Origin: Vitrella brassicaformis CCMP3155
Lineage: Eukaryota; Protista; Chromerida
Assembly (NCBI GenBank): GCA_001179505.1
Contig: CDMY01000176.1
Span: 112,933-176,932, forward strand
Direction: 5' to 3'
DNA length: 64,000 nucleotides
The notes beneath the pieces were generated by a model. It saw only the letters and a program-made list of their open reading frames with translations. It ran no database searches and was not told the origin of the DNA. Below, piece after piece: positions 1 to 64,000 of this stretch. The translations under genes and the position numbers were made by a program. The stretch's first letter is position 1. Each line of letters opens with the position of its first letter.

Positions 1-56
1 TTGGTGCAGCATCGTCGGCAGCCGCAGACGCGTCGGCGAGTGCGGCGTCTGGTGGC

Positions 57-1399
57 ATGTCCCGCCGGAGCCAGAAGCGCCGGCGGAGTGTGGGGGATGG
101 CATGGACATCGACAGCGGTGTGTCGGCGGTGGCTGCCAGGGACGTGGGTATGAGCACCAGGAGCAGGGCGAGGGGCAGGGATGGCGGCGGGGCCAGTAGC
201 AGTAGTGCAGCAGCAGCAGCAGCAGCCGCCGCTGAGGGTGGTGGTGGTGGGAGCCATCCATCCACGGTGCAGAAGACGGTGAATCCGGATGCGGGCATCC
301 CGACCATCGACTGCCTCGTCGCCAACCTCAAGGAAACCAAACCTCAAGCCACACGGTCGGTCGACACAGACACAGACACAGACACCTACCTTTCACACAC
401 ACTATCCTCCCCTCCCTCCCTGCCTCCTGGCTGCGCATATCGTTGGCTGGCATCTGTCAATCAGGATGACGGAGCTGCTGCAGCTCGCCCGTCTGCTACC
501 GCTCGACCTGCCGGAAGAGATCCCGCCGGCCTACCTGGCTCCCGGCACCGCCTACCGCCGTAGTGTCGAGCAGCGGCTGCGCAAGGACATCAAGGAGCCC
601 CATATCGTCTCGACCGACGAGGTGAGTGAGTGACGGAGGGCGGTCAGCCAGGCAGACAGGCAGACGAGCAGGGAGACGGGCAGTTAGGTTGGGAGGAAGG
701 CATTAGTCATGGCCGCCGTAGAACAGTAGCACGGCAGCTGTGTGTGTGGTCACTGTCTGCACTGTTTCCCCTCTGCTGCTGTGCTGTGTGTTCGAGTAGG
801 AGGATTTCGACTTCTTCAAAGTGTGCCACACTAAACACTCGGTACGGCACACACACCCAGACACACACATACAACACGACACGGCACACGCACACCACGT
901 TCTTACATCGAGAGTAGGAGATGCGATGCGATGCGATGCGTGTAGATATACACACGAACCGTCTATGTAGAGCGTTTTTGTCGCCCATGCATTCCACCCA
1001 TCCCATTACATACAGACATGATGGACGGAAGGACAGACAGCCTCAGCTGCTGGGCTCACTCGTCATTGTGTGGCGCTGTGGGTGGTTGGTGTGTGTGTGT
1101 GTGTCGCAGATGGACAAGGCCGCCCTTCAGGACGAGTATGAGAAACTCGTCACGTCTTACTTCAAGTATGTCCATCAGACACACGCATGCACACACACAC
1201 AGACGGGGATGCCACATCTCATCCGTGTGATCTCTGTCCGTTGTGTGATGGGTGCAGGTCCATCGTGAAGCTGCGCCAGATCTTCCCGCCGCCCCCACAC
1301 ATCAAGGCCGCCGGCAGCAACAAGAAGGCCGCGGCCACTGAGCTCAACGGGGGAGGGCCAGCCGAGAACACGCGCAGCAAAAGACGCAAATTGGGCTGA
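57..1399 (+). CDS. Uncharacterised multi-exon protein, probably nuclear (basic termini, poly-Ala tract)
   Basis: Plausible GT-AG exons give MSRRSQKRRRSVGDGMDIDSG, MTELLQLARLLPLDLPEEIPP, EDFDFFKVCHTKHS, MDKAALQDEYEKLVTSYFK and SIVKLRQIFPPPPHIK...RSKRRKLG*. Intron 1166-1257 joins in phase. No family recognised. Confidence 0.6.
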
Positions 1400-3451
1400 T
1401 CAAGGAGGGGGAAGACGGCAGTGCAGCGGCGGGCAGGAGGAAGGACAGCTCATCACCTTTGGCAAGGGGTGGGGGTATGTATCGCTTACGAGAGGGGTGC
1501 GTCTCGTGTGAGCTCTCTGGAGTCAGACAGCGACAAGGAAGGGGGGGGACCTCCCCCTGCATGCTCGCGCGAGCGGCGGGGGTCGGGCCGCATCTTCATC
1601 GAGTCAGACGACGACAAGTGACCATAGCACGGGACGGACAGGCATGCGGGCATTTTTAGCATGTCTGAGTCTGTCTGTTGTTGGGAGGGAGGGAGGGAGG
1701 GAGGGAGCGGTATATAGCATATGTGGCATATACATACGTACCAACGTACGTACGTAGGGGCCGCGTCGTGCCATGCCGTTGCGTCAGTCATCTGCCGTGC
1801 CGTGGGCCATGTGTGTCTGTGTGTGAGCGTATGGTGTCGGTTGTGTGTTTTGTGTTAATGAGTGATTGAGTGCCAAACGGGTGTGAGTGTCCGTCCGGCC
1901 GCTATTTGTGGTTAAGGAGAGAGGTGAGTCAAGGTCGTCTGTCCGTCCGTCTGGATGCGTGTATGTATGCCTGCCTGTCTGTCCGTCTGGCTGCCCGTTC
2001 ATTCATCATCCATCCACACTCACTCCATCACTCGATCACTGTATCCACGGCTGGCCAGCAGACCAGTTGGCTGGCCGGTCGTCTTTCTGTCTGTCTGTCT
2101 GTCTGTATGTATACGTCTGGCTGTGTCTGTCGCGACTTCCCCGAGAGCGGTGGGGAAGGTAGCGGCGGCCCAGCTTGCCTACCTGCCTAACGCTGACTCA
2201 CTCAATGAATGACTTACTGACGTGACGACTTTTTCAGTCTGGTGGAACGGCATGGCATGGCGTGGCATGGCATGGCTCCAAGTATTTCCAATCCGCCGTT
2301 GTGAGCCTTGCCCGTGTGTCGGCCGCCACGCCAGCCCTTTCTGTCTGTGAGCGGGCGGGCCGTTGCGATGATGCGGGAAGGGCCACAGCGCACCTACTGA
2401 CAGCCACACGGGGGCAGTTTTTTGTCCCATGCTCTCGGTGCGTCCAACGAACACTCCCCCTGTTTGCACATCACATTCATGTGTTGGTTTACGCATGGCA
2501 TGTGCGGGGGGACTCACGCACCATCGAAAGAGCAGAGCAGAGGAAGAGCGCTTGTTCGTTCCAACTCTTTTAAGCGGGGGGCAGGGCAGGGCAGGGCAGG
2601 GCAGGGCTGGCGGGAGAGGGAGAGGGGCGGGGCGGGGAGGGGTGTTGAGGGGCGTCAATGGTTGCATTGCGTACCTGCATACGTGTGCATGGTTGGGTGA
2701 GTGAGAGTGAGGTAATTGATGTGATGTATCGGTGGCTGGCTGGACTCTTGATTGAGAGAGAGAGATGATTGAGAGAGAGATGATGTGCCTTTTAAGAAAG
2801 CTGATAGCTAGCGTGTATGTGATATATAGGACAATTTGTTCATTCGAGCTAGCCAACGAGCTAGCTAGATAGACAGATCAGACACCGAACTGAGACCGAC
2901 AGCGTGCGTGCTTGTCTCTCCTGATTAATGGCATGCCCAGCCCAGCCGAGTGTCTTGCCTTTTTGTGCGGCCCGTCCGTCCGTCCGATGACCTGACTGAC
3001 CTGACAGTTTAGGTGTGCGATGAGTAGATAGATAGTGTACGTACTTGTGCACTGACCCGCAGAGCAGGTGTGCATGTCGCGCATGTGTGTGTGTGTGTGT
3101 GTGTGATGTGTGTGTTTGACAGGTAGCTAGAGAGAGGCAACCGGTAGTGAGTGCGTCACTTGACGCAGCAACTTGACGTGCAATGATTGTGTGAGTGAGT
3201 GGGTGAGTGGATGGATGAGTGCCTTCAGCCCATGCATATTGAATGGTAGGCAGACCGCACACACACACACGACACACGGATGCACACTTACACACACACA
3301 TGATGGCACACGGCTTTGATTCCTGTGCATCGTCTGTTGGTGTGTCACAGGTTGCGCGGCTCACCGGACAGACCAAATCATATGAGTGTGGAGGGTGTGT
3401 AGGACGAGCCACATCGAGTTTTCAAATCACTGGGCGGCCGACAACGACTGG

Positions 3452-3982
3452 ATGAACACGGTGTCCGTTCTTCGGCTGGAGGCCCTCATCAACCAGCTGC
3501 TGGAGACCACCGGTACGAATGCCTGTACTCAAAGACACACACATCGCTGGAACCAACCCATGCCGAGTTCTAATCTCTTATATGCTATGCCTGCCGAGCA
3601 GAGAAGGAGAAGCAGAAGGACGTCAAGAAGAAGACGGGCAAGGAGGGCGAGCGTGAGCAGAGAGAGGGGAAGCACTGTCATGTGTGTGAATGGTACGGAT
3701 CTGTGTATGTGAATGATGTGTTGCTGTGGATATCAGGGGCGTCGAGCGTGTGGGATAGGGTGGAGCCGCCAATGGCTGAGGGGCCGTCGCTGGGCCAAGG
3801 TAAACCCCCATTCACACGGCAGGGGGCAGAGAGAGGCGACTGACATCCATCCATCTGTGTGCATGTGACCTTCGTGGTTCTCTGTCCTTTCTGTCCCTTC
3901 AGGAGGTGTCAGGGTGTCAAAGCGCCAGCACGTGGTCCCTCACGGGCGAAGATCGAACAGTCCTATTCTTCCATCCATCACG
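3452..3982 (+). CDS. Possible small spliced ORF, partial; 3' end unresolved
   Basis: Three short segments with canonical GT/AG ends join in phase: MNTVSVLRLEALINQLLETT-G-ASSVWDRVEPPMAEGPSLGQ-G-GVRVSKRQHVVPHGRRSNSPILPSIT. No homology recognised. Confidence 0.25.
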
Positions 3983-5710
3983 GTGAGCAGACACACACGC
4001 TCTCTCTCTCTCTCTCTCATATGGATGGATGGATGGCTGCATTGCATTGGTGTGTGTGTCCTCTCTCCCTCCAAGTGCGTGTGCTTTGGTTGTCAGACCC
4101 TAGATAGTCAAGGAGGGCCTTCTTTTTTGTGTGTGGCTGTGGGCTGCCTTGAGCATGACGCTTGCATGTGGCTGTGATGCCGTGTGTTTTGGGTCGTGTG
4201 GGATGGATGGATGGATGGAACGGATTGTCGGCTGTGCGCTCGCGAGTGGGACGAGTGTGTGGATGGGTGGGCGGGAGGGAAGGAGGACAGGGCAGACGTA
4301 CTACCTTCAAGGCAGGTCTACGAGGCTGTCTGTATGGTATGTGTTCGATTTGGTTCCTCACATCTGACTCGCATTGTGAGAGAGGAAAGCATTGCACTTA
4401 ACTGGCAGAGAGAGAGATATAGAGTAGACAACATGAGTTCACTTCAGACAGTCGGCATTTAGTCAGCTGACCTGACTGACCTGACTGACAGACAGCCTGG
4501 CGATAGCCTCGCCCACTGGTGTGCGTGGAATTCATGGCGTGTGTGTGATGATTGCAATGATGCGATGATTTAGGCCCACATGACACAACTTGGCACGGAC
4601 ACACGAGCACTTGAACACAGAATGACTTGAACCGGTACCGGAATCCACACGCACACACCCCCTGACGGCCAACAGTCCCACTCAGGAAGTGCAGCACAGC
4701 ACTCCATCCCCCTCCGTCCATCTGCGTCCGCTTCACGCAGATTCCATGCTCACAACCACACACTCGCCGCCCGGCGCCCGAGGCCATCACACGCCGAATG
4801 AAGGTGTCCTTCCTTTCTCCTGACACACATTGCACACCGAATCATCTGCCTCCGTACGTACCTCGCTGCAGTGCAATAATGTGATTTTGGCATGGACATC
4901 CTTGAGACCCACCACAACCTGAACAAGACAACATGACAGTCCCTTCCCTTGGGGCCAATGAGGGTGGCATTGCCCTTCTGTTCAAGTCTGCTCCGTGTCT
5001 GGCACAGGTGCCGTGCTTGGGGTGCGGGAGCAGACTGCAGCTGCCGATGGGGAAGGACAGATGGATGGGCAAACTCTTCCCACGAGGCTCCAATCGGGGA
5101 GCGATAAAGGCTGATGGAAACAAGAGGCGTCATGAGTTGGAGGAGATCTGCGCTGGATCTGTGGCCACTGAGGTGCTGAGAGGCTGAGAACGATGGGTGG
5201 AGGGGACAGCGTGTCGAGAGAGCGGTTCAATCTGCGAGCTGAGCTTGCAGACCGATCGGAGGGCAGGAAGAGGGCTCTTGAACGCGAAGGCAGCACACGT
5301 CCATGGCACAGGCAAACAGAAGGAGAGATACTCATCATCACTTGACGGAATGGGTTTCGTTGCTGTCAGGCACCTGCAAGTGAGCCCGGGGCTGCGCCAC
5401 AGCTGACGCAGCACAGGGCTGCTGAGGCGAGTGTGGAGAAAGGAACAAACGCTGCGGAACGAAAGGTCGGGCCATGGAAGATGGCAGAGAAGCAGCCACT
5501 GCTTGGTGTGGATGGACGCCTTTCGTCGCAGGACGACAAGGCGCATCGGTGCCTTCGTCTGACCCATGTCAGCGGCAAGCCACCCACCGACGAAGGACCG
5601 GTGAGAAAAAAAGTAGAAAAACAATCTGAGAGCCTGCCAGGGGCTATGCACACACGTTCATAGGGAGTGAACTGTCTGTCTGTCCGTTCTTCTTATCTTT
5701 TGCTCGTCAG

Positions 5711-7774
5711 GCGCAGTACCGTATGCTTGACTGCCTCCCTCGCATCTTCGGCTGCCTCCGCTGCGCAGACATCCACTCATTCAGCCGCACCAAGCTGTGG
5801 AAGGAGGCCCTCGCTCACCACACACACCTGGCCATCGACGCATCAGCAGACGACCGCTGTTTCTGGGACCGCATCCCTCTCAGCGCCGCCAGTCGCATCG
5901 GCGAGTGCATGAGGGAGCTGCAGTCCATCACTGTCGGCTACCCGTGTGGGTGCCCGCGATGGTGTCTGGATGTGTTGGTCTCGCTGGTTGAGGCCCATGG
6001 GAAAGGCCAGCAGGAGTGGCTCTATAAGGAGGGCAGTGGGCGCAAGAGGCGCAAGGACGACGTGCGCGGGACCCTTCGGTCGATCACTTTCAAGATGATG
6101 CGCCTGTCTGGGGAGGGGGTCGAGGCTCTCAAGCGAACGGCTTCAGAGCTCCCTCCTGTCCCGGCCACTGCAACGATGCTCGACGCCCTGACCTCCATCA
6201 AGGGGCTGGCGTCGAGAATGGGTGAGGAGTTCTCCGCCCGCCACTGGGAGCTGCCCCTGCTGAGCGAGATCCGTGCGCAGCGGGGCGGAGACTTCGACTT
6301 CGACCCCGCCGTCCTGGCGGGTTTCGCCAAGACATCCACCAGTCTGCGGGTCATCGACGCGCCCCTGGACTTTGTCGAGTGGGTGGCTGCGCTGGCGGCA
6401 ATGCCAAAGACATCGGCGCCGCTGGCTAACCTGCAAGTACTCAGGACCCTCGCGCTACATGCTCTCGAAGGGCCTCCTGACAATGACGCGATCGGCACTG
6501 GACTGGACAGCCTGCAGGTAGACAGGACGACAGGACCACACCCGCACACCCAACCCCTTGGCCCGTGACTGCCCACCTGTGTGTCTGGTTCTGCTGTGGT
6601 GGCCAGAAGACTTTGCTCTCCCGTGGCGGCGATGGCGGCTTTCTCCGAGCCATCGAGTTCACCTTTGTCGACGAGATTGATGCTGACTGCTTGGGGGTGG
6701 TAGACGGCCGCATCTTCACCGCTCTGTCGCACCTCGAGAGTTTCGTCAAGGCCGTCGGCAAGTCCAGAGACATTTCCGTCACCTTCACCGGCCGTGTCGG
6801 GGCAGTTGACGTCGCCCTGCTGCACAGCGTCCCCACCAACCCACCCCAATCGCCGTTTGTCATCAAGCAACTGCTGCACTTGGCTTCGCTTGCGTCCGAT
6901 GTCGTGGTGACCATCACTCCAGAAGACGTCAGCACGCCGCCCACGAACCTCAGCGAGGCAGCCAAGGAGATCGCGTCACTCCTGGTCTTCAAGACGGCCA
7001 TGAACATCAACGTGAAGGACGCCGACGGCTGGGACCCGCCTGATGAGTGGCCGCCTCCCGGCCATGTGGCCCCCACAGTGCAGCACCTGCCCCATGACGC
7101 CTTCCCCATGGCAGAATACATCTGCATTCAAGGCGGCAAGGTCGGCGGAGTCATCGCCGGCCGGCAGCTGGCCAAGCGTGCACGAATGGCGGATATCAGT
7201 ATCTTGGGGCATGCTATCTCTGGGCAGCTGCCGGAGGGGGAGGTCATGCGCATCCTTCAGAGCATCGGCAGTGGCGTGCGGTTGGAGAAGCTGCGGGTGT
7301 ATGTGAGCATTGTCAACGGCGTCAGCCTCAACTGGGGAGGAAAGGTTCCGCGAGCGAGGGAGATGGAAATATTCGCGAGTGGTAAGCGCAGCAGAGAAGG
7401 ACATGAGACGACGCGCGACGGCTGACTTATCGCCCACCTGTCGGTGGCTTCATGTAGGCGTGCATGAGATGAGCCCCCTCAACGCCATCTGCGGGAGGAT
7501 TGCGGCGCTGCTCAACCATGGCGGCCTTGATGTGATCAAGGTCGAGTTCACCGAGCTCAATCACACCACCCGTGCAGCCCTCTTCGCATCGATGCGCAAG
7601 CACATGCAGGACGGGGACACTATCGAGGGGCACGATGGGGCCGTGTTCGACGTCGACCTGTTCGCCAAAGACCAAACAGCATCGCAGGAGCTCTTTGGCG
7701 TCACACTTGCAGAGGTGCGGGCGAAGGCATTCGGGTCCTGCCAGAGGGTCATCATCACTGCGGAGAGGAGGTGA
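5711..7774 (+). CDS. Member of a lineage-expanded F-box-like/degenerate LRR family; 5' exon(s) unresolved
   Basis: Long ORFs 5723-6568, 6565-7425 and 7310-7774 are linked by introns. Motifs HTHLAIDAS..FWDRIPL, WCLDVLVSLVEAH and GTLRSITF resemble the expanded hypothetical family I associate with Vitrella. An acceptor ends at 5710. Confidence 0.65.
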
Positions 7775-8378
7775 GAAATTACACACACAGTCGCGACACG
7801 AGTAGAGAGATGAGTGGCGGTGTTGATGGAGATGACGGGGTTCGTGTCCACTTACTTGCCGCCCTGATGTTTGCAGGTTTGAGAGCTCTTGGGCGTGGGG
7901 CATAGCCAAGAGAGGCAAGCACAGACCTTGGGGGGAGTGATGCAGTCAGGTGTTGGCTAGGCAGGGACATAGGCAGGCAGGCAGGCAGGCACCTAGGTCC
8001 TGTGCTGTGCTGTGCTGTACTGTACCGTGCTATCTGTGGTTCTTGGCACAGGTGTGCACTGTTTACTTGTGGGGGAGTGGGTAGTGTCAGATGTGTGTGC
8101 TGTGTTGTGTTGGGTCAGATAGGGGAAAGGGTAGGATGGTTTGTCCACGGTGGGTGGTTGCTGGACTGGTAGGGGGACGCAGAACGAAAACCTTGCGGGA
8201 TACTTACTAACCGATTGGACTGCACTCGCCCTGGCTGCTGCCCCTGCCGGGCGACTCTTGACGACTGGCTGACTCACCGCAAGACGACTGCATGTGTGAA
8301 CGAGAGGCTTAATCATGACGTGTGTTGCACGAGAGAGATGTATGGTTGACATTGCTCGTCGTTTCAACAACAAAAATC

Positions 8379-11300
8379 ATGAGTTCGATCGTCTTGCGAG
8401 CTCGAGCTGGCGAGGAAGGGAGTTTCCCCGCGAGAAAAGAGGCCGCCATGAGTGAAGGTACCGACGCAGGTGCGCCAAAGAAGAAGCGCAGCAAGAAGCG
8501 AGCCAAGATCTCCACCCAGGAAGCCCAGGACGGCTCATCAACTGAGCTTCCCGCAGTGTACGAGGCGCATTCCCAGCGGTTCGCTGCCTTCCTGAAAGCC
8601 TACTCCATCCACTGCCGCATCGCCGCCCTGCCCAAGAGCGTCCGGGCCATCTCCATCACCGCTGGGCGGGTCATGGGCGACACATCTCCCGACGGAATGG
8701 AGCTCAGACACCTGCTGCAGCTGGCAGCAATCTGCAAGGACATCCAGGTGCCTTGAAAGCTCTCGTCTGCTGCGAACACATGAGTTAATGCATTCGTTGC
8801 TGCATGCTTGTGTGTGTGTGCGTGTGCGTGTGTGTGCTGGTGTGTCAGTTCTGGTGGAACACGAGAGCCGGCAACAGTGAGTTTCGGGACCCCGTTGAGA
8901 GGCAGGAGGTGCGGGCCGTCAGCGGGGAGGTGCTCGAGCATGCCGACGGACGCTCACTCTCCATCAAGATGCACAAGGAGCAGCTCTCCGACCGCGACAT
9001 ACAGAAGATGGTCAAGCGCTTCCGTGAGAGCCTAGAGGCAATCGTCGCAGAGCACCGGAGCTGCAGCAGCAACGACGGCGGAGCGGCCGACATCCCCGAC
9101 ATCGAGCCCATCCCATATCCCCAGGACAACTCAGCCCTCGACAGGCAGCCCTTCACTCTGATGGTCAAGCGCACCGACGGTGACTCTTGTCGCACCCGCC
9201 AGACAGTGGAGACTATCCTGGACCACCTGAAGCAGCAGCCGTGGTACGGCGGGCAGGTGTCGTATGTGCACCGTATTGACGCCCAGCCGCCCAGGTATGA
9301 GCCGCTGCGGCATTCGCAGCTGCACCCGGCTTTGGTTGAGGGGCTGCGGAAGCATTATGGGAAGGGCGAAGGGGAGGCCATGCAGTTCTACACCCACCAG
9401 GCGAGAGGCATTGATGCGGCCCTGACTGGCAAGGATGTGGTCGTGTGCACGTCGACATCCAGCGGCAAGTCACTGTAAGCGCTCTGGCGGACAGACAGAC
9501 AGAACCGTTGTGCTCTTGTCAGAGTGTACAACGCGGCGACGTTCCATCGGCTGTTTGAGGACCCCAACAGCTGCGCGGTCTTCATCTTTCCCACCAAGGC
9601 GCTCGCACAGGACCAGCTGCGGGCCCTCAAGGCCCTCATCCTTGCCATGCCTCTTTCCTATCGCGACCGCATCCGGCCCGCCACATTCGACGGCGACACG
9701 CCGAAGAGCGACCGCTCGCACGTCATGCAGCACGCCAACATCATACTCACCAATCCCGATATGTGACTGAGCGAGCCAGAGAGGGAGGGAGGGAGCGACG
9801 TGTGCATATGGTGGGATGATGGTTGCCGTCTTGTCGTGTTGTGTGCAGGCTGCACGTGACCTTCCTGCCGTCCCATCGGCGCTTCGAGCGTGTGTTGCGG
9901 CACCTTTCCTATGTGGTGATTGATGAGGCGCACGTCTACAAGGGCGCGTTCGGTGCACACACTGCGGCGGTGCTGAGGCGGCTCGCCCGCGTGTGCTACA
10001 AGTCCTATCAGAGCAGCCCACAGGTAACAACAGACAGACACAGACACAGATACAGACACAGACACGGTCTGTCACGGTTGGGTGAATGTGCTTTTGTCCT
10101 GTCCTGTCGTCAGTTCATCTGTTGTTCGGCCACTATCGCCAACCCCCACGAGCACTTCTGGTTCCTCGTGGGCCAGGGCGGCGCTGACGACGACTTCCCA
10201 TTATCACCCACACACGACGACGACCAACAGCCACAGCAGCAAGAGCAAGAACCCCCCGAAGCGGCACATGAGCCGGGCGGCTTCTTCACTGAAGACGAGC
10301 AGCAAGCCCCTCCCCCTCCTCCACCCCCAGGGTACCCCAAGCGCCAGGTGGTGGTGTGTCAGAATGACGGATCGCCGTGCGGCAGCAAGTGCTATGTGCT
10401 ATGGAATCCCCCCTACATGAGTGCTGAAGAGATATGGGGGCCGACCAGGGCCGTCAAGGAGGTCTTCGGGCTGGACGAGGAGGATGATCAGGGTGGTCAA
10501 GGAAATGAGGATGAGAGTCACGAAACACCTGACGCCGCCAACGATGACCAATCGATGGACCAGCCCGATGGCGAGACCAATGACAACGGCGCTCCCGCCC
10601 CCGCCGTCGCCCCCTCCGCCGCACCACCGATGAAGCGACGCAAGAAGCGTGGCGAGCCAGAGAACGGCTATCTCCGTCGGTCGCATCGGCTGGCCGACAA
10701 GCGTCGAGACGAGTGGTGCAAGAGCCTGTTCACGAGTGTGTCTGCTGAGGCAATTGCCGCACTGGAGGAGAGGGAGGGTGAGGGCGGTGGGGGGCCGATG
10801 GGCGAGGACGAGAGGGGCGAGCTGGATGAGCTCGTGGAGTATTATGTGCGGGAGCGACAGCGGCCGCAGGATGGCACGCGCAGGTGAGATGACTGACCTG
10901 CAGGGGGTGACTGACTGCAAGGGTGGTGTTTGTGTGTGTGTGCAGGCCCCCTCGTTTGTATGACTATCCCCTTGTGAAGTTTGAGTACGAGTATTGCATG
11001 GCCCACAACCCGCCGTACCTCCGCAACGCGCTCTGGCTGCTCAAACAGCTCAGGTCAATCAATGAGTGAACGAACGAACGAACGAACGAACGGCAGACAG
11101 ACGGAGAAGCTCAGCTGCACACAGGAAACGCCCACCCTCCTGGGTCTGTGCTGTTTTCCGTTTTCCACACACAGGTACTTCGAAACAGAAGGATTATTCC
11201 GCCGCGAGGGCGTCCCGACACTGGGGCTGGCCACCGACACAGGCAACGATGACGTGCAGATGGGCCACCAGCAAGGTACGGTACGCAGCTCAGTGGGAAG

Positions 11301-14300
11301 AAAGCATCAGCAAGATCTGATCTGCATGTGTGGTGTCCTTCCCTTTGTCTCTCTGCCTGCAGATGCAGATGCAGATGCCGCCACCCCTTCAGACCAGCCC
11401 TCCCCCTCCCCTGCTGAAACGATCGACATCGAGAACCACGTCATCGACCTCCTCATCCAACGCATCACCCTCAAGCCAGAGCCACAGAGCCCACAAAGAC
11501 ACCCGACCATCAAGCAAGAACCGACAGACGACGACCAGCAACCATCACCATCACCACCACCACCACTACCACCGCCACCAGCAGCAAAGACCAAGCAAGA
11601 GCCGCCCTTCATCAAGGAGGAGGAGGAGGCCACAGCAGCAGCAGGAGGGATGCGGAACCCCCCGCCCCGCGTCATGCCCCCCGAAGATGAGTCGCGCGAG
11701 GGTTTCCGGCGTGAGGTGAGGAAGAGGGGCGGGGGGGCGCTGATATCGCAAGACCGGCTGCGGACCGCACTAGAGGGCACGGCACCCGGGAGGCGCTCGC
11801 CCATTGTCGAGACCAGCGCCTTGCTCGCCGAACTTGTCAAGAACGGCATCCGCACTCTCGCCTTCTGCAAGTGAGCGACAGTCAGGGAGTCAGTCACGGA
11901 GAGATGACTTCACCCCCCCCCCCCNNNNNNNNNNNNNNNNNNNNNNNNNNNNNNNNNNNNNNNNNNNNNNNNNNNNNNNNNNNNNNNNNNNNNNNNNNNN
12001 NNNNNNNNNNNNNNNNNNNNNNNNNNNNNNNNNNNNNNNNNNNNNNNNNNNNNNNNNNNNNNNNNNNNNNNNNNNNNNNNNNNNNNNNNNNNNNNNNNNN
12101 NNNNNNNNNNNNNNNNNNNNNNNNNNNNNNNNNNNNNNNNNNNNNNNNNNNNNNNNNNNNNNNNNNNNNNNNNNNNNNNNNNNNNNNNNNNNNNNNNNNN
12201 NNNNNNNNNNNNNNNNNNNNNNNNCCCCCCCCCCCCACCACCGCCAGCCCACCCATTGTGGTTGCTTTCCTGGATGTGGGCAGATGGCGCAAGGTGGTGG
12301 AGGTGGTTCTCATCCACACACGGGACCTTCTCAAAGAGTGGGGCCACCCCGACCTTGCCGAGAAGGTCGTCAGCTATCGAGCCGGCTACGTCGCGTCGGA
12401 GCGCCGCCGCATTGAGAAGCAGATCTTCTCAGGCGATGTCCTGGGGGTCACCTGCACCAATGCCCTCGAGCTGGGGATCGACATTGGCACGTTGGACGCC
12501 TGCATTCTGCTAGGATTCCCCGGCTCAATAGCGTCCATGCTGCAGCAATTCGGGCGGGCAGGGCGTGGCACGCGGAGCTCGATATCCTTCATGGTGTCCT
12601 TCGCCTGTCCCGTCGACCAGTGGTGCGCGAAACACGGCCAAGAGCTGTTCGAAAAGTGAGTCGGCCGACGAGCCAGCAAGGCAAGGGCAGTGGGAGGGAG
12701 GGAGGGAAGACACTCGTGTGGATGTGTGGATGTGTGTGGTGCACTCACTGCAGGGCGCCCGAGGCGGCGTCGTTGGATCCGTTCAACCCATCGGTGATCA
12801 AGCAGCACCTTCTGTGTGCAGCCAAGGAGTGCCCGCCACTGGAGTTCAAGGTACGTCACGTCAGCCGACCCGACCACAACACGACCCCTCTCCCACCCAC
12901 CCACCCACCCACACATACAGACACACACCGGTTTACCTGCCTCCCCCTCAAGCCCCCNNNNNNNNNNNNNNNNNNNNNNNNNNNNNNNNNNNNNNNNNNN
13001 NNNNNNNNNNNNNNNNNNNNNNNNNNNNNNNNNNNNNNNNNNNNNNNNNNNNNNNNNNNNNNNNNNNNNNNNNNNNNNNNNNNNNNNNNNNNNNNNNNNN
13101 NNNNNNNNNNNNNNNNNNNNNNNNNNNNNNNNNNNNNNNNNNNNNNNNNNNNNNNNNNNNNNNNNNNNNNNNNNNNNNNNNNNNNNNNNNNNNNNNNNNN
13201 NNNNNNNNNNNNNNNNNNNNNNNNNNNNNNNNNNNNNNNNNNNNNNNNNNNNNNNNNCCCCCCCCCCATCTGTCTGTCTGTGTGTCCGTCAGCATGATGG
13301 CGAGCTCTTCACGGCCGGTTGGGAGGCCGCCCGCACCGAGCTCAAACGCATCCTTGCCGAGCTTGAGGCCAACGGCAACATCACGCGGGTCAACAACCCC
13401 CTCACAGAGCAGCCGTCACACTACTCCTGGGAGATGCCGCAGCAGACCTCAGCATCAGCAGCAGCAGCACCGGTGATCGACCTCACCGACGACGACCAGC
13501 AGGACGGAGGGAGTGATGATGAGGAGGAGGTGATCCCCGAGATCGCCGATGGGCGAGTTGCGCCGATTGAAGACCTGACACAATGGTTGGTGAGAGGGAG
13601 ATACGTATGTGGGTGATGCGACGCGACGACGTGCCTCTCTCCATGTGTGTTGGGTCGGCTTCATGCGCTGTGTGTGTTCAGGAGGATGGGTGTATTGGTG
13701 AATGGCCGGATGGGCAAGGCGGCCATAGCGGTCAATCGGCAGGGCGAGCCTGTGCGGGACATCGGTGAGAGCCGCGGGAGGGGCCTGCCAGGCAGCCTCT
13801 CAACTGACCCACACCCACTCGTCGTACTCAGGTACCTACCGTAGGTACCACACGCAGAAGGCGCCACACGCGTCAGTCAACCACCTTGCCCATTCTCTCT
13901 TTCCCTCTCACATCACACACAGGAACATTGACGAGGCGCGCTTCCAGGTGGTTCCAGTGCCCCTAGGCAGCCGCGAGCCCCTCCCCACACCCAACACCAT
14001 CGACAGCTCCCGTCGAGACCATGCATCTCGCGACGGCGGGGGGTGGGGCAGCGACGTCGATTTCGGCCGCGAGGCGGGCGGCTTCTTCGCCAGTCCACGA
14101 GAGGAGGTGCTGGGCGGGCAGGAGGTGATTGACGAGATTGAGTACCACGAGGCTTTCTTCATGGTCCATCCGGGTGCTGTGTATCTGAATCGGGGCAAGG
14201 TACGTAAGGACGGGAGGAGTGCATTGTCTGCCTCTGGTCATGTGTGTGTGTGTGTGTGTAGGAGTATTTAGTGTCGCATCTCGACTTGCACCACCTGGTG

Positions 14301-15598
14301 GCGCGGGTGCAGCCCGCCAAGGTGCCCTACTACACGCGAACACGAGATCACACCGATGTCGACGTCCTCACAACCAACCAGCAAGTGTGTGTGTAACAAA
14401 TGCTAACGAACGAATGCATTCATTCGCATGAATCCATCCACCACCCCACCCCACCCCGTGTGTGTATGTCAGGACGACTCGATCGACGGCATTGAGGTAT
14501 CGACCTACCGCGGCCGTCTACAGGTCTGCCTCAAGGTCTGGGGCTATCGAAAGGTAGGTGGGCAAGCAAAGGTTTGGTGGCCATGCCCTGGGCGCCCACA
14601 GCATACTGCACTGCACACTGTACATCATTCACCACACGTGTGCGTGGCGTCAACGGTGTGTGTGATCATACATATGCAGTTTTGGAGGAGCAGCTCTCAG
14701 CCGTTCGATTCGACAGTAGGGCTGGGTCTGCCGCCCATAGCCTACCAGACCGACGGGTTTTGGTTCGACATCGAGCGGCCCCTGAGAGACAAACTCGACA
14801 AGAGAGGACTCGACATGTGACCGAGGAGAGAGAAGGGGGAAGGAAGACACGAACGACGCTGGATTCGATTCGGTGTGCACGCACCACGTGGTGTGGGTGT
14901 GTTGTGTTGTGCAGCCGTGGTGGTATCCATGGCGCCGAGCACGCCCTGCTAGCTGTCGTCCCCCTGTTTGTCCTCTGTGACCGCACCGACATCAGTAACG
15001 ACCACGACACACCACCCCACCCGCATTAACTGACGCACACAATGCGTTCCTGGATTGATGGATGGATGTTTGCAGGCTGTGAGTGCCCCAATCCGTGGGA
15101 TGAGCGGCTGCGTCCCCTGCGGCTGGTGGTCTTCGACTCGACGCCAGGCGGTGTGGGCATCAGCATGCGCGCCTTCCAGCAGGCCAGGGGCATCGCACGG
15201 GCTGCTCTGCAGCTCGTCAACGACTGCACATGCGACCAGGGATGCCCCGCATGCGTCTGCCACCCTAACTGGTATCAATCCAATGGCATCCACCAACCCA
15301 CCCGGGCTGCCCACCACACGGGGCCCATCTCACGAGCATGACATGAATGTAATGTGTGGATGGATGCAGCGGCGAGTACAATGCGGTGATCAGCAAGCCT
15401 GCCGCCCTGGTGGTTCTTCGCGCGATGGTGCGGGGCTACGAGGGGGCGCTGGACGAGGAGAGCGACATAGACGAGAATGAGGCGGCCGGCGGTGGTGCTA
15501 CTGATGACTTGTGGGGGGATGGGGCGGGCATGATGGAAGGGGGGGATCATGATCATGACCATGGAGAGGGGGATGGGGAGAGGGAGGGAGCTGAGTGA
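8379..15598 (+). CDS. HRQ1: Hrq1/MrfA-type (RecQ4-like) DEAH-box helicase with C-terminal DUF1998 zinc-binding domain
   Basis: Motif I TSTSSGKSL, FPTKALAQDQLRAL, TFDGDTP, ILTNPDM, motif II VVIDEAHVY, motif III CSATIANP, YRAGY, TNALELGIDIG and motif VI QQFGRAGR. DUF1998 motifs GGIHGAEHALL, CEC, VFDSTPGGVG and CTCDQGCPAC. Spans two N gaps. Confidence 0.93.
11925..12224. other. Assembly gap of exactly 300 N; others at 12958-13257, 21060-21359, 30485-30784 and 53748-54047
   Basis: All five gaps are 300 N, indicating a fixed placeholder size. Most are flanked by poly-C or poly-G runs on one or both sides. Confidence 0.98.
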
Positions 15599-16428
15599 GT
15601 GTATGCATTGATCGCATCGCAAGAGACTCAGCGGTTTGCGCCCTGTGTGTGTGTGTGACGGTGAGTGAGGCAGGCCTTGTTGGACATCCATCCATCCATC
15701 AGTGGGTGGATGGATGTGAATGGCTTCTTCTCGTCGAACGAGAGGCCCTTGCCGCCTTTGCCTCCACCCTTGGGCGGCATGGTGTGAAGTGACCGACAGC
15801 CGGATGGCCAGACGAATGAATCGATCGAAAGAGAGAAGAGACAAACAGTCAGTCAGTCAGTCGACCCAAGACGTGGTGCAGTTATGCGGTTGAAGCGGCT
15901 GTGTACACGTATACATACGTATGTACGTATGTACGTATGTCTATTGGATCTGATCGCTTCCTGTGCGATGGTCAGTCGGCATCCGTGCGATGGTCTCCAA
16001 TTCATTCAGTCAGACGTCTGTGTCTCTTGGCCTGGCGTCTCCACGAGTACATCCATCCATGGCCATGAATACTTGCAGAGACTCGAGCTACGGGTGATGA
16101 AACAACCAAAGGAAATCGGCTTCTACGTCTTCGAGTCTGTCTGTGTGTGACCGCTTCTTCCTTCCAGATGTGGACCTTCCAGATGTGGAGGTGTGCACTG
16201 TCAGAAGTAAACCTTCTCATTGAAGGCCCTGAACATTATATAACACAATACAAGACAGTGGGTGACAAAGAAAGGGAGGTCCGAATGGGCAGTCAGTAGG
16301 GTAACACCAATGCGACATGGATGAATCGACGTGTACTCACTTCAAGTAGAGATTGTAGGGGCTTTGCTTCTCGGCTGCAAGCATGCACAAACCATCGAAT
16401 CAAGAACCAGCCCCCTCCCCCCACTCAC

Positions 16429-17245
16429 TCACTCACCCTTCGCCAGCGCCTTTCTGATCTCGACTTCGTTGGCGAAGCCGAGCTTCTCCTTGAGGATGAA
16501 GTGGGTGGCGGCGCGGAGGAAGAACGAGTGGCTGGCGAACAGAGTGCCGTCCTGGAGCATCGGGGCCTCCCCCCCGCTGCCCTTGGGGATCGATTTGTGG
16601 ATGGGCCACCAGGCAACTGTGTTCATCAACACCCATAGATGCGAACGAGACACAGGCCGTGTGCGCGTGTCTGTGTGTGTGCATGTGTTGCCGACCGACC
16701 TTCGGAAGAGTCGGACCCTCCGGGCAGGTCGGTGAGCTCTTTAGCGAGGTTGTCAGGGAGGTTGTCAGGGACCATCCATCCCAAAACGAACGACTCCATC
16801 CAGGCGTTGTCGGTGTTGCGGGGGTCGTCAACTGAACGAACGCACGAGTAAATCAAATGGTGAGCCATCGATCCACTAAGGGAATCAGTACATTCATACC
16901 AACGTTGGTATCCTTTCCTGTAATACGTACGTACCGTATCCTGCGTACACCGGTGTAGCCGACGACTGCAGTGTCTCGACACCGCCGTGCTCCTCGTTTC
17001 CCGAGATGTGCACCTCGCAGTCGGCTTCCTTGCACTTGTCCTCGCCGTTCTTGCAGGCGAACTTGATGTCGCCTTCGGCGACCTCCAGGCCCAGTGTTTT
17101 CATCATGGCCTGGAAGCTCGGCTTCTCTTGGATGGTGCTCCAGTTGTCGCAGATGGACTCGCCCTCCTTGCCCGTCAATGTTTCCTCGATCAGCTCCCTG
17201 ATCGACCGGCAAAGAGACAGTCTCGAGACATTGCGTGTGTGTAGC

Positions 17246-17277
<32 letters not shown>

Positions 17278-18631
17278 GCTTGACCGTGCGGCAGTGATCA
17301 CTGGCGTGTGATACTCCTGTCCACGTCAGCCAACACACACGCATGTCCACACTGGACACGAGTGTGTCTCCGTCTCTCGTCTGTCCACACGCGGCGCACC
17401 TTATCGTCGACCATTCCGCCAGGGAAAGCCCAGTCGCCGCTGTCCTTGCGCTTGATGAGCAAAATCTCAAGCTCCTCAGTCGTGGGATTCTTGCGAAACA
17501 AGGTGACAGGCCAAGTAAAGGAAGAGTCAAGGAAGATCTCAGGTGCGGTACCTTGCGGCCCAACTGCATCGACACCATTGCATCCAAGAGTGAGCGCTCA
17601 TTCCCGTCCGTCCGTTTCTCTCCGCTTACTGACCAAGGAGTCTGCGGCGAAGTTGGGGCCCCACTTGCCGAGGCCACCTCTGCTGATGACGCCGGTGCAG
17701 TGTCTCGGGTTCACCGGAAAGCCCACAGGGAAGCCCTCCCACACACTGTGGCTTGTGCCGCGTGTGATCTTGTCCTTCAGCAGCCAAGTGGGCAGCGGGG
17801 AGGGGAACGCGAGACCCTGCTCAAGCCGGTCAATGGTGGGGATGGTGAAAGCAGTCAGCTCGCCCATCACCGCCTCGCCCGACACGGCCACGGTTTGTTC
17901 CGAGGTGTCGTAGAGATCCGTGCAGGGCGAAGTGTTGGCCTTGTCCTCGATGGGAGAAAAGGTCCGGCGGGTGTGGCCGAGTTGATCGTCGCGCTTGCTG
18001 CCGCGGATGATGGCCATGGTTTTTCCGTCCAGCAGATGCCTAGACTGTCTTTTGCTCTCCAGGACCTCCAGAGCTTCGTCACACCATCTACGTGCACACA
18101 AAGACAACCAGATGCACCGAGACATACACACCATGTGATCCGATCCCGGCCTCTCCACACTCTCACTCACGGGGGGGCCTTGCCCGACAGCCACTTGTTG
18201 ACTATATATCACCACAAAGACGAGACATATATGTGCATGAGACATGTGAAGGGCCGGACGATCTATGTATCGTCTGCATGTGCGCTGTGCGTTTTGCGAT
18301 CACCGTGGCATTGATCAAAGTAGACAGGTTTGGTGGCGTTAGGGGCGTCCTCCACCAGGCCCCCTCCAGCATTCTTGGTCTTGTTGACCAGCTTCATGAA
18401 GCCCTCCTCCCGGCGGTTGGACGGCTCCCTCTCGCCTGACGCCACCTCGTAGAATCCTTTGTAGACGAGCCCCGCCTGCTGCTTCGCAAACGGCCCAGCA
18501 CGCGCGATTGTCACATTGAGATTGGCGTGGCGGCCAACATGCCGACCGACTAAGGAGGCCGGGAGGATGGCATTGCATTGCAGGCCGGAAGCAGCAAAAG
18601 CAAACAGGATCAGAGACGCCGTTGGTACCAT
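16429..18631 (-). CDS. NUDT9: NUDT9-like ADP-ribose pyrophosphatase (Nudix) with an N-terminal signal peptide
   Basis: NUDT9 signatures PVNPRHCTGVISRGGLGKWGPNFAAD, LLIKRKDSGDWAFPGGMVDD, RELIEE, YVDDPRNTDNAWMES and LFASHSFFL. Hydrophobic start MVPTASLILFAFAASGLQCNA. The last exon is uncertain and could extend towards 16.2 kb. Confidence 0.88.
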
Positions 18632-18929
18632 GACAGCTGCCTGAGGAGAGACTGCGAGACGAAGCACCCCCAGTGTCGCCCCCATTTGCATGCAGCTGCT
18701 GAATTTTGGCCTGGAACGTAGATCAGCGGACTGCGAGGTAGAACGCATGCGGGAAGGAATGTGCGTTTCTGGTAATGATAGATCTTTTGAAGTTTCGCCG
18801 GCGACACGGATGAGTGATCATATTCAATGGTCAATGATGCGAACAAAACAGCTGTGAGAGCATGTCCGTCCAAGCATGCCTATCAGTGTCACGATACGAT
18901 GTCAAACGGATGGGAACTGGTGTCTTGTC

Positions 18930-20290
18930 TGCTCACGCAGAGCAGCAAAAGAATGAATGAATGAATGAATGAATGCGTCACCCATCCCTCACGCACGGAC
19001 CCATCATCATGCGTATGGATGGATGGTTGGTATGTGCCAAACCCCGTTCGTTTCGTTTCGTGTGCAGCATTGAGCCCCTGGTGCCATGCCATGCCATCTC
19101 GGTCCACCCCCATCTACCCACCCACCCACACACCCACCGACGCAGCCCACCAAACACAACACGACAGACAGCCCATGCACCCAGCAGGAAGTGAAAAATT
19201 GAGACATAACTGCGTACCAAGGGAGGAGGAAACAAGAGCAAGTATCATGACAGGTGGGGAGGCAGGCAGCCATGCAGGCACAGAGACAGACAGCCATGCG
19301 GTGCGGACAGGCAGGCAGGCAGGCAGGCAGGCATGCAGATGAAGCACTCATTCATTCACACGCATCCATCGTGCATGCAATGCCGTGCAGCAAAAGCAAA
19401 TAAGAGCATTAAGCGGTCAGCCCCACCCCTCTCTCCCACCCCACAGCACCCAGCAAAAATGCCCCGTGTCGTGTCGTACGCGATGACCCAAAGGTCAAAC
19501 TTGTGGTTTCGCCCCCCTCCCCGCAGCCCTGGCCAGCCAGCCAGCCAGCCAAGCCCAGCAACTGCCTCCCGAGCACCCGCCAATCCACCCGCCCTCCCCA
19601 CTTCCCACCGCAGCTAACACTGACTGATCCATCAATGCCGGCTTGTCCGGTGTACGACGCACGCAGGGATTGATTTGCCACTCGACACGCACTTCATCCA
19701 TTCATTCATTGACGCACACACACACATGCACTGTCCTATGGACTTGCAATGCATGTAGCCAGTCAGCCATGTAGGTATGTAGGTATGTTTGTATGCACTG
19801 CAGACACGCAGACAGACTCCAATGAATGAATGCACTTCACCCACCCACGCACCCAGCCATCCATCCACCCACCCGAGCATGCAATGCAGTCAAGGCAGCC
19901 AGCCAGCCCCCAAATCCATTGGATATCGCACCCTCCCTCCCACCCTCCCTCCCCGCCCGCAGCGCAGCAAGTGTGAAGGTTGTTGGTTTGTATGAAGGAG
20001 GCACCACCCTTCCCTTCCCGCCCAGCCCACACCATGTGTCCATGTGTGTACGTGTGTATGTGTATGCAGCAGGCCAAGCCCCCGTTCGTGTTGTGTTGCG
20101 GACTAAATCCACACTACACCCACCCACCCACCAGCCCGTACGTGCGCATATCGGCACATCGCATCACATCGCATCGCGTCGCATCGCATCGACCTGTCTC
20201 TCCCGCACTGCCGCCCCTCTCTCCTCGGCTCAGATCAGCTCAGCTCAGCCCAGATCAGATCAGATCAGAGGCGCAACTGCACTGCATTTT
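18930..20290. repeat. Intergenic mosaic of microsatellites ((GAAT)n, (GCAG)n, (CCAG)n, (CATC)n, (CATCG)n, (CAGAT)n)
   Basis: Directly visible short tandem repeats. The ORFs here are low-complexity translations of these repeats. Confidence 0.85.
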
Positions 20291-20298
20291 ACTGCACT

Positions 20299-23200
20299 TC
20301 ATTCCTCATACTGCTGTCGGGACGCCTGTGCAAGCGCCTCTGCTGAGATGACCGAGCTCCAGTGCTGAAGGGCAGCCTGACCAGAGCACACGGGATGCAC
20401 AAACAGAAGGCGTCAACGGTTGGTTGCTCATGATGGTTTGCCGGTGCTCTGTTCTGGTCTGCTCACCTTTGCGGGAGGCATGTTGCTGCTTTTGTCGGTG
20501 TTGGAGAACTCCTCCTTGATGGCGGGGCCGTTGGGCGTGAGGCTCATGTTCATGGGCAGCGGCATCAGGGGGATCTGACCCGTGTAGATGCACGGAGGCA
20601 GCTGCAGGTTGCCGCCTGGCTGAATGAACCAACCAACCAAACAACATCAGACACACATGAGTCGAGCACAATACACGGACCCATCCCTGTCTGTCTCATC
20701 TCACCCCGTAGAACAAGGTCTGAGGGTTCTGCACGTCGGTGAAGCCCATGGATGCGACGGAGGCCGGCAGCCCCAGGTCGGCCAGGGTCAAGAACGGCTT
20801 CCCCTCCACAGTGATCGGCTTCTTCCCTCCGCCGTTGGCAGACCGCTCCGTCTCGAAAGCAGGCGAGGGCTGCTTGACGGGCGGTGCCGGCGCGGGTGTC
20901 GGCGCTGGTGCGGGTGTGTTGGTGTGTGGCAGAGGCGGGGGTGGGGGGAAGGCCGGCATGGTGCTGGGGGGAGGGGGCACCGCCTTGGGGGGAGGGGCCA
21001 CGTTGGTGTGGCTGTATGTGGTGGCGTTGGTGTGGCGGGGTGGCATGGGGGGCTTCTCGNNNNNNNNNNNNNNNNNNNNNNNNNNNNNNNNNNNNNNNNN
21101 NNNNNNNNNNNNNNNNNNNNNNNNNNNNNNNNNNNNNNNNNNNNNNNNNNNNNNNNNNNNNNNNNNNNNNNNNNNNNNNNNNNNNNNNNNNNNNNNNNNN
21201 NNNNNNNNNNNNNNNNNNNNNNNNNNNNNNNNNNNNNNNNNNNNNNNNNNNNNNNNNNNNNNNNNNNNNNNNNNNNNNNNNNNNNNNNNNNNNNNNNNNN
21301 NNNNNNNNNNNNNNNNNNNNNNNNNNNNNNNNNNNNNNNNNNNNNNNNNNNNNNNNNNNGGCATGGGGGGCTTCTCGCCTGGCGGGGTGGGGGTGGGTGC
21401 GATGGAGACCGACGGCAGCCTCGGCTTGCGACGCTTCTGCGTGACCTTGGCACGCTGCAATTCGACACAACAAGACACGCAATGAAGGTCAGACTTAGAG
21501 AGCAGGCGGCCTCATTGCGTGTGCGTACCAGCTGATCGGTGCCGTGGGCGTGACGGCAGGTGTCACCAGCCCTGCACAAACGAACGATGGACAAACGTGC
21601 AGATCCCCTCTGTGTGTCTAGGCGGTGTGCGACATACTTGCAAAATCCGGCCATCCAGAAGGCGCAGAGCTCCGTCTTGTAGAAGTCACCAGTCGCCCGC
21701 AGTTCCTCCAACCCATGGGCGAACACGCAGTCCTCCTTCCTGCACATCACATTGGGCCACACACGGAGGGACCGTGAGACGCGCGATGTGATGTGATGTG
21801 TACCCTGCCCTGGTCCTTGTCGTCCGTCCATCCCTTTCTTTGTCCTGTCTGTCCCTGCCCGCTCACTTGCAGAGTCCCATCCTGAAGAGGCTGCACATGC
21901 GTGTCTTGGTGAGGTCGGGGGGGCTGCGGAGCTCCGACTCGGAGTGTGCGAAGTGGCAGCGGCTGCCCTTGCGGCACTGACCTTGCTGCAGCACACATCA
22001 CATAACACAGGCAAGAAAAGGCTGAATGGTGGGCGTGATGTGATGTCCGTGTCGTGTTTCGTTGGTGCTCCCTTGCCTGGACGTGAAACTTGCAGAGCTT
22101 CGTCTTGTAGAACGAGTCGCCCACGCGCACATTCTCGTTGCTGGCCGGCTCTGCACCCAGTCAGTAACACAGACGCACAAGACAGTCATACAAATGAATG
22201 ACGTCAACATAACATGCCAAGAGGCCACTGATCTTCTCTCTCTGCTGCGTGAGTGTCATGGCATGCTCTTCCCACCCTGCTCGGCTGTGTCCTCGACGGT
22301 CGTCTCGACCTCCTCCTGCACATGGGTCGGCTTGTCGGCCTCTGCCACGGCCTCGATGTCCTGCTGCGCGAGCTCTTTCTGGCGGTAGTCGTCATCCTCA
22401 TCGGACGACACAGACCCCTCGGGCGGCTGGTCGTACCCAAAACCTGGACCGATGTTCATCACAGCCATCGGCACACCGTCCTGCACATGACATGACATCA
22501 TAAACCACCACATCACACCATCAAGACACAGTCACACATGAGGAACAGCCAGCTGCGTGTGTGTGCGCGTTGGTTGGCAGACTGACCTCGATTTCGAGTT
22601 TGACGCCGGGCACCATGCCAGCGGCGTAGCAGGGCGGTAGGTGGATCTTGGCCTGAGTGGTGGTCATCAGTCCCTTGTTCTTGACGTTCATGCCACCGAA
22701 CCCTTCGTAAGGGTCAGTCACGCCACACCCGCCGTCCCTGCTGCAGCTCCCGCACCCACCGGACGACGAGAGCGACGACAGACCGGGAGACGCGGGCCGC
22801 GCGCCGACCAGACGAGCCAAAATGTCGGCGCCCGCTTGCTGCCCCTCGGTGGGTGACCTGCTCTCCGCCGAAGGCACGGTGGCCTTGGCGGCCTCCTGCT
22901 CGGTGTTGGTGGAGTCCATGGCGACGTGTGCCGACCGGAAGCAGCCCGCCGAGCCGATCTTCTGCTTGCAGCACTCGTAGTAGTATGTGCCATGGGACGG
23001 GAGGCCGTTGGTGTCTGAGAGTGGCGAGAGGGGGGTGGATGTCTCGTTGATGACCACGAAGTTGCTCACGGGGTGGTAGAGGCACGACAGAGGGCCGTTG
23101 CGTGTCTCGTCTACAAGCACCACACACAAACATCACATCACACACCAGTCTGGTGTGCATCTTCTCCTCAGTGGTGTGTGTCTGTGCTATGGATCGCTGG

Positions 23201-23589
23201 GCCGTACCGAAGAGACACTGGCAGTTGCGGCAGGTGGACGGCCATGGGAGGCCGTAGTACTCGAACTCGGCCCGCAGCGCACCCTCATAGTCTTTGGGCA
23301 ACTCACCCACACGCACGTACCGCAACACCTGAATGAAGACAGATCCACAGCCACACACGCGCACACCCACTCATGTCTACGAATGCTAAAGCAGCCCTTC
23401 CTCCCTGTGAGTCTGGCGTGCCTGCTTGAAGAGCGATGCCTCGCGGTCCACCACAATGTTCCCGTCATCATCCCTCACACCCTCAGCAGCCGCCTGCTTG
23501 AAAAATGGCAGCGCCAGCAGCGTGGGGTTAGTCAGCTGCGTTACCACGCCCCCGACATTGAGCTTGAGCGACGACAGCGTCTCGGTCAT
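20299..23589 (-). CDS. BTB/POZ (KCTD-type) + Cys/His zinc motif + three CCCH zinc fingers + Pro-rich tail
   Basis: BTB: LKLNVGG...IVVDREASLFKQVLRYVRVGELP...AEFEYYGL. Zinc-like motif CRNC..CLYHP..YECC..GC..H. Fingers CKFHVQQGQC-x5-C-x3-H, CSLFRMGLC-x4-C-x3-H and CAFWMAGFC-x5-C-x3-H. All joined by in-phase introns; ends QQYEE*. Spans one gap. Confidence 0.8.
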
Positions 23590-23883
23590 GATGATGGCGG
23601 TGTGGGTGGCCGTCGACAGACTTGTCTCACGCAGCAAGAGGCAAGTGTGCGACACGACCACTCACGAGCGAAAGTGTAAGGGTATGGAGTGTGCGAGCAC
23701 AGAGTCCGTCGAAACGCTGACAGAACAGTTCTGACCGGTCACGACGGCAGCCAGCGGATCACAAAGGGGAGCTAAGGGTGCACAAAACACATCCCTACTG
23801 GCGGAAAACCCTAAAGACCGAACCCTTCAAGTTGGTCATGACCCCAATTGCTTGACCTACACACCAACCTCTCCTTCCAACAA

Positions 23884-25576
23884 ATGCACCCTCAGGGCCC
23901 CCGTGCTTCGAACAGTGCGACACCTCCGAGAGCCCCGCAACCCAGCGGCGCTCACTTGGCACACAGCCTCAGCAGGCAGGCAAAAGGGGCTCTGCAAAGG
24001 TCGCCCCTGCACTGCGCGAAGCCACCACGTGCACCCCACACCCTCGCCACCAAGAGTAGCCTGCAAAAGCAGAGTGGCCAATACGTGCGGCTGCTTGCCT
24101 GCTCGGAAGCAAAGAAGACCGCTCAGCACAAGCAGTGCAAACGTCAGCTGGAGACGGATGGATGCGGCATCAGCGAAGGGGTGGAGCGGCCATCGAGCCC
24201 GTCTTTCTTTCGCCCGGTGGCTGATGTGGAGCGGCCGTCAATCACAATCCCGTCTTGCTCTCAGTCGGTGGGAACACAGGCTGAATGCCGAGAGGCAGAA
24301 GCCGCCACGCGAGCCGCCCCAGCCGATGCGGTACCCTCAGTGAAGCAGGTGATAGATCCGTAGCTGGTGCTCAAGGACAATCTCAGACTCATCGAGCAGG
24401 TACTGTGCTTACTGACATAGGTGAGACAGGGCCGAGAAACATGTACGTACAACGGTGTTCGATCATGATTGTTTCGTGCGATCGATGCAGTGTCGGAGCA
24501 CGAGCTTTCACATGAAGCACATGACGCTTGTCAGACACCTCGTGAGACGGGATAAAGACACGCATCGGGAATTTGCCTTGAATGGTCAATCTATGTCGTT
24601 TCAGGAGGGAACTGTGGAGGCACTGAAGCTCATGATTGCCAGCAGGAACAGCCTCAAGGAAGAGAAAGACAGCCTCCTCATGCAGCTCAGGGTGGGTGCA
24701 TCGCATCCCTTGTGCCCCTGACGTCCCCACTTTGTCTCGCTGTTACTTGCAGGAGACCTCTCGCACCCTCCTTCAGTCGACAAGCCATGTGGAGGAGCTG
24801 CAGGGCGAAATCGACAGACTTGCGATGCAACTTCAAACTGCTGAGGTGAGAAGGATGGAGGGAAGGACGGTGTGTCTCCTGGAATACGTGATGTCTCTCC
24901 GCCAGACGCGTGTGATTGCCTTGAGAGAGCAGTGCGCCCTGCATCATCAGTGTCATGTGCGCCCGCCCCCACTCATGGTGTGGGCGCATGTTCTGGGTTC
25001 ACTACATCAGAGTATGTGTCGCGGTTGTATGCGTCTCTCCTGTTGCATCCCCGCCAGCGCATGGGTGCCTTCGAGCAGCTGTACAGGCATCATCCACCCA
25101 TGACGGACCGCTCCCCAAGCAGGTATATGCACAAGCCATCGAGTCAACAGATCTCACGCCATCATGACATGTACTGTCTCTCGCACAGGCAGACCAGCCC
25201 AAGGATGCTTGCTGCAGAGGGACCCTCGTCTGCTGTGCCCGGACGTGAGCCGGATGAATGCCCACCCGGTGGCGAGGCACAAATGGCGACCTCAGAGGAA
25301 AGCCGATACCCACAGGTCATGCAACGACTCGCTGTGTCCATCTTGTCTCATCAGGTGGATGAGCCGCGCCGCACAGAAGAAACCATCAGACCGATGGATG
25401 GGCCTCTCGACTCACCGAGGATCGGCAGAGATCGCCCGCCACCACCTCCAACAGCAGCATCACTGACGCTGCCACTGACAGAGAGGACAGCCTCACATGT
25501 GAAGGAGGAGAAAACGAGGCCATGTCTCCCCTACACGGTATTCACACATTGCGCCATTCGGTGTCATTGCCCTTAA
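23884..25576 (+). CDS. Uncharacterised protein with a central coiled coil
   Basis: Exons LVLKDNLRLIEQ, EGTVEALKLMIASRNSLKEEKDSLLMQLR and ETSRTLLQSTSHVEELQGEIDRLAMQLQTAE show heptad character and have GT/AG ends. The 3' structure is uncertain. Confidence 0.5.
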
Positions 25577-25875
25577 TTTGCCATTTGCTGCTCCCGTTTC
25601 CAGCTACTGACCCCTCGTGGTGCCCAGCGCACCTGTCGTCTCGGCTTTGTTGGGGATCTGCTGAAATCGAAACCACTGCAGCAGCACCCACAGCAGCGCC
25701 AAAAGGCTGCCACCGCGCCTCCCACACCGGCAGGCGAGACACGCGCGCTTCCCTTCTACCCCTTTGATTTCGTCAGGAGCTTCGGGACGAATCAGAAGAC
25801 TACAACGCACGAGACACGATCGGCCCAGCGGCAGATCGATGGTGACGGACAGGAGAAACAGACGGTCCTGCGGCC

Positions 25876-27012
25876 TCAGGCGGAGAGAGAAGCTCTTAGT
25901 GGGTGCCCTCGCCCGTCTGCAAGTTCTGCCCGTTCTGTGCCGCTACCCATATGTGCCCAGCCGCCGCCTAGACGTGGCAATGGAGGTGGGAAGAGTAGCA
26001 GACGGCCCGGCTGATTCGACTCGATGCAGTTAGTAGCTTTGTACTGTAATACGATGGTAGCCTTGACCTGTTTGTGTGTTGTAGCTTCAGTACGGTAGCA
26101 TTCACATGGCAAGACGCGCCTTATCCATCCGTGTGCATCGATTGTTTGCATCACACATTGTCAGGCGAAGGATGACTGTCTTTCCCTTGCAGTGTGCAAA
26201 ATGCGCTGGGGCTCTTGATCAACTCCCTGCCCCAAACTGTGACCGCCTCGAACGTGTCCCTTGGTTTCGCCGTTTCGCCAGAAACCGGGTTGAGTTGCGG
26301 CTCGAACTTCAGGACGAGATGGGAGTAGAGGAAATCGCCTTTCTTGTCCTCGTGCCGGGCTGCAAAGCCCCCCCCCGAGGACCTATGAGAGACCGACAGA
26401 CTCTGCCTGCCGTTGCGCTATGAGTTAACGTATTTTCACCTTGACGCGGTAGAAGTCCTGTTTGTCTTCTGATGACAAAAAAGGACTCGAGTCGGCAGTG
26501 GGGCGGCGCCTTGCAGGACTGGTCCACCAACCGTCCACCAACCCACGAGTCCATCGTCTTGGGAACCAGGCAGGTGAAGTCGTCGAGTGTGTAGGGAGTT
26601 CGATTGCGCTTCCAATGGATGCGAGACGCGGCTGGGCACTGGAGTGTCCAGTCGACACTGTCCGTGTATGTCCCGTATTCAGCCGGATCCCAATGGTAGG
26701 TGTAGATGCAGAGCTCCCCGTTCTTGATGCTCTGCCAGAGCACCCGCAGAGACAATCATTCCTTGAGCTGAGAGGAGTTTTCATTTTCTTCTGGTACAGA
26801 ATACCTCGAGGAGGCTTCTCTTGATGAATTTCTGCCAATTCTCCTTCATTGTGGCGGTGCTGTTCCTGCTGGAGAGCTGGCGGCCTGCAGAAATGAACGA
26901 GACGCAGCACGTAACGGTCGAGGCTCTCTGTCGGTTGCCTTTGGTCTTTGCTCTACTAGCTACCTTGAGCCACGACGGTGATGGCGGCGAAGGCGCAGAA
27001 TGTCAGCTTCAT
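25876..27012 (-). CDS. Uncharacterised secreted protein
   Basis: Signal-peptide-like first exon MKLTFCAFAAITVVAQ, then exons with SIKNGELCIYTYHWDPAEYGTYTDSVDWTLQC, GDFLYSHLVLKFEPQL and VKATIVLQYKATNCIE. Middle splice phases are not fully resolved. Confidence 0.5.
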
Positions 27013-27134
27013 GGTTAAGGCGATACGGGGGAAGGGGTGGAGACCACTGCATGAAGTGCTGAGACGGGGGGGGCCACCCCCCAGTCTCATGGCGTCAAAC
27101 CCTTCAACCCAAACCCTGGGCGCCGTTCTCAACT

Positions 27135-27806
27135 ATGTTTCTCCTTGAACGGGCAGCCCGACGGAAGGATTCGCGCACCATCCGTTCAGAACTCGCGCTC
27201 GACACAGGTCAGTTACCTTGGACGAAACGAAACTCGCCGTGCGTCTTTATCGCGCGTGTGTCATGTTGCTGTGTCCGCAGAAGAGAGTTTGGGTCTGCGT
27301 CGATGCCTGTCGCCCAGAGATCTGGTGGCATATGGGGTGCGCGCAGACCGTGGAACGCAGAGGCGACGAATCAATGATATCTGGGTCCGTCTTGCGTTGT
27401 CTTGTGTTCAGGTCTCGTGTACAGTGGGTGCGGGGATCTACCTTACAGCAGGCACGGCAGGCAAACAGCATGCAGGTCACTCAACACACCCTTATCCTCT
27501 CGCGGCTCGCCTGTTGCTAGCTGCCTGGGCGCGATTTGTGTGTGCGTGTGTGTGTGTGTGTCTGTCCATGTGCAGGGCCTGCGTTGTTTATATCGTTCAT
27601 CATCGGCGGTGTGATAGAGCCTCACCTCATCTGCACAACCTCACCTCATCATCACTACTTTGTCTGGCCTCACTGTCTTCAGGTGTGGCCTGCCTCATGA
27701 ACGCTCTTTGCTACTGTGAATTCGCCTCCAGGATACCCGCAGCAGGTAGGGCGAATGGGATGGATGGATGGACGGATGGGCAGACGGCCTGTATAGCTAT
27801 ATAATA

Positions 27807-27837
<31 letters not shown>

Positions 27838-28493
27838 GCAGGGAGTGCGTACAGCTATGCGTACAACACGCTTGGCGAGTGCAGCGCCTTCATCATGGGC
27901 TGGATCTTATTCCTCGAGTATGGAGTGTCGGCAGCAGTGACCTCCAGGTAAGGTACACCACACCAACAACCAAGCACAGCACCTACAGATGAAGACACTG
28001 ACACATCTTTCTTGCTCCCCTGCCTGCCCCACCCCAGGGGCGTGTCAGCCTACATCGAGGCCTTCTTCCACGCCTGTGGGTTGCCCCTGCCCCCCTTGCT
28101 GACCGACTACACCCCCCCTGGCCCCGCTGGCTACTTCTTCTCCTTCTCCCTGATCGCCCCGCTCACCAACCTCATCTGCACATTGATATGTGCGTGGGGG
28201 GCAGAGGAGTCAGTCACCTTCACCAAGGTTGCCACTATCGTCAACGTCGGCCTCATCGGCCTCTTCGTGGTGGCGGGGAGCTTCTTCTTCGATCCCAAAA
28301 ACTTCGTCCCGTTTGCGCCCTTTGGCGTCAATGGGGTGGTGCAGGGAGGGAGCCTGGCTGTCTTTTGTTTTATTGGCTTTGACGCTGTTTCATGCCTTGC
28401 TGAGGAGGTGCAGAAGCCACAAAGGGATATTCCGAGAGGTGAGCAGGGTGGATGGATGGGGCGGTGGATGGATGGGGCACATGCGCCACTCGT

Positions 28494-28524
<31 letters not shown>

Positions 28525-30178
28525 CAGCTCTCCTGGGCACATTGGCCAGTGTGACAGTGATGTACGCCCTGTGCGGGCTCGTGCTGAGCGGCATGGTGCC
28601 CCTGGCTGAGATGAGTGAAAGCGCCGCACTAGCCATGGTGAGAGGACACACAGACACACAACCAGACAGCCATCTTCCTTCTCGATTGCCTCGTCGCTTG
28701 TTTCTTTCTGTCTGTCCAGGCATTCGAGTACCACCATGCGCACTGGCTGTATTTCCTGGTGTCGCTGGGTGCCGTCACGACAAGCTTCTGGTCGGTGGGG
28801 TGGGAGGGTAAACCCTCGAACCCCTCGGTCATGGCCTTTCCCACTTGCCTGGTATGGCCTTCCTTTGTTTCTTCTTGACGCCTGTCAGCACCACGCTCAC
28901 CTGCCTGATGGGCCAGCCGCGGATCTTCTACCGTATGGCGCTGGACGGCCTGTGGTTGCGGGTCTTCGCCGATGTCAATCCGCGGACGCTGCTGCCCGCT
29001 AAGGTGGGTAGGTGTGCATTATGAGAGAGGTGTGTGTGTGTTAATCGATATGGTGTGAGATTGATATTGCTTCATAGGGGATTTGGATAACGGGAGCTGT
29101 GGTGATCCTCTTATCGGCGTGCATCAACTTCACCTTCCTGGTCAGGTCTTTCAGCCAGGCGCATCGGCAAACACACGGGGCTGCACGCCACCCATCTCAT
29201 GATCTGATCTGATGTGATTTAATGTGTCTCTCTGTGTCGCTGGTCTGCCCGCAGATCAACCTCATCTCGGCGGGTACCCTGCTGTCGTACGCCGTGGTGT
29301 GTGCGGGCATCCTGCTCGTGCGGTACATCCCCTCCCAGCCGCCCATCCTCCCACCCATCCCCGAAGAGGCAGACACAGCCACCGAGCAGCAAGTGACGGA
29401 GGCGTCGTTCACCAACCTCAACCTCACCACCAGCCTCACCACCACCATAACCATCCCCCCTCCCCCATCTCTGCCATCGCCGCCTTTCGTGGCCTCCCTC
29501 ATAGGGTCTTTCTTCCTGCTGGCCCTGCTGGCGGGGTATTCGCTGGCTTATCAATGGCCTCTTGCTGTGACGGTCGTCATATGGGTGTTGTTGCTGCTGG
29601 TGGTGGCGGCCTTTGTGGTCGTCGAGAGGCGGTTTCTCAAGTGGCGGGGGGCCAACGAGTTGCCCTCGGTGTCACATAGGAGTGGCGCTCCTGGTGGGGG
29701 GAGGAGCGATGTATCTCCTGGCCGCGCTGCTGCTGCTCCTGCTGCTGCTACTGCTGTTGGAGTTGGGGGAGCTGGGTTGACCACCAAGGCAGCGCGAATG
29801 CGGCGGAGTTTCAGCATGCAGGAGTGCTTCGAGTGTCCCGGGGTTCCCGTGGTGCCCCTTGTGGGCATCGTCATCGACGTCTACCTCATCGCCACCATGC
29901 GGCTGCCGATGCTCCTGGACCTCGCCACATACCTCCTGATTGGGTGTGGCTTCTATTTTCTCTATGGCGCTTTCCACTCGTCCCTCAACACGCCCCTGTC
30001 CACCACTTTGCCCTCTCTCAACACCACGGACGCCCCATCGCCCGACAACAACAACAGCAGTGTGGTCGACAATGTGCGAGGGGGCGATGCGGGTGGCGGG
30101 GGCAGCCCTCTGGCTGCCACCAGCCCCTCTATCGACAACCAGAAAGGAGTGCCGCTGCTGGCCGGGGCCAGCAGCTGA
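27135..30178 (+). CDS. Cationic amino acid transporter (APC superfamily, CAT/SLC7-like)
   Basis: Spliced motifs LRRCLSPRDLVAYGVSCTVGAGIY, ALCYCEFASRIPAAGSAYSYAY, FAPFGVNGVVQG..FCFIGFD..AEEVQKPQRDIP, QPRIFYRMALDGL and the C-terminal FECPGVPVVP. Confidence 0.93.
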
Positions 30179-31308
30179 GTGAGACAAAATGATGTGGCCG
30201 GGCCGGATGGGGTGGATTGGATGGTCGTGCGGGCACCGCGCGGAGGGGTGTTTTGTGTGTATGGTATGGTGTGGTGTGGCTGGTCGTTTCACACATACTC
30301 TTTTTGCTGTTTTGATAGCTCAGTTGTGACTGACAGTGGTAGTATAGGCTCAGTTGGTAGGCCTATTGGACCTTCCCCTTCCCCTCTTCTCCTCTCTCTT
30401 CTCCTCTGGTGGACTCTCTCTCCCTCTCTCTCTCTCGTGTGTCGCGTTGCCTTGTTCTGCCTTGCGTGCACCCCCCCCCCCCCCNNNNNNNNNNNNNNNN
30501 NNNNNNNNNNNNNNNNNNNNNNNNNNNNNNNNNNNNNNNNNNNNNNNNNNNNNNNNNNNNNNNNNNNNNNNNNNNNNNNNNNNNNNNNNNNNNNNNNNNN
30601 NNNNNNNNNNNNNNNNNNNNNNNNNNNNNNNNNNNNNNNNNNNNNNNNNNNNNNNNNNNNNNNNNNNNNNNNNNNNNNNNNNNNNNNNNNNNNNNNNNNN
30701 NNNNNNNNNNNNNNNNNNNNNNNNNNNNNNNNNNNNNNNNNNNNNNNNNNNNNNNNNNNNNNNNNNNNNNNNNNNNNNNNNNNNCCCCCCCCCCCCCCAC
30801 ACACAAGTGTATAGCTCGACCAGACAGAGGGGCATCAGACAGTGTGGTGTGGTGTGGTGTGGTCTGGCATGACGCGTGTCTGTCGATGTGTGTTGTGTAC
30901 TGACTGTATAGTGTGTCTGATCTGAGCGCAAGTCCGGTGCAGATCCCATCGGACAGTGTGCCATGCTGTGCTATGCTATGCTTTGCTCTGCTATGCTCAA
31001 CCGCACATGTGCTATGCTTCGGTGTCTCAGTCAGTGAGGTCACCTGCGTGCCTGCCTGTGTGTGCGTGTGTCCGTCCCGTCCCGTCCCGTCCAATCTCGA
31101 CAAATGGTTGGTTGAGGACCCCGTGTCTGTCTGTCTGTATGTGTGGAGGCATGGCATGGCATGGATGTGTGCTGCCTCAACGGTTTAAGAAACAAAAATA
31201 CACACCACTCTCAGGCCTGCACAAAACCTTTCTGGCTCTCCCTCCCCGCCCTACACAAACAACTCATCACATCACATCACACACACACAGCGAACACGAA
31301 TCCATCTA

Positions 31309-34300
31309 TCATGGATTCATGTCAGAATTCTCTGCGGCCCTGCCTAGTGCAGCCCTCTCGTCAGCCAAACCCACACGCCTCAGCAGCGCCTCTTCACACT
31401 CACTGACACCACCCCCACCCCAAGTCACTCCCCCACTGTGTACGACCATCGACGCCACCAGCAGAGACACAAACTCTACGAAATCGGTAAAGGTCAGCTC
31501 CATGTGCTGGGCGGGGAGGGCGGGGAGGTCCCGGCGGGCCGCCAGCTGACGGAGCACGGCCTGAACACACACACACACACACACACAGGGAGAGAGAGAG
31601 AGAGAGAGAGATGCGCTGTATGTCAGTCATGTCAGTCATGTCAATTACCGGTGCGTGCCTCTCTGGCGGCCACGGCCGGGTGAGCCCAAAGTCCTCGGCA
31701 AATCTCATGGCAGCACTCCCAGTCATGACGGCCATCCCGCCCCCATCTCCCCCCGCACGTCTCTTTGCGTACACATCGAACACGGCCATCAAGGCGTCGG
31801 GGTTTATCGCCTCCCACACCTGCTGCAGCACCTCGGCCGTCACCCGCAGCGGCCTTGTGTGGGGCTCAGGTAGGGCGCGGGAGGGGGGGGGACTGGCGGT
31901 GGTGTCTCCCTTCTCTGCTGCTGCTGCTGCTGCTGCTGTTGCTCGGACCTGGCGGGCCAGTGGCAGCAGCTTGGTGGTGAACAGCTGTTTTTGGGAGGAT
32001 ATCTGCGCGGCGCGAGAGAGCGAGAGAGAGAGAGAGAGAGGAGATGCTTGGTAGAGCTCATCTGCGTCACGGTGTTGTCACTGACAGGATCGTTGGATGG
32101 GTTTTCGATGGACGCGACGACGGCCAGGGCGTCCTTGAAGCTGGCGAAGGACATGACGGCCGCTGACCAACGACCAACAGAGAGAACGGTGAAACAGACT
32201 ACTCAAGCTCTGTCAGTGGTGCATGTCTGTCTCACTTTGGTTGCGAGCCGCTGCGTCGGCAGCCAGCTGATTTCTGCATCCATGGGAATGAACCACACAG
32301 GCGCCTGTGTGTCTCCATTGCGTCACATTTGTCTGGTTGTGGTGTCTCCCTACCTGAGTTGGTCCCTGTGTGTGGCGCAGAGCTGCCCGTCGTCACACAT
32401 CTTGAGCAAGGCCTCCTCGTCGATCCAGGATATATCCTCGATGGAGACGCCGTAGTGCGCAAACAGCACCCGCAACGTCGATCCACCCTGCAGACACAGC
32501 ACAGCACAGCATCTGTCCGTCTCCACACAGCTACAAAGCTGAGCTCACCCTTCAGCGGCTTTATCGTCGCTTTGCGCCTGCGTCGGCTGTGTGGGCTCTT
32601 CCCGACCACCCACTCCCACTCCCACTCCCTCCCCCATCTTTGGCGGTGTCCACAGCAGCCTCTCAGACCGCATCGCCGTATCCCCCACAGGCGGCAAGTC
32701 AGCATCACCCTTCTCGTAATCTGTGGTAAGGTCGGCGGTGGAGGTGGGGGAGGCAGCAATGCCGAAGCAGCCAGGGGTGCTTGCGCGGCGGGCAGCAGTG
32801 GAGGTGAGAGGGGCGGGGAGGGAATGGCAAAGCGAAACGGGCGGCCCGGAGGCGGCGGCCATCTCAGCTCAAAAGCTCCCATTCTCATGTCCTCGACCTT
32901 CCTCCGAGCCGCCCTGCCCCTCTGCACGCGCTGTATCGTGACTGCCGCATCCTCCCTCCGCCGTCTCTCCCTCTCCACTTCCCTCCCACCCAATGTGCTC
33001 ACTCTTCCCGCTGTGGTGCGCCGTCTCCTGATCTGCCGTCTGCCGCCACGATATGGCCGTCCCGGTGAGAGCTGCGGGGCCGGCCCGGGCGAAGATGGAG
33101 GGCCGAATGACAGCTGCTGGGCTGTGGGCGGGGCTGTGGCTCTCTCGAGGGCGTGGGGGGACCGTGTGTGTAGGTGTGATGGTGGGAGTGAGGGCGTCAT
33201 GCGGACGGAGGGGAGGCCGCGGGGGCCCTGCAGACGAGGCGTCATATGAGGGTCGGGCATACCCTGCACAGCACAAGAAGGAATGCTATTTGACATCTAT
33301 CGTGTGTGCATGTGTGTGTCAGAGTGCCTTGCGTGTCTCTGCTCACGTGTCTCGGCTGTGGCGTGAATGACGGTGGCGGCTCTCTTGGCGTCTTGCGGAG
33401 CTCAGCGGGGAGTGAGGGCTGGGTGACGGCTGTGGCAGGTGATCCGCCCAGCAGACTTTGATACTCGGACTCGAGGTCTCTTTGAAGCTGACACAACACA
33501 AGACACCACACGCGTAGAGAGAGATGTTTCCACTGTCTTGTCTTGTCGGTTCTGTGTGTGTGTGTGGTGTGTGTGGTGTGTGTGCGTGTGTTTGCCTACC
33601 TCTCCGACTCTGTGTGTGAGCCTCTGCAGGTGATGCTCCTGCACCAACGCCTGCAAGCACCACACATCCAGACATACACACCATACAGACGCACACACAC
33701 ACATGGATGCCGTGCTGTGTTGTGCTTCTGTCCACATACACACCATACACACCTTGTCTTTCTCCCTGATGGCCCTCCAGTAGTTGTGATGGATCACATC
33801 GGCCAAGGCCGCAGACCTCGCGTAGCGGTAGGCATAGCCCTGTCGAGACGCCTCAATCCCGTGGGCACTTCCTGCGCCCGCCCATCAGCCATCCCATCCA
33901 GTGTGGTGGGTGGGGGGGTGTGTGGATGTATGTATTGCTCACGGGCGAGTCTGTCCATCTCCTCTGCCTCCCGTGATCGCACTTGTCTGCCTGGGTGTGG
34001 CTGCTGCCTCCGTTGCCATGACGGGTTAGTCTTGAGGTCGTGCAGTGCCTCGTCGAAGCCCAATATCTTCAGACGAGCCCCCTGACAATCACAATCACAA
34101 GTACACAGACAGGCCGACAGTGAGAACGAAAGAACCTGTTATATCTGGTTGATTGCTGGCTGGTTTGTGTGCCTCTGGTGGCGGTATGTGTGGTGGTGGG
34201 GGGCGGTCGGGTGTCAGGACGAGTGGAGAGCCCCTGATGTGCTCGCCGTGGAGAAGAACTGCACAGACGCAGGGAGGCGGGCAGGGAGGGAGGGAGGGAG

Positions 34301-35990
34301 GGAGACAGGAAGGGAGACACACGCATCGCATGTGCGGTGCCTGTGTGTCTGGGTGTCTCTCCCTTCCTTCGTCACTCACTGTGCAGGACACATTTGAGGA
34401 AGGCGCATCCGTACTCAGGAAGAGCACAAAATGATATCGTGTACTGCATGGGATGAACATACCAACCATACAAACAAACAGCCCGCCAGCCATCCCGCAG
34501 ACACTCACTCACAAGATAACATACCTCTCCTCCCTCCCTCCCTCCCTTGCTCAGCTCACGGTTCCGTTTTCATTGTCGATGTTTCTGATGATGCGCATCG
34601 GCCCCACGCCCCGCACACCAAAGGGGTCCCCCCCACGCTGCAGCGGGTTGCCAAACCGATCACGGGCCTCTATATACACCTCCTGGACGCGACGCCACAA
34701 TATGATATGATCGATGCGTGGCGTGTGCAGTAGGTACCTGTGGGTGTCCGTCCACGCTAAATGTGGGAGGTACAGTGCCTTCAGGGAGACACAGCTGTGA
34801 TATCGACGCGAAGGCCTCGCCGGGCTCGATGGCAATGCCGAAGGGGAACCCTGTTCAGTCAGGATGGCGAGAGGGACATACACACATGCGCTGCGTCTGC
34901 ACGCACTAATCGTTCACCTGGCAAGGGCACAGGGGGGTTGGAGACCGTGTCCTCAATCAACACATACAGAAGGTAAAACCCCGGAGTTGTGCGCATGTAC
35001 CGAACCTGGCAGAACAAACCACACACACACGTCCTCCATCCCATCTTCCCCCGACAGACATGCACGACTGACCAGGTAAGTCCCGTTGCCGTTGTCCTGT
35101 ATGGCTGGCCGCGGCTCGATGCGGTCGCTGTCCCTCATGCCGTCCCCCTGCAGGATGGGCACGATCGGTGGTGTTGGCACCATGTCAGGGACATAGGCAT
35201 CCTCCGCCTCGCCCCCTGCTGGCTCATGTGGCTGCTGCTGCTGCTGCTGCTGCTCGCCAGGCAGGAGTTGTCTCTCGAGGTAGACGAACAGCTTCAGCCC
35301 GCCCTCCTGCATGCTGCGGCCGTGGCTGTCGACAGTGTACACCACAAACTGACAGACAGACAGACAGACATACAGACAGACAGAGAACGAAACATCCATC
35401 CATCTTTGTGTATCTGATCTACGTCGATCGTTGTGGTCTGTGATTGCATTGCCTACCTCCAGAGTGTCGCCCTCCCTCCCGCCCTTGAGCCCCCTCCCGT
35501 GCGCATAACACAGCTGCGGCTCGACCGTCGCGGCCGCCTCACACTCGCCTGTCTCGATATCCTACACACCACACCCGATGGGGGACAAATGGCCGCCACG
35601 CCGTCGATCCTTTCAGATTCACGCATACCATACCGCTGCTGCCTGTGGTGGCAGGGGCGGCAAATCGTCCCTTGGCAAGACAGCGTTGGAGGCGCTTTCC
35701 TGTACCTCCCGCAGCAGCGTCCCGAAGCGGACCGACGTGCCGAAGTCGGTCGACGGAGGGGCGATCTCTGCTGAGCCTCCTGGTCCACCGCCGGTGCGCA
35801 CGTGTTCATTCTCGAGATAGGCTGCACTTATTGACAGACAGCAAATCAGACAGTGGCTGCCACTGTCCTGGTGTGAGAGACGTGACGTGACTGACCCTGG
35901 AGCGAGTGGATTCTGTCGGCTTCATTGAGATCAGCAAATCCCACCTTCAGCGGTGTTAATGCCCCCTGCTCAAGTCGCACCAAAGACACA
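31309..35990 (-). CDS. Large protein: two filamin/Ig repeats, helical region, IQ motif and EF-hand-like C-terminus; 5' end uncertain
   Basis: Filamin repeats CYAHGRGLKGGREGDTLEFVVYTVDSHG..QDNGNGTY and EARDRFGNPLQRGGDPF..IDNENGTY..HGEHIRGSPL. IQ motif AAVTIQRVQRGRAARRKV. C-terminal MSFASFKDAL, MRFAEDFGL and LTFTDFVEFV segments. Continuity across all exons was only partly checked. Confidence 0.65.
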
Positions 35991-36368
35991 CGACGGGCTG
36001 GCAGTCAGTGCATGAACCATCACGGTTGCAATCCAACGTGCTCCTGACCCTTGAAGTTCCTGGAGACGGCTCTCGACCAGTGGATGTCATGGCAGTGCTG
36101 CAAAGGTCATACAGCGACAAAACGCACAGATGCGTGCAGCGCTGAAATTGTCAGCTCCCTGCAGTTTCCTGCGACAAACCTGTTTCGTTTGCGCTGGGGG
36201 CGAGACTGGGGGCGAGGAGCCCGCGGCATCATTTCCAACCCGATCTCTGATCTGGAAGCCGCTGCCATCGTTCGTGACGGCACATCAACGAACACTCTCT
36301 CGCCAAGAAAGAAGTCTCTGTCGGGCTTGAACCATTATTCAAGCCTTTTCCCCGGACAATTAATCACA

Positions 36369-37751
36369 ATGACGCGCCCCGAGGTCCACCCGAGGCGGCA
36401 GCTGCACGTGTCGGTCCTCACCATAGGTTTCCTGTACATCTTCCTCGAGTCCTTCACCCACACCCTCATCATCCCCATGGTCCCGCAAGTGCTCCCCCAC
36501 CTCACGCACACGGCGTACTCCATCCTCATCTCATCCAGAGCCTTCGCCACCGTCTTCCTGGTGCTGCCCGCAGGCGCGCTGACCGACAGGGTGGGCTGGC
36601 GGCGGCTGCTGATGCTGCCGCTGCTGCTGCAGATGGCGGGGGCGGTGATGTTCTTTGCCTACCCCAACTATGGGCTTTATCTGATGGCCCGGGTCGTCCA
36701 GGGCATTGCATCCTCCTTTGGGAACGTGGTGGCCCTTACGGGGGCAGCATCCACCCACACAGAGGAGAACAGGGGAGCGGCGTTCGGGGTGGTGCTGATG
36801 GGGGACTTCGGCTACTCGGTCGGCTCGACGCTGGGCGGCATTCTGTTCGACGCCGGGGGGCATCGGCTGCTGTTCGGGGTGCTGCTGATGATTATTGTGT
36901 CGTTCAGCGCTTTGGTCATTCTGCTGGTGCCGTGTCTACCGCCTGACCTGCAGCAAGAGGGAGGGGCTGCTGAAGGTGGAGAGGGGAGGAGTGAGAAAGG
37001 GGAGGTGCGGGAGAGAGGGGGTGGGGATGACGACTTGGGGCTGCTGGCGATGGCGCGGAACTTCCACCTCAATGTGACGCTGTATGGCATCTGGTGAGCC
37101 GTTTGTTCTGGGCGGGCGGCTGTGAATGCATGCAATGTGTGCAGATGATCTATGTGTCATGACATGGCATGGCATGGCATGGCTAGGTGTGGGTGGGGTT
37201 GTTTCATGGCGTCGCTGTCCTGGATGCCCCGCTACTGGGAGAAGGAGCTCCGCTTCTCAGCCACTAGAGCCGGTGTCCTCCTCAACCCCGCAACCATCGC
37301 ACGAGTACCCCCATCCCTCCCTCCCCCGATCTATATTTTTTTATGTCTCCCTTTCCTCCTCTCTGTGTCTGGTCTGCACTGCATCCCATCCACACAGCTG
37401 CTGGCCGCCCCGGTGATGGGCTTCCTCGTCAGCTACTGCCGTCTCCCGCCACAGCTCGCCCTTGCGTGTGCCAACCTGCTGTGCGGGGTGTCCTCTCTTC
37501 TACTGCTGGCCTTCCCGTCGGCCATAGCGCAGGCGTGCATCCTGGCTCTGCAGGGGTGGGGGACAGCAGCGGTGGACAGCGGTGGTTTGGTGACGGTGGT
37601 GAAGATAGTGCTGGAGGAGCGGGGGGTGGGGCGGGTGGGGACGGGGTATGCCCTCGAGGACGTGGCCTACAATGGGGGGATCATTTGGGGGCCGATCATC
37701 GTGGGCGGGGTGGTCCATCTTACTGACGACTACTGGTCAGAGAGAGGAACA

Positions 37752-37789
<38 letters not shown>

Positions 37790-38530
37790 CGGAGACACAT
37801 GTTCTTGGATGTGTCTCCGATTGTTGTCTGGATGCCTGGATGCAGGCTTGGTTTCTTCTGCATGGCGTTGCTGGCCTTCACCGGGAGCGCCCTCGTCTTC
37901 TACTCTTGGTCCACCTACCTCCCCCCGCCCGCCCGCTCTCCATCTATTCACCCCTGTCTCTCTGAGGAGGACACGGAGGGCCTCCTGCGCCGCCCCTCAC
38001 ACCACTCACGCGTCACACACTCTTCTGACGACTCGGGATCATCACCGAGCCCTCCTGTCAGCAAGCGGAACTCTTACCATCTGCGGGTCATGGACGAAGA
38101 CCATTACGGTGGGGGAGGGGGGTGGGCTGTGCTGGGTGGTGACCAGAGGAGGGCGGTCGGCAAGTCGATTCACGCGACGGTATATGGGAAGGTTCAGAGC
38201 ACGTCGCTGCTGCCTGTGGACGAGAACAGCGAGAGCACCGACAGCGAGACGGCGGACAGCGGAATGATAGAGATGGCAACGAGTGGTGGAGATGGGGGCC
38301 CCCACCGGCACCAACATGCGCACCACCAGCACCAGCACCAGCATGACAAGAGGGTGTCACTGGTGTGGTCGCCGAGACAGTCGTACGGGCACGACAGTGG
38401 GGAGGATGGGGCTGGTGGTGGTGGTGGTGAGGGTGAGGGTCGGCGCGTGTCTAGGGTGCGGACACAGCGGCTGAGTGTGTCGTCTGTGTTGCTCAGCAGT
38501 GGCATGGAAAGAAGACTCACTGTGCAATGA
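36369..38530 (+). CDS. Major facilitator superfamily transporter (DHA1/SLC18 vesicular amine transporter-like)
   Basis: MFS motif A GALTDRVGWRR, ARVVQGIASS, ENRGAAFG, multiple TM helices and a long disordered C-tail. Confidence 0.88.
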
Positions 38531-38707
38531 CTGACATGACATGGCACGACTTGACTGCATTCATTGACACACAATGATGCATTGGATTCTCATGTCTCAA
38601 GTACCTGAGTCACTCGCCTCGCCCAAAACACATATCAACACACAAACCCACACACACCCATCCTCCCACGCCAGCACTGCACCTTCCTGAACCCTCACTA
38701 TAATCAG

Positions 38708-40518
38708 TCAGTAGCCCTTCACATTGACCAGCGGCTGCAGCCGATGGACCACTTGCACCAGGCTCGCTTGGTTGCGCATAACCTCTCCCAGGTCCTTGTA
38801 CGCCGTGGGGGCCTCGTCCCTGACTTTTGGGTTCGTGTCGCACACAATGCCCTTCATCGACTGCACAAACTCACGCTGATCGACACACCGACACACACAC
38901 ACAGGTGAGCGGTTTGTTGGCTTTGGAGGCTTATTCACTCACTTGTGAGATGTGCTTGACGGCGGCTGTGCGGGACATCCTGCGTCCTGCCCCGTGTGAG
39001 CATGACTGCCAGCTGAGTGAGTTGCCCTTGCCCTCCACGATGTATGTGCCCGTGCCCATCGACCCGGGGATGATGCCCAGCTCCCCTGCACGGTCAGACA
39101 CACACAGGCCCGGGCCGAACACACGTGTGTGTGTGTGTGTGCGTGCGGTGCGGTGTGCTGCTGTCGTTCCTACCCGCCTTTGCTGACGTGGCGCCCTTGC
39201 GTGTGACGTAGAGATCCTCAGTCCGCTTCTCACCTGAGCACCACAGCACACAAGTCACGGGCCTGTGTGGCCGGGAGGTGTGTGTATGTGTGTGTGCGTG
39301 TGTGTGTGTGTGTCGGGAGGTGTGGGTGTCCACCTGTGTGAGGGTCGGTGTAGGTGCAGGTTTCGCATGTGCAGTAGTTGTGGTGGATGTTGACCGTCGA
39401 CGACCAGTCCGGCACCTTCCGAGTCACCTCCTGCATCACCTGCATCAATCGCATCAATCGGGGACGCCGGCCATTCATTCCTCGGTCGTGGCACTGACAC
39501 GACACACCTCAGTGATTGATCGACATGACATACATACCCTTGCGAAGGCCTTGATCATGAAGGAGCGGTTCATGAAGGCGTAGGCCTGGCAGAAACGCAT
39601 GTCGGCTAGGTAGTCCTGGCCCTCCTTGGTGTCCAGGTACAGAAAACTCAGACCTGCACCCATTCATCCGGCCATCCATCCATCGGTGAGAATGCACACA
39701 CACTTTCTCCGGCTCTCTCCCTCCCCTGCTGACTGACTGACCTTCTTTTGTGCCGCCCGTCTGCTTGGCCGCCAGTTGGTCGTAGTGCCGGGCGGTGATG
39801 TTGCCGATGTTCCTGCTGCCCGAGTGCAGCAGCATCCAAACATTATCGCTCTCGTCGTAGACCAGCTCGATGAAGTGGTTCCCGCCGCCTAGCGTCCCCA
39901 GCTGCAGCGTGTGTCTCCTGTCAAAGGTGTCCCGTATCCACGACGTCGGCTCACGCTCGGACATCAGCGACTTGGTCGCCTCCCGCGCCCCTGCTGGCTC
40001 TCTGTCATGGGAGTCAAACCCTGTGGACAGACAGCAGCCGGATGATAATGCAGCGCAGCAATGGTGTCACCTTCACCGCACCTACCCGTTGGAATGCTCA
40101 TCTTCAGCCCCTTCTGTATCTTTGCGAGCTGCCCGTCGGTGAGGTGGCTTCGCTTGAGGCCGCGGAGGGGCACAGCGCACATCCCGCAGCCGATGTCCAC
40201 ACCCACGGCGTTGGGGCAGATGGCGTCCCTTGCTGCATGAGCGGGTCGACACACACACAGTCACACACGAACACACACAGGGAGGGAGGTATTTATGCGC
40301 CGTGCCGCTGCAGCCAGGAATCTTTTCTCCAGGACGGGACGGCTGCTTGCGTACTTGCGAAGACTGATCCGATTGTGGCGCCTTTACCGAGGTGCACATC
40401 CGGCATGGCCGCCACGAAGCCCACCACAAAGGGCTTCTCCGCAAGGGCCACCAGCTGCCGATACGTGGCGTCATCATAGTCACTCGTGTAGCTGACACAC
40501 ACCCGCACAGACCACACA

Positions 40519-40549
<31 letters not shown>

Positions 40550-41114
40550 GGAGGGAGTGACCACGTGTGTGTTCGGAATGTGTGCCTCAGGCGAGTGCCC
40601 CTCCCTCAGCCTCTCACATGTACACAGGGACGCCCCTGGTCTCCACGACAATCGGCAACTCCAACTCCCCATCCCCCAGCTGCCGTCCACCCCGCTCTTG
40701 AGCACTCTCCCTCTTCACCATGGCACGGCCCTCCTCCCGTCCGGCCACTTCGACTTCCACCTCCACCTCCATCCCATCGTCCTCGACGGCATCGTCATTG
40801 CAGGTCTTGAAGTTCGTGGTCGGCTCGTCCTCTGCTGCCAGCAGTCGGTCTCTCTCACTCGCAATGGACGAGGTGCCGTGATGCGCGGGCTGCCGACGGC
40901 GGTGCTGATGATTGTGGGAGGAGTAGTGCCGGTGGTGACACAGTCCACAATAGGGCGGCGGGAAGGCGCTGATGGGATGGGTGGTGGGGAGATGGAGGCA
41001 TCTGATGAACTGCTCAACCGCAGCTTGAGCCGGGTGTTTGTGATACGACCGGGAGTCGGCAATAAGACTCCTGGCGGACGAAATCTGATGCCACGGACGC
41101 TGAATGCGCTGCAT
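38708..41114 (-). CDS. rtcB: Bacterial (E. coli)-type RtcB RNA 2',3'-cyclic phosphate/3'-phosphate-5'-OH ligase with an approximately 150-aa N-terminal extension
   Basis: AMPDVHLGKGATIGSV, PNAVGVDIGCGM, LGTLGGGNHFIE, LHSGSRNIG, IHHNY, TRKGAT, GIIPGSMG, SCSHGAGRRMSR and DEAPTAYKD..VKG*. All known catalytic residues are present. Confidence 0.96.
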
Positions 41115-41302
41115 CAGTAGACGTGGGCGTGGCTCACCTTTTAGTTTCCTGCGAGCTTAGAAATGGCGAGCTCATGATTCCCGAATTCCCCCTTAACTCG
41201 TCCACGACCAGCAGTGTCAAGATGACCGAGATCCCCCCACGAGAAAGGGGGCAATCAATCTTTTAACCCTCCTCTGACGCTCCATCCCCTTCCATCCATG
41301 CC

Positions 41303-44300
41303 ATGGAGCAAGAGCCATCGACCTCTCTGGGCGCTCGGCGCCTCCTGCCCCTCTCAATCGAGGCCCCGCCACCATCCCGCTCCATCACTGGCAGCTCATC
41401 AGCCGGGCTGGGGAGGCTGCCCACGACCCCGTCGGCAGCTTATGACCACCTGTTGAGCTACGAGCGGGCCACGATCTGGCTGCACTATGCCAGGTACGCC
41501 GAGGAGTACGTGCCGGAGGACTGCTTCCAGACGGCCATGCAGGTGCGGCTGTTCAAGTGGCGGCGGCGGTGCCTGCCGCTCATCAGGGGTGTGTTCTTTG
41601 TCTACTTGGTGGCTGCCTTTGTGGAGTGGCCGTCGTGGTGTCTGGAGAGGGAGTGCGGGCCGCCCAGCAATGTGCTGCGGTCGGATTTGCCGCTGTGGCC
41701 GCCGTGGGTGACGCGGCTGATTGAGCTGGGCTGTCTGCTCTGCATACTTGCCTACTACATCCTTGCCGGAAAAACGCGTAGGCCTGCCTGCCTGCCTGCT
41801 GTGGGCACAAGCGAACACGTGACACCTCTGTGTGCTGTGCTACATTGTTGACTTGATGCAGTTCGGTTCTTCCCCTGGACATGGTGCCTGCTGGTGCTGA
41901 CCGCTCTGTCCCTCCTCGACGTGAGCACGGCGTGCTTCAACACGATCGGCATCGTGCCCACCACCTTCAGGCTGTCGCGGCTGCTGCGGCCACTGATCTT
42001 CTGCCTGGGGTCCTTGACGATGCGGACGACGGTGATGCGCATCGCGCAGACGGTGCCCAACACTATTCAGGTGTTCGGGATCATCTTCCTGTCGGTGCTG
42101 GTGTTCGGCTGGGTGGGGGTGATATTCTTCAGCGGCACCGGGGGACACGCCGAGTTCCCCACCTTCAAGTACTCAGTCAAGTCGCTTTTCGTCTCACTCA
42201 CCACTGCAAACTTCCCACAGGTGACCTGACGTCTGTGCTGTGTGTGTCCGCTGTCCGTCCAGTCCATTGGGGTGTCCCTCCACGGTCTGTCTGTCTGTCT
42301 ACTGGGGTGTGCTCGTGTGTGTGTCAATCAGGTGATGCTGAGTGCGTACGCCGACAACCGTGCCGCGCCGATCTTCTTCGTGCTCTTCACCTTCCTGGTC
42401 ATGACCCTCCTCATGAACGTCCTCCTGGCGGCCATCTACAACAGCTACAAGGAGGTGCTCCGCGAGTGGGTCCTGCAGTTCTACCTCAACCGCAACCGGG
42501 CCCTCCAGGCCGCCTTCGACCTCCTCAAGAACAAAGACGGCGTCGTCACCATGGACGAGTGGTGCGCCTTCTTCTCTCACTGGAGCGGTGGGGATAGGGA
42601 AGGCGGTGGAGGTGGGGTGATGCACGTGAAGCGGGGGAGGCGGCTGTTCCGGTGTCTGGACACCGACCACAATGGGGACTTGACCGAAGACGAGTTCATG
42701 CTCCTCATACGCGTTATGACTGAGAAAGGTCGGTCGGGGACACACAGACACACACACACACACAGAGAGAGAGATGGATGGATGGATGTGTGTGGTGTGT
42801 GTCCACCAGATGTGGTGGTGTTGCGCTACCCTCCCGAGAGCAAGGCGCGGATCCGCCGGCTGGTGGCCATCTGCCTCAGCAGACGGTTCGACATACTCAT
42901 CGACGTCCTCATCACCATCTCGGTCATCATCACATGCACACAGGTGACGGACGTCTCAGGACTCTCTCTCCCTCCCTCCCTCCCTCCCTCTCTTACCCAC
43001 ACCGACCTCTCTGTCTGTCTGTCTCTGTGTGCGTCAGACAATGATGTTCGTCGAGGCGTCCACCGCCCTGCATCAGCACACCACGACGGGCGAGGGGCAG
43101 CCGCCCGACCACCACCCCGTGGCGTGTTTCTACTCGTCAGCAGCGCTCTACTACCTCCAGCTGGCGCTCTCCGCCACCTACGCGGCAGAGCTCGCCTTCA
43201 AGATCAGCGTCCTGGGCTTCGAGCGCTTCTGGAAGATACACCCCCTCAGAAACAGGTTAATGGGTGACCTGACTGACCTGCCACACACGGATTGATGGCG
43301 TCTCTTTCTCGCCCATTCTCTCTCTCTCTCTCTCTCTCCCTGTCTCTCTGTCTCTCTGTCTGTGTGTCTGTGTGTGCAGGTTTGACCTTTATGCGGTGAT
43401 TCCCCTGGTGCTGGCCGAGGCGCTGTTTCTGATTGAGGGCCGCGGGGGCGTGGGCCACGTGTTTGTGGAGCGGGGCGAGGGCGCCGCGGGGTGGTGCATG
43501 TCCGGCCTGGGAAGGTTCCTGGCCTTCCTGAGGATGCAGCGGGGCATCAGGCTGCTCTTCAACTTCGAAAGGCTGCAGACATTTGTAAGCCCTGCAGGCA
43601 CTGCACTGCACACACCGAGGGAGGGAGGGGAAGGCATAATGACTGACGTCACGTCCATGTGTGTGGATGTGTGTGTGGTGCATTGCAGGCGACTGAGCTG
43701 GCCTCAGTGTTGACGAGCTTCAACACGATCGCGGGGCTGCTGATAGTGGTCTTCTACGTGTACGCCACGGTGGGCATCCAGCTGTTCGGCGGCCGCATGA
43801 CGCTCGACAAGGTCGCCAACCGCATCATGGGCGCCGTCAACACCGTCACTGATGCCAACGTCACCGTCACCATGCCCCTCAGTGTCGAGGTCAATGGCAC
43901 CTCGTCAGCGTCACTGCCGCCTTTGCTGGAGCACGCCACTTTGGAGGCGCTGCTCAACTTCAACGACTTCTACTCGTCGTTGATCACGCTGATCGTGCTC
44001 ATGATCAACGGCTGGCATGACACGCTCGAGGTGCGCACCGCACGTGTGTGGGGGGTGGGTGGGGAGGCCTATTGGGTGGACCAGGAGGGAGGGAGTTGTG
44101 TGTTGTGTGATGTGTGATGTGTGTGTCAGATCTATCTGGAGGAGACGTCTGAGTGGTGCGGGCTGTTCTTCGCGAGTTTCTACATCCTGTGTGTCCTGAT
44201 CGTGCTCAACTGTTTCATGGCCCTCATACTCGAGGCCTTCGACCACGTACGCACCTCCACCCACCTCCACCACCAGCACACCACACACCGAACGAACGAC

Positions 44301-45080
44301 TCACTCATCGGTCCCTTCCTGTGGCTGTGGCTCTGTGTGCATCAATCATATGTCATTCACTTATCGGTGCCCACAGGTGAGTGAGGGCCCGTCGAGCGAC
44401 CCCACCCGCCACCGTATCGCGTCCGCACCTGGCGTCGCACGAGAGGAGGTCGGCCCTTTCCTTCCCAGATGCGCTCGCTGCACACGAAAGAGCACAGAGC
44501 CCATTGGTGGTGTGATTTGACCTTCCCTTCCTCCGCCATCCTATTCATTTGCCAGGTTTTGCGGAAGATGTTTGCCGACGAGTTGGACTGGCTCGACAAG
44601 TCATCCAGCTTCTACATCTCCACCTCGTCCGGCATATCGGCGTCACGCATCATGCGACAGCCCACTGGAGGCGCTCTCGCCTCCGTCCGCGGCCCCTCCC
44701 CCTTCTCACCCGCCATCACGCCCCCACAGAGCCCCGTGAAGCTGCCCCCCACACATGCGGCGCAACAGCAGGGGCAGACACCGGGCAGCAAGAGCCAGAG
44801 GGAGAGATCGGGAGAGTCCTCCCCGCCACACGCATTTCTTTTCCGCGGGTCGAGCACTGACGATGAGGCCGACTCGCCCTTTGCCAGGAGTCGGTGGGAC
44901 AGCAACCACCATCACGAAGCCAGGATTGACGTTGAGGTGCCGCAGTTACCACCCGCACCAGCCCCCCCACAGCCATTGGGTGACGAGTTTGCGCGTGTCG
45001 GTGGTGGTGGTGGTGGTGACGATGGGCAGCGAGAGGAAGAGACGCGGATGGACCATCAGCACTTGTTCGGGCCGCCGTGA
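41303..45080 (+). CDS. TPC: Two-pore channel (2x6TM) with an EF-hand linker
   Basis: S4-I FRLSRLLRPL, pore-I LFVSLTTANFP, linker EF hands FDLLKNKDGVVTMDEW and CLDTDHNGDLTEDEF, S4-II RFLAFLRMQRGIRL, pore-II FNDFYSSLITLIVLMINGW and S6 LIVLNCFMALILEAF. Confidence 0.93.
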
Positions 45081-45474
45081 TGGACCGACTGCCGATAGGG
45101 AAAAGGCAGTCAGATCAGGGGGTATTTGTGTTGGTCTGTGTTGGTTTGTCGGCTGATTGGTTCGCTTTGGCTGTGGACGGACGGGACGTCTATAGCGGTG
45201 CAAGGTGCGAGTGACGTGTGTGATGGCAGTGAATGAGGCTTGTGCATAGCTCAGAGAGACAAGACAGCATGGCTGGCTGGCTGGCTGGTCCAGACGTTGT
45301 GAGATGCGACGAACACACGACACACTGTGAAGGCATTCACTACCAATGTCACTCGGATCAGTGCCAGCCACTGATAAGCGTCGGTCTGTCTGCACTGTCA
45401 ATGGTCAATTGTCAGCCACCTCGCCATTGATTCCTCTTCGCGCGCACACCCACGAGTCAGTCCATCTCTCTCTC

Positions 45475-47637
45475 TCATGTCGACAGCAGCTGTGCCTTCT
45501 CGTAGAGCGTGTCAACCACCTGCACAGCACACATCACACACACACCCCTCCCATACACCCACCAGACGGACAGAGTCTCTCCCCCCGGCTGTGTGATGTG
45601 ATTCATGTGTGTGTGTGTGTGTGGGTGTGTCTGTCTGTCTGTGTGTCTGTGTGTCTGTCTGACCTCCGACATGTTCTTGATGGACGCGAGTGCGTCCTCG
45701 TATGTCTTGCGGAGTGGCGGCTCGTCGAAGACGATCAGCACCCCGATGCCCTGATCCAGGGTGCCGTGCAGCTTCTTGTCCAGGATCATCTCGCTGATCC
45801 TACAAGGAAGAAGAAAGACAAGACACACACAGGCAGACAGACAGACAGATAGGCCATGCCAGGCCACCAGACAGACAGACAGACAGACACCCCGTCACCT
45901 CACCCCCTAGTAGGTGCCCCCCCCCCATTGCCTTGCCGACTGCCTTACTTGGTTTGCACTCTGACAAGCGGCAAGTCGATGAGCTTCGCAACGTGCTCTA
46001 TCTCAACACTGACACACACACACACACACACAAACACATGCCCACCGCACCGCACACAAATTGGATTGGATTGGGAGGTGAGGTGGCTGGGCGATGTGAT
46101 GCAGTGTGAGTTGGGTTGGGTGTGTGTGTGGAGGGGACGGACCGTGAGAAGGGCTCCAGGATGCGCAGCAGGTTCTGCTCGACGAGGGTCTCGTTGAGGT
46201 CGGTGATGTGCCGACGCACAATGGGGTCGTTCTCCAGCTCTGATGCACACACATCACATACAGGACACACACACAGCTACGTGTGCGTGTGACAGACCGA
46301 CGACCTGTTGGCCTCATTCACTTCACGTGACTCAGGTGCGTACGTGGTTTGTATTCTTCGAGAGTGCGTTCGAACATCTTGAGCGACCTCTGCTCGTGGC
46401 ACTTGGCCACCGCCACCAACGCCTCCGTCTCCTTGCCAACGTACTTCAACCCTAGACAAACACACACACACACACACACGGATGCGGCACCCATGTGGCC
46501 AGCCAGCATGGCATGTGGTGGGCATCAATCACTCACGACAGACACAACAAATGCATACCATACCTACCGCTCTTGGCGCTGATGAGTGAGTTGACCTCCC
46601 CAGCCTGGTTGCACATGATCTTGGCCAGCAACTGGTACTTCAACGCCTATACACACACACACACACACACAGACACAGACACACCACACCGATGTGTCCC
46701 TCCCTCCCTCCGTCCCCCATACATCAGCAGGCAGGCCAGGCCCTGACTGACCGTGAGTGCCCGTGGGTCGTCAGCGACGTTGAAGGCCTCAAAGCTCTCG
46801 TAGAAGTAGGAGAACGACGTCTTGTAGTCCTTCTCCTGAGCGTGCAGGACGCCGGCCTGCAGGTCGATCTCGGCCTGCAGCAGGGGCGGGCAGTGGATGC
46901 CGTTGGCGTTGGTCCGCGCCGCTGTCAAGGCCGCCTAAACACACACACACGCACAGAGAGAGAGAGAGAGAGATGATGGATGGACGAGGTGGCCAGGCAG
47001 GCCAGCAGCTGCCTACGCTGCCTACTTTGCTCTTTGGGACGTTCTGCAGTGCGAAGTGTAGTTTTGATTCGGTAAGGTGGATCTCCACGAGGAGGTGCTT
47101 GTCGTCGAGCTTCTTGACCTCCTTGCACAACGGATTGATCAGCGACAAACCCAACTGATACCGCTCCTGCTGATAATACCTGACACGCCCGACACATACA
47201 ATCATCACAGCAAACCCACACACGGATGTGTGTGAGAGGTGAGACAGGGGGCTATGTGGCTTGCTTACAGTCCTGCGAGGTCCTTTTGGACTCTGAGTCG
47301 GAGGAATGTGCGCTTCTCGTCCTTGCACCACGCAATGCAGTCCTTGCAGACCAGGATGGCCAGGTCCTCACTCCCAGGGATCTTCGTCACGTTGTCAATC
47401 AGCGTCCGCACTGAACAGAAGGAAAAGAAGCACAGCACACGCAGAGCAGACACACACACAGACAGACACACAGATACACAGACATCACATCACATCAACG
47501 CCATTAACGCACCAGTGAGTGAAGTGTGTAGTGAGTGTACCTACCGATTTTGGCTGTCCGCGCCTTGGGCAGCGTGGCAAAGAACGGCCGGATCTCTTTC
47601 ATCAAATTGCGCACCTCATCGCCCCGCCTGAATGAAC

Positions 47638-47668
<31 letters not shown>

Positions 47669-47999
47669 CTCATGACCGAACGCCACTCACTGAATGCCTT
47701 GCAACCAAGCCTCCCCACCTTTTGGAGACGTACAGCTCCCCCAGGGCATAGATGGCCTGCTCCTGTATCTTGTATGTGTCGACGCCCTCCGCCGTGTCAT
47801 TGCCGCCACCACCTCCGGCAGCAGGTCGCTCGTCCTGCCCCTCCATGGCCGTGTCTGTGTCTGTGTCGGTGCCACTTGCGATGATCTCCTTGTAGAGCTT
47901 GATGGCCTCCTCGGGGCTGGTCACCTGGGCGTCCTGCGCACGCTCCAGCTTCTTGGCCAGCGGGTGCTCCGGCACATCCACGTCCATCGGGGCAGACAT
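45475..47999 (-). CDS. RPN6: 26S proteasome regulatory subunit Rpn6 (PSMD11)
   Basis: [84 protein letters not shown] and PCI domain [30 protein letters not shown]. Confidence 0.97.
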
Positions 48000-48238
48000 G
48001 TTGTGTGTGGCCGATGAGGGTAGAGAGCCCGCCCTGCCCTGGGCTGCTCACTGATGCAAAGACAAAGAGACGGTGAGAGTGGTAGATCTGCTCGCGGGAC
48101 GGGCTGATTGACGCCTGTTTGAAGTACTGACACTGACAGCGAGATCTTCCTGAAGCAATGCGAGCTTAGCAACGATCTCATCAGCCATCACTGAACGCAG
48201 ATCTGTGCTGACCAGGCCCGCAGCAACCCACCAGGCTC

Positions 48239-48356
48239 ATCGCGGTGTTCCGCTCATTCGCATCATTCTTTCGCCTTTTACTAAAGAATGCCGTGCGTGG
48301 GACACAGTTAACGCGTCTGACGCAATTTTTGCACACCCATCGCGCCCTCGGGCGTA
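48239..48356 (+). ncRNA. U5: U5 spliceosomal snRNA
   Basis: Invariant loop I in its stem, CATTCTTTC-GCCTTTTAC-TAAAGAATG (about 48264-48290). Stem GTGTTCCGC/GCGTGGGACAC, Sm site AATTTTTG at 48324-48331 and 3' stem-loop CGCC-CTCG-GGCG. Order and spacing match metazoan U5. Ends are approximate. Confidence 0.93.
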
Positions 48357-48405
48357 ACTGTCATGATGAGTACTATATGGCAGATGCACTCCAAGAAGGT
48401 GCTCT

Positions 48406-48448
48406 ACGGCAGATGCACCAGTGATGCGATGACTGGTGCATCTGCCGT
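48406..48448. repeat. Perfect 17-bp inverted repeat with a 9-nt loop
   Basis: ACGGCAGATGCACCAGT (48406-48422) is the exact reverse complement of ACTGGTGCATCTGCCGT (48432-48448). Confidence 0.95.
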
Positions 48449-49732
48449 GTCAGTCGTATCACTCGGCGCCCTCGGGCAATAGTGGCAGTGCTCTCCCAGC
48501 GCACTCGGGCGTAGCCACGCAGGGAGAGGGCAAGTGTAGGTGTGTTGTGTGTGGGTTCTGTTGAAATGTGGTGATGGAATTCGTCGGTGTGAGAAAACGC
48601 GTTCATCATCGTCAATATAAAAGTTACACCGATCTGGCCACCGAGCCACCACACATGTAGCCCTGTCCCTCGTGTGTGCAGGAAAAAAAGAAGATGGAGC
48701 TTCAGATGCGCAGCCACACGGCATACCGCCCCCCCCCCCGCGAAGGAAAAAACGAGCACACTGTGTCTGTTCGGGCCCATTTCCATGCACTGCACTGTAG
48801 CTCGTCTCACCCATCCGCCCTCTGTCGGCACCGAGTGACTCTGATCGCGTGGAGGCCATCAGAGGCAAGCGATGGCGCCCGGAGGCGAACGGACACGAGC
48901 CACATTGCTACAACGAGTGGAAGGAATGCACCGATCATCAAGATGTGATGTAAGGGAGCGTGACAGGGACCCACCTGCCTGAGCTCCTCTCGCGTCGGTG
49001 TTAATCGGACGGACACCGACAGACAGATGGACAAGACACACACGACACAAAAGTCAGCAGCCACGGCAGCTTGACAGATACGTGTGTGCGCGTGAGTGTG
49101 TAGAGACCCCTCCCTCCCTCACTCACTCACTCACTCGTCACACACCACATCGCTCCCCACAACAACAGCCGCCGTTCGCTCTTGGTGTCACGTATGGCTC
49201 ACGCTCTCCCTCTGGTCGGCTGCAGGGCTGTGGGCTGCCATGAAGCTGGGCAGAGGAAGCTGCACAGTCACACGTCAACACCAGAGCAGAACGATAGAAG
49301 AGGCCGGTGTCGGACAGCACAAGACACCCGGCAGTCAGACAATCGCAAGGCAGAAAAATCGCTGCCGCGCTCCATTGAAAGCCATCCAGCCATCCGTCCG
49401 TCCGTCAGGTGTCATCTCTCAGCCTAGTGTACACTACACGACCAAACAATCCGATCCACTCACTGCGTATGTATCGAGCCAAGGCCAGGCAGAGAGGCAT
49501 TGCATTCAGGAAGGAAGACAGGCAGAGAGAGAGAGGGAGAGAGAGAGAGCGAATAAAAGCACCACCGGTCGGTCGGATGACACATGGACACACACCCAGG
49601 CAGGTTGTATGTAAGTCTGCACGTAGAGGCACTGGACGTACTGCAGGCAGTGATATAAAGGAAGGCAGCCACGATGCAATCAGTGAATGCACGCATCCCT
49701 CCCTCCCTCCCTCCCTCCCTCGAGACACCCGA

Positions 49733-52393
<2,661 letters not shown>

Positions 52394-52576
52394 CGAGGAC
52401 GATAGATGCAGGCGAGAAACACACCAGAGCTGTTTTGTTGCCTGAACTCCGTGGGCCGATTTGACCAGGAAAAGCTGGGAAAAGCATTCTGGCCGGGCCT
52501 TCGTCACTGCGCAGCACCCTGAAAAAATATGCAAGATCGGCGGCTCCCCAGAGGACGTCCCAAGCCCTACAGCACC

Positions 52577-53015
52577 ATGATGGTCCTCCTCACCACCATC
52601 TTCATTACCATCGCATTCATCGGCCTTTACGAAGCTCAGCAGTGGGCGTGGCAACAGCACCTCGTTTCGGCGGATGACAACAGCAACAGGCAGCCGAGTG
52701 CGTCTGATGACCCGCAGCCCCGTCAGCGGGAGCTTGCGCCCGTCGCAGCGGCGCCAGAGCCACCTGTGTCTGTGCACAAGACTGATGAGCCGACGACCAG
52801 CTGTCTGCCCGTGGCAGTGCCAAAGCGGATGTCGCTGGAGGAGAAGGAGGCCATTGCAGACGCCTTCATGAGCGTCGTGTCGACACGCGAGGCCTTTCCG
52901 CTGTTGCTCAACTATCTGGGGATGTACCGAATCGGCACTGGCGGAGAGATTGGCGTCTATAATGGGGTACGTTGATTGACATACACAGATGGATGGATGG
53001 ATGGACTCACCTCGA

Positions 53016-53067
<52 letters not shown>

Positions 53068-53661
53068 GAATGGCATGGGCAGGAGTTTTCCGACAGGCTG
53101 CTGAGGCTATCTAGCCCGAAGCGCTATCACATGATAGAGCCGAAGGCGAAGCGGTTCTTTGAGGTCAGACGGGAGTTGCTGCAGGGGGAGAGGAGTTTTG
53201 ACATCTCCTGGCACAGAAATTACTCGCAAGAGGCGGCCTCTCTGTTCGACGACGGTTACTTCGACTTCCTCTATGTCGACGGCTCACACTCACACGACGA
53301 TGTGCTGCGCGACCTGCACCTCTACTACCCAAAGATGAGAAAGGGAGCCATCCTGGCTGGCCATGACTTTTGCGGCAAGCGCTCCAAGCAGCTGGTCAAC
53401 GTGGGCGGCAAGAAAAGGAAGATACCGTGGTGCGGCGAGTACGACACGTTGCATCAAGACCTGACGAGGAAACATGCGACGGGGGGGCGGCAGAAGAGGA
53501 GCATGAGTGGGTGTGCCAAGGCGGTCTTATCGTTCTTTCATGGTCTCAACATCACAGTGCATTTCACGAGGGAAGACAGGCCAGCGCTGGACCCCTTGAG
53601 TCAAGACCCCCACAGCCCCATCCCCCATTTGAACCCCTCGTGGTGGTGTCTAGTCAGGTGA
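52577..53661 (+). CDS. Type II membrane-anchored class I SAM methyltransferase (Methyltransf_24-like)
   Basis: N-terminal TM helix VLLTTIFITIAFIGLY, Pro/Ala stem, motif I GGEIGVYNG, FDFLYVDGSHSHDDVLRDL and LAGHDF. The gene may continue past 53661 through a GT donor into the gap. Confidence 0.82.
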
Positions 53662-54346
53662 CTGACATACACACGTGTGCGTCTGTCTGCCGGTGTGTTG
53701 TGGTGCCTGTGTGTCTGTGTGTCTGTGTGTGTGTGGGAGTGTTGTGGNNNNNNNNNNNNNNNNNNNNNNNNNNNNNNNNNNNNNNNNNNNNNNNNNNNNN
53801 NNNNNNNNNNNNNNNNNNNNNNNNNNNNNNNNNNNNNNNNNNNNNNNNNNNNNNNNNNNNNNNNNNNNNNNNNNNNNNNNNNNNNNNNNNNNNNNNNNNN
53901 NNNNNNNNNNNNNNNNNNNNNNNNNNNNNNNNNNNNNNNNNNNNNNNNNNNNNNNNNNNNNNNNNNNNNNNNNNNNNNNNNNNNNNNNNNNNNNNNNNNN
54001 NNNNNNNNNNNNNNNNNNNNNNNNNNNNNNNNNNNNNNNNNNNNNNNGGGGGGGGGGGGGGGGGGCGTGGGTGAGTCGGTGTATGCAGTGGGTAGTCGAT
54101 GGATCAACTGACTGGCGATGAGCCGCCCTAGTGTTTGCTTCGTGTGGATGCGATGCGTGCCATCACTGCCATGACTGTCGGTATGACGCTTGAATGCAAC
54201 TAAGTCCAGCCAGCAAGAGTCTCTCGCAGCATCCCATCCAAGGGTCACTTGACATCCAGACACAAACACATACACGGCGGCGCACATGGAGGCACTCGCG
54301 CATAACCACAGGCCAGGCACTCGCCTCACCAGAAATAAGCATCTTC

Positions 54347-56258
54347 CTACTCCTCCCCATCCATGATCGCAAGCATGCCTGCGTCACCGACATGGCCGTC
54401 AGGTATTTCCTCTCCCTCCGCCAGTGGTGGGCCGACATTCGGGAAGAACGAATCGCGCGGCGGGATGGCGAGGGCCTCCTCCGCCTCATGGCCAGGTGCT
54501 GTCGCAATCTTCACCTTCATCTCAACGCTCGTGCATGCAGGCAATGCGCGCGCCTCTCGCAACACAGCTGACGCGTCGCCCTCCATCCCTTGCTGCAGGA
54601 CCGTCACCGTCACCCTGATCGACCGGATCCGCTTCTCAACGGCGGCGAGGTCGACGGCCTCCGAACACCGCTCCCACAACGACCACTGGACGGCGCCAAG
54701 CTCCGGACGATCGATGCGGACCTTGGTGTGCACGTCGATGAGCCCTCCAGCACAGTTGCCCCTCGCCGAATAGGCCGCGCATGCGGGCAAGATGAATGCG
54801 GGGCCGCTGAAGAGTGACGGCGACTGTGTCACAATCACTCGTCGGATTGTCTTCATCTCGGTGAGGAAATGGCGGGCTTCCGTCGTCATCTGGTGTTCAG
54901 GCAGGCCCTCGATTGTCGTCACAGAGGGGTAGACAGCGGGAGAGAGCAAAGTGCGCGGAAGGGGCGTCCACCTCTTGAAAGGTGTGTCGTTCTCGACCGA
55001 GAATCTTATGGTTGTGGCCGTCTTGAATACCAGAAGAGGGGGCTGACACCAGGGGCCGCCCCACACCGGGATGATGACCGTCTTGCACGAGTCTGCCAGC
55101 AGCTCCAGCACCATCGCGTTGCTATAGAGGAAGTCGTTGGGGCAGTCGACGAAGATGTTGGCGTGGAAAGAGGCCGTATAGTATCTCTCGCTGGCGCCAG
55201 GTCTTATGATGCTGCGGCGGAAGAGTGTGGTCACCCACACGAGGGACCGCTGCGCAGAGGCGGTGAGGGTGTGGAGGGGCACGTCGACGCTGATGGTCGA
55301 CACAGAGCGGTCAAGCCGCTCACGGAGAGACCGGTCGTCGAAGATACCCACGGTCGACTCACCGAGCTCCATATCCTGCAGGCAGGCACACAAACAGGTC
55401 GACACGGCCTGCCCCTGTGTTTCGCCTTTCTTCGCGTGAAGGACCTTTACCGTGATGGTGTCGATGGCGAATCTGTTCTGCGGGATGCTCCGAATTACAT
55501 CCAGCCACCTCCTCTCACCCCTCTTGCCCAGCGCCACGGCCCTCAACCTCGCAGCGTGACTCACCCACCACATAGCTCCCCGGAACAATGCCTCGTCGTC
55601 AGCAACGCACCAAATGCGTTCGCCCGGCAATCCGTGCTCGAGCCGCTCAAGCCGTGGCGCATTCCACTGGCGAATTTCAGCCATACAAAACCACACATGT
55701 GACAACACCGCCCTCCTGAGATGGGGCAAGTTTATCTTCACGGTGGGTGGCCGTCGGCGGTGGCCGGTGCGAGGCCTCACGAGGCCGCAGGGCAGGTCCT
55801 GGTAGATGCTCTCTTGGTCGGAGGGGCAGTCCACGATGAGCTCTTGAAGGGATGCGGTGCACAACTCGACGATTCTTGCCAGGGGAAGCAGCTGCGCCTT
55901 GTCGTCGAATGGGAGGGAGAAAAAGATCACTTTGACTCCGCGATTCGGTGGTTGGCGGCTGAGGGCATCTGCCCGCACCTGGAGCAAGAAAACACACGCC
56001 AAAACACGGACCCATTCATCGCATCCCAGGCAAAGCACAGGTACTCACCTTCGCGTCGTCGAGGAGGGCCTGATTTGCGGCATCACCTTGCCGCTGCCAG
56101 AACGTCACCGAAGCGTAGTAGCTGTGGCACCAGGCGCAGAGGCGCCGGGAGCCCCTCCCGAGTACTCGAAGCACTTGCGATGGGTAGCTCGAGAGAAATC
56201 GGGCTATCCACACCAGAAGATCATCGGGAAGAACGTCAAGGCCTCGAAGTTGTTCCAT
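54347..56258 (-). CDS. F-box-like protein with a degenerate LRR-type body (lineage-expanded family)
   Basis: First exon LDVLPDDLLVWIARFL..LRVLGRGSRRL is F-box-like. It splices to the long ORF 54347-56038 with LQELIVDC, LPHLRRAVL and APRLERLE. Confidence 0.7.
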
Positions 56259-56441
56259 ATCGTACGACGAGGTGGATCTGTGCTGCCTGGGTTCTTAATT
56301 GGGGTTAACTTCGGTATAAGCTCGCAGACGTCGCAGCTCGCATTGGAAAAAAGCCCGCACAGCGCAACATTTTCATTGCAAATCGAAATCAGCAACGACA
56401 TATCTCTTCAACGAGAGCCTTCCCGCTTTGCAAATCGTCCA

Positions 56442-59400
56442 TCATGCCCTGGTGCACCGCCCCCGAGTGGTGGGAGCACGTGAGGCCCAAGCGAAAGGAA
56501 GCCATACCCCTCAGCATTTGTGTCGCGTTCGTGTTCGTCGAGACGATCCTCCAGGCCACAGTGCTGCACGCAAAGCATGTGCGCGTACAAGCTGACCTGG
56601 CCGCGGCCGCGGCGGCGAGAGCCTCTCAAACCGCGGCTCCCCTGGTGATGCCTGAAGTTTCGCCCACCTTCCTGCCTACAGTCGCCCCAGGGCCAGCAGA
56701 GGCTGCAGGCTTCCTCGCCGTCACACTTGCAGAGCCAGCAGACGGGTTGACAGCAGCCGTCTCCGGCGTCTCGATGCCCACAGCGGAACCCATCGCAGAA
56801 AGTATCGCAGTCGACATCGCAGAAACTATCGCCACAGGCGCCCCGGTCAGACGGCTGCAGGAGGAGGACACACACCATGAATACGGTGAAGTAGAGGGGT
56901 ACAGGACTGCGGCAGTGCTAGCCTTCTGCGGTGAGCGAGACACGGCAGCTGATGTGAGACATTCTCTGACGTGTCTCTTGTGTTGATCACCCGTGGCAGT
57001 GCTGACGATCCTCCTGATCATGGCCTACGAGACGGGATATGACATGCTCCAACGATTCATCGGAAGGCGCGGAAACAAGTGAGCAAGCAATCAGGGAGGG
57101 AGACATGTCGTCTAATCTTGTGTCTCGACCTCTCCTCTCCCTGTTGTGACGTGACAGGCATCACCTGCAGATGCTGTTTGCACTCACGCGGGAGCTGACG
57201 ATTCTAGGCTTCATCGGACTTGTCTTCTTCACCTTGACCAAACTAGGAGTCCTGCACGAGGTACGTGAGGCGACAGGTCAGGTCACACAGATGGGGAGAG
57301 AGACGTCCGTGTGTGTTAATCTGCAGATAAGTAGCGTTGTGTTTGGGAAGACACCGATGGAGGAGGCCTGGGAGCAGCTGGAGGGGCAAGGCATCGAAGG
57401 TGAGAGAGAGAGAGGCCTGCACCCACAACTCGAGCCAAGCATCCTTATGTCTCTCCATGCCCAGTAGACCGACCATCGAGCGTCGTGGCGGAGCTCTTCG
57501 AAGGTGTTCACCTCCTCATCTTTGTCATCATGGTCGTTTTCCTCTTCTTCGTCGGCTTGCTCATTTACGTACGGAGAACGATATGAGTCCCAGCTCGAGT
57601 CGCTCCATCGCATCCATTATGTGGGTACCTGTGGTGTGGTGTCCTCCACCTGGCAGATTGTCGGGTTCGTGGCTTCCGAGTGGAGAGAGGGCGAGACCCT
57701 CAACCGACCGGCCATCAAACGCAAACTCTGCCAGCTCGACAAGACCCATAGCTGGTGTGTCCGCCCGTGGGCGAAACAGGCCCTCTTGCAAGACTATCGG
57801 TGTGTTGGAATCCATCAAGCCTCTAGCCTCCCTCCGCTCGATTGGTGCTGCTTTCCTACAGATACCGGCTACTTCGTGAAGAGTTCTTCGAGCCCCTCGT
57901 GGGCTACCGTCCTCCATACATCAACAGGACCTCGTTCCCCTTCCACCTGTACCTCTCCAACTGCCTGGTGAGAGAGCCAGGTCATCCCATGGTTGCGCAC
58001 AGAAGAGCGACCGATTGATAATGTGTCGTGTCTCAGGCGGCAAGCATGGCTAACCTCATCGAGCTTCCGCGCTCCTCTCTCTTCATTCTTCTCCTGCTGG
58101 TCGTTGCCCTCTACCCAGCCCTTACTCTACGGGGCTTCAACCTGGTCATTTTCTTCCTCATCGTGGCCTGGGTGATGGTCGGCGCTGCGCTGGTCCTTGC
58201 CTTCAAAACCAATCAAATCTTCAATTACCTCCTGCCGTCGGACGACGAGCTTCTCAACAACCCTGACAAGTGGATCAAAGGTATATACCTTGGCTCTCTT
58301 CATCGATCGACCTTTCCACCCACTGATCCCTTGGCTTGCCTCGATTGCTCAGAGAACAAGGATGTGATTCTGGAGACTGAAACGGCGCCGGATGGCGAGC
58401 CTTCTCCCACCCGCAGGGCCCCAGGGCAGACCAAGGGAGACAAAGAGCTGAAGGCGGTCAAGATCAGTCCTGGCGCATTGACCGGCACACCGAGGCCCGC
58501 AGGAGACACGGCACGCACCACCAGTCGCCAAAGGACTCAGATCGGCCTACAGCCAGAGGTGCACAACCATCTCAGGCACCTCGCACAGTCGTCGATTGCC
58601 TCCGTGTCTTCCTTACCTTCAATATGTACAGCTGCTGGAAAAGCTTCGTTCGGGTCATCCCTCTGCGACAGGCAAGGTGCCTGCGAGCACCCGCGATGAC
58701 GCCAACGCTCCTTTGCTGAAAGAGGCTGACCTGGAGGCAGGTGGCCTCGGTGAGCAGAAGGGTGTGGCGCGTCTCTACCAGAACAGCATCATCATCATCG
58801 AAAGTGCCTTCCTGCGAGCCATCTGCCGATTCTTCTGCGGTAGGGGCACACAGAAGGCGTGTGCGAGCGGGACTGCCATCCTTTTGTGTCCATTGCCACA
58901 GGTACTGACGCCCCGAACGCTCACGAGAATCTGTTTTGGTTCTGGAAGAATGGTATGACATAGGTTGGAGGCGAGAAGGAGGATGTGGGTGATGTGATAA
59001 TGCTTGAGTGGTTGCAGGTCCGCAGCTCATGTGGGGCCTGCTGCAGTTTGAAGTATTCCTCACAGCCATCTACTTCTCTCTCTACTTCCGGTGAGTGAAT
59101 GAGCCGATGTGATGGACGGACACTTCTTTGCCCTGACACCATACACTTGCACCAATGGCGATGACTGCAGGGTATTCGTTGGCTGGTATCCCGAGATCTG
59201 GCAGCAATACTACTGGGCGTTCTTCCTCACCTTGCGTAAGATAAGACCACACGCGACGTCAGTCAGAGCTCTCTGCCACGATCGATGCAATGCACCTATA
59301 TGTGTGCTGTGCTTCCTCTCCTTTTCAGTCCCTTTCGTCTATTTCTACGTCTTCGTGCTCCCGTCGCTGACCCGCAGGCTTACCGTGATATGCAATTGCG

Positions 59401-61019
59401 GGCTGTTCTGCAACGAAGAGGTCAGCGGACATGAGTCCTCAGCACACGAGTCGAGTGGACCCTGAGACCGATCCGTGGGTGTTCGTTCATGTGTGCAGAT
59501 AATGATCGAGACATACGAGGAAGCAAGGAGCCAAACGCTCAAGGCATGGCGAAAGCGACACCTCGACGACGCAATCCGTCGACTTTTCTGCATATGTCAT
59601 TCCTTCTGTCTGTGGATCTGCAGAATAGTCTGGCTCTGCTCTCTTCTGTGAAGATGGACGCGTATTGCGAATATTTGCGTTTCCTGTCGAAGGACGAACT
59701 CCAGAAACTATACTCCGTACGACGCCAGCCCTCACGATGACTGCAGTCAGTCGATCAATCATCCTTGCTGTGTGCGTCTCTCTCTTGTCAGGCCTGTGAG
59801 TCCATCTACACGTATGGTTTCTCCAAGGCGGAACAGAAGTACATCGAAGACGGTATGCATACCGTCGACTTGCCGAGAAAAAGACCTCCGCGAGCATCAT
59901 ACCATCCGTTTTCCCTCCCTGCCTCCCTACATGTCCACTTATCAGTCTTCAAGGCTTACGACCTGAATGGGTCGGGGAAGATCGAAAAGGACGAGCTGCG
60001 GCGAATGTTAATGGTGAGTGTGACGGCACCCAGACACTCTGTCGTTGGCAATGCCCTGTGTCTCTCTGTCGCCTCAGGCTCACGGCCGCGAGTATGACCG
60101 AGCTCAGGAGATCGCAGATAGCTTCTTCCAATGCTTTGACAGGGTGAGCACCGAAGAAGAAGCCGAGAGCACCGAAGAAGAAGGCAGGCCGCACGCAGCC
60201 AGTGTTGCAACATGGGCGCTCTCGGTCTTGTCCGCTCAGGATGAATCGGAACAACTCGATAAGGTTGAGTTCCTTTGCATCATGGTTGTCCTCCATCTGA
60301 TGCAGTACGGTGGACTCGACACGGTGGTCGGGGTGGCTACGCAGAGTAAGTCAACAGCTCAGCGCAAGAAGCAACCGTGACATTGCCCTGAATTGTCTGT
60401 GTAGAGTATTTGCATGCCCCTCAAATGAGCGAACTGCTCGCGACCTACCTGGACAAATCGCAAGACGGCAACATCACTCTTGAGGTCAGCACGTTGCCAG
60501 AGGGCGCGTTGGGTAGGGGCCTCATATGCATCTCGTGTGGCCACTGCGTGCTCGCAGGAGTTCAAGGAAACGATCGGCAAGTCGGGTGTGGAAATGACAC
60601 GGTGGCAGACACAGGCGATTCTCAGGTGAGACAGGGCATTTCATTTCCGCTTCTGAGTGGAGAAAATGATGTATGCTCCGTTGCTTGTTTAGGGCGATGG
60701 CCCCTGGCAGTGACGATGGACAACAGGACATCACGGAGGTGACGGTGGAGGCATTCATCACATCAATGCAGGACATCGAAAAGGTAGGTGAATCCCACAA
60801 GACGTGCAGTGCAGCAACACTCTTTCTCCCTGTCCATGTCTCTCGCTCCCCCCCACTGAATGAATGCAGCAATTGCTGTACGACGACCACACCGAGCCTG
60901 CCTCCCGACACAAATCGATGCCCAGCGGCAGCTCCCTCAAGAGCTCACCCGGGCGGAGCTCACCCGGGCGCGAGGCCAAGAAAAAGGGCCTGGAGGGATT
61001 CATCAGTGACGCGGTGTGA
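56442..61019 (+). CDS. MLO: MLO-family 7TM protein fused to a C-terminal EF-hand (calmodulin-like) domain
   Basis: MLO-like motifs LTRELTILGFIGL, VHLLIFVIMVVF, LLREEFF..FPFHLYLSNCL and LFWFWKNGPQLMWGLLQFEVF. EF loops DLNGSGKIEKDEL, DRDESEQLDKVEF and DKSQDGNITLEEF. The last exon is uncertain. Confidence 0.78.
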
Positions 61020-61390
61020 AGGAACAAACGGACAAACGGACGACCGACCTATCCATCCCTCCCAGACAGACACTACCAAAAATAGCTCATCTCCTTGCCT
61101 CGTCTGACGGACACATTCTGCATTCGCGACATGACATGATCGATGCGTGGATGTATTCATGCAATCAATCAATGTATGTGGATGGACACGCCATGGCAGG
61201 CGGCAGCACCTAGCTAGCTAGGTACACGACACGACAGCAGACAATATTTAAGGTCTCCTGCATGGCCACAAAGAAAAAAAGACAAGACAAGACAGACCTG
61301 CAGGCAGGCAGAGGTTGACACGTCCGATCGACCGACACCGAGGCCACACACAGGCCTAACGGAGCCGTTCCCTTTCGTGATGCTATGCTA

Positions 61391-63719
61391 TCAGTCGCGT
61401 CTCCCGGTGATAAGATCGGTCAGCGATTCCCCGATGATCCCATCACTGATGCACTCGCCCCACGACCTCCGGCGAGCCGCGGGCTGCGGACGACGGGCGG
61501 GCCTTGAAGGCGAGGCGTCGTCAGCATAGCGGAAGTCACCGCCTGGATTTTGAATCCCTCCATGGACAGACATCATAGCGGCAAATGTCGACCGCTGCAC
61601 AGACACAAGCATGCAGAAAAATGATAAGAGAGGGAGGTCCATGCGTGTCTCCCTATTTGCAAGCGCGAAAGACTTAGTACCCGAGCAGGCTTCGCCGCCA
61701 GCAAGCCCTGTCGCGAGTATTCGTTGCTCGATGACCTGGTGGGACAAGCAGGAGTTGCCTGAGGGTCGCCTCACATGCCTTTCCGCTACCGGCTCAGTAG
61801 GGTGTCGTCTTCTTCTTCTTCTTCCGTGGCGATTGCCCCCCTGTCTATGCTGGCGGCCGCCCCGCTGGCCGTTCCCGCACCATCCGAGTAGCCCGTCTGC
61901 TTCTTGACCTCCCACGGGAACGTGAGACGGCCCCGGATCCCTCTTGTTGACCTGCATAGCAACGGCAATTGACACCCACAAACACACGATGGTATGTAAT
62001 TAACGCATGTGGAGCCCAGCCCCTTGGTGTTCCCTCCTCACGTACCGTTTGTCTTGGTTGCTGCCGTCCTGACCGGAAACACCCCCCACGAGAGGCCCCA
62101 TCTGCGAACGGACACGCAGGGGAGAAAATGTACTACATACTGTGTGAGTGAAGCTGCCCGGCCATCCCTCGCTGTGTTGCGCATGTGACCTCATCTAGCT
62201 CCGTCGTCTGCGTCCCTTCATCAAGGTTGGCGCCAAGGTTGACACCCGCAGCGTGCTCTGACATCAACACACGTCGGAGAATGCTCGCAGAGGGGACCAG
62301 GTACGTACCCCAGGTACGACGGCACAGCTGGGGATATCTCACCAGGGATGGGTGTCAGTTGTTCTGAGTGTCGCCGAAGGGCCATCTTTCTTCGTCTTGC
62401 GGTGTGGTGGTTAAGAATCGACTAACAAGAGAAGGCACAGAGAGAATTGCAGCGTGTTTCGCCTTTCGGGCCCCGAGTCGAATGATGGGGCCCTGGACAG
62501 GATCGACCTCAGTGTGACTGTCGTGAGTGGTATTGGGCTGCACGTGAGGCGCACAGCAGTTGACAGGCTGGGAACACAGCAATACACACATAGTGTTCAG
62601 TGTCCGAGTGCTGGGTGAACTTGTGTGTACGCGGGAATCTGTGGTTGGTCTGCTGATTCGTGCCACTCTGCTCTCTGTACATATCTAACTCCACTGGCTC
62701 CACACAGCAGACTTATCACTCACTTCTCTCAGCATATATCGAAGAACACATCAAACCAACCCTCAAGCCCACCACACCCCGAGAAGGCATCTCATCTCCC
62801 GACCGACACGACACATACGTACCCACAATCAACACACCGACCAAGCAAAGCCTCCGTCCGTCCGTCCGTCCATCCATCCATCGTATCAGATCGATCACAT
62901 AAGTAGGTCTTCGACAGTGCCGATGAGAGCCCCATTGTCCCATTTCCACGGGAAGAAGATCGGTCCGAAGAAGTCGTCCTTGTAGCCCTTGATGGCGAAC
63001 TCGAGGAAGCGCCCCAGGATGGCCGCACCGAGGCACAGCCAGAACCAATCCACCACGTCCTCAAACAGCGTACGCGCAGGACTCTTCAGCGTTGCTGAAC
63101 GAGGACATCACGTAGAGAACGCGATACGCAACGGTGTGCGCGTCTGTCTGTCCGTGTGTGTGCGGGGCGTGTGTGGTCTGGACTTTCATGGTCCCTGACC
63201 GAGTCTGTCCCGCTTCCGCTTTTCGTACCACCTCATGACCGCCTCCTCTGTGCCGTACTCCTCGCTCTGTGACTGCGCCACCAGATCACCCAAGAGCACC
63301 TCAGACTCACTCACCAACGTCTCCATCTTCTGCCCGGTCTTCACATCGCCCCTCCCCCTCTTGGACACCCTTGAAGCAGCACCACCGGCACTGGCGGCAC
63401 CAGCAGCATCGACAGTGAGGTCACCGATGAACACCTCATCCTCTGCAGACTCGCCCTGTGCTCGCGATGGCTTCATAGGCTGCTGCGTCGCCTCTGGCAC
63501 ATTGCTGCTGTCGACAGCTGCCCGTGCTGCTTGGTGACGTCTTGATGTCGATAGCACACGGCGACGAAAGAGCAGAGGTGCAACGATGAATGCCGAGGGA
63601 TGGGCATCGATGGACAGAGTCGCCGCGGCATATGAGATGGCAAGCATGGATCTCGTGAGCAGCAACAAGAGAACGGGTGGCAAAGACGAGAGGCAGACAG
63701 ATAGATGCTGAGCCTTCAT
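61391..63719 (-). CDS. Uncharacterised, probably plastid-targeted membrane protein
   Basis: Hydrophobic signal LPPVLLLLLTRSMLAISYAAA, then HPSAFIVAPLLFRRRVLSTSRR, which is transit-peptide-like. An exon has a TM segment DWFWLCLGAAILGRFLEF; later exons include RYPQLCRRTW and RGRLTFPWEVKK. Confidence 0.6.
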
Positions 63720-63902
63720 TCCTGGTAGCTCCAGACTCACGAAGGCTTTGGTTGGTTGGTTGGTTAAGGGTTTGACGAGACACCTGTCCCTAAGCCCGGC
63801 GCTACCTTCCGGCGCAACCAGGCATCTTCTCTGTCCACAGCACACACCAAACAGGCAACAGGCACATGCAGAATGCATGCACAAGGCCTATCTGCCCTTC
63901 CC

Positions 63903-63956
63903 ATGGAGCAGTGGGTGCTAGTCTGACAAGTCAGCGTCAAGCACCCACTGCTCCAT
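63903..63956. repeat. Perfect 17-bp inverted repeat enclosing an inner 5-bp hairpin
   Basis: ATGGAGCAGTGGGTGCT (63903-63919) pairs with AGCACCCACTGCTCCAT (63940-63956). The spacer contains CTGAC-AA-GTCAG. Confidence 0.95.
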
Positions 63957-64000
63957 CTCATGCAACTCATATATGAAGTCATACTCACCATCAAACTGAC
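63918..64000 (-). CDS. Probable 3' end of a gene that starts beyond the window
   Basis: An open frame from the window edge reads QFDGEYDFIYELHEMEQWVLDADLSD* (TAG at 63920-63918). Confidence 0.4.
   Translation of the reverse strand, partial: QFDGEYDFIYELHEMEQWVLDADLSD

What the first reader, a model, noticed from the sequence alone, without database searches (positions are those of the whole stretch)
38708..41114. Nuclear, intron-containing E. coli-type RtcB with a mitochondrial-transit-like leader
Seen: all catalytic motifs are intact (DIGCG, GNHF, HSGSR, HHNY, SHGAGR), and the sequence style (MPDVHLGKGATIG, DEAPxAYK) is the short bacterial RtcB type rather than the archaeal/metazoan HSPC117 type. 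It has about 150 extra N-terminal residues, starting MQRIQRPWHQISSARSLIADSRSY, which is rich in Arg/Ser/Ala, poor in acidic residues and has an RSY cleavage-like motif. Established: bacterial RtcB repairs broken tRNA and rRNA, and myzozoan mitochondria have highly fragmented rRNAs (dinoflagellates also trans-splice cox3). Inference: this could be an organellar RNA ligation or repair enzyme acting on fragmented mitochondrial transcripts.
Basis: partly seen in the sequence, partly recalled or inferred. Interest (0 to 1): 0.78.

Follow-up and report, generated by a model that had tools for sequence, protein, structure and literature searches.

The report
Alga's bacterial-type RNA-joining enzyme, probably mitochondrial
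This alga (Vitrella) expresses an intact nuclear gene for a bacterial-style RNA-joining enzyme (RtcB) with a long floppy front end that looks like a mitochondrial address tag; relatives in related algae and parasites carry similar tags, but nothing links it to stitching fragmented mitochondrial RNAs.

Summary
Window 38708-41114 (minus strand) is a 9-exon GT-AG gene for a 550-aa RtcB. Spliced RNA contigs in four runs match the model. All catalytic residues are intact, and the protein aligns end to end with E. coli RtcB (40% identity).

It is Vitrella brassicaformis CEL93553.1, already in public databases. The public model's first exon and intron are not supported by RNA.

The enzyme is not HSPC117-type. 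It belongs to a well-supported clade that also holds Chromera, Digyalum, Perkinsus, dinoflagellates, green algae, diatoms and, as bacteria, Leptospiraceae. Two introns match a green alga's in position and phase, so the gene is old in eukaryotes.

Most clade members have N-terminal extensions, mostly basic and acid-poor. A few have plastid-type signal-peptide leaders. The Vitrella leader has no signal peptide, is basic at the start and is predicted disordered. Mitochondrial import is my best guess (about 0.55) and is untested.

The proposed link to fragmented mitochondrial RNAs is weak:
- Homologues occur in algae that I take, from general knowledge, to have ordinary mitochondrial rRNAs.
- No core apicomplexan appeared among the best hits.
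- Toxoplasma mitoribosomes use unligated rRNA pieces.
- Dinoflagellate cox3 precursors have the wrong ends for RtcB.

Mitochondrial RtcB is already published for Euglenozoa. This is a new member of a known kind.

The parts
41115..41149 (-). 5' UTR as far as RNA contigs reach; it contains no AUG
   Evidence: Contigs end at 41149 (X8), 41130 (X7) and 41089 (X1). An in-frame stop lies 14 codons upstream of the ATG.
40618..41114 (-). Exon 1: start codon, the whole N-terminal extension and the first residues of the RtcB core
   Evidence: No Pfam match. AlphaFold pLDDT below 50 for residues 1-135.
40845..41114 (-). Leader, basic part (aa 1-90): net charge +8, 11 Arg, 13 His, 11 Ser, no hydrophobic signal-peptide core
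   Evidence: highest 15-residue hydropathy in the extension is 0.98; hydrophobic moment of residues 1-11 is 0.80.
40668..40844 (-). Acidic low-complexity linker (aa 91-149; aa 91-165 have net charge -12, with an EVEVEVEV run)
40355..40491 (-). Exon 2 (MPDVHLGKGATIG)
40086..40232 (-). Exon 3 (VDIGCGM; Asp224 and Cys227). The intron after it has the same position and phase as in Perkinsus and Coccomyxa.
39742..40020 (-). Exon 4 (GNHF, HSGSR; Asn308, His309, His326, Arg330)
39538..39653 (-). Exon 5
39334..39439 (-). Exon 6 (HHNY; His411, His412)
39174..39233 (-). Exon 7 (60 nt)
   Evidence: A 58-nt piece lies between two joints in the contigs.
38943..39085 (-). Exon 8 (SHGAGR; His478 aligns with the E. 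coli His337 nucleophile; Arg482, Arg486). The intron after it is shared with Coccomyxa.
38708..38875 (-). Exon 9 with the stop codon (DEAPTAYK, C-terminus KGY)
38543..38707 (-). 3' UTR as far as contigs reach
   Evidence: Contigs end at 38543-38572.
41071..41175 (-). First exon (41175-41138) and 67-nt intron (41137-41071) of the public model CEL93553.1; not supported by RNA
   Evidence: One search shows the differing N-terminus. In one search the contigs run unspliced through 41071-41137, no joint is listed there, and bin depths show 41150-41195 is uncovered in X7 and X8.

Best explanation
This is an expressed nuclear gene of Vitrella brassicaformis for a catalytically intact, short bacterial-type RtcB. 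RtcB is a GTP/Mn2+-dependent ligase that seals RNA ends carrying 3'-phosphate or 2',3'-cyclic phosphate and 5'-OH, through a His-GMP intermediate (here His478).

It belongs to an old, intron-bearing eukaryotic clade found in myzozoans, green algae and diatoms. Most members of that clade carry organelle-type N-terminal leaders.

The Vitrella protein has a 149-aa disordered extension. Its basic, acid-poor start most likely acts as a mitochondrial presequence. If so, the enzyme would work in the mitochondrion as an RNA repair or end-sealing ligase, for example on cleaved imported tRNAs or rRNA pieces, rather than as the stitcher of fragmented rRNAs.

Shown: gene structure, expression, start codon, family membership, intact active site, clade membership and the nature of the extension. 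Inferred: mitochondrial import and the repair role.
For: **Gene and expression**
- The 9-exon model is confirmed by spliced contigs in four runs.
- The mRNA reaches 35 nt upstream of ATG 41114 and has no earlier AUG.

**Family and active site**
- Pfam RtcB on the exons.
- 40.4% identity to E. coli RtcB residues 12-408, E 5e-90.
- All E. coli active-site positions are conserved: D75, C78, N167, H168, H185, R189, H280/281, H337, R341, R345.
- The AlphaFold core has pLDDT above 95 and matches RtcB structures.

**Clade**
- The clade has SH-aLRT support of 99. A myzozoan subclade (support 90) holds Chromera, Digyalum, Perkinsus and dinoflagellates.
- Introns 3 and 8 share position and phase with Coccomyxa, and intron 3 also with Perkinsus.

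**Leaders**
- 91 of 125 complete clade members have an extension of at least 12 aa. Of these, 67 are basic and acid-poor.
- Chromera_B (65% core identity, the closest relative) has a short classic Arg/Ser-rich leader. Dinoflagellate orthologues start M-R...ARRG.
- The Vitrella leader has 4 Arg and 1 Asp in its first 25 aa, net +8 over 90 aa and no hydrophobic core.
- Plastid import in chromerids requires a signal peptide plus transit peptide (PMC6723311).

**Precedent**
- Bacterial-type RtcB is in or predicted for mitochondria of trypanosomes and diplonemids (PMC12699882, PMC13247085).
Against: - No targeting predictor (TargetP, MitoFates, DeepLoc) and no localisation data were available. The call rests on composition and on relatives.
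- The extension is unusually long and is His-rich, then acidic. It is unlike the short leaders of the orthologues and does not align with the conserved dinoflagellate motif.
- Internal Met114 and Met132 could give a leaderless isoform.
- No RNA substrate with 3'-P/5'-OH ends is known in chromerid mitochondria.
- I could not test whether Vitrella has a separate HSPC117-type ligase, so a cytosolic or nuclear tRNA-splicing role is not excluded.
Confidence: 0.5

Rival explanations
1. It is a cytosolic or nuclear RNA ligase. The N-terminal 149 aa would be a disordered low-complexity tail with no import function. The enzyme would repair or splice cytosolic or nuclear RNAs, possibly tRNA introns.
For: The extension is disordered, His-rich and then acidic. 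It does not align with the orthologues' presequence motif. 16 of 91 extended relatives have leaders that are neither basic nor hydrophobic. The presence of an HSPC117-type ligase in Vitrella could not be checked.
Against: Nearly all eukaryotic clade members have N-terminal extensions that the bacterial members lack. The closest relatives have classic basic leaders. The first 19 residues have no acidic residue and 3 Arg.
Confidence: 0.3
2. One reading: a mitochondrial ligase that joins pieces of fragmented mitochondrial transcripts (rRNA fragments or trans-spliced mRNAs) in myzozoans.
For: The probable mitochondrial leader. The clade is present across dinoflagellates, perkinsids and chromerids. 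In diplonemids an RtcB is the proposed joiner of mitochondrial gene-module transcripts (PMC12699882).
Against: - The same clade occurs in trebouxiophyte and ulvophyte green algae, Chlorokybus and diatoms.
- No core apicomplexan was among the best 120 hits of the Chromera or Digyalum queries.
- The Toxoplasma mitoribosome is built from more than 50 separate rRNAs (PMC11742926).
- cox3 trans-splicing is confined to dinoflagellates (PMC9550989). Its precursors are oligoadenylated and were ligated by T4 RNA ligase untreated (PMC3577742). I infer 5'-P/3'-OH ends, which are not RtcB substrates.
Confidence: 0.08
3. It is imported into the plastid rather than the mitochondrion.
For: The Chromera paralogue Cvel_21903 has a signal peptide plus an S/P/R-rich region. 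Some diatom members have signal peptides with an A-x-A|F motif. The clade is concentrated in plastid-bearing lineages.
Against: Neither start variant has a hydrophobic signal peptide (highest 12-residue hydropathy is 0.88). Chromerid plastid import needs a bipartite leader (PMC6723311). There is no room for an upstream exon: the RNA 5' end is at about 41149 and a divergent gene starts at about 41196.
Confidence: 0.05
4. It is bacterial contamination or a dead gene.
For: The sequence style is bacterial.
Against: The gene has eight spliceosomal introns, two of them shared with other eukaryotes. Spliced transcripts occur in four runs. Its neighbours are eukaryotic genes on a 177-kb scaffold. The open reading frame and active site are intact.
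Confidence: 0.01

Closest known systems
Escherichia coli RtcB (b3421), the RNA repair ligase of the rtcBA operon
   Same: The same short architecture of about 400 aa. It aligns end to end at 40% identity, and all active-site residues match, including the His337 equivalent.
   Different: The Vitrella gene is nuclear, has 8 introns and encodes a 149-aa N-terminal extension. It sits in a different, well-supported clade from E. coli RtcB. There is no operon context with RtcA or RtcR.
Mitochondrial bacterial-type RtcB of Euglenozoa (Diplonema RTCB1; Trypanosoma RtcB)
   Same: A nuclear-encoded bacterial-type RtcB with an N-terminal leader, either predicted or shown to be in mitochondria (PMC12699882, PMC13247085).
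   Different: Those proteins group with E. coli RtcB1 ('clade 1' in PMC12699882). The Vitrella clade is separate from E. coli in my trees, so it is probably a separate origin. The Discoba sequences themselves were not in my trees.
HSPC117/RTCB and archaeal RtcB (tRNA-splicing ligase)
   Same: The same fold and catalytic chemistry. Foldseek gives probability 1.0 and a target-normalised TM-score of 0.62-0.69.
   Different: Identity is only 22-25%. Sequence matches cover only the C-terminal half, E 1e-22 to 1e-28. The solved chains are 481-530 aa, longer than the roughly 400-aa Vitrella core. From general knowledge, those enzymes also work with archease.
Chromera velia Cvel_18579 and Cvel_21903; Digyalum, Perkinsus and dinoflagellate orthologues
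   Same: The same myzozoan subclade, with 53-65% core identity and N-terminal leaders.
   Different: The Vitrella extension is much longer than in most (149 aa against roughly 13-80). Chromera has two paralogues with different leader types, while only one Vitrella protein appeared among the best hits.

Membership tests
RtcB family (Pfam PF01139, 3'-phosphate/5'-hydroxy nucleic acid ligase) | Sequence match to the family profile over the whole domain | tested here: met
   Six exons hit PF01139, and together they cover profile positions 1-426. The public protein P0155 carries PF01139.
RtcB family (Pfam PF01139, 3'-phosphate/5'-hydroxy nucleic acid ligase) | Metal-binding and guanylylation residues (E. 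coli D75, C78, N167, H168, H185, R189, H281, H337, R341; residue roles from established knowledge of Shuman-lab work) | tested here: met
   All are conserved: D224, C227, N308, H309, H326, R330, H412, H478, R482. They are invariant in a 50-sequence alignment.
RtcB family (Pfam PF01139, 3'-phosphate/5'-hydroxy nucleic acid ligase) | RtcB fold | tested here: met
   The AlphaFold core has pLDDT above 95. The top 16 Foldseek PDB hits are all RtcB or RTCB structures.
RtcB family (Pfam PF01139, 3'-phosphate/5'-hydroxy nucleic acid ligase) | GTP/Mn2+-dependent sealing of 3'-P (or 2',3'-cyclic phosphate) and 5'-OH ends | not testable with these tools
   This needs a biochemical assay.
HSPC117/archaeal-type RtcB | Groups by sequence with archaeal and metazoan tRNA-splicing ligases | tested here: not met
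   PDB archaeal and human chains match only the C-terminal half, at E 1e-22 to 1e-28, with 22-25% identity. E. coli RtcB matches at 40% over its full length.
E. coli RtcB1 clade (the clade that holds the Discoba mitochondrial RTCB1) | Branches with E. coli RtcB in a family tree | tested here: not met
   E. coli RtcB lies outside the clade (support 99) that holds Vitrella. NCBIfam has no model that even E. coli RtcB passes, so it gives no test.
Mitochondrial matrix presequence | Basic, hydroxylated, acid-poor N-terminus able to form an amphipathic helix | tested here: met
   The first 25 aa have 4 Arg and 1 Asp. Net charge is +4 over 40 aa. The hydrophobic moment of residues 1-11 is 0.80. These are crude measures, not a trained predictor.
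Mitochondrial matrix presequence | Processing-peptidase site (Arg at -2 or -3) | tested here: inconclusive
   ARS|L and RSY|H fit an R-3 pattern by eye. No cleavage predictor was available.
Mitochondrial matrix presequence | Import into mitochondria | not testable with these tools
   This needs tagging or organelle proteomics.
Bipartite plastid-targeting leader of chromerids | N-terminal ER signal peptide followed by a transit peptide (PMC6723311) | tested here: not met
   There is no hydrophobic segment: the highest 12-residue hydropathy is 0.88, against 2.61 in Chromera Cvel_21903.

The most novel reading that the evidence does not exclude
The myzozoan branch of this RtcB clade could be the still-unknown protein ligase behind non-canonical RNA joining in myzozoan mitochondria, such as dinoflagellate cox3 trans-splicing. 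In chromerids it would act on a so far undetected mitochondrial RNA-joining event.
Probability: 0.07. Interest if true: 0.85.

Novelty: new member of a known kind. Interest (0 to 1): 0.42.

Why it matters
Mitochondrial RtcB has so far been discussed only for Euglenozoa. This analysis shows a second, separate clade of bacterial-type RtcB that is old in eukaryotes, because introns are shared between an alveolate and a green alga.

The clade is widespread in myzozoans, green algae and diatoms, and most members carry organelle-type leaders. Some paralogues have plastid-type leaders instead. That makes "organellar RNA end-sealing or repair in algae" a concrete hypothesis that can be tested.

The analysis also corrects the start of the public Vitrella gene model. 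It does not, as it stands, explain fragmented mitochondrial rRNAs or trans-splicing.

Tried and rejected
- **PDB search with one exon.** The 92-aa exon 4 gave no hit. The full protein gave only distant archaeal, human and Thermus types.
- **NCBIfam.** No model passes its cut-off, not even for E. coli RtcB itself, so it cannot serve as a membership test.
- **Literature.** No paper holds both 'RtcB' and 'Vitrella'. One broad six-term search was badly designed and uninformative. The PhyloFisher hit was a false match to 'rtc_binner'. Popow 2012 says nothing on alveolates. The text of the Perkinsus mitochondrial complexome paper does not mention an RNA ligase. A Plasmodium and RtcB search found nothing relevant.
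- **Supplements of the diplonemid paper.** They hold no Vitrella or Chromera entries.
- **Homology of the leader.** I looked for homology between the Vitrella leader and the conserved dinoflagellate presequence motif. MAFFT does not align them, so I claim none.
- **HSPC117-type RtcB and archease in Vitrella.** I could not search for these. No tool searches this genome by name or by a query I could reference, and earlier scan notes hold nothing on them.
- **Search with the whole spliced protein.** This was not possible by reference. It was solved by finding the public protein P0155 through a Chromera homologue.
Full report
**Observation**

The region holds a gene on the minus strand. From the ORF pieces and the sequence I built a 9-exon model with eight GT-AG introns. 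The exons are 41114-40618, 40491-40355, 40232-40086, 40020-39742, 39653-39538, 39439-39334, 39233-39174, 39085-38943 and 38875-38708. The model is in frame and gives 550 aa.

Six of eight exon translations tested hit Pfam RtcB (PF01139), together covering profile positions 1-426. Exon 1 (165 aa) and exon 6 match no family.

**Expression and the true start**

Four public runs hold spliced contigs that lack exactly these introns. Seven joints are listed. The eighth follows from contig length: exons 2-8 sum to 988 nt in both the contig and the model. These runs therefore contain RNA.

The contigs reach 41149 (X8), 41130 (X7) and 41089 (X1). That is up to 35 nt upstream of ATG 41114, with no AUG in between. 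An in-frame stop lies 14 codons upstream.

The public protein of this gene is Vitrella brassicaformis CCMP3155 CEL93553.1 (UniProt A0A0G4EDZ8, here P0155). It is identical except for its first 13 residues, which take the place of the first 15 of my model. That model starts at ATG 41175 and removes a 67-nt intron (41137-41071).

The RNA contigs run unspliced through that stretch, and no joint is listed there. The bin depths of X7 and X8 are fully accounted for by the listed contigs, so 41150-41195 is uncovered.

A divergent ion-channel gene starts at about 41196-41236 on the plus strand. That leaves no room for a further upstream exon.

**What the protein is**

It aligns with E. coli K-12 RtcB residues 12-408 at 40.4% identity, E 5e-90. 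The E. coli active-site positions D75, C78, N167, H168, H185, R189, H280/281, H337, R341 and R345 are all conserved. In Vitrella they are D224, C227, N308, H309, H326, R330, H411/412, H478, R482 and R486. The residue roles come from established knowledge of the E. coli enzyme.

AlphaFold on a 50-sequence alignment gives a core with pLDDT above 95. Foldseek matches it only to RtcB and RTCB structures, at 22-25% identity. By sequence, the archaeal, human and Thermus chains match only the C-terminal half, at E 1e-22 to 1e-28.

So it is a short bacterial-type RtcB, not the HSPC117 type.

**Relatives**

An exhaustive search with exon 4 and two word searches, with names, show a large group of homologues at 45-65% identity:
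- Chromera velia, two paralogues: Cvel_18579 (P0157) and Cvel_21903 (P0004).
- The squirmid Digyalum oweni.
- Perkinsus olseni and P. chesapeaki.
- Many dinoflagellates: Prorocentrum, Effrenium, Durusdinium, Symbiodinium, Gymnodinium.
- Green algae: Coccomyxa, Trebouxia, Botryococcus, Bryopsis, Chlorokybus and others.
- Diatoms: Amphora, Entomoneis, Thalassiosira.
- A ciliate, Halteria.
- Among bacteria, Leptospiraceae.

Trees place all of these in one clade, apart from E. coli and other bacterial RtcBs. The trees are FastTree on 163 rows and quick IQ-TREE with a mixture model on 70 rows. Clade support is 99 in both trees (SH-aLRT). Inside it, a myzozoan subclade (support 90) holds Vitrella. 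The order among Vitrella, the two Chromera paralogues and Digyalum is unresolved. The highest core identity is to Chromera_B, at 65%.

No Toxoplasma, Plasmodium, Cryptosporidium or gregarine protein appeared among the best 120 hits of either the Chromera or the Digyalum query. This is not an exhaustive proof of absence.

**Age of the gene in eukaryotes**

I mapped the exons of the Perkinsus, Effrenium and Coccomyxa genes on their genomic loci and compared intron sites on an alignment.
- Vitrella intron 3 lies in phase 1 inside the Gly codon of IPTG|F. It sits at the same site and phase in Perkinsus olseni and in Coccomyxa.
- Intron 8 lies in phase 0 after ...ISQ. It is shared with Coccomyxa.
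- Intron 5 matches Effrenium in site and phase. That gene has about 29 introns, so chance is not negligible.

With 9 Coccomyxa introns over about 1300 possible sites, two exact matches among 7 core introns are far more than the roughly 0.05 expected. The gene therefore spread among eukaryotes as an intron-bearing gene and is not a recent bacterial import.

**The leader**

Relative to E. coli the protein has 149 extra N-terminal residues.
- Residues 1-90 are basic (net +8; 11 Arg, 13 His, 11 Ser).
- The first 19 residues have no acidic residue.
- Residues 1-11 have a high helical hydrophobic moment (0.80).
- Residues 91-165 are acidic (net -12).
- No stretch is hydrophobic enough for a signal peptide.
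- AlphaFold gives pLDDT below 50 for residues 1-135, so it is not a folded domain.

Across the clade, 91 of 125 complete proteins have an extension of at least 12 aa (the median over all 125 is 40 aa). Of the 91, 67 are basic and acid-poor, and 8 have a signal-peptide-like hydrophobic start.

In the myzozoan subclade, Chromera_B starts with a short Arg/Ser-rich leader. Most complete dinoflagellate orthologues start M-R...(A/T)RRG-x-V-x-x-(F/C)-(E/D)-D.

Chromera_A instead has a clear signal peptide followed by an S/P/R-rich stretch. Some diatom members have signal peptides ending in A-x-A|F, the diatom plastid motif. Chromerid plastid import needs such a bipartite leader (PMC6723311), which Vitrella lacks.

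The family thus looks organellar, with mitochondrial-type and plastid-type versions, and the Vitrella protein fits the mitochondrial type. This is inference: I had no trained predictor and no localisation data. MAFFT does not align the Vitrella leader with the dinoflagellate motif.

**Function**

The chemistry (sealing 3'-P or 2',3'-cyclic-P ends to 5'-OH ends through His-GMP) follows from family membership and the intact active site.

- The clade is present in green algae and diatoms, which to my knowledge have conventional mitochondrial rRNAs (I did not check this here). It was not found in core apicomplexans.
- The Toxoplasma mitoribosome assembles from more than 50 separate rRNAs (PMC11742926).
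- cox3 trans-splicing is specific to dinoflagellates (PMC9550989).
- The cox3 precursors are oligoadenylated and were circularised by T4 RNA ligase from otherwise untreated RNA (PMC3577742). From the known requirement of that ligase I infer 5'-P/3'-OH ends, which RtcB does not join.

A general repair role on broken organellar RNAs, as for bacterial RtcB, is the more economical reading.

**Comparison with the known, and novelty**

Nuclear-encoded bacterial-type RtcB in mitochondria is already reported or predicted for trypanosomes and diplonemids, where it groups with E. coli RtcB1 (PMC12699882, PMC13247085). The Vitrella clade is separate from E. coli RtcB in my trees, so it is probably another origin. 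The Discoba sequences were not in my trees.

The gene is in public databases with an automatic name. I found no paper that mentions RtcB together with Vitrella. I class it as a new member of a known kind, of moderate interest.

**Limits**

- I could not test for an HSPC117-type ligase or archease in this genome.
- The tree is a quick search with several long bacterial branches.
- RNA contigs cannot give an exact transcription start.
- Earlier notes of this scan supplied the organism name. I confirmed it through the identical public protein.

Noticed in passing
window 48239-48355 (+): A U5 spliceosomal snRNA gene: Rfam RF00020, 75 bits, full-length model match.
   Followed up: no
window 41071-41175 (-): The public gene model CEL93553.1 uses ATG 41175 plus a 67-nt intron. 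RNA contigs do not cover that ATG and run unspliced through the intron, so the annotated N-terminus (MSSPFLSSQETK...) looks wrong.
   Followed up: yes
P0004 (Chromera Cvel_21903) and P0157 (Cvel_18579): Chromera has two paralogues of this RtcB. One has a short basic mitochondrial-type leader. The other has a signal peptide plus an S/P/R-rich region, which is the plastid-type bipartite pattern. Only one Vitrella protein appeared among the best hits.
   Followed up: partly
P0159, P0160, P0164, P0165, P0168, P0169, P0174, P0187 (dinoflagellate orthologues), residues 1-30: A conserved N-terminal pattern M-R...(A/T)RRG-x-V-x-x-(F/C)-(E/D)-D follows the basic start. It may mark the presequence cleavage site and the mature N-terminus.
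   Followed up: partly
window 40875-40935 (-), aa 60-80; also P0170 residues 50-105: A His/Gln-rich low-complexity stretch sits in the linker of both the Vitrella protein and a metagenome-derived member of the dinoflagellate subclade (P0170). I cannot tell whether this is chance low complexity or a metal-binding tail.
   Followed up: no
P0232, P0242, P0263, P0295 (Leptospiraceae, about 505 aa): Leptospiraceae RtcBs nest inside the otherwise eukaryotic clade. This suggests a transfer between domains, in an unknown direction.
   Followed up: no
window 41196-42300 (+) and 37152-38530 (+): The neighbours are two genes on the plus strand. A divergent ion-transport channel gene (Pfam Ion_trans) has its transcript starting only about 50-90 nt from the RtcB 5' end. 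An MFS-like gene converges on the RtcB 3' end.
   Followed up: partly
L002 (Perkinsus olseni), L004 (Coccomyxa), L003 (Effrenium): Intron positions are shared with the Vitrella gene: intron 3 with Perkinsus and Coccomyxa, intron 8 with Coccomyxa. The Effrenium gene model has about 29 introns, including one of about 32 kb that may be a model error.
   Followed up: yes
window 38882-38903, 39721-39741, 41782-41799: Short stretches (two inside RtcB introns, the third in an intron of the neighbouring channel gene) have many-fold higher summed contig depth and many loose ends in all four runs. They are probably TG/CA-type simple repeats shared with many transcripts.
   Followed up: no
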